Shown in pieces: positions 1 to 64,000 of a stretch of 64,000 bases of DNA (position 1 is its first letter; every line of letters begins with the position of its first letter). Both the position numbers and the translations under genes were made by a program. The stretch spans positions 28,475 to 92,474 of the forward strand of contig CALKBX010000026.1 in assembly GCA_937775205.1 (NCBI GenBank), written 5' to 3'. This DNA comes from an uncultured Verrucomicrobiae bacterium (lineage in GTDB: Bacteria; Verrucomicrobiota; Verrucomicrobiia; Limisphaerales; UBA1100). The notes beneath the pieces were generated by a model. It had not been told where the DNA came from. It was given only the letters and a program-made list of their open reading frames with translations, and made no database searches.

Positions 1-3000
1 CATCGGCGTCCTTGGCGGGGTCAAGCGGCTTGAGTTTGGCCAGTGCGAGTTTGAGATTTTTTTCAGCGAGCTTTTCTTCGTCGGTGAGTTTTTTGGGTTC
101 TGGTTTTTTGACGGGTACGACTTTGGGTTTGGTGGAGGGGAATGAATTGCGCGCGGCGGGCACGATGTATTGTACGGGGAAACCACCGGGCTTTTGGCCG
201 GCGCCGTTGAGGTCATCGGTGTTGCCGCCGTACTGAATTTCGCCGCGCAAAATATCACCGGGCTTCACGCCGGAAGGTAGTTGCCCGTGCTTGGGAATAG
301 CGAAGTGCAGCCGTACGGAATCACCGTGCCGGAGCGTGCGCGCGACAAAGCGCGAATTGCCACGGATCGCTCCTTCGGCGTGTTCGTGGAAAGCAAGCGA
401 CACGGAACGCGACGCAGGTTGATCGAGCATCAACAGTGTGTGCTGAAAACGCTCGAGCAATTTTTTGTCCGGATGGCGCACGTGATAGCGAAGTACGTGT
501 TTGCCTTTGGCGAGGCTTACGGGGTCATTGTGCGTGCCGCTGCCGAGTCGGCGCTTTTGTGCGTCGAACAACTGCCACACGCCGGACTCGAAAAAATAAT
601 CCGAGCCGTCATTGTAATCCACCGTGAGCACGGGCGTCACGCGCGCGGGTTTGGCTTGGTCGAAGTTGTACGTGATAATCATTTCGTGGATTTGCTCCTC
701 GTCATCCAGTCGATCGCGCACGGGATCGAGTGGCCGGATTATCGCCTTCGTCGGACGCACCGATTGCCGCCACGTTTTGAATGAGCCCGAAGGTGACACG
801 CGCTCATCACGCATCGTTGCGGTGACCACCACGCTGTCGGTTAAATCATTTCCATCGAGCGAAACCACTTCACTGCCGGGAACGAGCCCGTGAAACTGCA
901 GCGTGAACTCCGCCTCCGCTTCGCCGAGGCTCGACCAATATTGCGCGAGGCAAAGCTCCAAGGTGCGCCCGCCGGTGACGGCGAAGCTCTCCACACGCAC
1001 CGCGCCTTCGCGCAAAGTGACGTAGCGCCGCTCGCCGCCCGCGCGGAAGGAAAGCCCCGGCAACAACTGCACCGCGTGCATTGTGATCCGCTGATCCGTG
1101 CCGGCCTTGATCGTGCGCACGTGGAGATCGGCCCACGTGGCGCCAGTCGGCACGGCGAGAAACCGGCGCGTGGTGTCGCCGCCTTTGAAGGTGAGCGTTG
1201 CATTCCATTTCGCGCCCTCAATTTTTTCCGGCACGATCACCGTGACCGGCACGCGCACGAGCGCGCCGCGTTGGGGGGCATCGGCGTCCGTGCCCACCAC
1301 TTCGGTGTAATGCACGCCGGGCGCGAGGCCGGTGGGATCGACTTTCACCGTGATACGCTCGGAATCATTGGCGAGCAGAATTTGGCTGGCGTGCTCCACC
1401 CAATCGGCTTCGCAATTGAGCAGCAGTCGTTTTTCAAAATTGATTTTCTCCGTGGGTTTGGTGTCCCGATGGAAAACCGGATTGAGTGTCACCGAAACTG
1501 AATGGACGCGATCCACCTCGAAAGGCTCGCGCAAATAAATTCCACGCGCATTGCCGCGCGACCGAATGCGAACGTCAAATTTGAAATCACTGTCCGTCAC
1601 GGGCGGATTATTTTTGAGCCAATCATAGGCCTTGTGAATTTGGATCATCCCGCGCCCCTGTTCGTGCGGCGACAAACCGGCAATAGGCTTGGCCGTATTT
1701 TCCAGCGCGCGGCGCACGCGATGAGGCGTGCGGTTGGCTTTCTCCGCCTTGAGCGCGGAGAGGAGCAGGGCGATGTTGCCGCAGGCGTTGGGGGAAGACA
1801 TTGAGGTGCCGTTCATCTGCGTGTTGCGGCGCAGCAACCAGTTCGGCACGGGAGCGATCGCGCCGCCGGGGGCGGTGAGGTCCACGCCGAGGTCGCCATC
1901 GAGCGTGGGCCCGCGCGAGCTCCACGTGTATTGCATTTCCTTGCGCGTGGCGCGCATGCCGTATTGATCGAGCATCATCTGCGGCGTGACGCTCGCGCCA
2001 ATGCCGAGCAGGGCGCTGGTGCTGCCGCCGGGGGAACCGACGGAAGAGAGCGCGGGGCCGTTGTTGCCCGCGCTGGCGCAGAAAGATGACGCCGTGGCGA
2101 TTCACGATGTTGGAGTACTCGGTGTAAATTCGGCCGGCATTCGGGCGCGACGCCGGGCCGCCGTAGCTCATATTGATGAGGTCGCATTTGTTTTGCAAAA
2201 CGGTGATGAGCCCGCGCATTTCGCCCGTGCCGGTGGAGCTGGAGCCGAGGCGGGTGTCGCCGATTTTGACGGAAACAATTTGTGCGCCGGGCGCGAGGCC
2301 GTTCAGTTCAGGTTGCTTGGGGAAATGCGCGGCCACGATGCCGGCCACGTGGGTGCCGTGCGCGCCGCAGTCGACGACGACCGAAAGCAGATCACCATTG
2401 CGATAAATGTTGGTGGCGAAATTCATTTGCGCTTCGCCGCCGAAGGTTCCGTAATCGCGGTTCACGCGAAAATTGGTCATGAGTTTTTCATCGGCGAAAT
2501 CGCCGTCCTCATTGGTGTCAATGCTCGCATTCCAGCGTTTGCCATCGTGAAAAACAAGGCAGTCGAAAATGGGGCCGGAGTCGCGGTATTTGGCTTGCAG
2601 CGTTTTGAGCTGGGTGAGTCCTGCGGCAAGATCATCGCGTTGGAGCATTTGCTCCTTCGTGGGTTTGGGGTTGGCTTTGTCCCAATCGGCGATGGCGCGC
2701 TCAATTCCCTCGGTGCGTTTGCGTTGTTGGATATCCCACGGCTCGCGGCGCTTGGCCTTGAGGCGGCTCACCAGTTCGGCTGGGAAAATGCGCCACGCTT
2801 CGACCATCCCGACGCGGTATTTTTTATCGCGGCTCTTCCACGCCTTGGGCAGCGTGAGCGTGCGGCCGGTGAGGCCGGTGAGTTTGCCATCTTTGAGTTC
2901 GCGCACGGTGGTGGTGCGCACATCGCCGCTGCCGGAGCCATCGACGACGTCGATGATTTTGGGGCGACCGTCGGGGGTGGTTTGCAATCCGGGCGCGCCG

Positions 3001-3239
3001 GGATCCACGCCGGTATCAAAAATGGCGACGATCACGCCGCGCCCGTCGTACTCCGGATGCTCCTTTAGAAACTGCGCCGCGCCGGTTGCGCGTTTGGGGA
3101 TGAGCGCGGTGAAGGGTTGGTTGCCATTTTCACCGGGGTCGGCGTGAGAAATATATTTGGCGTACGCGCCGTAATTCGTTGGATCCGGAGTGTGACAAGC
3201 GGCCAGCAGCACGGCCAGCATGGGGATGAAACGTTTCAT
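1..3239 (-). pseudogene. Tripeptidyl-peptidase II-like S8 (subtilase) serine protease with lipoprotein signal. The frame is broken by a 1-nt insertion (or assembly indel). The C-terminus lies beyond the window edge.
   Basis: ORF 1623..3353 shows S8 Asp/His motifs (IFDTGVDPGAPG, GAHGTHVAGIVAA) up to ...NRHGVIF, then becomes R/P/A/H-rich nonsense. Moving +1 at minus-strand TTT (plus AAA 2082-2084) restores FCASAGNNGPALSSVGSPGG ... MNGTSMSSPNACG (catalytic Ser motif). That frame stays open to position 1, which is why the ORF track does not list it. ATG at 3239 gives MKRFIPMLAVLLAAC, a lipobox. Confidence 0.75.
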
Positions 3240-3330
3240 ATGCGCGATAGGATAATGATGGACGTTGGGCTTGCCAACTTTGTTCGTTGAAATCATTGCG
3301 GTTTTGCTATAGTCATCCGTCAGTTTTGGT

Positions 3331-4254
3331 ATGGATAAAACTTGGGAAATCATCAGAGAGGTGCTGACTTATCCGCTCATTAGAATGGGCGAGAGCAGTC
3401 TCACGCTGCAGAGTTTGTTAATTCTTGGCGTGTTGTTTGCGTTGGTTTTGTTGCTGGAAAAAATCCTGCGCGAGCGCGTCATCATGCGCATTTTCGAGAA
3501 GACGGATTTCCCCGAGTCGCTGGAGTACGGCCTCGCGCGGATTATGGGGTATGTGTTCATCGTCATCGGCTGGTACATGGCGTTGCAGTTTGTGGGCATC
3601 GATCTCAGCTCGCTGGCGCTCGTCGCCGGCGGCATCAGTGTGGGCGTCGGTTTCGGCCTGCAAAATATCATCAATAATTTTGTCAGCGGCATCATTATTT
3701 TTGCCGAGCGGCCCATTGCCATCGGCGACCGCGTGGAGGTGAGCGGCATCGCCGGGCGCGTGGTAAAAATCAGCCTCCGCAGCACCACGGTGATCACCAA
3801 TGACAACATTACGATGATTGTGCCCAACGCGGATTTCATTTCGCAAACGGTCACCAACTGGAGTCACGGCGATCTGAAGGTGCGCATTCGCGTGCCCATC
3901 GGGGTGGCGTACGGGTCGGACATTGATCTGCTGGAGAAAGTGCTGCTGGAGATTGCCGATGAAAACCCCAAGGCGCTGAAAGACCCCAAGCCCTCGGTGC
4001 TTTTCGACAGTTTCGGCGACAACTCGCTCAACTTCGAGCTGGCTCTTTGGACGGCCTCGATGACCACGCGCCCTCGGCGGTTTATTAGTACGATCAATTT
4101 TGCCATCGAGAAAAAGTTGCGCGAAAATAATATCGAGATTCCTTTTCCGCAGCGCGATTTACACATCCGTTCGAGCGCGTTGGAAAAAAAATGGCCGGCG
4201 GAAACGGAGCCTCCCACCGGTCAAGGTGATCGTCTAGAGGAAGATTCCCGCTAG
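3331..4254 (+). CDS. Small-conductance mechanosensitive channel (MscS family)
   Basis: 307-aa ORF with N-terminal TM helices and the MscS core FAERPIAIGDRVEVSGIAGRVVKISLRSTTVITNDNITMIVPNADFISQTVTNWSH. Confidence 0.9.
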   Translation: MDKTWEIIREVLTYPLIRMGESSLTLQSLLILGVLFALVLLLEKILRERVIMRIFEKTDFPESLEYGLARIMGYVFIVIGWYMALQFVGIDLSSLALVAGGISVGVGFGLQNIINNFVSGIIIFAERPIAIGDRVEVSGIAGRVVKISLRSTTVITNDNITMIVPNADFISQTVTNWSHGDLKVRIRVPIGVAYGSDIDLLEKVLLEIADENPKALKDPKPSVLFDSFGDNSLNFELALWTASMTTRPRRFISTINFAIEKKLRENNIEIPFPQRDLHIRSSALEKKWPAETEPPTGQGDRLEEDSR

Positions 4255-4274
4255 ATAGATCGGGATTGGTTCGA

Positions 4275-5368
4275 TTACGCGTCCGAGCGCTCTTTCTTTG
4301 GCGCCTTCTTCGGCTGACGCTTGAAGGGTTCGATGTTGAAATCAAACTTGTGGTCGAATTTGAAATCGCCGCCTTTCAAGTTTAGCCCGTTGAGCTGGAT
4401 GCCTCCCTTGCCGCCGCCCATGCCTTCCAGTTGCTCGAGCTTCTTGATGAGATTACGATCTAGCGAGTCGCGCTGTTCCTCTGTGTCCACCGGTCCGGTA
4501 AATGATTCCGCACCATCGGGATCCTTCGCGGTAAATGTCTTTTTGCCGTTCTTGGTGGTGAGCGTGTATGAGCCGGTGTTGTCACTGACCGAGACGCTGG
4601 TCACCACTTGTCTACGGATATTTAGGTTCGGGTCCTCGTTTGCTCATTGTTTCCGCCCGGTAGATTAAAGTGAAACTTGAACTCTTTGCCGCCATTCCCT
4701 TTAGGGGCACCTTGGCCAAAGTTTAGCCCCTGGCCTTCCAGCAGTTTTTTCAATTCCTCCGGGTTAATGCCTGGAATGTTTTTTAACTGCTCATTCAGTT
4801 GATCAAGATTTTGCGGGTTCAGTTTGAACATTTGCATTTGCCCATGGCCCAGCCCGTTGGGCAGGTTAAACTGTTGCCATTGACCTTCCGGCCCGTTGGG
4901 CAGGTTGAAGGGCAACAACTTGCCATTTTGCAAACGCAAGGCCTGCGGCGCGCGCGCGACGATCGGTCCCTTGGTGAGCTTGGCCTTGGCCTTGTGTTCT
5001 TTGCCTTTGCGAATATAAGTTAGCTTTACTTCGTCGCCGGGTTTCTTGGTGCGGATGAGGGTCTGTAATTGCTGACTATTGATAATGAGCTGATCATCGA
5101 GCTGGGTGATGATGTCATTTACCTTGAGACCGGCCTTTTCCGCCGCGCTTCCTTTGGTCACGTGTCCCACGGATACGCCAATGCCTTCGGGCAGGCCGAG
5201 CTGCGCGCGGGTGAGGGGTGGGATTTCGCCCATCGCTACTCCAAGGTAGGTGCCGGAGGCTTCTTTGGCGGAGGGCTCCGGAATCTTATCTTTGTCAGCT
5301 GCCAAGGCGGGCAACGTGATGGCTGCAGCGATTATTGGGATAAGTAGTCTTTTCATTTTGATTTTCAA
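4275..5368 (-). pseudogene. Secreted PDZ-domain protein, split by a frameshift between ORFs 4622..5368 and 4275..4607
   Basis: Signal peptide MKRLLIPIIAAAITLPALA. PDZ core GVSVGHVTKGSAAEKAGLKVNDIITQLDDQLI. The upstream ORF ends ...FHFNLPGGNNEQTRTRT*. The adjacent frame reads on as ANEDPNLNIRRQVVTSVSVSDNTGSYTLTTKNGKKTFTAKDPDG...GPVDTEEQRDSL. The shift must lie within 4625-4643, for example the A3/T3 run at 4639-4641. Confidence 0.65.
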
Positions 5369-5394
5369 TTTAGGTTAAAGTCAGTGTACGTCAA

Positions 5395-6543
5395 TCACCG
5401 ACCTCTAGGAGGACGGCGGCCTTGCTGAGATTGCATCTCCTTGTACTTCCCCCTCTGCTCGTCAGTCAGAAGTCCTTCCATCCGCTTTTGATACGTTTCA
5501 TCCAGTTCTTTCATCATCTCGGAGTACTCAAGCTGTTCCTCGCTTTGCTTTAGCCTAATAGCAGCAATTTTCTTTTGCTGTTCTTCAGTCAAGTTGAGTT
5601 CCTTGAACGGGTTATCCCCGTTAAAACCGCCGGGTCGTTGGCGGGCGAATGGATCAAATGCTTGCCCCTGGTTCTTTCGCATTTCTTCCCAGCGCCCGCG
5701 GAAGGCTGCCGCGCGATTACCCACACGCCCCTCTTCCATTTGTTCAAGTTTCTTGAGCAAATTGCCATCCGGTGCCGAGAAACTTGCCGAATCAAAAGTG
5801 GTTTTGGCTTTTGCAACCACGGCATTGGCTTGCGGTCAGCGCCTTGGTCAGTGTCTTCGCAGCCTCGGCGGCCTTGGCTTGCGCTGGTTCTTTTGTCTCG
5901 GCATTGGCTGCGGTCAGCGCCTTGTCAGCAAAAGTCTTGTCGGTCTGCGCCTTGGTCAGTGCCGTTGCAGCAGCGGTGGCCTTTGTTTGCGCGGGCTTTT
6001 GTTTCGCGTTGACGAGGCCTTCATACACCTTCTTGGTGTCCAACGTCTCACGCTGCTTCTCGTATCCACTGGCCCGTCAAATAGCAAAGCTCCACCACCT
6101 TCGGCTTTGAATCGTTTTTCACCGTTACTAACTGTGATCGTGTAACGGCCGCCTTTACCATCGGAGCTGGTCGTAGTGCCATTTTGAAATGCACCGCCTG
6201 GACCCCGGTTCTTTCTTTTTTCTTCCATACGCGCCCTGGCATCCTCACGCGCTTTATCGGCACGGTCCCTTGCTTCCCCAAATACCCTGCCAGCTTGTCG
6301 GTTGCGAAATTGCCCTCTGCGTTGATCGGCTTTTAATTGTCTTTCGTATTCATTAAGTATCTTCTTAGCCAAATCTTTCGAGATTAATCCTGACTTGAGG
6401 GCGGCCCCGATCTCCTTTTCCTTTGTGGCATATTTCTCCGTTAATGGATCTTTGACTTCCTTTTTGTCATCGGCCATTACAACAGAAATGCTGCCGATCA
6501 CTAGCAATACTGCGGTAACGGCTCCCATTACGTGTATTTTCAT
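5395..6543 (-). pseudogene. Secreted Spy/CpxP-like (LTXXQ-motif) periplasmic protein, paralogous in its central module to 4275..5368, broken by two frameshifts
   Basis: Three consecutive ORFs (5956..6543, 5792..6043, 5395..5820) join into one sensible protein. The order is signal/TM MKIHVMGAVTAVLLVIGSISVVMA, then ...GRYTITVSNGEKRFKAEGGGALLFDGPVDT|EKQRETLDTKKVYEGL, then an Ala/Lys/Thr-rich repeat, then ...KALTA|ANAVVAKAKTTFDS, then LNLTEEQQKKI and LLTDEQRGKY (LTXXQ). Shift 1 is near 6058-6063. Shift 2 is an extra T at 5830/5831. Confidence 0.6.
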
Positions 6544-6653
6544 CGGGGCGAGTTTATGTGGGTTTTATTGCTTAATGCAATAGGAAAGCGATAGGGAGCA
6601 AAGTTTTTGTTTTAAAAATTGCAGAATCTTTGCGCCTCGGCCCATAATCACTC

Positions 6654-7790
6654 ATGCGCACGTTTTTTATGACTCTAGCCTGTATTATCGCTTTAAACCT
6701 TCAGGCTGCTCCAAAGGAGTTGCTAGTTTATATCGGCACCTACACCAAAACCGAGGAGCAGGGAATCCATTGGCTTAAATTGGAAATGGCAACGGGCAAG
6801 CTTACGGCGGTGGGCAAATTGGCCGGGCAAAAGAACCCTTCATTTCTCGCCATTCATCCCAATAAAAAATTTCTCTATGCGGTTAATGAGATTGGCAATT
6901 ACAAGGGCGAGAAGGCCGGAGGAGTGAGTGCGTATTCAATTGATCCAAAGACCGGTGCCTTGACGTTCCTCAACCAGCAATCCTCCAAGGGTGGGGCACC
7001 ATGTCATCTGGTGGTGGATGCCACCGGCCGAAACGTCCTTGTGGCCAACTATACCGGCGGCAGTGTGGCAAGTTTGCCGATCTCACGAAAAGGGCGTTTA
7101 CGTAAAGCTTCCTCGTTTATCCAGCATGAGGGTTCAAGCATATTGAAACCGCGGCAGGCTTCCCCTCACGGCCATTCCATTAATGTTTCACCGGGTAACA
7201 AGTTTGCGGTGGCAGCTGATCTCGGCCTAGATAAGGTTCTGGTTTACGGTTTTGATGCGAAGGGTGGAAAGCTGACCGACGCCGGGTTTGCCAAGGTGGC
7301 ACCCGGAGCGGGGCCAAGGCATTTTGCGTTTCACCCTAATGGTAAATTTGCTTATGTAATCAATGAGATTACGCTTACCGTGACCGCTTTTGCATGGGAC
7401 GAGGAGAAGGGTAAGCTGGGTGAGTTGCAGACCATCACCACGCTACCGGTAGAACGTGGGAAAGGGATGAGCACGGCGGAGGTTCAGGTGCACCCGAGTG
7501 GGAAGTTTTTGTATGGCTCCAATCGCGGTCACAACACGATTGCGGTATTCAGCATCGATGGAAAGACCGGCAAGCTAAAGGCGGTTCAACATCAGTCTAC
7601 GCTGGGTAAAACACCCCGTAATTTCGGCATCGATCCCACTGGAAAATTTCTAATTGCCGCCAATCAATCCAGCGGTGATGTTTTCACTTTTCATATTAAC
7701 CAAGATACTGGCGAGCTGAAGCCCACCAGCCATTCAGTCAAAGTGCCCATGCCGGTTTGTGTTAAGTTTTTGGATTTAGGTGGTGAATGA
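6654..7790 (+). CDS. Lactonase, 7-bladed beta-propeller family (6-phosphogluconolactonase YbhE-like), with signal peptide
   Basis: 378 aa. Repeated blade motifs and the family-typical GAGPRHFAFHPNGKFAYVINE and PRNFGIDPTGKFLIAANQSSGDV resemble E. coli YbhE/Pgl. Confidence 0.8.
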   Translation: MRTFFMTLACIIALNLQAAPKELLVYIGTYTKTEEQGIHWLKLEMATGKLTAVGKLAGQKNPSFLAIHPNKKFLYAVNEIGNYKGEKAGGVSAYSIDPKTGALTFLNQQSSKGGAPCHLVVDATGRNVLVANYTGGSVASLPISRKGRLRKASSFIQHEGSSILKPRQASPHGHSINVSPGNKFAVAADLGLDKVLVYGFDAKGGKLTDAGFAKVAPGAGPRHFAFHPNGKFAYVINEITLTVTAFAWDEEKGKLGELQTITTLPVERGKGMSTAEVQVHPSGKFLYGSNRGHNTIAVFSIDGKTGKLKAVQHQSTLGKTPRNFGIDPTGKFLIAANQSSGDVFTFHINQDTGELKPTSHSVKVPMPVCVKFLDLGGE

Positions 7791-7794
7791 GGAG

Positions 7795-8547
7795 TTAGAG
7801 GAACTGTCTGCGGTACTGCAGCGGCGTGAGGCCCATGGCTTTCTTGAACTGCACGGTGAAAGAGCTTTGGTCGTAAAAGCCAAGGTCGACCGCGATGCTG
7901 CCAATGTTCAGGTCGGGTTGCATCAACAAATCGCACGATTCATTTATGCGCAGCTTGATGAGGTACTGCTGCGGGGTGAGGTTAAAGTAATTCTGAAAAC
8001 GTCGCTCAAACTGCCGCAACGAGATCCCGCTCATTTCGGCCAATTGACGGATGGACAGCTTTTCGCGAAATTGAGCATGCAGATGGTTCATCACGCGGGC
8101 CATGCTTTGTTGTCCGGAGAATAATTCGCGGCGTTGATGATAGTCCTGAATGATGCCCATCACGCCGAGAACCTGATTGGTCTTCGAGAGGATGGGATAT
8201 TTTGAGGTGATAAACCACGACGGGATGCCTTGGCGGTTGAGGAAAATCTCCACAATCTTGGTGACCGGCTTGCGGCGTTCCATGATCTGCAGGTCATCAC
8301 GACGGAATTTTTCCGCCAACCGGCGTGGCAGCAGGTCGAAATCGGTGTGGCCAATCAGTTCCTCCTCTTTTTCAAATTCATACAACTCAACCAAATACTG
8401 ATTGGCCGCCAAAAGCACCCCTTCGCGATCCTTGGCAAAAAAGGAGACATTCTCAATACAGTCGAAAAGATGATAGACTGGAGAGGCTGAAATGAGCGTG
8501 TTCAATAAAATACGCCGCTGTTTTTGAATGTACTTTGCGCTTTTCAT
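7795..8547 (-). CDS. AraC-family transcriptional regulator with N-terminal PAS-like sensor domain
   Basis: C-terminal double HTH LSIRQLAEMSGISLRQFERRFQNYFNLTPQQYLIKLRINESCDLL...GFYDQSSFTVQFKKAMGLTPLQYRR. The N-terminus matters for the start call. The first 69 codons of ORF 7795..8754 look non-coding, so I chose ATG 8547 (MKSAKYIQ). Confidence 0.85.
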   Translation of the reverse strand: MKSAKYIQKQRRILLNTLISASPVYHLFDCIENVSFFAKDREGVLLAANQYLVELYEFEKEEELIGHTDFDLLPRRLAEKFRRDDLQIMERRKPVTKIVEIFLNRQGIPSWFITSKYPILSKTNQVLGVMGIIQDYHQRRELFSGQQSMARVMNHLHAQFREKLSIRQLAEMSGISLRQFERRFQNYFNLTPQQYLIKLRINESCDLLMQPDLNIGSIAVDLGFYDQSSFTVQFKKAMGLTPLQYRRQFL

Positions 8548-8672
8548 GTATAAAACTGGGTTGGAGACGATTGGCTTCGCATGTCGCATTAATAATAAAA
8601 AAGGCCGAAAGAATGCAAGACAGATTTTCCCGATCAAGGTATGTTCATGGCGTTCAGAGAATAACCAATCCA

Positions 8673-11633
8673 ATGAAATACTGGTCACGATTGTTAATGA
8701 GCGTGTTGGCGATGCCCATGGTGTTGTCGGCACAAGAGTTGTCCGACGCGGCAAAGGTTGAGTTTTTCGATCAGAAAGTTTACGCGATACTCAAGGATAA
8801 TTGCTTTAAGTGCCACGGTGGGGAGAAGAAGCTTAAGGGGCAATTTCGCCTCACCAGCCGAGAGGGGTTGCTTGCGGGCGGCGAAATTGGGCCGGCCATC
8901 AATCTCAAGGAGCCTCAGAAGAGCTTGCTGCTTGATATGCTTTCCTATCGCGATGGCGATCACGAGATGCCGCCCAAAGCCAAGCTGCCGCAGGCGCAGA
9001 TCGACATCCTCACGCAATGGGTCAAGCTGGGTGCGCCGTTTAATCCTAAGTTGGAAATCGCTGGCAACGATGTGCCGGACAAGCTGCCCAATACACAGAT
9101 TAACGCCCGCACCAAAGCGTACTGGGCCTACCAGAAAATCCAACACCCACCAACGCCCAAGGTGGCCAATGACGATTGGGGCCGGAGTGCCATCGATGCG
9201 TTTGTGTTCGATCGGTTGGCGCGCAATAAACTTACGCCCAACGGCCCTGCCGATAGACGCCAACTCATTCGCCGTGCGTATTATGATCTTATTGGTCTGC
9301 CACCTTCACCCGAAGAGGTGGCGGCCTTTATGAAAGATAACTCGCCCAATGCATTTGGAAAAGTCATCGACCGACTGCTCGCCATGCCGCAGTACGGCGA
9401 GAAGTGGGGCCGCCACTGGCTAGATCTCGTCCGCTTCGCTGAGACGAACGGCTACGAGCGCGACAGCAAAAAAGACCTCATTTGGAAGTACCGTGATTAC
9501 GTGATCCGCGCTTTTAATGAGGACAAGCCGTACGACCGGTTCATCATGGAACAAATCGCTGGTGATGAATTACCGGACAAGACGGGCGACTCAATTACGG
9601 CCACCGGTTTTTATCGCCTCGGTATATGGGATGATGAGCCAGCAGATCGTCCTCTGGCGCGCTATGACTATCTCGATGACATTCTGCGTACCGCTAGTGA
9701 GACATTCCTTGGCATGACTGTGGGTTGTGCACGCTGCCATGATCACAAGATCGATCCCATCCCACAAAAAGACTATTACTCACTTCTGTCGTTCTTCAAC
9801 GATATCTCTCCACATGGAAAAGGGAAAACGAATCACGTTCCGATCACCGATGCCAATACCAAGGCGCAGATGGAAAAGAAACGGGCGGAACAGCAGAAGG
9901 TGATTACCGCGATTCAATCCAAGCTTGAGCCAATAGAGGAAGCTTTGATTGATGGCTATGCGGTGAAAAATCCCACTATTCGGGATAAGGCGGATGGAAA
10001 AGAGAGGAATAAGCTGAAGAATCCTTATGCACTCCCTGATGCGGCCCGTGGTAAGGGCCAGATTTGGGAATACACAACCACCAAGCCTGGCGACAATTGG
10101 TTTGAAATTGCCTACAACGACCGAGAATGGAAAAAGGATTGGTCTGGGTTCGGCAGCAAGGGCACGCCGGGTGGTCACGTTCGTACCGAGTGGAAGACAA
10201 GTGATATCTGGTTGCGGAAGGATTTCCGTCTTGTGGAAATTCCTGGCAAGCTTGTCCTACGCATTCACCATGATGAAGATGCTGAAGTCTACCTGAATGG
10301 AAAACAGATAAAAACTTTCACTGGTCATATTGGTCGTTATGTTGACGTGGATATCACCGAAGCCTCGCTTGATGTTTTGCAAACCGGCCGCAACACAATC
10401 GCCATTCACTGTCGTCAAACCTCTGGAGGCCAGTACATTGATGCAGGGCTGTTGGTTGACTACAATATCACCCCGATTCCAATTCTGGCTCGATTGCACG
10501 GTAAGGCCATTTTGGGTGATGCTAAGTTGGCTGAGTATAATCAGTTGCATCAACAACTCACCACGCTTGAGCAACAGAAGCTTGAGGTGAAAGAAGAGTT
10601 TGCCATGGCTGTTGGCGAACGAGGTCGACAAAAGACCTGGATACTCAGGCGGGGGAACCCACAGCTTCAGGGTGAGGAAGTTGTTCCTGCATTCCCGCAG
10701 ATTCTCAGTGCCTCTGAAGTGAAGATTCCTGAGGGTTATGATACTGGAAAGACTTCCGGTAAACGTCGTGTCTTGGCCGAGTGGATCGCAAGCAAGAACA
10801 ACCCAATGACCGCCAAGGTGATGGCCAATCGTCTCTGGCAACATCATTTTGGCCGTGGCATTGTGCGCAGCTCGAATAATTTTGGTCACATCGGCGACCA
10901 ACCCACGCATCCGGATTTGCTTAACTGGCTCGCCGCCGAGTTAGTCGAAGGCGATTGGAAACTCAAGCGTATGCATAAGCTCATCATGATGAGCCGCACA
11001 TATCAAATGGCCTCACGCGGAAATCAAGCTGCGCTTGCTGCTGACCCGAACAACGACTTCTTTTGGCGGTTTGATATGCGCCGCCTCACCGCTGAGGAAA
11101 TCCGCGACTCCATTCTCGCCCTTACCGGTCAGTTGAATTTAAAAATGGCCGGCCCGAGCATTTACACCGAGATTCCCGCCGAGGTAGCTAATACCGCCTC
11201 GCGTCCCGGCGCCGCATGGGGCCGCAGCTCCAAGGAAGACGCGGTCCGCCGCAGTGTTTACATATTCGTCAAACGTTCCCTGCAAGAGCCCTTTCTCGCC
11301 GCCTTTGACTGGGCGGACACCGACAACACCTGCGACGTTCGTTTTGTCACCACCGTCCCCACCCAAACCCTCACGATGATGAACAGCAAATTCCTCAACG
11401 ACTCCGCTGAGGTGCTGGCCGCACGCCTGCAGGAAGAACAACCCAACGACACCTCAGCCCAAGTCACTCACGCCATCACTCTCGCCACTAGTCGTCCTGC
11501 CACGAAAGAAGACGTGGCCGACGGGCTGAAGCTCATCGAACATTTTACCGAAAACGGCATCGACAAAAACAAAGCCCTACAGCGTTTCTGTTTGCTTGTG
11601 CTGAACTTAAACGAATTTGTCTATCTCGATTAA
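8673..11633 (+). CDS. PSCyt (planctomycete cytochrome c) / DUF1549 / DUF1553 protein with an inserted jelly-roll (GH2 sugar-binding-like) domain
   Basis: Signal peptide MKYWSRLLMSVLAMPMVLSAQE at ATG 8673. Heme-like CFKCHGGEKKLKGQFRL. DUF1549-type RRAYYDLIGLPPSPEEV and CARCHDHKIDPI. DUF1553-type tail. The insert is WEYTTTKPGDNWFEIAYNDREW...LVLRIHHDEDAEVYLNG. Confidence 0.9.
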   Translation: MKYWSRLLMSVLAMPMVLSAQELSDAAKVEFFDQKVYAILKDNCFKCHGGEKKLKGQFRLTSREGLLAGGEIGPAINLKEPQKSLLLDMLSYRDGDHEMPPKAKLPQAQIDILTQWVKLGAPFNPKLEIAGNDVPDKLPNTQINARTKAYWAYQKIQHPPTPKVANDDWGRSAIDAFVFDRLARNKLTPNGPADRRQLIRRAYYDLIGLPPSPEEVAAFMKDNSPNAFGKVIDRLLAMPQYGEKWGRHWLDLVRFAETNGYERDSKKDLIWKYRDYVIRAFNEDKPYDRFIMEQIAGDELPDKTGDSITATGFYRLGIWDDEPADRPLARYDYLDDILRTASETFLGMTVGCARCHDHKIDPIPQKDYYSLLSFFNDISPHGKGKTNHVPITDANTKAQMEKKRAEQQKVITAIQSKLEPIEEALIDGYAVKNPTIRDKADGKERNKLKNPYALPDAARGKGQIWEYTTTKPGDNWFEIAYNDREWKKDWSGFGSKGTPGGHVRTEWKTSDIWLRKDFRLVEIPGKLVLRIHHDEDAEVYLNGKQIKTFTGHIGRYVDVDITEASLDVLQTGRNTIAIHCRQTSGGQYIDAGLLVDYNITPIPILARLHGKAILGDAKLAEYNQLHQQLTTLEQQKLEVKEEFAMAVGERGRQKTWILRRGNPQLQGEEVVPAFPQILSASEVKIPEGYDTGKTSGKRRVLAEWIASKNNPMTAKVMANRLWQHHFGRGIVRSSNNFGHIGDQPTHPDLLNWLAAELVEGDWKLKRMHKLIMMSRTYQMASRGNQAALAADPNNDFFWRFDMRRLTAEEIRDSILALTGQLNLKMAGPSIYTEIPAEVANTASRPGAAWGRSSKEDAVRRSVYIFVKRSLQEPFLAAFDWADTDNTCDVRFVTTVPTQTLTMMNSKFLNDSAEVLAARLQEEQPNDTSAQVTHAITLATSRPATKEDVADGLKLIEHFTENGIDKNKALQRFCLLVLNLNEFVYLD

Positions 11634-11664
11634 TCCACTTAAATCTTTAAACTAAAACAAGCTC

Positions 11665-13140
11665 ATGGCGAACATTGACAAACCAGCAAACACGTTTTGC
11701 GGACAGACCTCACGGCGGGAATTTTTACACCAAGTTGGTGGCGGCTTCTCTTCGTTGGCGCTCACGGGAATGATGGCGGGGGATGGTTTCCTCGCCAATC
11801 AAGCGATGGCAGCAGACGGCAAGACGCCGTGGGCCAATCCGCTTGCGCCCAAGAAGTCGCCGTTGCCGGCGAAGGCGAAGCATGTGATTTTTCTGTTTAT
11901 GTATGGTGGTCCAAGCCACATGGATACGTTTGATTACAAGCCCAAGCTCTATCCATTGGACGGTAAGACGATTGACGTTAAAACTTTTGGGCGTGGCGGA
12001 AAAAAGACAGGTGGCCGTGTGGTCGGCCCGAAATGGGATTTTAAAAAATACGGTCAATGTGGCAAACAGATAAGTGACCTTTTCCCGCACGTTGGCCAGC
12101 AAGCGGACAAGATTGCCTTCCTGCATTCGATGACGGCCGATTCGCCCATCCACGGTTCGGCGATGTTGATGATGAATTCCGGTCACTTGCTCAGTGGCAA
12201 ACCTTCGTTGGGTTCGTGGGTGAATTACGGCCTCGGCAGCGAAAATGAAAACCTGCCCGGATATGTCGTGATGCTCGACCCCACCGGCGGCCCTATAAGC
12301 GGGGCGAAAAATTGGACGAGCGGATACATGCCCGCCGCGTATCAAGGCGTCACCGTGAACGCCAGCGGCACACCGATTCTCGATTTGAAAAACGCGCGAG
12401 GCATGAAGCGTGATGAACAACGTACGATGCTCGATACGTTGGGCCGTTTCAACAACCGCCATCTCAGCACTCGCACGGACAACTCCAATCTTGCTGCCCG
12501 TATTGCCAGCTACGAGCTGGCGTATAAAATGCAAATGAGTGCACCCGAGGCGGTGGATTTCGATAGTGAACCGGGTCACATCCAAAAACTTTATGGCCTT
12601 GACCAGAAGCGCACGCAGGATTTCGGTCGCAAATGTTTGCTCGCTCGGCGGCTTGTGGAGCGCGGAGTCCGGTTTATCCAAATTTACAGCGGCGGCAATC
12701 ACAATGATGCAAACTGGGACGCCCACGGCGACCTCGAGAAAAACCATAACTACCATGCCGGCAATACCGATCAACCGATTGCCGGTTTATTGAAGGACCT
12801 CGAACAGCGTGGTTTGCTCGACGAAACGCTTATCGTTTGGGGTGGCGAATTTGGCCGCCAACCCACAGCCGAATATGCCAAAGGTACGGGCCGGGATCAC
12901 AATAGCTACGGTTTCACAATGTGGATGGCAGGGGGAGGCATCAAAGGCGGTATCAGCGTCGGCAAGACCGACGAACTCGGCGCGGCCGCCGTGGAAGACC
13001 GATTCCACGTGAAAAATCTTCACGCAACGGTCTTGACCCAACTCGGCTTTGACCCCAACGATCTGTCGTACTTTTACCGCGGCCTCGACCAAAGGCTAGT
13101 CGGCGTGGAAGGCGCGGAGCCCATTCGACAGATTATTTAG
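11665..13140 (+). CDS. DUF1501 (sulfatase-fold) protein with Tat-like signal, the usual partner of DUF1549/DUF1553 proteins
   Basis: SRREFLHQVGGG Tat-like N-terminus, YGGPSHMDTFDYKP, GRDHNSYGFTMWMAGGGIKGG. It starts 31 nt downstream of the preceding gene. Confidence 0.9.
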   Translation: MANIDKPANTFCGQTSRREFLHQVGGGFSSLALTGMMAGDGFLANQAMAADGKTPWANPLAPKKSPLPAKAKHVIFLFMYGGPSHMDTFDYKPKLYPLDGKTIDVKTFGRGGKKTGGRVVGPKWDFKKYGQCGKQISDLFPHVGQQADKIAFLHSMTADSPIHGSAMLMMNSGHLLSGKPSLGSWVNYGLGSENENLPGYVVMLDPTGGPISGAKNWTSGYMPAAYQGVTVNASGTPILDLKNARGMKRDEQRTMLDTLGRFNNRHLSTRTDNSNLAARIASYELAYKMQMSAPEAVDFDSEPGHIQKLYGLDQKRTQDFGRKCLLARRLVERGVRFIQIYSGGNHNDANWDAHGDLEKNHNYHAGNTDQPIAGLLKDLEQRGLLDETLIVWGGEFGRQPTAEYAKGTGRDHNSYGFTMWMAGGGIKGGISVGKTDELGAAAVEDRFHVKNLHATVLTQLGFDPNDLSYFYRGLDQRLVGVEGAEPIRQII

Positions 13141-13208
13141 AAACGGATTACACAGATTTCCACGGATGAATTTAATCTGTGTGAATCGGTGAAACCCGTG
13201 TCTTCACC

Positions 13209-14321
13209 CTAATAAAGAATTTCAAAATCACCGTTCGGCAAGGCGAACGCTGCGGTGAAACTCCAGACGGGTAATCCCTTTTGGCTGCCGTGAGCGGGTT
13301 GGGCTTTGCCATTGCTTCCCAAAACTGACCACGAAAGATTGCCGCCTTTTTTCCAGCCAGTGTTTTCGCTCCACGCCAGCAGCACATCGCCCGCCTTGTT
13401 CACCGCGAGCGCGGGATGGCGTTGCCGCGTTTGCTTGGCAATTTTCACGGACTCCGTTTTGCTGCCGAGCTTGCCGATAAAAATATTCCCTTCCGCTTCC
13501 CACGCGCCGAGCACGCCGGTGGGCGTTTGTGCAAACGCCGCGCTGCTCATCACGCATTGGCCGATGCGCCACGGGCCAATGATTTTTTCGTTCACCTTGC
13601 CCGGCTCATTCCCCACCAGTAGCGTCATGTCACGATTCACAAATTTCTGCGCGCCGCGATACAGCGTGTGCAGTTTGCCCTCGCCATCCACAAAACTTTT
13701 CAACCCGCAACAGCCGCAAGTGCCTTTCTTTGTGCTGATGGTTTTCTCTTTTCCAAACGACTTGCCGCCGTCGGTCGAAGTCGCCACAAACACGCCCCGC
13801 ACATTCTCGCCCTTCGGGCTGGCCTTTGGCGCGGCGTGCCACACCACGTGCACGGTGCCCTTGCCATCGGCGGCCACCGAGCCGCCGCCATCGAGCGCGT
13901 TCGTCCACGTCATCAGGTTGCGTTCCTTTTCAAACCCGCTGCCGTCGATGCGCATCCGCGTGTAATACATCGGCGACCCGTGATGCGGCGAACCTCCGCC
14001 CGCTTGCGAACCATTCCACGCCACGTGCACTCGGCCGTATTTGCCCAGCGCAAGATGTGGCCCGCGAATGGTGCCCATCGCCACCGCGCTGCCGGCGATT
14101 TGATTCACCTTCATAGGCTTGGAAAATTTCCCGCCACTCCGGGTCACATAAAAAACATCCGTCGCCCGCTCCTTGCCCGAGAGAAAAACAATGTGCGCCA
14201 TGCCTTTTGCATCGGTGATGACTTGTGGTTGTTTGCCGTGCATCGGCAGATTAACGAGCGAAACTTTCGGCGCCGCCAAGAGCGTGCCGACAAAGAACAG
14301 AGAGAGGAGAATGGCTTTCAT
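13209..14321 (-). CDS. Secreted beta-propeller-like protein with an Asp-box (BNR) motif; function unknown
   Basis: 370-aa ORF, signal peptide MKAILLSLFFVGTLLAAP, one clear Asp-box STDGGKSF, and repeated V(H)VVW / LAW strand motifs. Confidence 0.6.
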   Translation of the reverse strand: MKAILLSLFFVGTLLAAPKVSLVNLPMHGKQPQVITDAKGMAHIVFLSGKERATDVFYVTRSGGKFSKPMKVNQIAGSAVAMGTIRGPHLALGKYGRVHVAWNGSQAGGGSPHHGSPMYYTRMRIDGSGFEKERNLMTWTNALDGGGSVAADGKGTVHVVWHAAPKASPKGENVRGVFVATSTDGGKSFGKEKTISTKKGTCGCCGLKSFVDGEGKLHTLYRGAQKFVNRDMTLLVGNEPGKVNEKIIGPWRIGQCVMSSAAFAQTPTGVLGAWEAEGNIFIGKLGSKTESVKIAKQTRQRHPALAVNKAGDVLLAWSENTGWKKGGNLSWSVLGSNGKAQPAHGSQKGLPVWSFTAAFALPNGDFEILY

Positions 14322-14511
14322 AGGGTAAAACTATCTGCAATTGAAAAAATGTCGATGAGGAACTTAGGGAATGATCAATCACCAAAACCGAAGTCCCGAG
14401 GCATGACAAATGGCAGAGCCCGGTCGGCTAAAATTTCACCCGAGCATTGGCCGGGGGCGAGGTAGCTTGGTTTTTCCTTGATTCTTGGGGAGTGAAAATT
14501 GAGGCTTCCTT

Positions 14512-14832
14512 ATGCATCATATGATTTTTGTTACTGTGTCGGACATCGCGGTGGCTCGTAAACTGGCTACGGGTATTTTGGGGAATCGGCTGGCGGCGTG
14601 TGTGAATCTTGTGCCGGGGGTGGAGTCGCATTATTGGTGGGAGGGGGAATTGTGCCGGGAAGCGGAGGTGTTAATGGTGCTCAAAACTACGGGGGAAAAG
14701 CTGGCGGCCTTGGAGGCGTTTGTGTTGGCGGAGCATCCGTATGACACGCCGGAGTTTGTGGCGCTGAAAATCGAGGCGGGCAGTGCGCGGTATTTGGATT
14801 GGCTCACCACGAGCGTTCTTTCGGAGGGATAA
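14512..14832 (+). CDS. cutA: Divalent-cation tolerance protein CutA
   Basis: 106 aa: LAACVNLVPGVESHYWWEGEL...EHPYDTPEFVAL, typical of CutA1. Confidence 0.85.
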   Translation: MHHMIFVTVSDIAVARKLATGILGNRLAACVNLVPGVESHYWWEGELCREAEVLMVLKTTGEKLAALEAFVLAEHPYDTPEFVALKIEAGSARYLDWLTTSVLSEG

Positions 14833-14887
14833 GTTGTGAATGGCGCACTCTTGACACGTTTGGCTCGGGGGCTAAAGTTGCCGCCGT

Positions 14888-15847
14888 ATGAATGCTTTTC
14901 GACCTTTATTGGCTGTTTGTCTTTTGTTGAATTTGAATACGCGGGCGGCGGATAATCCGACCATCAATCGCGTGCGCGCGGTGGTGGCCGGCAAGGTGAT
15001 CACGCAACGGGATATTGAGTTTCGGCGGGGAAATGTTTATCGGCGGATCCGTGATGCGAATGGCAGGCCGGTGCAGGATCTCGAGCAAATTCTCTCGGAG
15101 ATGATCAATGAAGCGTTGTTTGTGCATAGCATCAAAATTCACAAGAAATACAAAGTGCTGGCCGAACGGCCCGGGCGTGGCGAGGAGTTGCTGAGTCAGG
15201 AGGTGGCCGGTCTTTATGAAAACAAACGCGAAGAGATGGTGGCCATGCTGCGTTCGGAAGGCAAAACTTTGGAGCAACGCATGGCCGAGCTGGTGGATGA
15301 AGAGTTGCTGGAGATCGCGCAGAGTTTGGTGATTGATTCGGTGCAGGTTTCCCCCGGCGCGGTGGATCAATATCTGAAAAATCATCCCGAGGAAGCCGGC
15401 AAAGGAAAGGCCGTGAAAGCTCATTGGGTGCGAATCTCGGTTGACACCGAGGGCATGAACTTCGTTCAAGCCAAAGCCTTGGCGAAAGGGATCAAGTCGG
15501 TGGCAGAAATGGAAAAGCTGGCTGTTCAATACAAGGAAGAAGACAAGGGATCGCTGGGCTGGATTTATGAAAACGATGTCCACCCTCTGCCGCCGGGCGT
15601 GAGCCGCAACAGCGCCAACGAGTTGATTTCTTTTGGCGATGAGGGCCTCACCACCCAAGTCTGGAAGGATAAGGAATTTTATTACATTGGTTATATAGAA
15701 AAATACGAAAAAGACCGGCAAGTGCCGGGAGATGAGCTGCGCCGCCGCGCCGAGCGGCGGTTGCTTGACGGGTTGCAAACCGAGGCCTTGGAGAAATCCA
15801 TCCGCCGATTGCAGAAACAAATTTCCTGGCGGCGTTTGGATGAATAA
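14888..15847 (+). CDS. Secreted SurA-N/PpiC-like periplasmic chaperone-type protein
   Basis: Signal peptide MNAFRPLLAVCLLLNLNTRA. The N-terminus INRVRAVVAGKVITQRDIEF resembles the SurA N-terminal domain. The functional call is weak. Confidence 0.5.
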   Translation: MNAFRPLLAVCLLLNLNTRAADNPTINRVRAVVAGKVITQRDIEFRRGNVYRRIRDANGRPVQDLEQILSEMINEALFVHSIKIHKKYKVLAERPGRGEELLSQEVAGLYENKREEMVAMLRSEGKTLEQRMAELVDEELLEIAQSLVIDSVQVSPGAVDQYLKNHPEEAGKGKAVKAHWVRISVDTEGMNFVQAKALAKGIKSVAEMEKLAVQYKEEDKGSLGWIYENDVHPLPPGVSRNSANELISFGDEGLTTQVWKDKEFYYIGYIEKYEKDRQVPGDELRRRAERRLLDGLQTEALEKSIRRLQKQISWRRLDE

Positions 15848-15856
15848 GGGGCGCGA

Positions 15857-18184
15857 ATGAAACAGGCGATTTATTTTATGGGGTTCGTGTGGGGCGTAAT
15901 GGCGTGGGGCGCCGAGGACCCCAAAGGAGCGGGTCGCGCCAAATTGGAAGCCCGCGCGGCCAAGGGTGATGCCACGGCGCAGTTCGAGCTGGCGTACGCG
16001 CTTTACTGGGCTGACGGTATGGAGCGCGACCTCGAGGCCTCCGCCAAATGGGCCCAACGCGCCGCCAAGGCAGGCCATGCCAAGGCCCAATTTTTGCATG
16101 GGGTTCAGCTTTTGCTCGCCCACGGCGTGGAAGGCGATTCCAAGGCGGGCTTAGATTTTCTCATCCAAACCCATCCCCAGCTCGAACAAGCCGCCAAGGC
16201 GGGAGATGCTCAGGCCCTTTATTTCACCGCCCAACTTTACTTATACGGCTACCACTCCGCCAACGGGTATAAGCAGGACACCAAACTCGCGCGCCAACAC
16301 ATGACCGCGGCGGCGGAAAAGGGAAACAACCAAGCCGCCTATAGGCTCGGGTTGGTCATCATTCGGGAGACTAGTCCGCTTCCGGGCGACACCCCGAAAA
16401 AGGCCGCCCAATGGCTTCGCCGCACCGCCGCGGCGGGGCATCCTTATGCCGCCCATATGATGGGAGATTTGTATCTCACCGAATTGGTGGGCCCGCCCGA
16501 CGCCAAGCAAGCCGCGCAATGGTTGGAGCAAGCCGCAAAAAAAGGCTTGGCCGGCTCCCAGCATCTTTATGCCCAACTCTTGGCCGGCAATGCACTGGGC
16601 AAGCCCGACAAGGCCGCGGCGTTGAAGTGGTTCCAGCGCGCCGCGAAACAGGGCTATTGGCCCTCGCAGCAACTGCTGGCCAGAATGTATTTCGCGGGCA
16701 AAGACGTGAAACAGGATTTGGAACAGGCATCAGTGTGGCTCACCCTGCTATCACGGCAACGCGACTTGAGCGAATCCGGCGCTAAATTCCAACGCGAACT
16801 CAACGCCCAACTCACCCCCGACCAGACCTTGAATGTTTTGCGGAAGGCCGATGACTACAAACTGCTCCCCACCCCGGTGACCCACAACGAATCTATGGGG
16901 CTATTCGGTTGCGAGCCGCTCACGATTCTTTCCATCCGGGAAGACCTGCTCAACCGGCTGGCCGGTGAAGGCAACATTGAGGCGGCTTTTAAATTGGGTG
17001 ATAAAAAATTCGAACGCGGTCGACTACTCGCCGCCCGTCGGCAAACATTGCTGAAGCGCGCCGCCACCGCCACCAGCGAAGCCGAGGCCAAGGCAATGCT
17101 TGCCGCCGCGGAGAAAAATCGACTGGATGCCAATCGATTGTACATCGAGGCACGGAAATTATTTGTGATTTCCGCCGAGAAAAATAACGTGGCCGCCCAG
17201 CACACTTTGGCCGCCATTTACATCAATGGACTGGGCACCCCCGTTGACCCTGCCCAAGCCATCAAATGGTTCGAGCGTGCCGCGCAGCAAAAGGACGTGA
17301 AGGCCATGACCATTCTGGCCAACTGGTTTGTGACCGGTAACCACGTGAAACAAAACCAACCGCTCGCCATGGAGCTTTATCAAACCCTCGCGGATCTGGG
17401 TGATGCGCCCGGCCAAAATCATCTGGCCATCATGTACATTGAAGGCATCGCCGTGGAGCAAGACTTGGCCAAGGCAGAGCAACTGCTGCTGCAAGCTGCA
17501 CGACAGGGCTTGCCCGCGGCGCAAAGTCATCTCGGCCAATTTTATATGCAAGGCCACGCCCGCAAAGGGGTCGACAGAACGGAAGCGCTCAAGTGGTTTA
17601 CCCTTGCCGCCCGGCAGGGCTACACCGAGGCGCAAATGGCGGTGGGCCTGGCGCACCATTTCGGCGATGGCATTCCCGGGAAAGATTCCGCGAAAGGCTA
17701 CGAATGGCTGCTCATCGCGGAGAATTCATTGCGGAGGGAATTTCAACAAGCGCGGCGAATTGCGAACGCGCCCGTAAATGTTAAGCAATTGAGAGATGTT
17801 GAGGCCAAGCTGCTACAATGGAAACGAAAGATTGCCGGTGCGCTCACCGGCAAAGAAATCGAGGAGGCGGGAGAGAACGCCCGGAAATTTACAGCCATCA
17901 ATCTTTATCGTCCGGGCCAGGGCGCGCCCGCTGATCTCAAGACGCTCCAAGCCAAAGCCAATCGGGGGGATGCCGAGGCCCAGTTTCAACTTGGCTTGTT
18001 GCACTTAAAAGGATTGGACGCTCCCCCCCAATTCGTGCACGCCTACAAATGGTTCACCCTCGCCATGGAATCCGACCACGCCCTGGCCGAGGGGGAACGC
18101 GATGCCCTGAGCGAGATCATGAAAAACAGCCAAATCATCACGGCTAAAAAACTGGCCCGGCAGTTTAAGCCTATAAAAGATTAA
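15857..18184 (+). CDS. Large Sel1-like (SLR/TPR) repeat protein, secreted
   Basis: 775 aa with many repeats of the pattern A..W..kAA..G...AQ..LG..Y..G.GV..D, for example DATAQFELAYALYWADGMERDLEASAKWAQRAAKAGHAKAQ. Confidence 0.85.
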   Translation: MKQAIYFMGFVWGVMAWGAEDPKGAGRAKLEARAAKGDATAQFELAYALYWADGMERDLEASAKWAQRAAKAGHAKAQFLHGVQLLLAHGVEGDSKAGLDFLIQTHPQLEQAAKAGDAQALYFTAQLYLYGYHSANGYKQDTKLARQHMTAAAEKGNNQAAYRLGLVIIRETSPLPGDTPKKAAQWLRRTAAAGHPYAAHMMGDLYLTELVGPPDAKQAAQWLEQAAKKGLAGSQHLYAQLLAGNALGKPDKAAALKWFQRAAKQGYWPSQQLLARMYFAGKDVKQDLEQASVWLTLLSRQRDLSESGAKFQRELNAQLTPDQTLNVLRKADDYKLLPTPVTHNESMGLFGCEPLTILSIREDLLNRLAGEGNIEAAFKLGDKKFERGRLLAARRQTLLKRAATATSEAEAKAMLAAAEKNRLDANRLYIEARKLFVISAEKNNVAAQHTLAAIYINGLGTPVDPAQAIKWFERAAQQKDVKAMTILANWFVTGNHVKQNQPLAMELYQTLADLGDAPGQNHLAIMYIEGIAVEQDLAKAEQLLLQAARQGLPAAQSHLGQFYMQGHARKGVDRTEALKWFTLAARQGYTEAQMAVGLAHHFGDGIPGKDSAKGYEWLLIAENSLRREFQQARRIANAPVNVKQLRDVEAKLLQWKRKIAGALTGKEIEEAGENARKFTAINLYRPGQGAPADLKTLQAKANRGDAEAQFQLGLLHLKGLDAPPQFVHAYKWFTLAMESDHALAEGERDALSEIMKNSQIITAKKLARQFKPIKD

Positions 18185-18187
18185 ATC

Positions 18188-19664
18188 ATGCGCGCCGTTG
18201 GTTTCATACTGGTGTTTGTGGTGACGGTCAGCGTGGCCGCCGCAGATTTGTCGGCCCTTCGCAAACAAGCTGCAGAGGGCAAAGCGGCGGCTCAGTATCA
18301 ATTGGGTGAACTTTTATATGAAGCCCGCAAAGTGGCGCGCGATTTGGATGCCGCCCGCCGATGGACCACCCAAGCCGCTGAACAAGGCCATGCCCGCGCC
18401 CAATACCGCCTCGCCTCTATGCAACTGCTGGGCGAAGGCGGCCCGCGCGATGTAAAGGCAGGAATGGCGCTGTTCAAAAAATGTTTACCCGCGCTGACCA
18501 AAGAATCCGAAGCGGGGCAGGCCGATGCGCAGGGCAAGCTTGGCTTTCTTTTCGCGCATGGTGTAGGGGTAAAACAGGATGCCGCCGCCGCCGCGCAGTG
18601 GTTTTCCAAAGCTGCAAAGCAGGGCAACATCAAGGCTCAGGCCGATTTGGCCAGCGCGTATCTTGACGGGGCAGGGGTTTAGGGCTAATCCCACCGAGGC
18701 CGGTCGCTGGTTCACCCTTGCTGCCAAGGCAGGGTACGGGCCGGCAATGATTCCTCTTGCAACGTTGGAATTGCAGGGACTCGGCCGTCGGCAAAATCTG
18801 AAGGCAGGCAAACAATGGTTGATGAAAGTTGCTGCCTTGAACCATCCCATGCTATTCTCAACATGCGCGAAACCTTGATTGGAACGATTGGCCCGAGCAG
18901 AAACCGCAAGGAGTTGCCGGACATGGATGCAGTTAATTGCCCGTGCCGGAAAAGGTGAGAGTCGATGCCCAGTTGGAACTGGCCCGCCGCCACGAAATCG
19001 GCGCAGGGCTTCCGGTGGATTCCGCTCAAACCAGTTGCGTGGTACCTCCGTGCCATCCGGTTGGGCTCGCCAGAAGCTGCTCATCGTCTGGGCGGCATGT
19101 TTGCTCTGGGGCGGGGAGTGAAAAAAGGATTCCGTACGCGCAGGACGTTTTTGGAGTCTCTCCGCCCGATTGGGTTATCCCGCCGCGCAGATTGACTGGG
19201 GCGTGATGTGCGCCAAAGGCGAAGGCACCCCGCGCGATCCGGCTGAGGCTTATTACTGGTTTGTCGTCGCCCGCCAATCCGTGAGCGACCCCAAACAAAT
19301 TGCAACCCTCGACCAGTTGCAAGCCCTCGTCTCCACCGAGCTGACGCCGGACGAGGTGTTTGACATCCCGCCGGTCGCCGGAAAATTCATTGCCCCCAAA
19401 TCCCCCGCACTCCGCAAGGTCATGGCACTGGCGGAATACGGCGATGGCGCGTCACAGTTTGAATTGGCTCAAGCCCTGGCCGAGGGCACGGGCTTGCAAA
19501 AAGATTCAGCGGCGGCCTTCGTGTGGTTTTCGCTGGCGGCAAAACAAAAAGTAAAAAATGCCGCCAATGCCCGGGAAGCACTGAAGATTTCAGAAAAAGA
19601 AAAATCCACCGCGCAGAAAAAAATTAAAGCCTTCAAACCATTGTCCGCGCCGGAGGGGGGATGA
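18188..19664 (+). pseudogene. Second Sel1-repeat protein, fragmented by at least 4 (probably 6) frame changes
   Basis: Sel1 repeats continue across ORFs 18188..18682, 18579..18878, 18879..19121, 18937..19206, 18965..19195 and 19170..19664 only if the frame is switched. The switch sites are about 18668-18677 (GGGG), about 18957-18961, 19028-19031 (AAA) and 19121-19126 (A6), plus a possible compensating pair at about 18846-18920 or a TGA at 18876-18878. Confidence 0.7.
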
Positions 19665-19682
19665 TGTGCTGCCGGCAGCACT

Positions 19683-22193
<2,511 letters not shown>

Positions 22194-22197
22194 AAAT

Positions 22198-22228
22198 CAA
22201 GCCGCAAGACAGGCGTGGTTGCGGCTTG
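22198..22228. promoter_or_regulatory. Perfect 10-bp inverted repeat (CAAGCCGCAA-N11-TTGCGGCTTG) in the divergent region between the kinase and the membrane operon
   Basis: Read directly from the sequence. The arms are 22198-22207 and 22219-22228. It may be an operator or a 5'-UTR hairpin; the role is unknown. Confidence 0.3.
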
Positions 22229-22295
22229 CATTCGGGTATGGTTTCCCTATGATGCGCGGCCCATTTGGCCTGACTTTGCTGATTATACTTAACTT

Positions 22296-24092
22296 ATGCG
22301 GCAGATACCCATCATAGCGTTTAACGCGTTTATGGAATTGATTCGGCAGCCGGTTTTCCTGCTGTTGTTTTCCGTTTCTGTAATCATGTGCCTTTTGTTG
22401 GCTGCTTCGCCCTATTTCGGATTTGGCGGCACGGGGCTCAACGTGGTTAATTTCGACGTGAAGATGGTGAAGGACGGCGCGTTGACTGTGATGCTGCTTT
22501 CGGGATTGTTCGCGGCGGTCATTTGCGCATCTTCATCCTTGGCGCGAGAAATCACTTCGGGCACGGCGCTGGTGGTGCTGTCCAAACCGGTGGGCCGGAT
22601 GCATTTTGTGTTGGGCAAATATCTCGGCGTAGCCGCGGCCCTCACAGTGGGCACATATTTGAATCTGATCGCGGTGCTGTTGGCCAGCCGAATGGGCTAT
22701 GATGCTTATGGCAATCCGGACATCGTCGGCGTCATCACCATCCTTGGGTTTATGGCGTTGGCTTATGTGGCGGCGGGTTTTCTGAATTATTTTTTGCACA
22801 AACCTTTTGTGCCCACGGCGGTGACGTTATTAGTGGTACTATTGACTCTGGGCTTCCTCACGGTGTGCGCGCAGGATAAATCGCGCGCTTGGTGGTTGGT
22901 GGATTCAGGGGAAGGGATGACGGCGGGGTTCAGCGAAATCTGGGTGTTCACGGATTCAGCGGGTCTGGGCCAGGAGGGCGAGGCTTTGGATGCTTCTGAA
23001 AAGGCGGACTTCGCCGAGGGGGTGGACTGGGGTATGGCGCGGCTGGCATTGTTGATATTGTTTGCCCTGTGGTTGCTTTCGGCGCTGGCGTTAATGTGTT
23101 CCACACGGCTTTCCTGGTTGCCCACGTTATCAATTTGTTCGGGCTTACTATTATTGGGACTAATGTCGGATTATTTATTGGGAGGCTTGGCGAGTGGCGG
23201 CGGGGTGATTCAACAGGGGGATTATGTGATTTGGCGGCCGCCGGGCGATCAGCCGGGTACGCACAATTTGTTTCGCCTCAAGCCCCGCGGCGTACGGAGG
23301 CTGGCGGGCATGGAATTTTTGGTCCGCGTAAACGTGAACGGCCCTCCCACGCCCGAGGAGGATCGGCTGAAAAACGGGATGCTCACGCTGGATGCACAGG
23401 TTTCGACCAATCAAGTGCAGATTTCCTATGAGCAAATTAAGACGCAAATTGATGAATCCCTGAAATTGCGTTGGAACAAGCCATTAGAGCAGGAAATGAT
23501 TGAGATAGGGCGACTGCTCTTGCCCGGGGAATTTCCGGGTAACTCGATGGATGTGACGTTGTTGGGCCAAATTCACACCAAAATCGAGGAACAAGAAGCC
23601 GTGCTTGAGCGGGACGAAACCAAGCAGGAATTGCTGCTCGATTACCGTGTGCTGCATGATCAAGTCCGCACCCGGGTTGTTCCCGGCCACTTGGCACTGT
23701 GGTTTATGCCCGAGCAGGGCACGATAACCAAATGGGATTCGGCGACCGAGACACCAAAAACCATCACTCGCGGCGCGGCCTGGGCGAAAATTCTTTACGT
23801 TTTAGTCCCAAACTGGCAGCTTTTTTGGCTTTCCGATTCCGTGGGCGTGGAAGAAGAAACCATGAGCAGCCGCCGCTCGGACGAAGCGGCCAAGGCGGCG
23901 GCCCGCAAAGCGGGAGCGGTGGAAATTGGCCAGCCCAAAAGCTCGCGGGTTTTGAAGCGGGCGGATGTAAAGTATCGGGAAGGCCGGGTGCCAATGAAAT
24001 ATATTGGGACGGCATTTTTATATGTAATTGCCTATATCAGCATCATGCTCTCAGGAGCGCTGATGCTTTTTGAAAATCGCGAATTAGCCTGA
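22296..24092 (+). CDS. ABC-2/NosY-like permease with a large inserted soluble domain and a C-terminal TM helix
   Basis: 598 aa. The motif SSLAREITSGTALVVLSKPVGRMHFVLGKYLG is typical of NosY-type ABC-2 permeases. About 7 TM segments are followed by a roughly 250-aa hydrophilic region. Confidence 0.65.
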   Translation: MRQIPIIAFNAFMELIRQPVFLLLFSVSVIMCLLLAASPYFGFGGTGLNVVNFDVKMVKDGALTVMLLSGLFAAVICASSSLAREITSGTALVVLSKPVGRMHFVLGKYLGVAAALTVGTYLNLIAVLLASRMGYDAYGNPDIVGVITILGFMALAYVAAGFLNYFLHKPFVPTAVTLLVVLLTLGFLTVCAQDKSRAWWLVDSGEGMTAGFSEIWVFTDSAGLGQEGEALDASEKADFAEGVDWGMARLALLILFALWLLSALALMCSTRLSWLPTLSICSGLLLLGLMSDYLLGGLASGGGVIQQGDYVIWRPPGDQPGTHNLFRLKPRGVRRLAGMEFLVRVNVNGPPTPEEDRLKNGMLTLDAQVSTNQVQISYEQIKTQIDESLKLRWNKPLEQEMIEIGRLLLPGEFPGNSMDVTLLGQIHTKIEEQEAVLERDETKQELLLDYRVLHDQVRTRVVPGHLALWFMPEQGTITKWDSATETPKTITRGAAWAKILYVLVPNWQLFWLSDSVGVEEETMSSRRSDEAAKAAARKAGAVEIGQPKSSRVLKRADVKYREGRVPMKYIGTAFLYVIAYISIMLSGALMLFENRELA

Positions 24093-24093
24093 C

Positions 24094-26115
24094 ATGGATA
24101 ACATTAATAAAACCGGCGGACTTTGGAATGTGGTAATCAGTCTGGGCGCCACGGTGATGGCAGTGGGATTGGCACTGGTCACCGGATCCATCACAGCACT
24201 GGCTGTGGCCATCTTAATGAGTCTGGGCTTCTTGGTCAGCGTGGCGAGCCTGTTGCACATGCACCTTGTCGAACGCGAAGGGCAGGAGGATTTGGAAGTG
24301 AGCGCCATTCAAACCGGGCGCGGCGGCGAGACCCTGTTTAAAGAGGGCGAAGTGTTGCCCGCCAAGCGGTCACGTGAACAATTTGAGCGGTGGGGCGTGC
24401 CGGTCGTTGCCATCCTCCTGCTCGGATTGCAGGGTTTAGGCGTTTATCATCTGGCGGCCAACAAGCTGGCCGTGGTTTATGAAAACCTCGCCGCGGGCAA
24501 GTCGGTACATTTGGTGAGCCAAATGTATCTGGGGCTGGCCGGCTCGGCACTGCTGGCGGTGATCTTGTTTGTGCGCGGCCAATTCGCCTCCAACCTCGCG
24601 AGGATTCAGCGCGATCGACTTCTGCAGCCGGCTTCCGATTCGATTCTGTTTTCCGCTTATCTATTATTCGTTTTGGCGGCCGTGATGGCGGTGAGTTTCC
24701 GGGAGCAACGCATTGATGCCTGGGTGGGCACGGTGATGGCTTGCCTGATGGCAGTGCTGGTGCTGGAAAATTTGCTGAGTATGATTTTTGAGATTTATCG
24801 TCCGCGCGTCAGCGGTCGAAAGGGCCGGTTGCTATACCAAAGCCGATTGGTGGGATTGATCGCCAAACCGGAGAATCTATTTACCACGGCCGGCAAAGTG
24901 CTGGATTATCAATTTGGCTTCAAAGTTTCCGAAACGTGGGGCTATCAATTCCTGCGCGAACGCTTGGGCGTATTGGTGGGGGTGCAGATTATTATCTTTT
25001 GGCTGTCCACCAGCGTGGTGATTATCGAACCCTCCGAACGCGGGCGTAAGCTCGACATTTTGGCTGGGAGCAACAGCCAGGCCCAATGGCTCGACCCCGG
25101 CATTCATTTCAAACTCCCCTGGCCCTTTGCCGATGTGGAACGGTATCATCCCGATCAGGTGCATAGTTTTTATGTAGGGCTCGAGCCAGATGAGAACGCG
25201 GATGATAGCGGGGCCCGCCTGTGGCTCAAACGCGCCGGCAAGGATTACGAGAGCCTCCAGAAAACAGGAGAACTTTATTTCCCCACCGGCAGCGGAGATG
25301 AATCCGGCGCGGCAAATTTGGTCGTTCCTAGTATCCCGGTACATTACCGGATATACGAAGTCTCCCCCGAGAATCGCAAGAATCTTGAGAATCGCAAGAA
25401 TCTTGAGAATCGCAAGAATCTTGAGAGTGGGTGGTTGAACTTTTCCGATCCCGAAGGGGTTTTAAAAAATCTCGCCTACCGGGAAGTCTCCCGATATTTC
25501 CTTGGCGATACCATGGGCAATCTATTGCGCGCTGGCCGTGAACAAGCTATCGTGGAAATTAAGAAAAACCTTCAGGCAAGCGTGGATGTCAAGGGGCTGG
25601 GGGTGGAAATCCTTTACGTGGGATTAGCGGATTTGCGGCCACCGGCAGAGTCGCCCAGCCTCGTGGCCGCGGGCGGGCCGAATGAAAAAGACGAGATGGA
25701 TCCCGGTGCCGAGCGGCACAGCCAAATTCCCGTGGCTATGGCGTTTGAAAGTTATTTAATCGCGGGAATTTCCAAGTGGAAAATTGAATATTTGGCCAAT
25801 TCGCTTAAGCAGCAAATTGAATCCGTGCAAACCAACGAAGTGGAAACCATTCTGCATAATGCGAACATGGAGGCGAAGGCAAAAATACAAATGGCCGAGG
25901 CCAGAATGAACAGCAGTCGTTTGCAAAATAACCCCTTCCGCAACGCACCCTTCATATATCCCATTTGGCTGCAGATGAGAATGTTTGAACGTTCCCTCAC
26001 CCACGCCCGAAAATTTGTTGTGGTCGTGAAAAATGCCGAAATCACCTCGGATATTGACCTCAAGGAAACCATCCGGCGGGGAATGCTGGAGGTCGAGGTG
26101 CCCGACAATAAATAA
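24094..26115 (+). CDS. Polytopic membrane protein with a C-terminal SPFH/band-7 (HflK/C-like) domain
   Basis: 673 aa. Several N-terminal TM helices, then WLDPGIHFKLPWPFADVERY (an SPFH start motif) and an HflK/C-like coiled-coil tail. It starts 1 nt after the previous stop. Confidence 0.7.
   Translation: MDNINKTGGLWNVVISLGATVMAVGLALVTGSITALAVAILMSLGFLVSVASLLHMHLVEREGQEDLEVSAIQTGRGGETLFKEGEVLPAKRSREQFERWGVPVVAILLLGLQGLGVYHLAANKLAVVYENLAAGKSVHLVSQMYLGLAGSALLAVILFVRGQFASNLARIQRDRLLQPASDSILFSAYLLFVLAAVMAVSFREQRIDAWVGTVMACLMAVLVLENLLSMIFEIYRPRVSGRKGRLLYQSRLVGLIAKPENLFTTAGKVLDYQFGFKVSETWGYQFLRERLGVLVGVQIIIFWLSTSVVIIEPSERGRKLDILAGSNSQAQWLDPGIHFKLPWPFADVERYHPDQVHSFYVGLEPDENADDSGARLWLKRAGKDYESLQKTGELYFPTGSGDESGAANLVVPSIPVHYRIYEVSPENRKNLENRKNLENRKNLESGWLNFSDPEGVLKNLAYREVSRYFLGDTMGNLLRAGREQAIVEIKKNLQASVDVKGLGVEILYVGLADLRPPAESPSLVAAGGPNEKDEMDPGAERHSQIPVAMAFESYLIAGISKWKIEYLANSLKQQIESVQTNEVETILHNANMEAKAKIQMAEARMNSSRLQNNPFRNAPFIYPIWLQMRMFERSLTHARKFVVVVKNAEITSDIDLKETIRRGMLEVEVPDNK
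25369..25426 (+). repeat. 18-bp in-frame tandem repeat, 3.2 copies (GAGAATCGCAAGAATCTT), encoding (ENRKNL)3
   Basis: Three identical units at 25369-25386, 25387-25404 and 25405-25422, plus a partial GAGA, inside the SPFH gene. Confidence 0.9.
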
Positions 26116-26134
26116 TTAATCACTGGAAAATTAA

Positions 26135-27127
26135 ATGAAAAAAACAGTCAACATCATTATCTTCGGGCTCCTGCTGCTGATCTTCGGATCGTATATGTTT
26201 ACTTTTCAGGTGCGCCAGGATCAGATCGCCTTCGTCGATACGTTTGGCAAGACCAGCGAACCCATCGTCACTGCCGGCCTAAAATACAAATGGCCCTGGC
26301 CCATCCAGCGTGTGTACACCTTCGACAAACGTATCCACCTCAAGACCACCGATTATACCCAGATCACCACTGGGCAAGGCAGCCTGATTGTTCAGGCTTA
26401 TTTTTGCTGGCGCATTAGTAATCCCGGCGAGTTCATGAAAAAAGCCAAGGGCAGCACCGCCGAAGAGCGCCGCCGCAATGCCGAGGATAATTTGGAACGC
26501 GAAATTAAGGACGCCATCAGTGAGGTTTTCGGAGGGGAAGAAAATGTAACGGACAAATTGAGAGTGGATGACATTATTGACGGTGAGTCTGGCAATCCGA
26601 AAGGGAATACATTCGAGAAACTTGAGGGCAAGATTCTGGATCTCGTCAAAGGCGCGAAGTCTGAGCAATACGGCATGGAGCTGACGTTTGTGGGAATTCG
26701 CCGTGTGGGGATTTCTCAAAACGCATTGGTTGCGGTTTTGGATACGATGGTTACCCAATGGACCAACAAAGCGTTTAGTCCGGTTCAAGAGGCCGAGAAT
26801 AAAGCGAAAAGTATTCGTGACCGAGCGATTAACGCGAGGGAAACCGCGCTAAAAACAGCCCGAAATGAGGCCAGCAGAATCATTTCTTCCGCCTCGGAAA
26901 AGGAAACTAAGATTTTCAGCCAAATGGAAAAAAAAGACGCCCGGCTTGCCGAGTTGTTGCTGAAACTCTCCACCATGGAAAAAGTGCTCGGCAAAGAGAC
27001 CACGCTGTTGCTGGACGAAAATGTGCCTTTTCTTGAGGCATTTAGCCCCGGGTTTTTCACCCGTGTTCCGGTGCCGGATTCAGACCCCGAATCGGAATCG
27101 GATGGTGAACCGGAATCTGAAAAATAA
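26135..27127 (+). CDS. SPFH/band-7 protein, HflC-like
   Basis: N-terminal anchor IIIFGLLLLIFGSYMF. FQVRQDQIAFVDTFGK...GLKYKWPWPIQRVYTFDKRIH matches the HflC-type start. Acidic C-terminal tail. Confidence 0.75.
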   Translation: MKKTVNIIIFGLLLLIFGSYMFTFQVRQDQIAFVDTFGKTSEPIVTAGLKYKWPWPIQRVYTFDKRIHLKTTDYTQITTGQGSLIVQAYFCWRISNPGEFMKKAKGSTAEERRRNAEDNLEREIKDAISEVFGGEENVTDKLRVDDIIDGESGNPKGNTFEKLEGKILDLVKGAKSEQYGMELTFVGIRRVGISQNALVAVLDTMVTQWTNKAFSPVQEAENKAKSIRDRAINARETALKTARNEASRIISSASEKETKIFSQMEKKDARLAELLLKLSTMEKVLGKETTLLLDENVPFLEAFSPGFFTRVPVPDSDPESESDGEPESEK

Positions 27128-27146
27128 CCCATAGCACAAATCGTTT

Positions 27147-28301
27147 ATGGAAGATAAAAAACAAAACCGCGATGGCCGCAATGCAATCGGCTCGGAAAAT
27201 GAGGCCGGCACGCGGGCGATGGATGAAGCGCTGCAAAGCAGCTTCACCATTCTGAAGCTCGTCATTGCTGTGCTTGCGGTGTACCTCGTCTTTTCAAATA
27301 CCTCGGCAGTGGAAGGAGACAGCGAGGGGGTCATTATTCTTCGCTTCGGCCAGCCGCACTCATCTTCCCCCAGTGATGTTTGGAAATCGGGCATCCGGTT
27401 TGCCATGCCGTATCCCCTGGAAGAACGGGTTCGGATCGCGCGCGAAACACCGCTCAAGACGGAATTTTTCAAATATGCTGCCATTGGGCAGCTGAGCATT
27501 GGCGAGAGCATGGCCAACCGCCCCGTCAATGCCGATCAGGATGGGTATGTGCTCACCCGCGACAACAAGATTCTGCATATCACGGCTACCTTGAACTATA
27601 CGATACTGGAACCGTCAAAATATGTGTTTGAGTTTGCCGATGCGCAGGCGGTGTTGAAAGTCGCGCTGGAAAGCGCCATTACCCATGTGGCTTCGGAAAA
27701 CAAATTGGACGATATTTATGGGCGCACCGGAGATTTTTCTATCAAGGTTCGGGATCGCCTCAGCATTTTGGCGAACGAATACGGGCTTGGGGTTCGCATC
27801 AAGAGTGTGAACGTGAGTAATGCCGATGTGGAACTCCCCTTTCAGGTTCGCAAGGCCCGGGGGCAACTTGAAGGTTCCGCCGGCAAGGTCAAACGGATTC
27901 TGTCTGAGGCGAATCAGACCGCCGAGCGAATCCGCAAAGAGTATTCCTATGATGCTAGTAACACTAACGCCCTCGGCGAAGTGGCCACCATCATCAATAA
28001 TGCCCACAGCGAAGCCAATGCCCGCGTGGCCCGCGTGGATGCACTTTGGGAGCGCTTCCTCAGCATTCACGGCGGTAAAGATGGGCAGCCCGTGCGGTCG
28101 GCCGAATCGAAGCGCCTCGCCTTGCAACGCCATTATTATACGGTGATCAACCGCTTGATGGAGGAGTCGGACATCAAAGTATACTACATTGCCTCACGGC
28201 CCGATGGCTCCAAGCAAAAAATCCACCTGCAAATAAACCCCAAACCGCCCTCGCCAAAACCCTCGGCCTTAGATGCCGCCGGCGGTTCCTCCGGCCAATA
28301 A
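27147..28301 (+). CDS. SPFH/band-7 protein, HflK-like
   Basis: TM helix ILKLVIAVLAVYLVF, then VIILRFGQP...GIRFAMPYPLEERV and a long helical C-terminus. Confidence 0.7.
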   Translation: MEDKKQNRDGRNAIGSENEAGTRAMDEALQSSFTILKLVIAVLAVYLVFSNTSAVEGDSEGVIILRFGQPHSSSPSDVWKSGIRFAMPYPLEERVRIARETPLKTEFFKYAAIGQLSIGESMANRPVNADQDGYVLTRDNKILHITATLNYTILEPSKYVFEFADAQAVLKVALESAITHVASENKLDDIYGRTGDFSIKVRDRLSILANEYGLGVRIKSVNVSNADVELPFQVRKARGQLEGSAGKVKRILSEANQTAERIRKEYSYDASNTNALGEVATIINNAHSEANARVARVDALWERFLSIHGGKDGQPVRSAESKRLALQRHYYTVINRLMEESDIKVYYIASRPDGSKQKIHLQINPKPPSPKPSALDAAGGSSGQ

Positions 28302-28321
28302 ATTGCCAATAATTATTAATT

Positions 28322-30310
28322 ATGTCTAACGACGACACTCAACAACTTGAAGCCGCTGAGGATGCGAAGGTCAAGCAGGCCGCCACCACGGTGAAGTATA
28401 TTTTCGTCGGCATCCTGTTCGTCATCAACGGCTTTCTCGCGGATTGGTTTCTCGGTTCCGAATCCAGCGTGGGCGACTTGAGCGCAATGATTGGCGCGTT
28501 CATTCTTGGCATCCGAATCTTTCGCACCACCATCCACGACCTGCGCCGAGGGCTGCTCACCACCAACGAGCTGGTGGCCATCGCGGTGTTGGCCACGTTC
28601 TCTTCAGGCGAATATCACGCCGCAGGCCTTGTGGCCTTCTTTATGTTGTTGGGTGAAATGATTGAAAGCCGCACAGCCTCCGGCGCTCGGGAAGCCATTC
28701 GCCGCCTGATGAAGCTGACGCCCACACGCGCCATTCGTCTCATCGCCGGCAAGGAAGAGGAAGTGGCCGCGTTGGATCTCGCAGTGGGCGATCGCATTCG
28801 TGTGCGACCCGGCGATAACGTGCCGGCCGATGGCGATATTCTCCTGGGCACAGGCTCGATTAACCAAGCCAACATCACTGGCGAATCGCTGCCGGTGGAC
28901 AAGGAACCCGGCGATAACGTTTTCCAGGGCACCATCAATCTTGACGGCATGCTCGAGGTGGAAGTCACCAAGGTGGGCGAACAAACAGAATTTGGCCGCG
29001 TGCGGGAATTGATTTTACAGGCGGCGCAATCCAAAACGCAGCTGATGAAAATCGTGGATCAGTACATGGGCTTTTACACCCCGTTGGTACTCGTCATCGG
29101 CGCGTTGGTTTGGGCCTTCACGCAGGATTTGAACCGCGTCATTTCCGTATTCATTGTGTCCAGCCCCGTGGCCTTCATTCTCGCTACGCCCACCGCGATG
29201 GTGGCGGCGGTGGCCACCGCATCACGCCTGGGCATTCTCATCAAACAGGTGAGCGATATCGAATTGGCCGCGCGGATCAATGCGTTTGTGTTTGATAAAA
29301 CCGGCACGATCACCACCGGCACCCTAACGGTCAGCCGCGTGATGCCAGTGGAAGGGGTGCAACGCTCGGAGCTATTGCTGGCCACGGCGGCTGCCGAGCA
29401 ATACAGCAATCACCCGACGGCCAAAGCCATTGGCACGTTGGCGGCTGAGGTGGGGCTCACCTTGCCCGAGCCAACAGATTTTAAGGAAATTGCAGGCAAA
29501 GGCGTGCAAGCCACGGTGGACGGCGCGAAAATTATGGTGGGCCGCGAAATGTGGCTGAATGAAAATGAAGTAACCGGCGACCTCAAAGGCTCGGTGGATA
29601 TTGATGAAGCGGCCGGGTTTAGCCTCGTATTTGTGAGCCGTGACGGGGAGTTCATTGGCTGGGTGGGAATGACCGATGAAATTCGCGCCGAGGCGGCAGA
29701 GTCGCTGGAAGGATTACGCAATGAAGGCGTGCGACGCTTGGCCATCGTGTCCGGCGACCGCACCCCCGTGGCCGAGCGCGTGGCCGCCGAGGTGGGCTGC
29801 GAGGAAGTGCGCGCGGAATGTTTGCCCGGCCAAAAAGTGGAATACGTTCAGGACATCCGCTCCAAGGGTTACAAGGTCGCCTTCGTGGGTGATGGCGTGA
29901 ATGACGCCCCGGCGCTCAAGGCGGGCGACATCGGCATCGCCATGGGCGCGGCAGGCAGTGACGTGGCCATCCAAAGTGCCACCATCGCGTTGATGAATAA
30001 TGACCTGCGGCGGCTGCCGTTTCTGGTACATCTCTCGCGCATGACGCGCAGTGTGATCAACCAGAATTTTATTTTTGGAATCCTGTTTGTGATTATTGGG
30101 CTGGTGTTGGCCGCGCTGAATTATATCACCCCTGTGCTGGCGGCGATGCTGAATGTGGCCGGTTCGTTAATCGTTGTTTTCAATAGCGCCCGGCTCGTGC
30201 GCGAGGGCGAGGAGTTTGATCCCTTCGAGGAAAAAGATGCCAACGCGCCGACACCGAAAGGCGGGGAAGAGCCCGATGAAGAACCCCAACTGACGGCCGA
30301 AGCGGCCTGA
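28322..30310 (+). CDS. P1B-like P-type ATPase with intact catalytic motifs but a degenerate transmembrane metal site (SPV in place of CPC), and no N-terminal metal-binding domain
   Basis: TGES (ITGESLPV), DKTGTITTG, HP (SNHPTAKAI) and GDGVNDAPAL are present. The TM4 segment FIVSSPVAFILATPTA aligns to the canonical ..ACPCA(L/F)..ATPTA. Confidence 0.9.
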   Translation: MSNDDTQQLEAAEDAKVKQAATTVKYIFVGILFVINGFLADWFLGSESSVGDLSAMIGAFILGIRIFRTTIHDLRRGLLTTNELVAIAVLATFSSGEYHAAGLVAFFMLLGEMIESRTASGAREAIRRLMKLTPTRAIRLIAGKEEEVAALDLAVGDRIRVRPGDNVPADGDILLGTGSINQANITGESLPVDKEPGDNVFQGTINLDGMLEVEVTKVGEQTEFGRVRELILQAAQSKTQLMKIVDQYMGFYTPLVLVIGALVWAFTQDLNRVISVFIVSSPVAFILATPTAMVAAVATASRLGILIKQVSDIELAARINAFVFDKTGTITTGTLTVSRVMPVEGVQRSELLLATAAAEQYSNHPTAKAIGTLAAEVGLTLPEPTDFKEIAGKGVQATVDGAKIMVGREMWLNENEVTGDLKGSVDIDEAAGFSLVFVSRDGEFIGWVGMTDEIRAEAAESLEGLRNEGVRRLAIVSGDRTPVAERVAAEVGCEEVRAECLPGQKVEYVQDIRSKGYKVAFVGDGVNDAPALKAGDIGIAMGAAGSDVAIQSATIALMNNDLRRLPFLVHLSRMTRSVINQNFIFGILFVIIGLVLAALNYITPVLAAMLNVAGSLIVVFNSARLVREGEEFDPFEEKDANAPTPKGGEEPDEEPQLTAEAA

Positions 30311-30324
30311 ATAATTTGCGGCTT

Positions 30325-31539
30325 ATGGTTGAAACACAAACTCACGAAGAAACCCGCGACGCTGGCTTGGACGCCAACGGTGAAGTGGTCGTGCGCGTCA
30401 GTAATCTGGTCAAGGTGTTTCGTGATTTCTGGGGCCGGCCCAAGGCCCGTGCGGTAAATGACGTGAGCTTCGAGGTGCGCGCAGGCGAGGTGTTCGGCCT
30501 GCTCGGCCCCAACGGCTCGGGCAAATCCACCACCATCAAAATGATGCTCGGCCTGCTCAATCCCACCAAAGGCTTCATCGATATGTTCGGCCACGGCCCG
30601 CGCGATGTGAAAACCAAGGAGCGCATCGGATATCTACCGGAAGAATCTTACCTATATAAATACCTGAACTCGGTGGAGACGCTTGATTTTTTCGGTGGCC
30701 TGTTCGCGCTGGACCCCAAGGAGAAAAAAATTCGCACCGCGCAGTTACTGGATATGGTGGGCCTCACCGCCACGCAGATGCGGACAGTCGGCGAATTTTC
30801 CAAAGGTATGCAGCGCCGCATCGGCCTGGCGCAGGCACTGATCAATGACCCTGATCTCGTGATTCTTGATGAACCCACCAGCGGACTGGATCCGGTGGGC
30901 TGCCGTGAAATCAAGGACCTCATTCTCAACCTCAAGGCGCGAGGGAAAACGGTGATTCTCTCCAGCCATCTGCTGGCCGATGTGGAAGATGTCTGCGATC
31001 GCGCGGTGATTTATTATGGCGGCAAGGTGCAGCAGTACGGCACGCTGGAAGAATTACTGACCGAGCGCGACACGATTCGCTTTACCCTTCCCGCATTATC
31101 CGAGGACGCACAACAGGAGGTGATGGAAACCATCGGCAAACACGTGGCCAAGGATAAAGTGCGCGTGGAGAATCCCACCCAAAACCTCGAGAGCTTTTTT
31201 CTCGGTGTGGTGGAAAACGCCATCGCGAAAGACGAACACACCTCCGGCTCTACCGCCGGCAACGAAGTGGCGGAGTTTTTGCGCGCCGATGCGCCCGTGC
31301 CCACACAGGCGGACAAAATGCTCGAACGCCTGGCCGACAACGAAGCCGCCAAACCGGTCGCTTCCAAAAAATCGGAACCCAAGCCGGGGCAGCCAGTGGT
31401 GGATACAGCCAAGCTCGATGCTCTCTCCGGGGAGGATCCCAAAAAACAACCCGCCCCGGAAGTGTCACGCCGGGACAAAAAACCCAACGCTCTCGATGAG
31501 GCCGATGACAAGCTTTCTGGCCTGTTCGGCGACGATTGA
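30325..31539 (+). CDS. ABC transporter ATP-binding protein (ABC-2/NosF-CcmA type) with a roughly 150-aa low-complexity C-terminal tail
   Basis: Walker A GLLGPNGSGKST, signature FSKGMQRR, Walker B LVILDEPTSGLD, H-loop SSHLL. I prefer ATG 30325 over TTG 30316. Confidence 0.9.
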   Translation: MVETQTHEETRDAGLDANGEVVVRVSNLVKVFRDFWGRPKARAVNDVSFEVRAGEVFGLLGPNGSGKSTTIKMMLGLLNPTKGFIDMFGHGPRDVKTKERIGYLPEESYLYKYLNSVETLDFFGGLFALDPKEKKIRTAQLLDMVGLTATQMRTVGEFSKGMQRRIGLAQALINDPDLVILDEPTSGLDPVGCREIKDLILNLKARGKTVILSSHLLADVEDVCDRAVIYYGGKVQQYGTLEELLTERDTIRFTLPALSEDAQQEVMETIGKHVAKDKVRVENPTQNLESFFLGVVENAIAKDEHTSGSTAGNEVAEFLRADAPVPTQADKMLERLADNEAAKPVASKKSEPKPGQPVVDTAKLDALSGEDPKKQPAPEVSRRDKKPNALDEADDKLSGLFGDD

Positions 31540-31563
31540 TCACAAGCCCACCGACCGCGCGCG

Positions 31564-33435
31564 ATGGACTCCCTCCCTTTTGAAACCGTTTTCCTGATGA
31601 GCTGGGTTGGCGCGGGCCTGCGCGGCCTGTTGCTCGCCTTCCTCTTTGGCGCGATTGCTTGGAGCCTGGCCAATCGACGCGTCCGTCACGTGGCCGCCCT
31701 CACTTGGAAGACGGCATTTCGTCTGCGTTTCATCTGGGTTATGATCCTGCTGCTGGTGGTCATCGTGGGTGGTTTGCCCGCGGTGTTGCGCGATGACGGA
31801 TCTGCTAAGGGCATGGCGCAAATCATCCTCACCTACACCCTGAGCATGACCACCGGCATTCTCGGCTTCGCCACCCTCTGGTTGGCCGTGGGGAGCATGG
31901 CTCGCGATATTGGCGATTGCCAAATGCAGATGGTTGCCACCAAACCCATTGCTCGCTGGCAAATTTGGCTTGGCAAATGGCTTGGCATTATGGGCCTCAA
32001 CCTGATGCTGTTGGGGATCGCCGGCAGCGTGGTTTATGGGATGATGGAATATCGCGCGAGCAAAATGGATGAGGCCCAGTACGCGATGCTGCAAGATCGC
32101 AGCGATGAGGAAATCATCAGCTTGGCCGTCCGATCGTGGCAGCAGGGTGAGCTGCGCATCGAACAGATCGTGCAGGTGGATGTTGAGAAAAAAGAAATCC
32201 TGAGCGATGACCAGGGGAGGTACATTCCGCGCCCAGTTGAAGAGTTGAAGCGATTACTGGCCAGCCTTCCCAGGAAAAAATTACGCGAGCAAGTCCTCGT
32301 CTCTCGCGCTCCATTGGAATTAGAGGATGTGCTGGTGTTGTACGGCACAAACAATTTAGGGGTGCCGTATCGCGATTGGCGGAAAAGCAATCGTGAAGAC
32401 GAGGAGGAAAAGGCCGCTCAACACGTTCTGAAATTAATGCAGCAAAACACCATCGCCCAGCAACAAGGTGAGCGGATCACAGCCTTGCCTCCGGAGATGC
32501 GGCAGAAAATCAAAAAAGACATCCAACTACAGTATTCCATGCTCTCCCAAATGGTGGTGCCCAAAACGGGGCGGCGATTGGTGTTTCGCAGACCCAGGGG
32601 AAGTTTTAATGAAGATCGCGGCTTGGTACTCCGGTTCCAATTGGAGGATAGCCGGATGACTTTCAAGAGCGACCGGAAATACAGAATGAGTCTGTATTAT
32701 AGCCGGGATGGAAAGGAGCAGGGCCCTCCACCGCAAACGCGCCTCTATTCCGCCCGCACCCATATTGAGGAGCCGCTCATCGCGGTGGCCCGTATGATCA
32801 CCGAAGGGGGCGTCACTAATAGCATCAGCATCTTTGGAACCAACGATTTAATGTACGTCGATCTGTTTAATGATGAAACACCTCAAGAAGGCCAGGAATA
32901 TATGGGAGTCATCCGGCTCCCCTTCGTGGACGATCGAACCGGCGATCTGAATCCACGCGGCATCGAGGTGATGTATTATGAAGGCGGATTTCTGAAAAAC
33001 TATATGCGCGCGCTGGCGATTGTATTCGCGTGGCTGGGCGTGCTGGCCGCGCTCGGTTTGGCGGCGGCAAGTTTCATGTCCTTCTCCATGGCGGTCTTCG
33101 CCTGTACGGGCATCCTGCTGATTTCGTTTTGCACCGGTATTATGAAAGATGTGGTGGCGGATGACACCGTGATGCAAACCTGGACGGACGGACAACGGGA
33201 TGCCTCCATTATGGATTTTTTCGCGGTCAACTCCTTTCGGTTAATGGTTTCGGTCATTTCACCCGTGAAAGATTATTCGCCCATTGAAGACCTCACCGAT
33301 GGCCGCGCCATCACCTGGGGCCAGCTCGCCCGCGCTTACAGCTACATCTGGGGTCTCAGTGGCCTCTTGATTTTTGCGGGCGGCACGCTTATCTTCACTC
33401 GGCGACAGCTTGCCATCATTGACAGCGACGAATGA
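31564..33435 (+). CDS. Second ABC-2/NosY-like permease with a roughly 300-aa inserted soluble domain
   Basis: 623 aa. The motif GSMARDIGDCQMQMVATKPIARWQIWLGKWLG parallels the one in 22296..24092. TM clusters sit at both ends around a hydrophilic middle. Confidence 0.65.
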   Translation: MDSLPFETVFLMSWVGAGLRGLLLAFLFGAIAWSLANRRVRHVAALTWKTAFRLRFIWVMILLLVVIVGGLPAVLRDDGSAKGMAQIILTYTLSMTTGILGFATLWLAVGSMARDIGDCQMQMVATKPIARWQIWLGKWLGIMGLNLMLLGIAGSVVYGMMEYRASKMDEAQYAMLQDRSDEEIISLAVRSWQQGELRIEQIVQVDVEKKEILSDDQGRYIPRPVEELKRLLASLPRKKLREQVLVSRAPLELEDVLVLYGTNNLGVPYRDWRKSNREDEEEKAAQHVLKLMQQNTIAQQQGERITALPPEMRQKIKKDIQLQYSMLSQMVVPKTGRRLVFRRPRGSFNEDRGLVLRFQLEDSRMTFKSDRKYRMSLYYSRDGKEQGPPPQTRLYSARTHIEEPLIAVARMITEGGVTNSISIFGTNDLMYVDLFNDETPQEGQEYMGVIRLPFVDDRTGDLNPRGIEVMYYEGGFLKNYMRALAIVFAWLGVLAALGLAAASFMSFSMAVFACTGILLISFCTGIMKDVVADDTVMQTWTDGQRDASIMDFFAVNSFRLMVSVISPVKDYSPIEDLTDGRAITWGQLARAYSYIWGLSGLLIFAGGTLIFTRRQLAIIDSDE

Positions 33436-35084
33436 AAAACAAACGCGCCAAGACTCTCGATAGCCTGCCCAAGCCGGTCTTGGTGGGCATCATCTTCGTG
33501 TCGGTCACCCTCGCTTTCGTGGTGCAGGAACGCCTGAACACACAGCGCGGCGAACTCAGCAACGCGTATCTCGAGCCCTTGCAAAATGCGCCGCCCATGC
33601 TGGTGCTCACCACGCAAGCCCTCAGCGGATTTCGCGGAATTATTTCATCCTACCTCTGGCTGCGCGCCAATGAAGCCCAGCTGGACAAACGCTATCAGGA
33701 GCAAATGCAGCTTTCCCAATGGGTCTCCCAACTGCAGCCCACCGTGCCCACCGTGTGGGTGAACCGCGCATGGAATATGGCCTACAATCTTTCCGTAAAA
33801 TATCCGGATCAAGAAACCCGTTGGAAATATGTGCAGGAAGGCGTGCGGTTGTTGCGCGATGAAGGCATCAAATACTGCCCTCAGGAACCGCTCATCTATC
33901 ACGAGCTGGCGTGGATTTTTCAGCACAAAATCGGTCACAACATGGATGACCATCATCGGTTTTACAAACAGCAGTGGATGAACAGTATGACCGCTGTGCT
34001 CTGGGAAAATCAGGATGAAGCTCAGGCCCTCCGTGGCGTTCCCAATTTCGATAAACTCATCAACCCGCCCACACCGGAAGTGGCCGCGCGCGTCTCAAAC
34101 CTTCGCAAAATTTACAAGCTCGACCCTCGCGAAATGAAAGCCGTGGCCATGAAGTACGGCCGCGTCACACTCCCCAACGGCGATGTGGTCGACGCCCTTG
34201 ACTGGCGCATCCCCGAAACCCATTCCATTTACTGGGCCCACATGGGCCTCAAACGCTGCGCCAACAACCCTTCCCGCGAAAGCGCCATGCGCAAGGTGGA
34301 ACGCATTATTTATCAATCCATGATGTACGCCTTTGAACGGGGGAAACTCATTCAAGACCCAGCCACAGGCAAACTCGGATTTCAAGATGTCACCAAAGGA
34401 ATGGGCGCCGTCGCGGGCGGTACCGATTCGGGCCTCAAAGCGAGTTGGTGGACCATCCCTAATCTGGACATCACCGAAAACACCCACAAGGCATACATTG
34501 AGATGGTGAAACGCGCCAACGAAATGCGCGGGGAAGATACCTATAGCACCTTCGAGTCCGCCCATTTCAATTTCATGCGCCGGGCGATCAACTGGTTTTT
34601 CTATTATCACCGCGAGGATGAAGCGATCAAATGGCTGGAGATTTGCGCCAACCGCTACCCTGAAAAATTTGTTTACTATCCCGGCTACACCCCCGGCGAT
34701 GGCTTCAAAAAAGGCAAAGTGAATCTCGATGAATTTGTCTTCTATAAATACGAGGACGATCTCAAGCGGGGCAATTATGAAAAAACCGTTGGGTTAATTC
34801 GCGGGCTGCTGATCAGGCACTTTCTTTTTCTAGCCGAAGGCGACGAAGTGCAGGGGCAAAAATATCACGATAAATTCAAAGACGTCCACACCCGCTACGT
34901 CAACCGATTCAGAAGCGCCTCCGAAAATCGTGTGAGATTATTGAGGCGGGAAGCATTTGAAGTGATGGTCTTAACTGACTTGCTGGCCAATGAAGGCCCG
35001 ATCCGCGCTGCCCAACTGCGGACGGCACTCGGGTTGAAAGCCGACGAATGGCCTAAGTACAATCCTCCCGGCTCCGGACAATAA
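33432..35084 (+). CDS. Membrane-anchored conserved hypothetical protein (helical, W/Y-rich)
   Basis: 550-aa ORF whose ATG overlaps the previous stop (ATGA). A single N-terminal TM helix VLVGIIFVSVTLAFVV. I recognised no motif. Confidence 0.6.
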   Translation: MKNKRAKTLDSLPKPVLVGIIFVSVTLAFVVQERLNTQRGELSNAYLEPLQNAPPMLVLTTQALSGFRGIISSYLWLRANEAQLDKRYQEQMQLSQWVSQLQPTVPTVWVNRAWNMAYNLSVKYPDQETRWKYVQEGVRLLRDEGIKYCPQEPLIYHELAWIFQHKIGHNMDDHHRFYKQQWMNSMTAVLWENQDEAQALRGVPNFDKLINPPTPEVAARVSNLRKIYKLDPREMKAVAMKYGRVTLPNGDVVDALDWRIPETHSIYWAHMGLKRCANNPSRESAMRKVERIIYQSMMYAFERGKLIQDPATGKLGFQDVTKGMGAVAGGTDSGLKASWWTIPNLDITENTHKAYIEMVKRANEMRGEDTYSTFESAHFNFMRRAINWFFYYHREDEAIKWLEICANRYPEKFVYYPGYTPGDGFKKGKVNLDEFVFYKYEDDLKRGNYEKTVGLIRGLLIRHFLFLAEGDEVQGQKYHDKFKDVHTRYVNRFRSASENRVRLLRREAFEVMVLTDLLANEGPIRAAQLRTALGLKADEWPKYNPPGSGQ

Positions 35085-35128
35085 AATAGTTGCTTGCCCC
35101 TCCGCGAACCGTGACGCACCTTTCCCCT

Positions 35129-36928
35129 ATGCGGCCCGCGAATTTTTTCTGCCTGTTGCTCGCCTGTCTTGCGCTGGCGTGTTCGCGCCCGCCTTCCAAT
35201 GTGGAATCCGGTGCGCGCGACCAAGTGCTTCACCTCGGCAACGGCGCGGAACCCCAATCGCTCGATCCCCACATCGCCACCAGCGTCAGCGCCAATCACA
35301 TCCTTTCCTCGCTGCTCGAAGGGTTGATGTCCGAACATCCTAAAACGCTCGAGCCCGGGCCGGGCGTGGCGGAGAGTTGGGAAATTTCCGAGGACAGCAA
35401 AACCTATATTTTCACTTTCCGCAATAATGCCAAGTGGTCCAATGGCGATCCGGTTACCGCGCACGATTTTGTGTACAGCTATCGGCGCATGCTCAATCAG
35501 GAACTCGCCGCGCAGTACGCTTATATGTTGCAGGTTTTCAAAAATGCCAAGCTCTTCAACACCGGCCACAAATGCGCCGGCGGCTTATGGCAGCTATCCA
35601 AGGATGGTGAGCCAAAACAAGTAGCACACCCAAAAGAGTGGGCGGCACTCAATGACGCGGCCCGCAAAAAGACACTCACCGAATTGCAGCCCGCCGATGA
35701 AGAAGCCACGGGCACCTGCCGATTTTGCAAAACTCAATTGCAGTCGCTGGATTGGAAGGACTGGGATCGCTGCGAAGTAGGTGTGCGCGCGATTGACGAG
35801 CGCACGCTGGAATTGAAGCTCGAAAACCCCACGCCGTATTTTTTAGAATTGCTCAATCACTATTCATTCTGGCCCGTGCATCCGGGCACCATCGAGAAAC
35901 ACGGCGCGCGCACCGTGCGCGGCACCGGCTGGGCTTTGCCGGAAAACCACGTGGGCAACGGCCCCTTCACCCTCGAGGAATGGCGCATCAACGCCCGAAT
36001 GGTGATGAAGAAGAGCCCAACCTATTGGGACGCCAAAACGGTGAAGCTCAACGAGATTCGTTTTTATCCCATCGAAAGCGTGGACACCGAGGAGCGCGCG
36101 TTTCGTTCCAGTTTTTTGCATCACACCCAAACCGTGCCGCCGCATCGTATTGATTATCATCGCAAAAAAAATCCCGACCTCCTCCACCTCGACACGTACT
36201 TGAGCGTTTATTTTTATCGCTTCAATACCAAAAAAGCCCCCTTGGATGATGTTCGCGTGCGGCGCGCGCTCGCGCTGTCGCTCAACCGCGAGGCCTTGGT
36301 CGAGCACGTTCTCAAAGCAGGCCAGCAACCGGCCTATAATTACACGCCACCCGGCACCGGCGGTTTCACTGCGGGACCGCAATTCAAGTACGACCTCGCC
36401 GAGGCCAAGCAACTTATCGCCGATTATCTTAAGGAAAAAAGCATCAAAGAGTTGCCCGAGATTGAGCTGAAATATAACACTAGCGAAAGTCACCAAAAAG
36501 TTGCCGAGGCAATCCAAAGCATGTGGCGCAAGGAGCTGGGCATCAACGTGGTGCTCGATAATCAGGAATGGAAGGTCTTCCTCAAAACCGTGGAGACGCA
36601 GGATTACGTCATCGCGCGCGCTGGTTGGGTGGGGGATTACAATGACCCCAACACGTTTATGGATATGTGGGTGACTGATGGCGGTCACAACAACACCGGT
36701 TGGTCCAGTAAACGCTACGACGAGCTCATCGAGCTTTCCGCCGCCGAAGGCGACAAGGCCAAGCGGAAAGAATATTTTCAGGAAGCCGAGAAAATTCTCG
36801 CCGCCGAAATGCCCATGCTGCCGATTTATTTTTACGTGCGCTCCAGTCTCCGCCAACCGAGCGTGAAAGGCTGGTGGCCCAATGTGCTCGATCATCATCC
36901 TTACAAGCACGTGTACCTCGAGGACTGA
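35129..36928 (+). CDS. Peptide/nickel ABC transporter substrate-binding lipoprotein (family 5, OppA/DppA-like) with a Cys-containing insertion
   Basis: Lipobox FFCLLLACLALAC at ATG 35129. Family-5 features: WSNGDPVTAHDFVYSYRR, GVRAIDERTLELKLENPTPYF, AGWVGDYNDP. Confidence 0.85.
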   Translation: MRPANFFCLLLACLALACSRPPSNVESGARDQVLHLGNGAEPQSLDPHIATSVSANHILSSLLEGLMSEHPKTLEPGPGVAESWEISEDSKTYIFTFRNNAKWSNGDPVTAHDFVYSYRRMLNQELAAQYAYMLQVFKNAKLFNTGHKCAGGLWQLSKDGEPKQVAHPKEWAALNDAARKKTLTELQPADEEATGTCRFCKTQLQSLDWKDWDRCEVGVRAIDERTLELKLENPTPYFLELLNHYSFWPVHPGTIEKHGARTVRGTGWALPENHVGNGPFTLEEWRINARMVMKKSPTYWDAKTVKLNEIRFYPIESVDTEERAFRSSFLHHTQTVPPHRIDYHRKKNPDLLHLDTYLSVYFYRFNTKKAPLDDVRVRRALALSLNREALVEHVLKAGQQPAYNYTPPGTGGFTAGPQFKYDLAEAKQLIADYLKEKSIKELPEIELKYNTSESHQKVAEAIQSMWRKELGINVVLDNQEWKVFLKTVETQDYVIARAGWVGDYNDPNTFMDMWVTDGGHNNTGWSSKRYDELIELSAAEGDKAKRKEYFQEAEKILAAEMPMLPIYFYVRSSLRQPSVKGWWPNVLDHHPYKHVYLED

Positions 36929-36934
36929 CGCCGA

Positions 36935-38073
<1,139 letters not shown>

Positions 38074-38077
<4 letters not shown>

Positions 38078-38958
38078 CAACCACCGAAACCGCCATCCAA
38101 AAAACCGAGGGCGCTTCGCTTTGGAGCGATGCGTGGCGGCGCTTGGCGCAAAATCGTATGGCGGTAATCAGCACTGCGATTTTTGGCCTCATCATTCTCA
38201 CCTGCCTGTTTGGGCCGTTGCTCTTCGGCCAGCACGATGGCGCGGAAAACAATCTGGCCAACAATTTCCAGAAACCCAGCAGTGAACATTGGTTCGGCAC
38301 CGACGATCTCGGACGCGATCTCTTCGTGCGCACCCTCGAAGGCGGTCGCGTCTCACTGGCGGTGGGGTTCCTCGCCACCGCTGTCTCGCTCATCATCGGC
38401 GTGGTTTACGGCTCCATCGCTGGCTATGTGGGTGGTCGTACGGACGCGCTCCTCATGCGCATCGTTGATATTCTTTACTCACTGCCCTTCGTCATTTTTG
38501 TGATTTTGTTGATGGTGATGTTCGGCCGGAATTTCATTTTACTCTTCATCGCCATCGGCGCGGTGGAATGGCTCACCATGGCCCGCATCGTCCGCGCGCA
38601 GATTATGGCGCTCAAGGACACCGAATTCGTCGAAGCCGCCCGCGCGTTGGGCTACAGCAATGCCCGCATTATTTTTGGCCATCTGCTGCCCAACGTGCTG
38701 GGGCCGGTCATTATTTATTCCAGCCTTACCGTGCCGGCGGTGATGTTGCTCGAAGCGGTGCTCAGTTTCCTCGGGTTGGGCGTGCAGCCGCCGATGAGTT
38801 CGTGGGGCTTGCTCATCAAAGACGGCGCAGAAAAAATTGACGTCTATCCGTGGCTGCTAATTTTCCCGGCAATCTTTTTCTCGGCCACGTTGTTTAGCCT
38901 GAACTTTATTGGCGATGGACTGCGCGATGCGTTGGATCCCAAATCATCGAAGGACTGA
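38074..38958 (+). CDS. Peptide ABC transporter permease (OppC/DppC-like)
   Basis: SLWSDAWRRLAQNRMAVIS N-terminus and EFVEAARALGYSNARIIFGHLLPN. GTG 38074 overlaps the OppB-like stop (GTGA). Confidence 0.85.
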
Positions 38959-38959
38959 T

Positions 38960-40705
38960 ATGGCACTGCTCGAAGTTGATAATTTAAAAACCTACTTTCA
39001 CACACGCAATGGCGTGGTGAAGGCGGTGGATGATATTTCGTTCACATTGGAAAAGGGCGAGATTCTCGGCATCGTGGGCGAATCGGGCTCGGGCAAATCG
39101 GTGACGGTGCACACGCTGATGGGGCTGGTGCCGCAACCGCCCGGACGCATCGAGGGCGGCACGGCAGTTTTTGACAACAGAAATTTGCTGACCACCGATG
39201 AGGCGGTGCTGCGGTCGCTGCGAGGCAAACGCATCTCGATGATTTTTCAGGATCCGATGACTTCGCTCAATCCGTACTTGCGGATTTCCGAGCAACTCAT
39301 TGAGCCGCTGCTGATTCACGGGCAAGCCAATCGCAAGGAGGCACTCAAGCGCGCCATCACCATGCTCGAGAAAGTCGGCATGAGTGACGCCGCCGAGCGC
39401 GTGCATTCGTACCCCCACGAGTTTTCCGGCGGGATGCGCCAGCGCGTGATGATTGCCATGGCGCTCATCACCGATCCCGAAGTGCTCATCGCCGACGAGC
39501 CCACCACCGCTTTGGACGTCACCGTGCAGGCGCAGATTCTGCGGCTGCTAAAGGATTTGCAAACCGACCTCGGCGTGTCGGTGATTTTCATTACGCACGA
39601 CCTCGGCGTCATCGCTGAGCTGGCCGATCGCGTGGTGGTAATGTACCACGGCCACATCGTGGAGCAGGGCGACGTACTGCCTATTTTTGAAAACCCGCAA
39701 CATCCGTACACCAAAGGCCTGCTCGCCTGCCGCCCGCGATTGGAATCGACCTTCAAGGTATTGCCCACCGTTTCCGATTATCTCGATGAAACGGAAGTGG
39801 ACGGCCAAATTGAGCTAAGCGAAAGACCCGATGCCGCCGCCCGCATCGAGGCCATGCAAAAAATCGATGAGCCGGAGATTGATGAAACCGATTTGCTGCT
39901 CGAGGTGAACAACCTTCACGTGCATTTCCCCGAGCGCGCCGGCTTTTTCTCCGGCCCGAAAGGCGTGGTGAAGGCGGTCGACGGCATCAGCTTCATCGTC
40001 CCGCGGGGCAGCACTCTCGGCATCGTGGGCGAATCCGGCTGCGGCAAAACTACTACCGGCCGCGCCATTCTCAATCTCGTGGCGCCCACCAGCGGCAGTG
40101 TGAAATTTATGGGTGTGGAAATCGCCGGTCGCAACGCCGCCGCCATGCTGCCGCTGCGCAAGCGAATGCAAATTGTTTTCCAGGATCCGTACTCCTCGCT
40201 CAACCCGCGCCTCACCATTGAGCAGGCGCTCACCGAGCCGATGGCGGTACACGGCATCGGCAGCAGCCACAGCGACCGTCGCGACCGCGCGGTAGCCTTA
40301 CTGGAGGAGGTCGACTTGGAGCCGCACTTTCTGCGCCGTTATCCGCACGAATTTTCCGGCGGCCAACGCCAGCGCATCTGCGTGGCGCGCGCGCTATCGC
40401 TCGAGCCGGAATTCATCGTGTGCGACGAAGCCGTCAGCGCGATGGATGTCTCCGTGCAGGCGCAGGTTTTGAATTTGTTAAAGGAACTCCAAAGCCGCCG
40501 CAACCTCACCTACATTTTCATCAGCCACGATTTGAGCGTCGTCAAATTCATGGCCGATACGATGGCCGTGATGCGCGCCGGAAAAATCGTGGAGCAGGGC
40601 AGTGCCGAAGCCATCTACGCCAACCCCGCCGAGAACTACACCCAACGCCTCATTGACGCCATCCCCCGCGACAGCATCGACTCCATCAAACAACGCGTGT
40701 CGTAG
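38960..40705 (+). CDS. Fused double ATPase of the peptide ABC transporter (OppD-OppF-like)
   Basis: Two full nucleotide-binding domains: GIVGESGSGKS / FSGGMRQR / LIADEPTTALD and GIVGESGCGKT / FSGGQRQR / IVCDEAVSAMD. ATG 38960 sits 1 nt after the previous stop. Confidence 0.9.
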   Translation: MALLEVDNLKTYFHTRNGVVKAVDDISFTLEKGEILGIVGESGSGKSVTVHTLMGLVPQPPGRIEGGTAVFDNRNLLTTDEAVLRSLRGKRISMIFQDPMTSLNPYLRISEQLIEPLLIHGQANRKEALKRAITMLEKVGMSDAAERVHSYPHEFSGGMRQRVMIAMALITDPEVLIADEPTTALDVTVQAQILRLLKDLQTDLGVSVIFITHDLGVIAELADRVVVMYHGHIVEQGDVLPIFENPQHPYTKGLLACRPRLESTFKVLPTVSDYLDETEVDGQIELSERPDAAARIEAMQKIDEPEIDETDLLLEVNNLHVHFPERAGFFSGPKGVVKAVDGISFIVPRGSTLGIVGESGCGKTTTGRAILNLVAPTSGSVKFMGVEIAGRNAAAMLPLRKRMQIVFQDPYSSLNPRLTIEQALTEPMAVHGIGSSHSDRRDRAVALLEEVDLEPHFLRRYPHEFSGGQRQRICVARALSLEPEFIVCDEAVSAMDVSVQAQVLNLLKELQSRRNLTYIFISHDLSVVKFMADTMAVMRAGKIVEQGSAEAIYANPAENYTQRLIDAIPRDSIDSIKQRVS

Positions 40706-40832
40706 CCAAGCCGCGTAGCGGCAGCAGAAAATAACCCCGTCTGTCAAAGCGATGTGATGCGGGTTTAAAAATTCAGAGGCCCGATGGGCCGCCAAATTCA
40801 GGGGAGAATTACAGGAAAGTGTTCCGACCCTA

Positions 40833-41303
40833 CTATTTCTTTTCGTCACCCGTCGTGGGCGTAGGTGCGGGAGCCGGTTCTGGCGTTGGATCAGTGCTGG
40901 AAGGCGCGGGTTCGTTATTGGAGGGCGTGGGGTTCACAGGCAATTCGGGGCCGATTGGTGTTGTTGGGACGGATGGGGTGACGCCTAATCCTTTGCCCGG
41001 CTGGGCGGGCTGTTCTTTTTTGGCTTTGTTTTTGTCCGTGCCGGCGGTGTTTGTTTTTTCGCTGTCGGCTTTATTCATTACGGAAAGCACGAGGCAAAGC
41101 ACCAGAAACGCGATGGTGCAATATTTGGTAAGCTGGGTGAGCACGTTGCCGGCGCCGGCGCCGAAAAGGGCGTCAGTGGTGCCGCCGCCAAAGGCCGTGC
41201 CGAGGCCGGCTTCTTTCTTGGGCAGTTGCACGAGCACCAGCAGGATGAGAAACAGGCTGATCAAAAACAGAATGATCGTGAGGGCGAGATTTAGAATTTC
41301 CAT
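40833..41303 (-). CDS. secG: Preprotein translocase subunit SecG with a Pro/Thr-rich C-terminal extension
   Basis: MEILNLALTIILFLISLFLILLVLVQLPKKEAGLGTAFGGG...NVLTQLTKYCTIAFLVLCLVLSV is the typical SecG two-TM pattern. It also sits directly downstream of tpiA on the same strand. Confidence 0.8.
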   Translation of the reverse strand: MEILNLALTIILFLISLFLILLVLVQLPKKEAGLGTAFGGGTTDALFGAGAGNVLTQLTKYCTIAFLVLCLVLSVMNKADSEKTNTAGTDKNKAKKEQPAQPGKGLGVTPSVPTTPIGPELPVNPTPSNNEPAPSSTDPTPEPAPAPTPTTGDEKK

Positions 41304-41312
41304 TGGGTTTCC

Positions 41313-42068
41313 TTAATTGAGTGTGTTGGTAATGATTTCAATAAAACTTTTGGCTTCCAGTGACGCGCCGCCCACGAGGGCACCGTCCACGTCGGGTTGG
41401 CTCATTAGCTCGCGCGCGTTGTCGGGCTTCACGCTGCCGCCGTATTGGATCCGCACCTCGGCGGACACGCTCGCGGGCAGCTGGCCGCGGATGAACGCGT
41501 GCGCGGCTTGCGCTTGTTCGGTGGTGGCCGTCTTGCCGGTGCCGATCGCCCACACGGGCTCGTAAGCGATGATGGTGTCTCGCAATTGATCATCCGTCAA
41601 CCCCGTAAGGCTGCCGCGAATTTGTTCGCCCACCACTTCCTCGGTTTGATTGGCCTCGCGTTGGGCGAGCGTTTCGCCGACGCAAACAATCGGTTTGAGG
41701 CCCGCCGCAAGCGCGGCTTTGGCTTTGGCGTTCACGAGCGCGTCCGTTTCCTTTTGGATGGCGCGCCGTTCGGAATGGCCGAGAATCACAAAATGCACCA
41801 GCAATTCACGCAACATTCCGGCGGCAATTTCGCCGGTGAACGCGCCGTAATTTTGCTCGCTCATATTTTGCGCGCCGAGGCGGATTCGGGTTTCGCGGAT
41901 GGCCTCAGAGACTCTGTCCAACGCGGTGAACGGCGGGCAAAGCACCACGTCCACTTCCGTTTGGTTGGCGAGTTCGAGCTTGAGGCCCTCCACCAATTCC
42001 GTGGCTTCGGCCACGGTTTTGTTCATCTTCCAGTTTCCGGCAACGATTAATTTGCGTTCTTTGTTCAT
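41313..42068 (-). CDS. tpiA: Triosephosphate isomerase
   Basis: AGNWKMN, ILGHSERR, AYEPVWAIGTG, YGGSV. Confidence 0.95.
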   Translation of the reverse strand: MNKERKLIVAGNWKMNKTVAEATELVEGLKLELANQTEVDVVLCPPFTALDRVSEAIRETRIRLGAQNMSEQNYGAFTGEIAAGMLRELLVHFVILGHSERRAIQKETDALVNAKAKAALAAGLKPIVCVGETLAQREANQTEEVVGEQIRGSLTGLTDDQLRDTIIAYEPVWAIGTGKTATTEQAQAAHAFIRGQLPASVSAEVRIQYGGSVKPDNARELMSQPDVDGALVGGASLEAKSFIEIITNTLN

Positions 42069-42077
42069 TCGATAAAA

Positions 42078-43298
42078 TTATTTTTCAGAGAGTGCAGCCA
42101 CGCCGGGCAATTCGTTGCCCTCGAGAAATTCAAGACTCGCGCCGCCGCCGGTGCTCATAAAAGTGACTTGTCCGGCCAACCCATTTTGGTTCAACGCCTT
42201 CACGCTGTCGCCCCCGCCGATGATGCTGACAGCACCCGCGCCCGTGGCGCCCGCCACGGCGACAGCCACAGCCATCGTGCCTTTGGCAAACCGCGCGTCC
42301 TCAAAAATACCCATCGGGCCATTCCACAAAATTGTCTTTGCGCCGGTGATGGCCTCCGCGTAGCGCGCGGCGGTGGCGGGGCCGATGTCCACGCCCTCGC
42401 GGCCATCGGGGATGTCTTCGGCGCGGTTCACCTCGGGATCGGCCCACTTGCCGTCATTCATTTGCGAAATCAAATTATCAGACGGCAACAGAAATTCCAC
42501 GCCGAGTTCGGCGGCTTTGTCCAGCGCGGCTTGGGCGATGTCCACCTTGTCCGGTTCCACCAGCGAATCGCCCACGGACTTGCCGAGCGCGAGTTTGAAA
42601 GTGTAAGCCATCGCGCCGCCAATCAAAATGGTGTTAGCTTTTTCAATCAAGCGATCGATGACCTTGATTTTGTCAGAAACTTTCGCGCCACCGAGGATGA
42701 CCACGAAGGGCTTGTCCGGAGTGTTTAGTTCTTCGCCAAGAAATTTCAATTCCCGTTCCATCAACAACCCCGCCGCGCATTGGCCGCCGCGGGCGGTGAT
42801 GACTTCCGCGATGCCCGCCGTGCTGGCGTGCGCGCGATGTGCCGCACCAAAGGCGTCGTTCACAAACACATCCACGTTGGCGGCGAGTTGTTCGGCGAAG
42901 GCGGAATCGTTGGCTTCTTCGCAGGCGTGGTAGCGGACATTTTCCAGCAGCAGCAATTCGCCGTCCTGTAATTTGTTAATCGCGATCTCGGCGGTCTCGC
43001 CCACGCAATCGTCGGCGAAAGCCACCGGTTGGCCGAGCAGCTCAGCTAATTTATCGGCCACCGGGCGAAGGCTCATCGACGCCACACGCTCGCCCTTCGG
43101 ACGGCCAAGATGCGCGGCGAGAATGATGCGCGCGCCTTTTTCGACGAGCGCCTTCAGCGTGGGCAGCGTGGCGCGGATGCGTGTGTCATCATTGATGATC
43201 ATCGTGCCGGCGGATTCCTCCATCGGCACATTATAATCCACTCGCGTAAACACGCGTTTTCCCTGTAAATCTAAGTCATTAACCGTCAATTTCGCCAT
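42078..43298 (-). CDS. pgk: Phosphoglycerate kinase
   Basis: MAKLTVNDLDLQGKRVFTRVDYNVP, AHLGRPKG, GGAKVSDKI, STGGGASLEFLEG. I prefer ATG 43298 over the upstream alternative start at 43322. Confidence 0.95.
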   Translation of the reverse strand: MAKLTVNDLDLQGKRVFTRVDYNVPMEESAGTMIINDDTRIRATLPTLKALVEKGARIILAAHLGRPKGERVASMSLRPVADKLAELLGQPVAFADDCVGETAEIAINKLQDGELLLLENVRYHACEEANDSAFAEQLAANVDVFVNDAFGAAHRAHASTAGIAEVITARGGQCAAGLLMERELKFLGEELNTPDKPFVVILGGAKVSDKIKVIDRLIEKANTILIGGAMAYTFKLALGKSVGDSLVEPDKVDIAQAALDKAAELGVEFLLPSDNLISQMNDGKWADPEVNRAEDIPDGREGVDIGPATAARYAEAITGAKTILWNGPMGIFEDARFAKGTMAVAVAVAGATGAGAVSIIGGGDSVKALNQNGLAGQVTFMSTGGGASLEFLEGNELPGVAALSEK

Positions 43299-43393
43299 AA
43301 GCGGGCGCGGAGCATAGACCAAGGCACGGGCTGATAAAAGCAGAAAAACAGTGATTTTTGTGCGTTTTTGCGAAGTTCACAGCGAGGCGAAAC

Positions 43394-43496
43394 TGGGAGG
43401 GCGAAGCTCCTGCTGAGCCGAAGGGTGGCGAAGCCGCCCTAAAAACCAAGGTGCACGTTCCGTACACCACGGCTCAGCGGGAGCTTCGCCCTCCCA
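43394..43496. repeat. 27-bp imperfect inverted repeat (1 mismatch) around a 49-nt spacer holding two small hairpins; REP-like palindromic element or structured RNA
   Basis: Left arm TGGGAGGGCGAAGCTCCTGCTGAGCCG (43394-43420). Right arm CGGCTCAGCGGGAGCTTCGCCCTCCCA (43470-43496). The spacer contains GGGTGGC-GAA-GCCGCCC and GGTGCAC-GTTCC-GTACACC. It lies in the pgk/rluD intergenic region. Confidence 0.7.
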
Positions 43497-43510
43497 ATCG
43501 TTGTGTTATT

Positions 43511-44443
43511 TTAGCGCAGCAAGTCTAAGGCTTTTTGGAAATCTTCCGGCAAGGGCGCTTCAACTTTAACTGGCTCCCCGCTGGCGGGGTGATCGAAGCC
43601 GAGCGCGAAAGCGTGGAGCATTTGGCGCGGGGCGGTGTAACCGGAGGCTTGGGTGAAGGCGCGGGTGGGGCGGCCGCCGTAGACGGCATCGCCCACCACG
43701 GGGCAGCCGAGGTGCTGCAGGTGCACGCGGATTTGGTGGGTGCGGCCGGTGTGCAGTGTGGCTTCCATCAGCGCGGAGTGATTGAGTTTTTCGAGCACGC
43801 GAAAACCCGTGTGCGCTTCGCGGCCATTGGGCGTGATGGCGATTTTTTTTCGATGCACCGGATGGCGTGCCAACGGTTCTTTCACCGTGTGCTTTGGCTT
43901 GGAGGGTTGACCGCACACAATGGCGTGATAAATTTTGGTAGTCGTACGCTCGGCAAACTGCGCGGAGAGCGCGAGGTGCGCGGCATCGTTCTTGGCCACG
44001 ACGATGCAGCCGCTCGTATCTTTGTCCAGCCGATGCACAATGCCCGGACGCGCCACGCCACCAATGCCGCTGAGATTGCCTTTGCAATGATGCAGCAGCG
44101 CGTTCACCAACGTGCCGGTGGCGTGACCGGCGGCGGGATGCACGACGATGCCCGCGCGTTTGTTGAGCACGAGCAAATGGTCATCCTCAAAAAGAATTTC
44201 CAGCGGGATGTCTTCCGGTAGCGCCTCGGCGGTGATGGGCTCGGGCCATTCGATGGTGATTGCCTCGCTCGCGCGCGGGTGGTGGGTGGCTTTGGTCGGT
44301 TGGCCGTCCACGCGCACGTCGCCGTTTTCGATGAGGCGTTGGAAGGTGCCGCGCGAGGTTTCGGGGAAGTGCTCCTGCAAAAACTTGTCCAGCCGCGCCT
44401 TGGGCTGCGATTCTTCGACGTGCAGTGTCTCGCGTCGGCTCAT
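43511..44443 (-). CDS. rluD: 23S rRNA pseudouridine synthase, RluA family (RluD-like)
   Basis: S4-like N-terminus ARLDKFLQEHF, catalytic HRLDKDTSG, C-terminal GRTHQIRVHL. ATG 44443 overlaps the lgt stop (ATGA). Confidence 0.9.
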   Translation of the reverse strand: MSRRETLHVEESQPKARLDKFLQEHFPETSRGTFQRLIENGDVRVDGQPTKATHHPRASEAITIEWPEPITAEALPEDIPLEILFEDDHLLVLNKRAGIVVHPAAGHATGTLVNALLHHCKGNLSGIGGVARPGIVHRLDKDTSGCIVVAKNDAAHLALSAQFAERTTTKIYHAIVCGQPSKPKHTVKEPLARHPVHRKKIAITPNGREAHTGFRVLEKLNHSALMEATLHTGRTHQIRVHLQHLGCPVVGDAVYGGRPTRAFTQASGYTAPRQMLHAFALGFDHPASGEPVKVEAPLPEDFQKALDLLR

Positions 44444-45195
44444 ACCTCTTTCAATGGACGATCTTTCAGCTTGGCCCACAAAATGCCGCCGGCGACGAGC
44501 AAGCCGATGCTGATGATTTGGCCCGGAGCCAAGCCGCCCAGCGTGTTGCCGCGCGGGTCGTCACGCAGAAACTCGATGCCAAAACGAATGACCGCGTAGC
44601 CCAGCAGATAGGCGGCAAAAATGTGGCCGTCGAATTTGCGTTTGCGAAACAGCAACGCCAGTCCTGCGAACAGTGCGAAGTTCAAAAGCGATTCATAAAT
44701 CTGCGTGGGATGAACGTGACCGGGATGGGTGGGGTGGCCATCGGGAAACGTCACCGCCCACGGCAACGCGCAGGTTTTGCCGTAACAACAGCCGGTCATA
44801 AAACAGCCCAACCGTCCGAAGGCGTGCCCCAGCGCGATGCTCGGTGCGAGGGCATCGAACGTGGCCCACACGGGCATTTTTTTCACGCGCGTGAAAATGA
44901 TGATAGCCGCGCTCGCGCCAATGAGCGCCCCGTGGAATACCAAGCCGGACCGTTGAAAAAATAATTCCTTGAGCGGCTTGCCGCTGTCGCCTTCGTTGAT
45001 GACGTACAGCAGCTTGGCGCCGGCAATGCCGCAAATGAAAATCCACAGCACGAGGTTCGAGAGATCCTCCGCGTTGAGGCCGATCTTTGCCCCGCGCCGC
45101 CCGGCTGTCCACAGCCCTAGCATAAAGCCAGAGGCCAGCAAAATGCCGTACCAATGAACCGTCAACCCGCTAATCGTGAATGCAACCGGATGCAC
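44440..45195 (-). CDS. lgt: Prolipoprotein diacylglyceryl transferase
   Basis: VHWYGILLASGFMLGLW, GRLGCFMTGCCYGK, HPTQIYESL. GTG start at 45195. The upstream 120 codons of ORF 44440..45561 look non-coding. Confidence 0.9.
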   Translation of the reverse strand: MHPVAFTISGLTVHWYGILLASGFMLGLWTAGRRGAKIGLNAEDLSNLVLWIFICGIAGAKLLYVINEGDSGKPLKELFFQRSGLVFHGALIGASAAIIIFTRVKKMPVWATFDALAPSIALGHAFGRLGCFMTGCCYGKTCALPWAVTFPDGHPTHPGHVHPTQIYESLLNFALFAGLALLFRKRKFDGHIFAAYLLGYAVIRFGIEFLRDDPRGNTLGGLAPGQIISIGLLVAGGILWAKLKDRPLKEV

Positions 45196-45280
45196 GCGGC
45201 ACGTTAATCCGCGCGGCAGGCTTGGGCAAGCTTGGCTTATTTGGCTGTATGCTTGGCCGGTTTTGGGGTAACCACGCGCG

Positions 45281-48046
45281 GTGTTGACGTTGATTGAAGA
45301 AGTGGAGGCGCACGCGGCGGAGCGATTGGTGTTGGCGGAGGGCCAGACACCGGCGGCGGAGCTGGCGCGGTACAAGCGTTTCCTTAAGGACGAGGCGTCG
45401 CGGCTCAAGAAATTGCATCGCGGCGGCGGTCTTGGGCGTGAGGTGTGCCGCGCGCGGGCGGCGGTGATCGATGCGCTCATCCGGCATTTGCTCGATACGG
45501 CCATCGGGCTTGCGCCTTTGGGAAAATTCAAGTCGCCGCCGGCCATCGCCGTGGTAGCCATCGGCGGTTATGGCCGCGCGGAGCTGAATCCGCAGAGCGA
45601 CATCGATATTCTTTTTCTATGTGACGACCGTTTGTTGGCCAAGCCGAAGCCGGAAGAATTTTTGCAAAGTATCACCGACACGGTGCTCTACACTTTATGG
45701 GATGTGGGCTTGAAGATTGGGCACTCGGTGCGCCGTGTGCGCGATTGCGTGGAGGAGGCGAATAAGGATATGCAAAGCAAAACGGCGCTGATCGAATCGC
45801 GCCGCGTGGCTGGGGATGAATCGTTGTTTGAAAAAATGGAACAGGCCGTCCACGCCAAATGCGTGAAACCGCACGTGACGGATTACATCGCGGCGCGGCT
45901 GGAGGATCAAGCGGCGCGGCGCGCCAAGCACGGCAACGCGGTGACGATGCAGGAGCCGAATATCAAAAACGGCTGCGGCGGCCTGCGCGATTATCAAAAT
46001 CTGCATTGGATGATGCACTTCCGCGAGGGGTTCCGGATGATGGAAGATTTGGAAGCGCGCAAGGTGGTGACCAAAGCCGAGGCGGAACGGTTGGAGGCGG
46101 CGTATTCATTTCTGCTGCGTGCGCGCAATGAGCTGCATTATCAGCTCGATCGTCCCGTGGAGGTGCTCATCAAGGCCGTGCAGCCGAAGGTGGCGTGGCA
46201 GTTGGGCTACACAAACCGCTCGCCCGCCAAGCGCTTGGAGGCGTTTATGGGCGATTATTATAAGCACGCGCGTCACATCGATCTCACCGTGCGGGCGATC
46301 GAGCAACGCCTCGCGCTCGTGCCGCGGCCGGCGTGGCAACAGGCGCTCGGGCGTTGGGTGAGTGGCCACAAGGAACAGGTGATTGATGGGTTTACGATCG
46401 AGGATGGCGCGATCAATACCGCCAACCGCCGCGTGTTTCGCGATCAACCGCGCAAATTGATGCGCGTTTTTTTGCTGATGCAACGCCACAGCTTGCGCTT
46501 GCATCCGGACCTCGCCCAAATCATCCGCCAACAAGTGTGGTTGGTGGACCGCGCCTTTCGCGAGGACCCGCACGTGCACGAGACGTTTCTGGAAATCCTC
46601 AATCACCCCGGCGCGGTCGGCCGCATTTTGCGCCGGATGCACGAGCTGGATTTGTTGGGCAAATTTCTGCCGGAGTTTGGCCGACTGACGTGTCTTGTGC
46701 AGCACGAGTTTTATCACCAATACACCGTGGATGAGCACACGCTGGTGTGCCTCGAAAAACTCGACGGATTGTGGGAGGAAACGTGGCCGGACTATCGCCG
46801 CTACCACGAAGTGTTTGAGGAAATCGAGCGACCGTCCACACTGTACCTCGCGCTGTTGCTGCACGATTCGGGCAAGGGCATCGAGAGCGACCGTCACGAA
46901 CGCGAAGGCGCGCGCGTGGCCGAACACGTGGCCGATCGCATTGGGCTCGATGAAGCGGCAGCCGATAGTTTGCAGCTCATCATTCGGCATCATCTCACAA
47001 TGGTGCAGGTGGCCCAGCGGCGCGACTTGGAAGACCCACAGGTGATCGAGCAGTTTGCCGAGGAAATGGAGACGGAAGAAAATCTCAACCTGCTGATGCT
47101 GCATACGCTGGCCGATTCGCTGGGCACGAGCAATGATTTGTGGAATGGCTTCAAGGACACTTCGCAGTGGAGTTTGTTTTGGAAAACGCGCGCGCTCTTC
47201 CGCGAAGGCCCCGTGGCCGTGCGCGCGGAGGAAGAGGAACGCGCCGAGATTGAGGCCGAAGTCACCAAGCTCGTTGATGACAAAGTTCCCGCCGAGGAAA
47301 TCACCGCGCACTTTGAGCAACTGCCGATGCGTTACTTTCGCGCCTCGCCCGCCGATGAGATCGCCGAGGACATCGGGTTAGTGCACGAATTCATCCGGCT
47401 GCAAATCGCCTTTGACGATCGAATGCTCGAGCCCGCCGTGGAATGGCAGCGCGACCGCGATCGCGGCTATGCCGTCGCCAGCATTTGCACGTGGGACCGC
47501 CCCGGACTCTTCAGCCGCATCACCGGCGTGCTCGCCCAGTGCGGGCTGAATATTTTAAGCGCACAAATTTTTACGCGCGGCGATTCGATGGTGCTTGATC
47601 ACTTTCACCTCACCGACGCCCGCACCGGCCAGTTGCCCGCCGGCGAGCAACGCGCGCAATTCACCGAACGCCTCAAGCCCGCTCTCGCCGCGCACGAAGA
47701 CCCCGATCTCGACCTCGCACAGCTTCCTGATTCCGGCATCGAATACACCTCAATCACCGGCGAACGCATCCCCACCGCCATCTATTTCGACAACCGCTCC
47801 AGCGCCGAATTCACCGTGCTCGATCTCGAAGCCGAAGATCACGTGGGCCTCCTCTACGCCGTCACCCACACCCTCAACGCCCTCGGCCTCACCATCGAAC
47901 TCGCCCGCATCAACACCGAAAAAGGCGGCGCCAATGACAGCTTTTATCTCACTGACATTGATGGCGAAAAAGTAGAGGACGAAAGTCGCCAGCAGTTTAT
48001 CGAATCAATGCTGCGCCACGTTATCGCCGCGTTGCACGAGGCGTAA
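45281..48046 (+). CDS. glnD: Bifunctional [protein-PII] uridylyltransferase/uridylyl-removing enzyme
   Basis: 921 aa. Nucleotidyltransferase AVVAIGGYGRAELNPQSDIDILFL, HD domain LLLHDSGKG, and two C-terminal ACT-like domains. Confidence 0.9.
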   Translation: MLTLIEEVEAHAAERLVLAEGQTPAAELARYKRFLKDEASRLKKLHRGGGLGREVCRARAAVIDALIRHLLDTAIGLAPLGKFKSPPAIAVVAIGGYGRAELNPQSDIDILFLCDDRLLAKPKPEEFLQSITDTVLYTLWDVGLKIGHSVRRVRDCVEEANKDMQSKTALIESRRVAGDESLFEKMEQAVHAKCVKPHVTDYIAARLEDQAARRAKHGNAVTMQEPNIKNGCGGLRDYQNLHWMMHFREGFRMMEDLEARKVVTKAEAERLEAAYSFLLRARNELHYQLDRPVEVLIKAVQPKVAWQLGYTNRSPAKRLEAFMGDYYKHARHIDLTVRAIEQRLALVPRPAWQQALGRWVSGHKEQVIDGFTIEDGAINTANRRVFRDQPRKLMRVFLLMQRHSLRLHPDLAQIIRQQVWLVDRAFREDPHVHETFLEILNHPGAVGRILRRMHELDLLGKFLPEFGRLTCLVQHEFYHQYTVDEHTLVCLEKLDGLWEETWPDYRRYHEVFEEIERPSTLYLALLLHDSGKGIESDRHEREGARVAEHVADRIGLDEAAADSLQLIIRHHLTMVQVAQRRDLEDPQVIEQFAEEMETEENLNLLMLHTLADSLGTSNDLWNGFKDTSQWSLFWKTRALFREGPVAVRAEEEERAEIEAEVTKLVDDKVPAEEITAHFEQLPMRYFRASPADEIAEDIGLVHEFIRLQIAFDDRMLEPAVEWQRDRDRGYAVASICTWDRPGLFSRITGVLAQCGLNILSAQIFTRGDSMVLDHFHLTDARTGQLPAGEQRAQFTERLKPALAAHEDPDLDLAQLPDSGIEYTSITGERIPTAIYFDNRSSAEFTVLDLEAEDHVGLLYAVTHTLNALGLTIELARINTEKGGANDSFYLTDIDGEKVEDESRQQFIESMLRHVIAALHEA

Positions 48047-48049
48047 AAA

Positions 48050-48427
48050 TTACCCTTCCAGCAACGCCATAGCCGCTGCTTGGCCGCCGTTGTGGCTGAG
48101 GCTGACGTGGACGCTTTTGCCACCTTGTTCGATTAACAGAATTTTCCCGCGTCCGTGCAGTTTCACCGTCGGTCGCCCTTTGGGTTGATGGACGATTTCG
48201 ATGTCGTGCCAGCCGAGTTGTACGCCGATGCCGGTGCCGAAGGCTTTGCTGATCGCTTCCTTGCCGGCGAAACGCGCGGCGATGCATTGGGCGGGGTCGC
48301 TCTGCGAGAGGCAGTATTTAACTTCCTCCTCGCGCAGCACGCGATTCAAAAACCGCTTGCGCCAGCGCTTGCAAATTTCGCGGATGCGCTCCACTTCTAC
48401 GATGTCGATGCCGGTACCAAAAATCAT
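48050..48427 (-). CDS. acpS: Holo-[acyl-carrier-protein] synthase
   Basis: MIFGTGIDIVEVERI...RFAGKEAISKAFGTG...SLSHNGG. Confidence 0.9.
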   Translation of the reverse strand: MIFGTGIDIVEVERIREICKRWRKRFLNRVLREEEVKYCLSQSDPAQCIAARFAGKEAISKAFGTGIGVQLGWHDIEIVHQPKGRPTVKLHGRGKILLIEQGGKSVHVSLSHNGGQAAAMALLEG

Positions 48428-49164
48428 CCGCGATAGCCTTTCATCAGCCGCAACATTTCCTTCACCGCCCGCGGTAAGCCCACGCTCACGGCGTGGCTGA
48501 TAATGCAGTGGCCGATATTGAGTTCCTCCAAATGCGGCACGGCGTGCAGCGTGGCGAGGTTTTCGTAATTAATTCCGTGCCCCGCATTCACGCGCAGGCC
48601 GAGGCTGTGCGCGTGGGCGGTGGCGGCAATGAGGCGGTTGAGTTCCCGCTGGCGGGCGCGGGCATTGCCGAAGTGCTCGGCAAACTGGCCGGTGTGCAGC
48701 TCGATAAATTGCGCGCCCGAGCGCGCGGCGGCGTCCACTTGTTTGGCGTCGGGATTGATAAACAAACTGACTTCAATGTCGGCCTTCGCCATTTTTTTGC
48801 AAGTGCGCTTCAGTGCGGGTAATTGGCCGGCCACATCCAGCCCGCCTTCGGTGGTGACCTCCTCGCGTTTCTCAGGCACGAGACAGACAATTTCCGGTTT
48901 GGTGCGTAGAGCGATGCGGACCATCTCGGCGGTGTTGGCCATTTCAAAATTGAATCGCACGCTCACCGCCTTGCGCAGCGCGGCGATGTCGGCATCCAAA
49001 ATGTGGCGGCGATCCTCGCGCAAATGCGCCGTGATGCTGTGCGCGCCTGCGGCCTCGGCGGCGATGGCGGCGTCCACGGGCGAAGGCTCGCCCTGCCGTT
49101 GCCCGCGATAGCGCGCCTCGCGCAGTGTCGCGACGTGGTCGATGTTGACTCCCAACTTAAGCAT
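48424..49164 (-). CDS. pdxJ: Pyridoxine 5'-phosphate synthase
   Basis: LGVNIDHVATLREAR, ITAHLREDRRHI, ELHTG, VNAGHGINY, ELNIGH. Overlaps acpS by 4 nt. Confidence 0.95.
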   Translation of the reverse strand: MLKLGVNIDHVATLREARYRGQRQGEPSPVDAAIAAEAAGAHSITAHLREDRRHILDADIAALRKAVSVRFNFEMANTAEMVRIALRTKPEIVCLVPEKREEVTTEGGLDVAGQLPALKRTCKKMAKADIEVSLFINPDAKQVDAAARSGAQFIELHTGQFAEHFGNARARQRELNRLIAATAHAHSLGLRVNAGHGINYENLATLHAVPHLEELNIGHCIISHAVSVGLPRAVKEMLRLMKGYRG

Positions 49165-49226
49165 CGGGACACGCTACGCAAATTTCTCCGCCTTGCCAAC
49201 TCTGCGGTGTGTGTTAAAAATCCGTT

Positions 49227-51716
49227 GTGAAATTTCCGATGCTCATCATCGCCGTGTTGTTTATGGCGGGAGTGTTGTTGGGTGAATGGATCACAATATC
49301 GCCGGCTATAATTTTTACGCTGGCGTTGGTGGCAGCGGGCGTGACCCTCGCCGCCGTGTGGCTGGGTCAACGCTGCGATGGGGCGGTGACGCAATGCGTG
49401 GGATTTCTCGATGACCGCCTCGGGATGGCTTCCGCCGTGGCGGATGTCGTGCGGCAAGTGGCGTTGATTGCCACGATTGTTTTGGTGGGTTGGGCCAATT
49501 ACACGCAGCAAACCGCGCCCATTTCGCCGTACGACTTGCGGCATCTCATTCCGGATGAGGGCGCCATCATCACGCTGTGCGGCGAATTGGCGGCCACACC
49601 GGAAAGCCGTCGCGCGGGCGTAGTGGAGCGCACCTCGCTGCGCATCCGCGCCGAGCGCATCACGCGTCGCGGCCGAAGCCAATCCGTTCATGGCACGGTG
49701 ATGGTGACGACCACCAATCGGCTGGCCGAAAATTTTTATGCCGGGCAAATCGTAGAAGTGGACGGCGTGCTCATTCAGCCGGAGCGCGCGAAGGCACCGG
49801 GATTATATGACCGCCGCGAGAGCTTGCGGCGGCGTAGCATTTATTTTGAACTGAACACCGACAAACTCACGCGCTGGAAACTCATCCCGCAAAGCTCACC
49901 GCCGCGCCGTCCATTGGCCGATCGCTTTCGCGCTTGGGGCCGGCACAACCTCAGCCGCGGTCAGCCGGAGCAGGACGAAGCGCTGGAGTTGCTGTGGGCG
50001 ATGAGCCTCGGCTGGCGCACGGCGCTTACGGGCGAAGTTGCCGCGCCGTTTATGCGGTCGGGCACGATGCATTTTTTTGCGATTAGTGGTTTGCACATCG
50101 GCTTGGTGGCGGGGATTTTTGTGATCCTGCTGCGGGTGGTGCGCGTGCCGCGCGGATGGGTGGGGGTGGTGGCAATTCCGTTGCTGTGGTTTTACACCGC
50201 GGCCACCGGCTGGCAACCCTCCGCCGTACGGGCCACGGTGATGATGACGCTCATCCTCGCCGCGTGGTCGCTCAAGCGGCCGGTCAATATTTTGAATTCC
50301 CTCGGGATGGCCGCATTCCTGATTTTGCTGTGGGATCCCCAACAACTTTTCCGCGCGAGCTTCCAGCTTTCCTTCGCGGTGGTATTCAGCCTCGCGCTGG
50401 TGATGCCGCCCATCGTGGATCGACTGCAAACGCGTGTGCGGCCGGATCCGTTTTTGCCACGCGAACTGTGGCCGCGCTGGCGGCGTTGGATATTGGAGCC
50501 GTCGTATTGGCTGGTGGGTGCGGTCGCGATTTCCTTTTGCGCGTGGCTCGCATCGTTGCCGCTCATCGCGCATTACTTTCATTTGTTTAACCCGGTGGCA
50601 TTGCTGGCCAATGTGCCGGTGGTGGCGTGCGGCACTTTGGCGTTGGCGAGTTGCATGGGGAGTTTTATCTGCGGCGGCTGGCTGGAACCGCTCACAGTTT
50701 TGTTCAATCACTCGGCTTGGTTTTTTATGAACTGCATGATGGCCATCAGCCAGTGGACGTCCGATCTCCCCGGTGCGTGGCAATACGTGCGCGCGCCCGC
50801 GCCGTGGATGATGGCGGGCTGGTACGCGGTGCTTTTCGGCGTGGGCACGGGTTGGTTTATGAAACCAAACGTGCGCCGATGGGCGCTGGGCGGTGGCATG
50901 GTTTTCGCCATTTCATTAGTGGCCGCATGGCAAACCGATCGGCAGGAAGTGCGGCTAACGATGCTGCCGGAAGGGCCGATGATTCACGTGGAAGCCAGCG
51001 CGCACACATCTGGTTTACTCATCGACACAGGCGACGCGATGGCCGTGAAGTACAGCGTGCAGCGCCATTTACAATCACGCGGCGTGGATGCCCTGCACGC
51101 GGTGGCGCTCACGCACGGCGTGGGCCATCACGTGGGCGGGTTCACCAATTTGTTTGCCGCGCAACCGCTTGATCGCGTGTATTTGAGTCACGCCAAATCA
51201 TCGTCAATTTATCAAAAAACCGTGCTGGCGGAATTGGCCCAACACGAGGGGCTGAAACAGGTGGTGTCCGCCGGTGACACAATTGGCCCGTGGAAAGTGC
51301 TGCATCCGGCGCGCGCCGATGATTTTTCCAGGAGCACCGATGACGCACTTGTGCTGCGCGGCAAATTTCACAGCGTGCGCGTGCTGCTGCTCTCCGACGT
51401 GGGCCCGGACGGTTGCCAAGCGATGATGGCGCGCGACGTGGATTTGCGCGCGGACATCGTAGTCGCCGGCATCCCCAGTTACGGCGAACCACTGAGCCCC
51501 GGATTGCTGCGCATCATCAACCCCAAAGTAATTATCATACACGACAGCAAATTTCCAATTGCTGAGCGCGCGCCAAAGGAGTTGCTGAATCGACTGCGCG
51601 CCAGTGGTGCTCAAGTATTTTCTGTGCGCGACAAAAAAGGAATTCACCTGACAATCACACCAAACGGATGGCAAATAGAAGACTCGATCGGGGTGTTGTG
51701 CCGTAGCCGGAATTGA
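49227..51716 (+). CDS. comEC: ComEC/Rec2-family DNA internalisation channel with a C-terminal metallo-beta-lactamase-like domain
   Basis: 829 aa. Competence domain SGTMHFFAISGLHIG, multiple TM helices, and a C-terminal LIDTGD...THGVGHHVGG region. Confidence 0.85.
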   Translation: MKFPMLIIAVLFMAGVLLGEWITISPAIIFTLALVAAGVTLAAVWLGQRCDGAVTQCVGFLDDRLGMASAVADVVRQVALIATIVLVGWANYTQQTAPISPYDLRHLIPDEGAIITLCGELAATPESRRAGVVERTSLRIRAERITRRGRSQSVHGTVMVTTTNRLAENFYAGQIVEVDGVLIQPERAKAPGLYDRRESLRRRSIYFELNTDKLTRWKLIPQSSPPRRPLADRFRAWGRHNLSRGQPEQDEALELLWAMSLGWRTALTGEVAAPFMRSGTMHFFAISGLHIGLVAGIFVILLRVVRVPRGWVGVVAIPLLWFYTAATGWQPSAVRATVMMTLILAAWSLKRPVNILNSLGMAAFLILLWDPQQLFRASFQLSFAVVFSLALVMPPIVDRLQTRVRPDPFLPRELWPRWRRWILEPSYWLVGAVAISFCAWLASLPLIAHYFHLFNPVALLANVPVVACGTLALASCMGSFICGGWLEPLTVLFNHSAWFFMNCMMAISQWTSDLPGAWQYVRAPAPWMMAGWYAVLFGVGTGWFMKPNVRRWALGGGMVFAISLVAAWQTDRQEVRLTMLPEGPMIHVEASAHTSGLLIDTGDAMAVKYSVQRHLQSRGVDALHAVALTHGVGHHVGGFTNLFAAQPLDRVYLSHAKSSSIYQKTVLAELAQHEGLKQVVSAGDTIGPWKVLHPARADDFSRSTDDALVLRGKFHSVRVLLLSDVGPDGCQAMMARDVDLRADIVVAGIPSYGEPLSPGLLRIINPKVIIIHDSKFPIAERAPKELLNRLRASGAQVFSVRDKKGIHLTITPNGWQIEDSIGVLCRSRN

Positions 51717-51792
51717 TGCGGGTTGGTTCAATTGTGAGAATCGGCAACATCTCTGTCTTGCCTGTTTAAAAATTTGATGTTTCACTTTGCAG

Positions 51793-53863
51793 ATGCGACG
51801 CGTTTTGATTTTTCTGTTTGCGGTGGCTTGCTGCTCGGCATCGATTGCGGTTGATAAACCCAACATCATTCTTATCATGGCCGATGATATGGGTTGGGAA
51901 TGCGTGAGTGCTTATCGTGATCTGATCGCCAAGTACAACTATCCCAAGGCCAAGCCGGGCGAGAAGGATCATTACTCGACGCCCAATATCGACAAGCTGG
52001 CCGCTGGCGGCATGCGCTTTGATCATGGCTACTCCCAGCCCATCTGCACGCCTTCGCGCGTGCAGATCATGACCGGCATTTATAACCAGAGAAACTATAT
52101 CAAGTTTGGTTTGCTTGATCCCAAGGCGCGTACCTTCGGGCACGTGATGAAGTCGGCTGGCTATAAAACCTGCATTGTTGGCAAGTGGCAGTTACTGGGC
52201 GGCATGGAGGGGCCCAATAAATTTGGCTTTGATGAATACTGCCTGTGGCAACTCACCCGCCGACCCAATCGTTATCCCAGCCCGGGTATGGAGGTGAATG
52301 GTAAGGAGATTGATTACCCGGGAAAATACGGACCGGATATTGCCAGTGATTACCTGTGCGGTTTTATCGAACGCAACAAGGACCGGCCTTTCTTCGGTTA
52401 CTACCCGATGATTCTGCCTCACTGGCCTTTTGAACCGACGCCTGATAGCAAGGATTGGGATCCCAAACCCGAGGGTGCAGGCAAAGGCCAGAAGAACACC
52501 AAGTATTTCCGGGAGATGGTGGCGTACGTGGACAAGATCGTCGGCAAGATTGTGGCCAAGGTGGAGGAAGAGGGGCTCACCGAAAAAACGCTCATTATTT
52601 TTACGGGCGACAACGGCACAGCCGCTAGTGTGACGCGGTGTGATGAATGGGCGAGTGATCCAGGGCGGCAAGGGCAGCATGCCTGATGCCGGCAACCATG
52701 TCCCTTTCATTGCCCGTTGGCCGGGCACCATCAAGGCGGGCCAAACCACGCGGGCCATCGCCAATTTTAGCGATATTCTCCCGACCATTGCCGAGGTGGG
52801 TGGCGCGAAGGTAAAGCACAAGATTGATGGGGTGAGCTTTCTTGGGCATCTCAAGGGAGGCAAACCGTCGCGGGAAGTGAGCTATAGCTGGTATGCGCGC
52901 AATGGCGGCCCGCAAGGCAAGGAGTTTGCCCGCACAGCGGACTGGAAACTGTATTCTGATGGCAAATTATTTAACGTGTATGAGGACGTGCTGGAAAAGA
53001 ATCCTGTGAGCCCCGGTGAACTGGATACCAAGACCCGAACCATTCGTGCCAAGTTGCAAAAGGAACTGGACCGGATGAAAGGCACCCGCACGCAGTTTGA
53101 CTTATCCAAGTACAAACAGACCACCGCGAATCAAACCAAGGCCATAACATCGCCTGAAGCGGTCGTGTGCGAGGGCAAGTACGCCGGGCATTTGCAGGGA
53201 GTGTGCCGTGGCAGCAATGGGAATTTTTTCTGGAGCTTCACGCGGGCACTGGTCAAGACCGATCCCAAGGGCAAAGTCATGAAGAAAATTGTAGTGCCAA
53301 ATCATCACGGGGATATTTGTTTTGCTGCGGGAAAAATCTATTGCGCGGTGAATTTTGGCGCCTTCAATGATCCCAAGGGCAATTCAGACAACTGGGTGTA
53401 TGTGTATAGCTCCAAGGATTTATCGCTCCTCTCCAAGCACGAGGTGCAGCAGGTCAAGCACGGCGCCGGTGGCATTGCCGTCAAGAACGGTCGATTTCTT
53501 GTGGTGGGCGGGCTGCCCGAGGGTGTGCCGGAGAATTATGTGTACGAGTATGACAGTCAGTTCAACTTCAAGAAACGCCATGTGATCCAGAGCGGCTGGA
53601 CGCGACTGGGCATCCAGAATGCGGCCTTTGCCCAAGGCCACTGGTGGTTTGGGTGCTATGGCAGTGTGCTGCTTAAAACCACGCCAGACTTCCAGGTCGT
53701 GGGTAAATACAATTTCAATTGTGGGTACGGGGTTCTGCGCGGGCCCAATAACAAGAGCCTCTACTGTGCGGACGGCACAACCGGTAAAGAGGGTTCAGAT
53801 GGCAAAATCAAAGCTGTGCAAGTGAGTATGTTCGAAAAGCTGATCATTAAGGATAATGAATAA
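51793..53863 (+). pseudogene. Sulfatase fused to a roughly 250-aa C-terminal beta-rich domain, interrupted by a frameshift at about 52634-52640
   Basis: Signal peptide, then NIILIMADDMGWE and CTPSRVQIMTG (the formylglycine motif). ORF 51787..52686 ends FTGDNGTAASVTRCDEW...*. ORF 52640..53863, in frame +1, continues the sulfatase consensus as (G)VMNGRVIQGGKGSMPDAGNHVPFIARWPG. Confidence 0.75.
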
Positions 53864-53897
53864 GTATGAACATTAATAATCCGAAACTGACAAAGAA

Positions 53898-55301
53898 ATG
53901 AACCTTAGAATATTCTTATCATTACTATTCGCAGCCGCAATCTTTACTGCCCAGGCTGAATCGAAACGTCCCAATATCATTCTCGCCATGGCTGATGATC
54001 AGGGTTGGGGTGACATGGGTTACATGGACCACAAGGTTCTCAAGACCCCCGTCTTTGATGAGATGGCCAAAAACGGTCTGCGCTTTGATCGTTTCTATGC
54101 AGCCGCACCCGTTTGTTCGCCCACCCGCGCCAGTGTCCTCACCGGCCGGCACCCCAACCGCATGGGCTGTTTCCAATGGGGTCACACGATGCGTAAACAC
54201 GAGATCACCATTGCTGAGGCCCTGAAAACTGCCGGTTACACCACCAGCCATTTTGGCAAATGGCATCTGGGTTCAGTGCGTGCCGATAGTGAAGTGGCTC
54301 CGGGCAAAAACGGCTTTGATGAATGGGCCTCCGCCCCCAACTTTTACGAGAATAGCCCCCTCTTCAGTCATAATGGTAAAGTGATTGAAACCAAGGGCGA
54401 AAGTTCAGCTGTCACCGTGGACTTGGCCCTTAAATGGATGGCCAAGGTAAAGGATAAGCCCTTTCTTTCAGTCATTTGGTTTGGTAACCCCCACGGCCCG
54501 CATATTGGCACCGAGAAATTCCTGAAAATGTATGAAGGCGAGACCAAGGCGTACGCCAATTTCTATGCCGAGATCACCGGCATGGACGCCGCTATGGGCC
54601 AGTTACGTGAAGGGATTCGCAAGCTGGGCGTAGCAGATAATACCATCCTCTGGTACTGCAGCGATAATGGCGGTTTAAAACCCAATTCCATGGCCGGGTT
54701 GTCAGGAAAGAAAGGTAAGTTATTAGAAGGAGGCATTCGCGTGCCCGGCATCATTGAATGGCCAGATGTCATCAAGAAACATCGTATCACAAACGTGCCC
54801 GCCAATACCGTAGATATTTACCCGACAGTTCTGGAACTGGCTGGCATAAAACATTCGAACAACCAACCGCTTCTAGATGGGGTAAGCTTGGCTGATCTAA
54901 TCCATGGTAATAGTTTCACCCGCCAGAAGCCCATGGGCTTTTGGAATTACCCAACCAGTGGCCGTGGAATGCATGCCCACAAAATGCTCGAAGCCTTGCG
55001 TGCTGAGCAATTAGCTGGCAATCAGGCACCCGCACCCAAGGCAGGGTTTGTGGATAAGAAATATCCGCTGGATAAATTCCCTGGTCCCTCAGCTTGGATT
55101 TCCGGCGACTGGAAGCTCCATCGCGTGGCTAATAAAGCAGGAGGTAACCCAAGTTACCGACTGTACAACTTAAAGAAGGATGTGCAGGAAAAGACAGATC
55201 TGGCCGCCGTACAGCCCGAACGTTTGGCCCGACTTAAAGGTGAACTGGCCGGCTGGCAAAAGAGTGTGGTTAATAGCCTCAATGGTAGGGACTACAAATA
55301 G
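53898..55301 (+). CDS. Arylsulfatase (formylglycine-dependent)
   Basis: PNIILAMADDQGWGD, CSPTRASVLTGR, GKWHLG, CSDNGG, GKKGKLLEGGIRVPGII. Confidence 0.9.
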   Translation: MNLRIFLSLLFAAAIFTAQAESKRPNIILAMADDQGWGDMGYMDHKVLKTPVFDEMAKNGLRFDRFYAAAPVCSPTRASVLTGRHPNRMGCFQWGHTMRKHEITIAEALKTAGYTTSHFGKWHLGSVRADSEVAPGKNGFDEWASAPNFYENSPLFSHNGKVIETKGESSAVTVDLALKWMAKVKDKPFLSVIWFGNPHGPHIGTEKFLKMYEGETKAYANFYAEITGMDAAMGQLREGIRKLGVADNTILWYCSDNGGLKPNSMAGLSGKKGKLLEGGIRVPGIIEWPDVIKKHRITNVPANTVDIYPTVLELAGIKHSNNQPLLDGVSLADLIHGNSFTRQKPMGFWNYPTSGRGMHAHKMLEALRAEQLAGNQAPAPKAGFVDKKYPLDKFPGPSAWISGDWKLHRVANKAGGNPSYRLYNLKKDVQEKTDLAAVQPERLARLKGELAGWQKSVVNSLNGRDYK

Positions 55302-55307
55302 TCTCGA

Positions 55308-57197
55308 TTATTTTTCATCGCGCAACACACGCACATCGCCTTGCCGTCGGGTAATACCGTCGCGATCCATTTTTTCCAGGAGCGGAATCAGAATGCGCCG
55401 AGTAGTGCCGAGAGCCTGGCGCAACTCGCTGGCGGTGCCTTGAGTGTGAGTGCGCAGGTGGTTTTTTAGCAGCATGCGGAAGCGGTTGAACTGAGCTGCG
55501 CCTATTGCCAATTCGGGGCTGACCTCCACCACTTCCCCCGCTTCGATGAGAAACCGTAACGCTTGCGCACCCTCAGAAGTGCCGGCCAAAAGTTTGCGCG
55601 CGGGTGGATCAGTACCGGCGAGTGCTTGTCGAATGTGTTCGCCCGCTGCTCGCAAGTTGGGTGGCAGTGCGGGCTTGTGCGAAAGGGATGTGATGTATTT
55701 AGCCTGTCGCTTGAATCCATTTTGGCAAAGGTCTTTCAGTAACTCGGCAAACACATCACCGGATGGAAAAGCCTTCTGCGCCAGCGGTCGCAGCAATTCT
55801 ATTGTCAGCCCAGGTCGTTCGGGATGGGCGCGGTGTTCCGCGTTTACCGCGTTGGCTATCGCCTCGCGCGCCTGTTGCCAACGCGACTCATCGGCCAGCC
55901 AATCGCCTGCCGCCAACGCGGCCTTGGCGTTTACGAGCGAGGTCACGGCGCTGTCAATTTGGGCTGTTGAAAAAGTCGAGGGACACAACAACGCGTCCCG
56001 CTGCGCAATACCATCGCGCACAAGTTGTGAGCGAATCCATGTTTCGGCGTTCTCCGGCGCTTCGGCGCGGGTTTGCAGGAAAAGTTTGTGTGCGGCCGAT
56101 CTCAAGCCTTGTCGATCGCCCTGTGCATCGAGCACGCGGCCACCGGCGAGCGTGGCGCTTTCGGGCCAGTTGCGAATGACGATGCGGTCGCCGGGCCAAA
56201 CGCACGCGGGGTTCTCAAGGCGCAGTTGGGCCAGTTGCGCCGCGCCGGGCTCAAGGGTTTTGCCCTCCACCAAAACCAAGCGCGCGGGCCAATGGCCGCT
56301 GCCGTGGTGCACGCGCACGCGGGTATCGTTGCGCAGCGGGGCGCATTCCTGGCCGAGGCGTGTGGAGCGTTCAAGCAACACATCCAGCGTACGCGTGGTG
56401 GTGGCGAGTACGGGCAGGGTGATGGTCGCGCCGCGTGGCAAATCGCCGCGCGCGGCATCGGCAAGATTTAGGGCGGTGCGTGTGCCGGGTTGCGCGGTGT
56501 CCTGCGCGCGGTTGTGCGATTGCAGCGTGCGGATGCGCGTGTCGCGCCCGGGCGGATATGCGGTGACCGTGTCGCCTTTGCTCATCGTGCCGCCGGTGAG
56601 TGTGCCGGTGACCACAGTGCCGATGCCTTGCAACGTGAACACGCGATCAACGGCAAGGCGCGGTTGGCCGTCATCAGTGTGCGGCGGCATGGTTTCGGCT
56701 GCGGCTGCGAGTGCGTTTTTTAATTCTTCCAAGCCTATGCCGTTATGGGCGGACACCGGAACGATGGAGGCCTCAGCCAATGGACTGTTTTGGAGTTGCT
56801 GGCGGATTTCCTCTTCGCGCGCGCGGGTGTCATCCACGAGATCGGCTTTGGTGAGGGCCACCACGCCGCGCGTTGCGCCGAGGTAGCTGAGGATTTGCAA
56901 ATGCTCTTCGGTCTGCGGCATCCAGCCATCGTCCGCCGCCACCACGAGTAGTGCGAGATCCACCGCGCCCACGCCGGCCACCATATTTTTTACAAAATCC
57001 TGATGGCCCGGAACATCCACGATGCCAAGGCTGTGCCCGGGGAGTTCAAGATGCGCAAAGCCAAGATCGATGGTGATGCCGCGCAGTTTCTCCTCTGGCA
57101 GGCGGTCCGGGTCATTGCCGGTAAGCGCTTTCACCAGCGCGCTCTTGCCGTGGTCAATGTGACCGGCAGTGGCGAGGATGGCGTGGCGGGGGGTCAT
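55308..57197 (-). CDS. selB: Selenocysteine-specific translation elongation factor SelB
   Basis: [34 protein letters not shown] GTPase motifs. A long C-terminal winged-helix region ends [29 protein letters not shown], as expected for the SECIS-binding domain. Confidence 0.9.
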
Positions 57198-58135
57198 CGA
57201 TTTGAGGGCAATCGCTCGAATTTAAACGTGGCTTTCACTGGCACCTCGTTTCCGTTCACCTCGAGATGCGGGCCGAAGAAATAATTGAACGGGCCGGACT
57301 TGGGCGCAGGGGTCACGCTTATGTCGCGCCCTCGGCTGAGTTCGAGGCGGTTGGCGGGGTGATGGCCAAAATAGTATCCGGCCAGTTCGGGATGTTTGTC
57401 GGCTTCGCTAATGTCCACGGGCATCCATTTGCCATCGGTGAAAAATTCCGCCCAACAATGGTAGCCACCAATCGCGCCCGCATCGCGGTTCGCCGGAATG
57501 GTGAAGCCAATGGCAAAGCGCGCGGGAATATTCGCCGCGCGACATAAGGCAATGAAGTATGCGTGGAAATCGGTGCAGTTGCCGGTGTGCGCGTCGCAGG
57601 CGTAGAGGGCATCGCCGCGGCCCCAACCCTTGCCGGTTTTGTCGTAGCGCATATGTGCGAGTACGTGGTCGTAGAGCGCCTTGCCGCGCGCGTGGTCGTC
57701 CGCTGCTTTCGCGGTGATTCGCTTGGCAATGGCGGTGAAACGCGGGTTGAGCGGCACGAGTTTTTCGGCCTTGAGATGCAGAGCCGGATTGCCGGCTTCG
57801 GCGTGAGCTACTTTTTCTTTGCGCGTGACTTGGTAGTGAATGGTGATGCGCTTGCCGCTGTCGGCGGGTGCGGGCTGCAGTACGAGAATTTCATTTTCGC
57901 CGGAGGCATCGCGCGTCTTGTGCCACGGCACGGGCGAGATGATGGCGCGTTTTTGAATTTTTTGGAAAGTGTCAGTGCCTGCGAGCGGAATCCAAAGCGT
58001 GCCTTTGGCGGTGATCTTGGGCAGCGTCATCTCGTAAACCAATTCGAAATGGTCCGTACCGCGCACGATTGTTTTGTCCGCCGCGAAAGTGGAGGCAGCC
58101 AGAAAAAGTGCGATAAGAGACAGCAATGTTTTCAT
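57194..58135 (-). CDS. Secreted transglutaminase-like (Cys-His-Asp) protein
   Basis: Signal peptide MKTLLSLIALFLAASTFA. Catalytic-core pattern TGNCTDFHAYFIALCRAANIPAR, GYHCWAEF, VDISEAD. Both ends overlap their neighbours by 4 nt (selA stop, selB start). Confidence 0.85.
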   Translation of the reverse strand: MKTLLSLIALFLAASTFAADKTIVRGTDHFELVYEMTLPKITAKGTLWIPLAGTDTFQKIQKRAIISPVPWHKTRDASGENEILVLQPAPADSGKRITIHYQVTRKEKVAHAEAGNPALHLKAEKLVPLNPRFTAIAKRITAKAADDHARGKALYDHVLAHMRYDKTGKGWGRGDALYACDAHTGNCTDFHAYFIALCRAANIPARFAIGFTIPANRDAGAIGGYHCWAEFFTDGKWMPVDISEADKHPELAGYYFGHHPANRLELSRGRDISVTPAPKSGPFNYFFGPHLEVNGNEVPVKATFKFERLPSNR

Positions 58136-59469
58136 TGAAGTGTTTCGTGGATGGATTGGAGCAGTTGTTTTTCTTGCTCGGGAAAAATGGTTCGCAAATC
58201 GAGCCGAAAGCGTTGGTTGCTGATGACGCCGATAACTGGCGTGGACGCGCGGCGCAATCGCGTGGCGAAATCCTTGAGGCTAAAATTTTCCGGCACGAGG
58301 TCGAGAGTGAAGCTCGGGAGAGTCGCTTGAGGCAACGCGCCACCACCCACTTGTGATTCGCCTTCGGCCACGGCGACGGTTATCGGCAACACGGCCAATG
58401 CTTTGGCCAGTTTGGTGGCGCGGCGTTTGAGTTGTTTGGAGTCGGCTCGGAGGCTTTGGTTTAGTGGAAGCGTTTCGCCATCGCCGCGCAGATAAATTTC
58501 GGCGGCGTGCTGCAGCGCGCTGAGGATGAGTTTGTCGCAGCGCAGCGCGCGGAAGAAGGGATGTTTTTTCAGTGCGGCGATGTATTTGGCTTTGCCGGCG
58601 ATGATTCCCGATTGCGGGCCGCCGAGCAGTTTGTCACCGCTGAAGCATACGAGGGCTGCGCCGCTCTTGATGACCTCGCGCGGGGTGGTTTCGTGATGGT
58701 CGGCGGCCCAGTTTTCGGTGTCGGTCAACACACCGCTGCCGAGGTCTTCGACGAACGGGATGCGTTTTTTTCGGGCGAGCGCGGACAGTTCGCGCCGGTC
58801 TGGCGCGGCAACAAAGCCGTCCATGAAAAAATTGCTGCGATGGACTTTGAGCAGCAGTCCGGTGTTTTTGCCGATGACCTTGGCGTAGTCGTCGAGCGTG
58901 GTGCGATTGGTGGTGCCGACTTCGCGTAGGATGGCATCGCTGGTTTCGAGTACATCCGGGATGCGAAAGCCGCCGCCGATTTGCACGAGTTCACCGCGCG
59001 ATATGATGACTTCTTTTTTCTCGGCGGTGAGATGCCGCAGGATGAGCACGAGTGCGGCAGCGCAATTATTCGTCACCATCGCCGCTTCCGCGCCGCAGAG
59101 TTCGGCGAGGCATTGCTCGACGTACGCGGCGCGTTTGCCACGGCGGCCGGTGGCGAGGTCGATTTCGAGATTGGTGTAGCCGGCGTTGTTCGGCGGCGCG
59201 ATGGGCGCACGGCCGAGGTTGGTGTGGACGACCACGCCGGTGCCGTTGATAACTGGTTGCAGCCGCGACAACGCGAGATCTTCTCAAACGCAGACGCAGG
59301 CCGGAAACAATTTCGTCGTGTTCGGGAATGGTTTTGATTTGCGGAGCGACGCCAACTCCGCGCGAATGGTCGCCACCACGAGTGGGCGGGGCAGGGGGCA
59401 GTCGGCCACCGCTTCGAGCAGCGTGTCCACACCGGGGATGGCGCGCAGTTTATTCTTCGCTCTGGCCAT
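58132..59469 (-). pseudogene. selA: L-seryl-tRNA(Sec) selenium transferase SelA, interrupted by an in-frame TGA at 59281-59283, most likely caused by two compensating 1-nt indels
   Basis: N-terminal ORF 59284..59469 (LRAIPGVDTLLEAV...) and ORF 58132..59271 (LQPVINGTGVVVHTNLGRAP..., FSGDKLLGGPQSGII) are in the same frame, separated by TGA. The 18 codons before the TGA read oddly (KSKPFPNTTKLFPACVCV). The -1 frame gives a plausible QIKTIPEHDEIVSGLRLRL. Confidence 0.8.
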
Positions 59470-60508
59470 TAGTTCACGGTGATGAGTGTTTCGGTGCTCT
59501 CGGTGAGTTGGCCGAAGGATTCAAGTTTCAAATCGGCAGTGGCTTCGTGAAATGCTTCGAGGCCATCGGCGGCCACGGCGACGAGCAGGCCGCCGCTGGT
59601 TTGGGGGTCGCAGAGGAGGGCGCGTTGGGCGTCGGTGAGCGGGCTGATGTGGTGACTGTAGCTGTCGAAATTGCGGTCGGTGCCGCCGGGGGCGCAGTCC
59701 TCGGCGATGTAATGGTCGGTGTTCGGCAGGCGCGGCACGGCGGCGCTGTTGATGATGGCGCTCACGCCGCTGCCTTCGCACAGCTCGGTGAGGTGTCCGA
59801 GCAAACCGAAGCCGGTCACATCGGTCATCGCCTTCACGCCGGGCAACGCGCTGAGGTGGCTGCCGATTTGGTTGAGCGTGGTCATTTGGTCGATGGCGCG
59901 TTGGACGTCGGCGTCGTCGGCGAGGCCACGTTTTTGGGCGGTGGTCACGAGGCCGACGCCGAGGGGTTTGGTGAGAAATAGTTTGCAGCCCACTTCCGCA
60001 GCCGTCGTTGCGTTTCAAATTGCTTCACGGCGACTTGGCCGGTCACCGCCAAACCAAAAATCGGTTCGGGCGCGTCGATACTGTGGCCGCCCGCCAGCGG
60101 GATGCCGGCGCGTTCGCACGCGGCGCGGCTGCCTTCGAGCACGCGCCCGGCCACGGCGGGCGGCAGTTTTTCAATCGGCCAACCGAGCACCGCAATGGCC
60201 ATCAACGGCGTGCCGCCCATCGCGTAGATATCGCTGATGGCGTTGACGGAAGCGATTTGGCCGAAGTCGAACGGGTCGTCCACGATGGGCATAAAAAAAT
60301 CCGTGGTGCTGATGACAGCTTGGCCATTGCCGAGATCGAACACGGCGGCGTCGTCCTTGGAGTCGTTGCCCACGAGCAACCGCGCACTCGGCGCGGACTT
60401 GCCGGCGACGCTGAGAATTTCGTCCAAAACTTTGGGCGATATTTTGCAGCCGCAACCGGCGCCGTGGCTGTATTGGGTGAGGCGAATGGGATCGGTGGGG
60501 TCAGTCAT
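59469..60508 (-). pseudogene. selD: Selenide, water dikinase SelD (Cys form), split by a frameshift near 60000-60006
   Basis: ORF 59945..60508 is the N-terminal half: [16 protein letters not shown], with both Cys encoded by TGC. It ends ...[21 protein letters not shown]...*. The adjacent frame reads [31 protein letters not shown] and carries on into ORF 59469..59993, matching the SelD consensus. Confidence 0.8.
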
Positions 60509-60523
60509 GGCAGAAATATAAAA

Positions 60524-60619
60524 TGGCGGAGAGGGTAGGAATCGAACCTACCTCGGCCCGTTCACGAACCGACAACGGTTTTGAAGACCGCGGGGACCAC
60601 CAGGCACCCTTCACTCTCC
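60524..60619 (-). tRNA. selC: tRNA-Sec (anticodon UCA) with a long variable arm and encoded CCA
   Basis: The minus-strand sequence is GGAGAGTGAAGGGTGCCTGGTGGTCCCCGCGGTCTTCAAAACCGTTGTCGGTTCGTGAACGGGCCGAGGTAGGTTCGATTCCTACCCTCTCCGCCA. Anticodon arm: GCGGT-CUUCAAA-ACCGU. Extra arm: 8 bp, TCGGTTCG-TGAA-CGGGCCGA. T arm: GTAGG-TTCGATT-CCTAC. Two weak points remain: the D-arm pairing, and acceptor position 7, which does not fit cleanly by eye. Confidence 0.8.
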
Positions 60620-60669
60620 GGGAAAAATTTTGAGCGCAATTGGAAACGGCTTGCTCCACGCGCTGCCGT

Positions 60670-60897
60670 CTACAGTCGCTGAATGGACTGCAGCACGGCG
60701 TTGGGCTCCGGGAAGGTTCCCGTTTCCCGCTTGGAATACACCAGTTTATCATCGGCTGTGACCTCGAACACTCCGCCGGAACCGGGTACCAGTTCCAATG
60801 ACGAAATGCGTTGCTTCAGCTTCAAAAGTTGGTCCGCCAAACTGACGGCCTGCGGCTCGTAATTTCAAGCCGCGCAATATTCAATGCGCACCTTCAT
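60670..60897 (-). CDS. SelW/Rdx-family selenoprotein, 75 codons, with in-frame UGA (Sec) at 60865-60867 in a CxxU motif
   Basis: With TGA=U, the minus strand from ATG 60897 reads MKVRIEYCAAUNYEPQAVSLADQLLKLKQRISSLELVPGSGGVFEVTADDKLVYSKRETGTFPEPNAVLQSIQRL*. Three features fit the Rdx fold: the N-terminal (I/V)xYCxxU, the G-G-x-FEV strand, and the SK...G.FP C-terminal motif. The ORF track lacks this gene because of the TGA. Confidence 0.8.
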
Positions 60898-60982
60898 GGT
60901 TCGCCAAAACATACGCCCACTCCGCCGATTTGGCCAGCCCAATGTGCTTGCTTCGTTTCCGCCATTTCGGCAAAATCACCGC

Positions 60983-62683
60983 GTGAATCGCATTCTTCTT
61001 TTTATCGTGGGCTTTTGCCTGATTGCACAAACTGTTTCCGCAGCCAAAGCGCCGCGGCCAAATATAATTATCGCGATGGCCGATGATATGGGCTGGAGCG
61101 ATATTGGTTGTTACGGCAGCGAAATTAAAACGCCCAACCTCGATGCGCTCGCCAGTGGTGGCGTGCGGTTTACTCAGTTTTACAACACCGGCCGCTGCTG
61201 CCCCACGCGGGCTACGCTGCTTACGGGGGTGTACGCGCATCAGGCGGGCATTGGTCATATGATGAACAATCGTAACTTGCCGGGTTACAAAGGCGACCTC
61301 GGCCAAAACGTGCGGACGATTGCCGAGGTGATGAAGACGGCCGGTTATGCCACTTATATGTCAGGCAAATGGCACGTGACACCGCACACCAGCCCGAACG
61401 GGCCGAAATATAATTGGCCACGACAGCGGGGGTTCGACCGATTCTATGGAACCATCCACGGCGCGGGCAGTTTCTTTGATCCCAACTCGCTTACGCGCGA
61501 GAACACGCAAATCTCACCGCTCACGGATGCGGGCTACAAAACGGATGAGTTTTATTACACCGACGCCATCAGCGACCACGCCGCGCGTTACATTCGTGAG
61601 CACAAAAGCGACCAGCCATTTTTTATTTACGTGGCCTACACCGCGCCGCATTGGCCGATGCACGCGCTGGAAAAAGACATCGCAAAATACAAGGGCAAGT
61701 ACAACGCCGGTTGGGACGCAATGCGCCACGCGCGGTATGCGCGGCAGTTGAAGATGGGGCTCATCGACTCGAAATGGAAAATGTCCGATCGCGATCGTCG
61801 CGCGCCGGAGTGGAAGGCCGCCCCCAATCGCGAATGGGAGATTGGCCTGATGGAAACGTACGCCGCGATGGTGGATAATCTCGACCAAGGAATGGGCCGC
61901 GTGGTGACTGCCTTGAAGGAAACCGGCCAGTACGAAAACACATTGATTTTATTTCTCGCCGACAACGGCGGCTGCGCCGAAGGAATGGGCCGTGGCAAAG
62001 GTATTCAGTTTAAGGATAAGGATCCAAAAGTGCTCAAGCCAATGGGCCGCGGCGAATTGCAGACAAGTATGATCCCCAAGCGCACTCGTGATGGTCGCGT
62101 CGTCAAGCAAGGCACCGGCGTGATGACCGGCGGCCCGGATACGTACCACGGCTATGGCCTCGCGTGGGCGAATGCGAGCAACACGCCCTTCCGCGAGTAC
62201 AAACATTACGTGCACGAAGGCGGCATCAGCTCGCCGCTTATCGTCCATTGGCCGAAGGGGATTTCCAATAGCCGCCACGGCAAACTTGAAAATCAGCCGG
62301 GGCACTTGATCGATTTGATGGCCACCTGCGTGGATATCGGCGGCGCAAAATATCCTGCAACAGTGGGCGACAAAAAAATTGTCCCAATGCAAGGCACCTC
62401 ACTCGCGCCCGCCTTCAACGGAAAAAACATTGCCCGTACCGCGCCGATTTTCTGGGAACACGAAGGCAACCGCGCTATGCGCGACGGCCAATGGAAGCTC
62501 GTGGCCAAAGGCGCGCGCGGCCCGTGGGAGTTGTACGACATCGCGGCGGATCGCACAGAATTGCATAACCTCGCCGCCAAGCAACCCAACCGTTTGCAGG
62601 CAATGGCCAGTGCGTGGGAAGCATGGGCGGTGAAAGCGCTTGCCAAGCCGTGGCCTTATGGAAAAAAGAAGCCAAAAAAATAA
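60983..62683 (+). CDS. Arylsulfatase (formylglycine-dependent)
   Basis: GTG 60983 gives the signal peptide VNRILLFIVGFCLIAQTVSA. PNIIIAMADDMGWSD, CCPTRATLLTG, GKWH, LADNGG, VHEGGISSPLIVHWP. The longer ORF start at 60884 would overlap the selenoprotein gene. Confidence 0.9.
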   Translation: MNRILLFIVGFCLIAQTVSAAKAPRPNIIIAMADDMGWSDIGCYGSEIKTPNLDALASGGVRFTQFYNTGRCCPTRATLLTGVYAHQAGIGHMMNNRNLPGYKGDLGQNVRTIAEVMKTAGYATYMSGKWHVTPHTSPNGPKYNWPRQRGFDRFYGTIHGAGSFFDPNSLTRENTQISPLTDAGYKTDEFYYTDAISDHAARYIREHKSDQPFFIYVAYTAPHWPMHALEKDIAKYKGKYNAGWDAMRHARYARQLKMGLIDSKWKMSDRDRRAPEWKAAPNREWEIGLMETYAAMVDNLDQGMGRVVTALKETGQYENTLILFLADNGGCAEGMGRGKGIQFKDKDPKVLKPMGRGELQTSMIPKRTRDGRVVKQGTGVMTGGPDTYHGYGLAWANASNTPFREYKHYVHEGGISSPLIVHWPKGISNSRHGKLENQPGHLIDLMATCVDIGGAKYPATVGDKKIVPMQGTSLAPAFNGKNIARTAPIFWEHEGNRAMRDGQWKLVAKGARGPWELYDIAADRTELHNLAAKQPNRLQAMASAWEAWAVKALAKPWPYGKKKPKK

Positions 62684-63605
62684 CGGAGTTTCAAAACCAC
62701 AAACACGTCTAAACACCATAAAAAAAATCCTATTCCCCCTCATCGCGCTGGCCGGTTGGCTGGCAGTTCCCCACGCGCAAGCCAGTTGGATGTACGTGCC
62801 GCTTGAACTGCGGCTCGCCGGTGCGCAGTACGTGGTGGTCGGCAAGATCGACCGCATCGTCGATGGCATCGAGCGTCACAATCGCACTTACGATGTGGGC
62901 GCGATTAAAGTCAGTAAAGTGCTTAAAGGCCCCAAGACACTCAAGGAAGTGAAACTGATGTGGCCCGGGCCTGCGCCGTTTGCAATAAGCACGGACATTA
63001 AATATCGCAAAGGACAGGAAGGCGTTTGGATTTTGTATCCGGACAAGGAAGAGGAAAATGTTTTTTGGGCGAGCTTCCCCACCGATTACCAGCGCCTCAA
63101 GGAATTACTAAAAGTAGAAGCCAAAATCAAGGCCATCAATGCCATTGCTTGGTCCAAGCCCGTTGGTGGATTGCAACTCGGCGCGATTGTGGAGCAGCGC
63201 AATCTTCGCGGGCAAAAGGTTGCCGTGAAAGGTCGCCCTGTCCAAGCGCTCGCCAACGCAACGGCCTACGTGCTCGTGCGCAATTCCGGAAAAGCGGCAA
63301 CGCACGTGGTGAATTTCCCCGCCGACCAAGCGTTCACGTATCGGTTCATCGGGCCGGACGGAAAACAGCTTCCCATTAATTTGGGAAACCAAAATGCCGG
63401 CAAACTGGCGAAGTATCATTTTCTGACCGTGGCCGCGGGCGAAATGAAAGCCGTGGGCTACGGTCTGCGGTTGCCAATGATTGTTCAGCCCGGGAAATAC
63501 ACCCTCGCGCTGGGTTACGCTAACAAACGCAAAGGTGGCGACCTTGTTAATGGCGCGGTGTGGGCTGGTGAGTTGAAGAGCAAAGCGGTCTTTGAAGTGA
63601 AATAA
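62658..63605 (+). CDS. Secreted hypothetical protein
   Basis: ORF 62640..63605. Hydrophobic signal ILFPLIALAGWLAVPHAQA. No motif recognised. The start is uncertain (ATG 62658 overlaps the sulfatase end). Confidence 0.55.
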   Translation: MEKRSQKNNGVSKPQTRLNTIKKILFPLIALAGWLAVPHAQASWMYVPLELRLAGAQYVVVGKIDRIVDGIERHNRTYDVGAIKVSKVLKGPKTLKEVKLMWPGPAPFAISTDIKYRKGQEGVWILYPDKEEENVFWASFPTDYQRLKELLKVEAKIKAINAIAWSKPVGGLQLGAIVEQRNLRGQKVAVKGRPVQALANATAYVLVRNSGKAATHVVNFPADQAFTYRFIGPDGKQLPINLGNQNAGKLAKYHFLTVAAGEMKAVGYGLRLPMIVQPGKYTLALGYANKRKGGDLVNGAVWAGELKSKAVFEVK

Positions 63606-63623
63606 GTTTCATGAAATCTGCAT

Positions 63624-63658
63624 AAAAAAGCCGCCCTCCTCGGGCGGCTTTTGCTTTT
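63624..63658. terminator. Bidirectional rho-independent terminator between convergent genes
   Basis: AAAAAA-GCCGCCC-TCCTC-GGGCGGC-TTTTGCTTTT. A 7-bp GC stem (63630-63636 / 63642-63648) is flanked by an A-run and a T-run. Confidence 0.75.
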
Positions 63659-63673
63659 CCCTCGTTTTAAACT

Positions 63674-63919
63674 CTATGGCTGAGGCGTGGGGTTCTTGCG
63701 CTCCTCGGCATCTTTTGAGGCACCAACCGCTGCGCCAACTGCACCACCACCAGCGGCTCCAATGGCCGCGCCTTCGAGCCCTTTGCCGGATTGATGGCCG
63801 ATGATTCCACCGAGGATAGCACCCGTAGCAGCTCCGATGCCGGCGCCTTTGCCGGTGTTAGTTTGACAACCCACGGTGAGCAGTGCTCCCGCAGCCAAAA
63901 TGATAATGGATTTTTTCAT
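63674..63919 (-). CDS. Small glycine-zipper lipoprotein
   Basis: MKKSIIILAAGALLTVGC lipobox, followed by GxxxG-rich GAGIGAATGAILGGIIGHQSGKGLEGAAIGAAGGGAVGAAVGA. Confidence 0.75.
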   Translation of the reverse strand: MKKSIIILAAGALLTVGCQTNTGKGAGIGAATGAILGGIIGHQSGKGLEGAAIGAAGGGAVGAAVGASKDAEERKNPTPQP

Positions 63920-64000
63920 GATTATTTTTCTGGTTAATCTGACGCCCCAACGATGGGCTGTTATTCAATCTTGGCAAGCAAAATTGGTTCACTTGATTAA

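Follow-up and report, generated by a model that had tools for sequence, protein, structure and literature searches.

A predicted SelW-like (Rdx-family) selenoprotein gene with an in-frame UGA codon upstream of tRNA-Sec in an uncultured Verrucomicrobiae bacterium

The SelW-like gene and its genomic neighbourhood

The window, which is the whole stretch of 64,000 nucleotides of DNA analysed here, comes from an uncultured Verrucomicrobiae bacterium and has a G+C content of 56.5%. Positions 60670 to 60897 of its minus strand carry a coding sequence of 75 codons, which starts with ATG at 60897-60895 and ends with TAG at 60672-60670 and is assigned by translation and profile matches to the SelW-like (Rdx-family) selenoproteins. 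The translation of 60897 to 60670 begins with MKVRIEYCAA, is interrupted at codon 11 by TGA (60865-60867), resumes with NYEPQ and ends with SIQRL. This TGA is the sole in-frame stop before the TAG, and 64 open codons lie between TGA 60867-60865 and the TAG. Codon 11 is predicted to specify selenocysteine (Sec), the U11 of a C8-A-A-U11 (CxxU) redox motif. Cys8, encoded at 60874-60876 of the minus strand, is the proposed resolving partner in this motif. The ORF list at this locus contains only a 56-codon remnant (60670-60840) and overlapping spurious frames. The original prediction had described a gene missed by the ORF track, a minus-strand protein of 75 residues read from ATG 60897 with the TGA as Sec, and a frame that stays open for 64 codons past it, and the translation and the ORF list agree with all of this. 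The window-specific changes in the gene are synonymous only (N=0, S=1). A scan of 60400-61150 for promoter-like and terminator-like sites on the strand of the gene found none, and the gene has no obvious Shine-Dalgarno sequence.

The genes of the Sec machinery follow on the same strand. A tRNA-Sec gene with the anticodon UCA (60524-60619, minus strand), identified by ARAGORN and by Rfam family RF01852 (67.4 bits, E=6e-13), lies 50 nt after the stop codon of the SelW-like gene. Next is selD (59469-60508, minus strand), which encodes a selenophosphate synthetase of the Cys type (GCGCK); it is split into two ORFs (59945-60508 and 59469-59993) and is matched in two frames by tblastn of SelD from the related locus L003. 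The selA gene for selenocysteine synthase (58132-59469, minus strand) is interrupted by an in-frame TGA at 59284-59286. A transglutaminase-core protein of 313 aa with a signal-like N-terminus is encoded at 57194-58135 of the minus strand (PF01841, E=1.5e-25), and its Cys-His-Asp motifs are present; this gene shares 4 nt with the end of selA and 4 nt with the beginning of selB. The selB gene (55308-57197, minus strand) is intact and encodes a Sec-specific elongation factor of 629 aa; the ORF gives a single-frame, full-length tblastn match to L003 SelB, and its orthologs contain Pfam SelB domains. The 64-kb window thus contains an intact tRNA-Sec and an intact selB together with selD and selA genes that are present but broken in frame. 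The SelW-like gene had been placed about 50 nt upstream of tRNA-Sec and selD-selA-selB on the same strand. Distance, strand and genes are as described, but a transglutaminase-like gene separates selA from selB, and selD and selA are frame-broken here.

On the other side of the SelW-like gene, a divergent sulfatase ORF occupies 60884-62683 of the plus strand (Pfam Sulfatase, E=9e-63, from ORF residue 59), and a signal-peptide-like stretch, MNRILLFIVGFCLIAQTVSA, can be read in its sequence. The sulfatase probably starts at GTG 60983, in which case it and the SelW-like gene would share about 85 nt of intergenic DNA. Several sulfatase genes (53898-55301, 60884-62683 and 51787-53863, plus strand) border the Sec cluster, and the same is seen in syntenic loci. 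Such flanking genes suit a polysaccharide-degrading lifestyle of marine Verrucomicrobiota. The sulfatase at 51787-53863 is itself split into two overlapping plus-strand ORFs in different frames, 51787-52686 and 52640-53863; the former matches the N-terminal portion of a single sulfatase (profile positions 1-245) and the latter its C-terminal portion (252-300 plus SGSH_C). Here, too, the window contains either a frameshifted gene or a sequence error.

The gene order is conserved in marine Verrucomicrobiota contigs and metagenome-assembled genomes (MAGs), which carry the divergent sulfatase, the SelW-like gene, tRNA-Sec, Cys-type selD, selA, the transglutaminase-core protein gene and selB. In every Verrucomicrobial locus examined, tRNA-Sec stands in this relative position, and the transglutaminase-like gene lies between selA and selB, as in L003, L004 and L007-L010. 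The closest sequences are L098 and L097, with 95.5% and 94.2% DNA identity, and for the named MAGs ('Verrucomicrobiae bacterium CBN3_323.7' and others) the figure is about 90%. A sister clade known from metagenomes (L123, L126, L131 and L137; about 70% SelA identity) has tRNA-Sec-selD-selA with no SelW-like gene in about 1.1 kb upstream, and therefore the linkage is specific to a clade. In Bacillaceae (Fictibacillus, Bacillus, Salinibacillus and Cytobacillus; loci L048, L051, L053-L055, L057-L061, L063, L068, L072, L073, L077, L085, L090 and L094), a TGA-bearing SelW-like gene is found among sel genes, either with selD divergent upstream and selA downstream or with selB upstream. The linkage in Bacillaceae and that in Verrucomicrobiota appear to be independent. 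Most of the other phyla have no sel gene within 3 kb of the SelW-like gene.

The breaks in selD and selA are small. Two 1-nt insertions, near 60025 and 60000, split selD, and their removal gives a clean reading of 345 aa. In selA, 1 nt is missing from an A-run near 59332 and 1 nt is added 48 nt further on, near 59284; the two changes put 16 codons out of frame and create the in-frame TGA at 59284-59286, and correction of both gives a clean reading of 445 aa. Alignments against eight relatives, including ones that are 94-95.5% identical, show the four indels in the window alone. They are confined to 741 nt of selD and selA, and none occurs in about 5.7 kb of neighbouring coding sequence; no other coding-sequence indel is found across the 8.6 kb that can be compared with relatives. 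Among the metagenome relatives recovered by a SelA-anchored search (up to 95.5% DNA identity), none has the indels and none is from the same strain. Pattern scanning of metagenomes for the selD indel region gave no match, whether the extra bases were included or not.

If the indels are real, no Sec-tRNA would be made from these copies of selD and selA. The locus may then be a relic, in which the Sec pathway has just been inactivated by the frameshifts, UGA-11 acts as a stop, and what is left (the SelW-like gene, tRNA-Sec and selB) is decaying. Such a history would concern the current function of the gene and not its identity. The confinement of the indels to this window, their clustering in selD and selA and the additional split sulfatase fit it, and bacteria commonly lose the Sec trait (PMC1794560). 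However, four corrected bases restore clean reading of both genes, and the window-specific changes across selD and selA together are all synonymous (N=0, S=10). Moreover, the SelW-like gene, tRNA-Sec (67 bits) and selB are intact. Four indels that are not accompanied by a relaxed substitution pattern are what is expected of a local assembly or sequencing error. This pattern favours a local error of sequence or assembly, or otherwise an event that is very recent. We regard a recently silenced pathway as a possible but distinctly less probable reading than a working one.

Family membership and predicted fold

The product of the SelW-like gene was scored against protein profiles with U replaced by C. 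It matches the Pfam family Rdx (PF10262) over residues 2-73 of 75, with 78.3 bits against a gathering cutoff (GA) of 22.6 and E=5e-22. It also scores 65.3 bits against NCBIfam TIGR02174 (CXXU_selWTH; cutoff 34.2) and 90.4 bits against the equivalog NF041051 (SelTWH_Campy, 'SelT/SelW/SelH family (seleno)protein'; cutoff 88). Because the margin above the last cutoff is small, NF041051 is taken as support at the subfamily level only. A sequence search of the PDB retrieves the CxxC relatives 3DEX (E=2e-14), 2FA8, 2OKA, 2OBK, 2OJL and 2P0G as well as mouse SelW (2NPB). The second Cys of the CxxC motif in the solved bacterial homologs aligns with the TGA codon, that is, with U11.

For the AlphaFold2 model, the input was the database ortholog P0001 (97% identical, with W in place of Sec) together with its alignment. 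The model has a pLDDT of 83.8 and the order b1-a1-b2-b3-b4-a2 (strands 2-8, 33-39, 43-48 and 51-57; helices 14-26 and 65-74). Its best fold matches in the PDB are crystal structures related to SelW, with TM scores of 0.79-0.86, followed by thioredoxins. Because b1 spans residues 2-8 and a1 residues 14-26, Cys8 ends b1 and residue 11 stands directly before helix a1 in the model. The CxxU motif is thus predicted to lie between b1 and a1 of a thioredoxin-like b-a-b-b-b-a fold, in accordance with its earlier placement at the end of the first beta-strand. The search against PF10262 that had been proposed for the gene therefore returns a clear Rdx/SelW-like match (E=5e-22), with which TIGR02174, NF041051, the PDB relatives and the predicted fold concur. 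An Rdx score of 78 bits against a cutoff of 22.6, together with the recurrence in orthologs of a TGA with conserved flanks, means that the match is not due to chance.

Conservation of the UGA codon and a covarying hairpin

A protein search for orthologs retrieves mostly 56-residue gene calls that begin after the TGA, along with two calls from JGI in which W stands at the position of the TGA. The DNA behind these entries is uniform. All 16 contigs behind shortened or mistranslated protein matches have TGA at this codon and an identical MKVRIEYCAA before it, at a DNA identity to the window of just 77-85%. Upstream of the ATG, the sequences of the ortholog contigs diverge and contain stops. A scan of one genome per GTDB species found 80 loci, 79 of which have the motif; the codon is TGA in 78 of these 79 and TGT in the remaining one (L050). 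These loci are distributed over Verrucomicrobiota, Bacillota (Fictibacillus, Bacillus and Salinibacillus), Actinomycetota, Chloroflexota, Armatimonadota, Planctomycetota, Marinimicrobia, Myxococcota and Desulfobacterota. The SelA-anchored metagenome scan, which is free of SelW-like bias because it is anchored on SelA, adds 24 further loci by motif and three more by eye in which a SelW-like gene with TGA lies upstream of tRNA-Sec. The codon is TGA in 95 of 96 motif-bearing loci, and in total more than 110 related loci, from about ten phyla, have TGA at the aligned position, against a single one with TGT. M1, I5, E6, Y7 and C8 before the TGA are invariant across phyla in alignment A1 and the loci. 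The protein is conserved on both sides of the TGA among orthologs, and Cys takes the position in L050 and in the solved homologs. A comparison of homologs for Cys or Sec at this position and for conservation beyond it thus bears out the proposed recoding: the TGA is kept with one replacement by TGT, and both flanks are conserved.

A hairpin lies shortly after this codon. Its core, CCGUCA-GUU-UGGCGG, occupies 60834-60848 of the minus strand with the apical loop GUU at 60840-60842, and it is defined by minimum-free-energy (MFE) folding and by covariation as a candidate bacterial SECIS element. In the MFE fold, the hairpin is GGCCGUCA-GUU-UGGCGGACC at 60850-60831, in which the stem is extended to 60831-60850 with a bulged A in the window sequence. 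Alignment A2 contains 73 distinct sequences, ungapped, from the TGA to +45. The six pairs formed by its columns 20-25 with 29-34 (C20-G34 corresponds to 60848-60834) are paired in 94.7% of cells, and 25 cells are altered on both sides of the stem at four of the six pairs. For example, a C-G pair is replaced by G-C in Bacillaceae by way of a synonymous Leu change from TTG to CTC. None of 500 shuffles gives a stem as good, and slid registers of A2 pair in 23-50%. The G-U of the loop is kept in A2, where column 26 holds the G, 23 nt downstream of the UGA. The stem starts 16 nt past the UGA, and the spacing range of bSECISearch is 16-37 nt. The single Cys-form homolog (n=1) has no such hairpin. 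Because the stem covers the conserved codons A-V-S-L-A-D, the conservation of the hairpin is partly a matter of the protein. Folding of the window sequence by itself is uninformative: the 71-nt fold does not differ from shuffles (z=+0.51), and when synonymous codons are resampled, 159 of 2000 trials reach a hairpin at least as good (p about 0.08). The SECIS assignment therefore rests on comparative data. Bacterial SECIS elements have a small apical loop that contains a guanosine (PMC1088965), and the hairpin found here lies soon after the UGA and has a conserved G in a small apical loop at +23 nt. No Rfam family matches the hairpin, and the sole real match in 59000-62000 is tRNA-Sec.

The original prediction had proposed a hairpin 12 nt after the UGA, at about 60834-60855, with a GU in the apical loop. 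Its coordinates overlap the conserved hairpin and the GU loop is correct, but its pairing register is wrong. The register proposed, CCGC-A-GG with UU-G-GCGG (columns 13-19 with 28-34 of A2), is paired in 68.5% of cells, shows no compensatory change and is no better than shuffles. A SECIS-like hairpin with a GU loop and compensatory covariation is nevertheless present within 40 nt of the UGA, where a stable hairpin had been anticipated.

If the UGA were an ordinary stop, the real gene would be the 56-codon ORF that runs from TTG 60840 to 60670. The public ortholog calls agree with this in that most are 56 aa long and begin at L/M-ADQLLKLK. However, a 56-aa product would have neither b1 nor the CxxU motif, although the Rdx profile covers the protein from residue 2. 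The ten codons before the TGA are conserved across phyla, whereas the region upstream of the ATG is not and contains stops, and the putative internal start falls inside the covarying hairpin. An ordinary stop is thus highly improbable. Even less credible is a genome-wide reassignment of UGA to Trp or Gly (genetic code 4 or 25), which is suggested by the W at the aligned position in P0001 and P0005 as deposited but is rejected on stop-codon usage, since 13 of the window's 34 long ORFs, selA and the transglutaminase-like gene among them, end in TGA, and which also conflicts with the contigs of P0001 and P0005, whose DNA has TGA there and does not yield the deposited proteins under table 11, and with the dedicated tRNA-Sec and selB that adjoin the gene. 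The same stop-codon usage implies that the standard code applies and that recoding at codon 11 is site-specific.

Proposed decoding and relation to known systems

The minus-strand sequence from 60897 to 60670 is very likely a SelW-like (Rdx-family) selenoprotein gene decoded by the bacterial Sec pathway, to judge from the sequence comparisons. Family membership, the conserved TGA with both of its flanks, the covarying hairpin and synteny with the Sec machinery have been shown. Sec insertion, SelB binding, co-transcription and redox chemistry are proposed from the established knowledge of the pathway and the family. In this proposal, SelD would supply selenophosphate, and SelA would turn Ser-tRNA(Sec) into Sec-tRNA(Sec). 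When the ribosome arrives at UGA codon 11, the hairpin within the coding sequence (60834-60848), with its loop G 23 nt downstream of the UGA, would serve as the bacterial SECIS. SelB.GTP.Sec-tRNA(Sec) would bind the hairpin and bring Sec at UGA-11 instead of termination, allowing the 64 further codons to be translated. The SelW-like gene probably forms one transcription unit with tRNA-Sec, selD, selA and selB. The 75-residue thioredoxin-like protein would most likely act as a thiol/selenol oxidoreductase, with a Cys8-Sec11 selenenylsulfide as the intermediate of its cycle.

The SelW-like gene is linked to sel genes both in marine Verrucomicrobiota and, in an unrelated phylum, in Bacillaceae such as Fictibacillus. 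On this basis, it might be more than a client of the Sec machinery, namely a working part of a self-contained, transferable selenium cassette made up of the SelW-like gene, tRNA-Sec, selD, selA, the transglutaminase-like gene and selB. This idea is speculative, and we think it improbable. If it were true, the SelW-like protein would handle reduced selenium, deliver it to SelD or protect it, and the secreted transglutaminase-like protein would count as one more accessory, so far unrecognised. More modestly, the position of the gene at the head of the cluster and the similar linkage in Bacillaceae provide a lead to the function of bacterial SelW-like proteins.

The gene and its product correspond to the prokaryotic SelW-like family described by Zhang, Fomenko and Gladyshev in 2005 (PMC1088965), with which they share a length of about 75 aa, an N-terminal CxxU motif, a UGA-encoded Sec and a bSECIS element with a G in the apical loop. 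In the Sargasso Sea data, SelW-like proteins, which have the CXXU motif, outnumbered every other selenoprotein family (PMC1088965); the family is abundant in marine metagenomes, and its function is presumed to be redox. It is also listed as a CXXU family in the table of prokaryotic selenoproteins of a 2026 review (PMC13188914). Nothing essential differs in the window copy except that it is the first cistron ahead of tRNA-Sec-selD-selA-(transglutaminase-like)-selB, an arrangement that was not found described in the literature consulted here. Because the family, the CxxU motif and the decoding mechanism are long established, the finding is a correct rediscovery. The first-cistron position in the Sec cluster, the embedded transglutaminase-like gene and the broken selD and selA of the window copy are mildly new.

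The bacterial CxxC proteins of the Rdx family (3DEX SAV_2001, 2FA8 Atu0228, 2OKA, 2OBK, 2OJL and 2P0G) have the same fold (TM 0.79-0.86), are 26-42% identical to the window protein and carry the redox motif in the same place. They differ in that Cys replaces Sec, in their length of about 100-108 aa as deposited and in genes that have neither UGA nor SECIS. Mouse SelW (2NPB) also belongs to the Rdx family and has a CxxU motif between b1 and a1 of a thioredoxin-like fold, but it is a distant relative of the window protein (E=9e-4, TM 0.55). In contrast to the hairpin within the coding sequence of the window gene, Sec insertion in eukaryotes, as in mammalian SelW, uses a SECIS in the 3'-UTR, SBP2 and eEFSec. 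The closer parallel is the bSECIS of E. coli fdhF, which is likewise a stem-loop immediately 3' of the UGA in the ORF, with a GU in the apical loop, and both elements are presumed to be bound by SelB. The loop G of fdhF is at about +23 counted from the U of the UGA. By the same count, the loop G of the window element is at +26; its stem can be drawn as 6 bp closing a 3-nt GUU loop or as 5 bp closing a 5-nt loop, its conserved core has no bulged U, and its binding by SelB is putative.

The SelW genes of Epsilonproteobacteria have been reported to be completely missed by genome annotation (PMC4607533). The ortholog records of the window gene (P0001 and P0005 from JGI, P0002-P0012 and NCBI 'hypothetical protein DEB48_04285') are either cut-down calls of 56 aa that begin past the UGA or full-length entries with Trp in place of Sec, and their DNA has TGA throughout. 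A corrected annotation adds one selenoprotein to the inventory of marine Verrucomicrobiota, and alignment A2, with its 73 distinct sequences and covarying hairpin, could serve for annotating the SelW-like subfamily.
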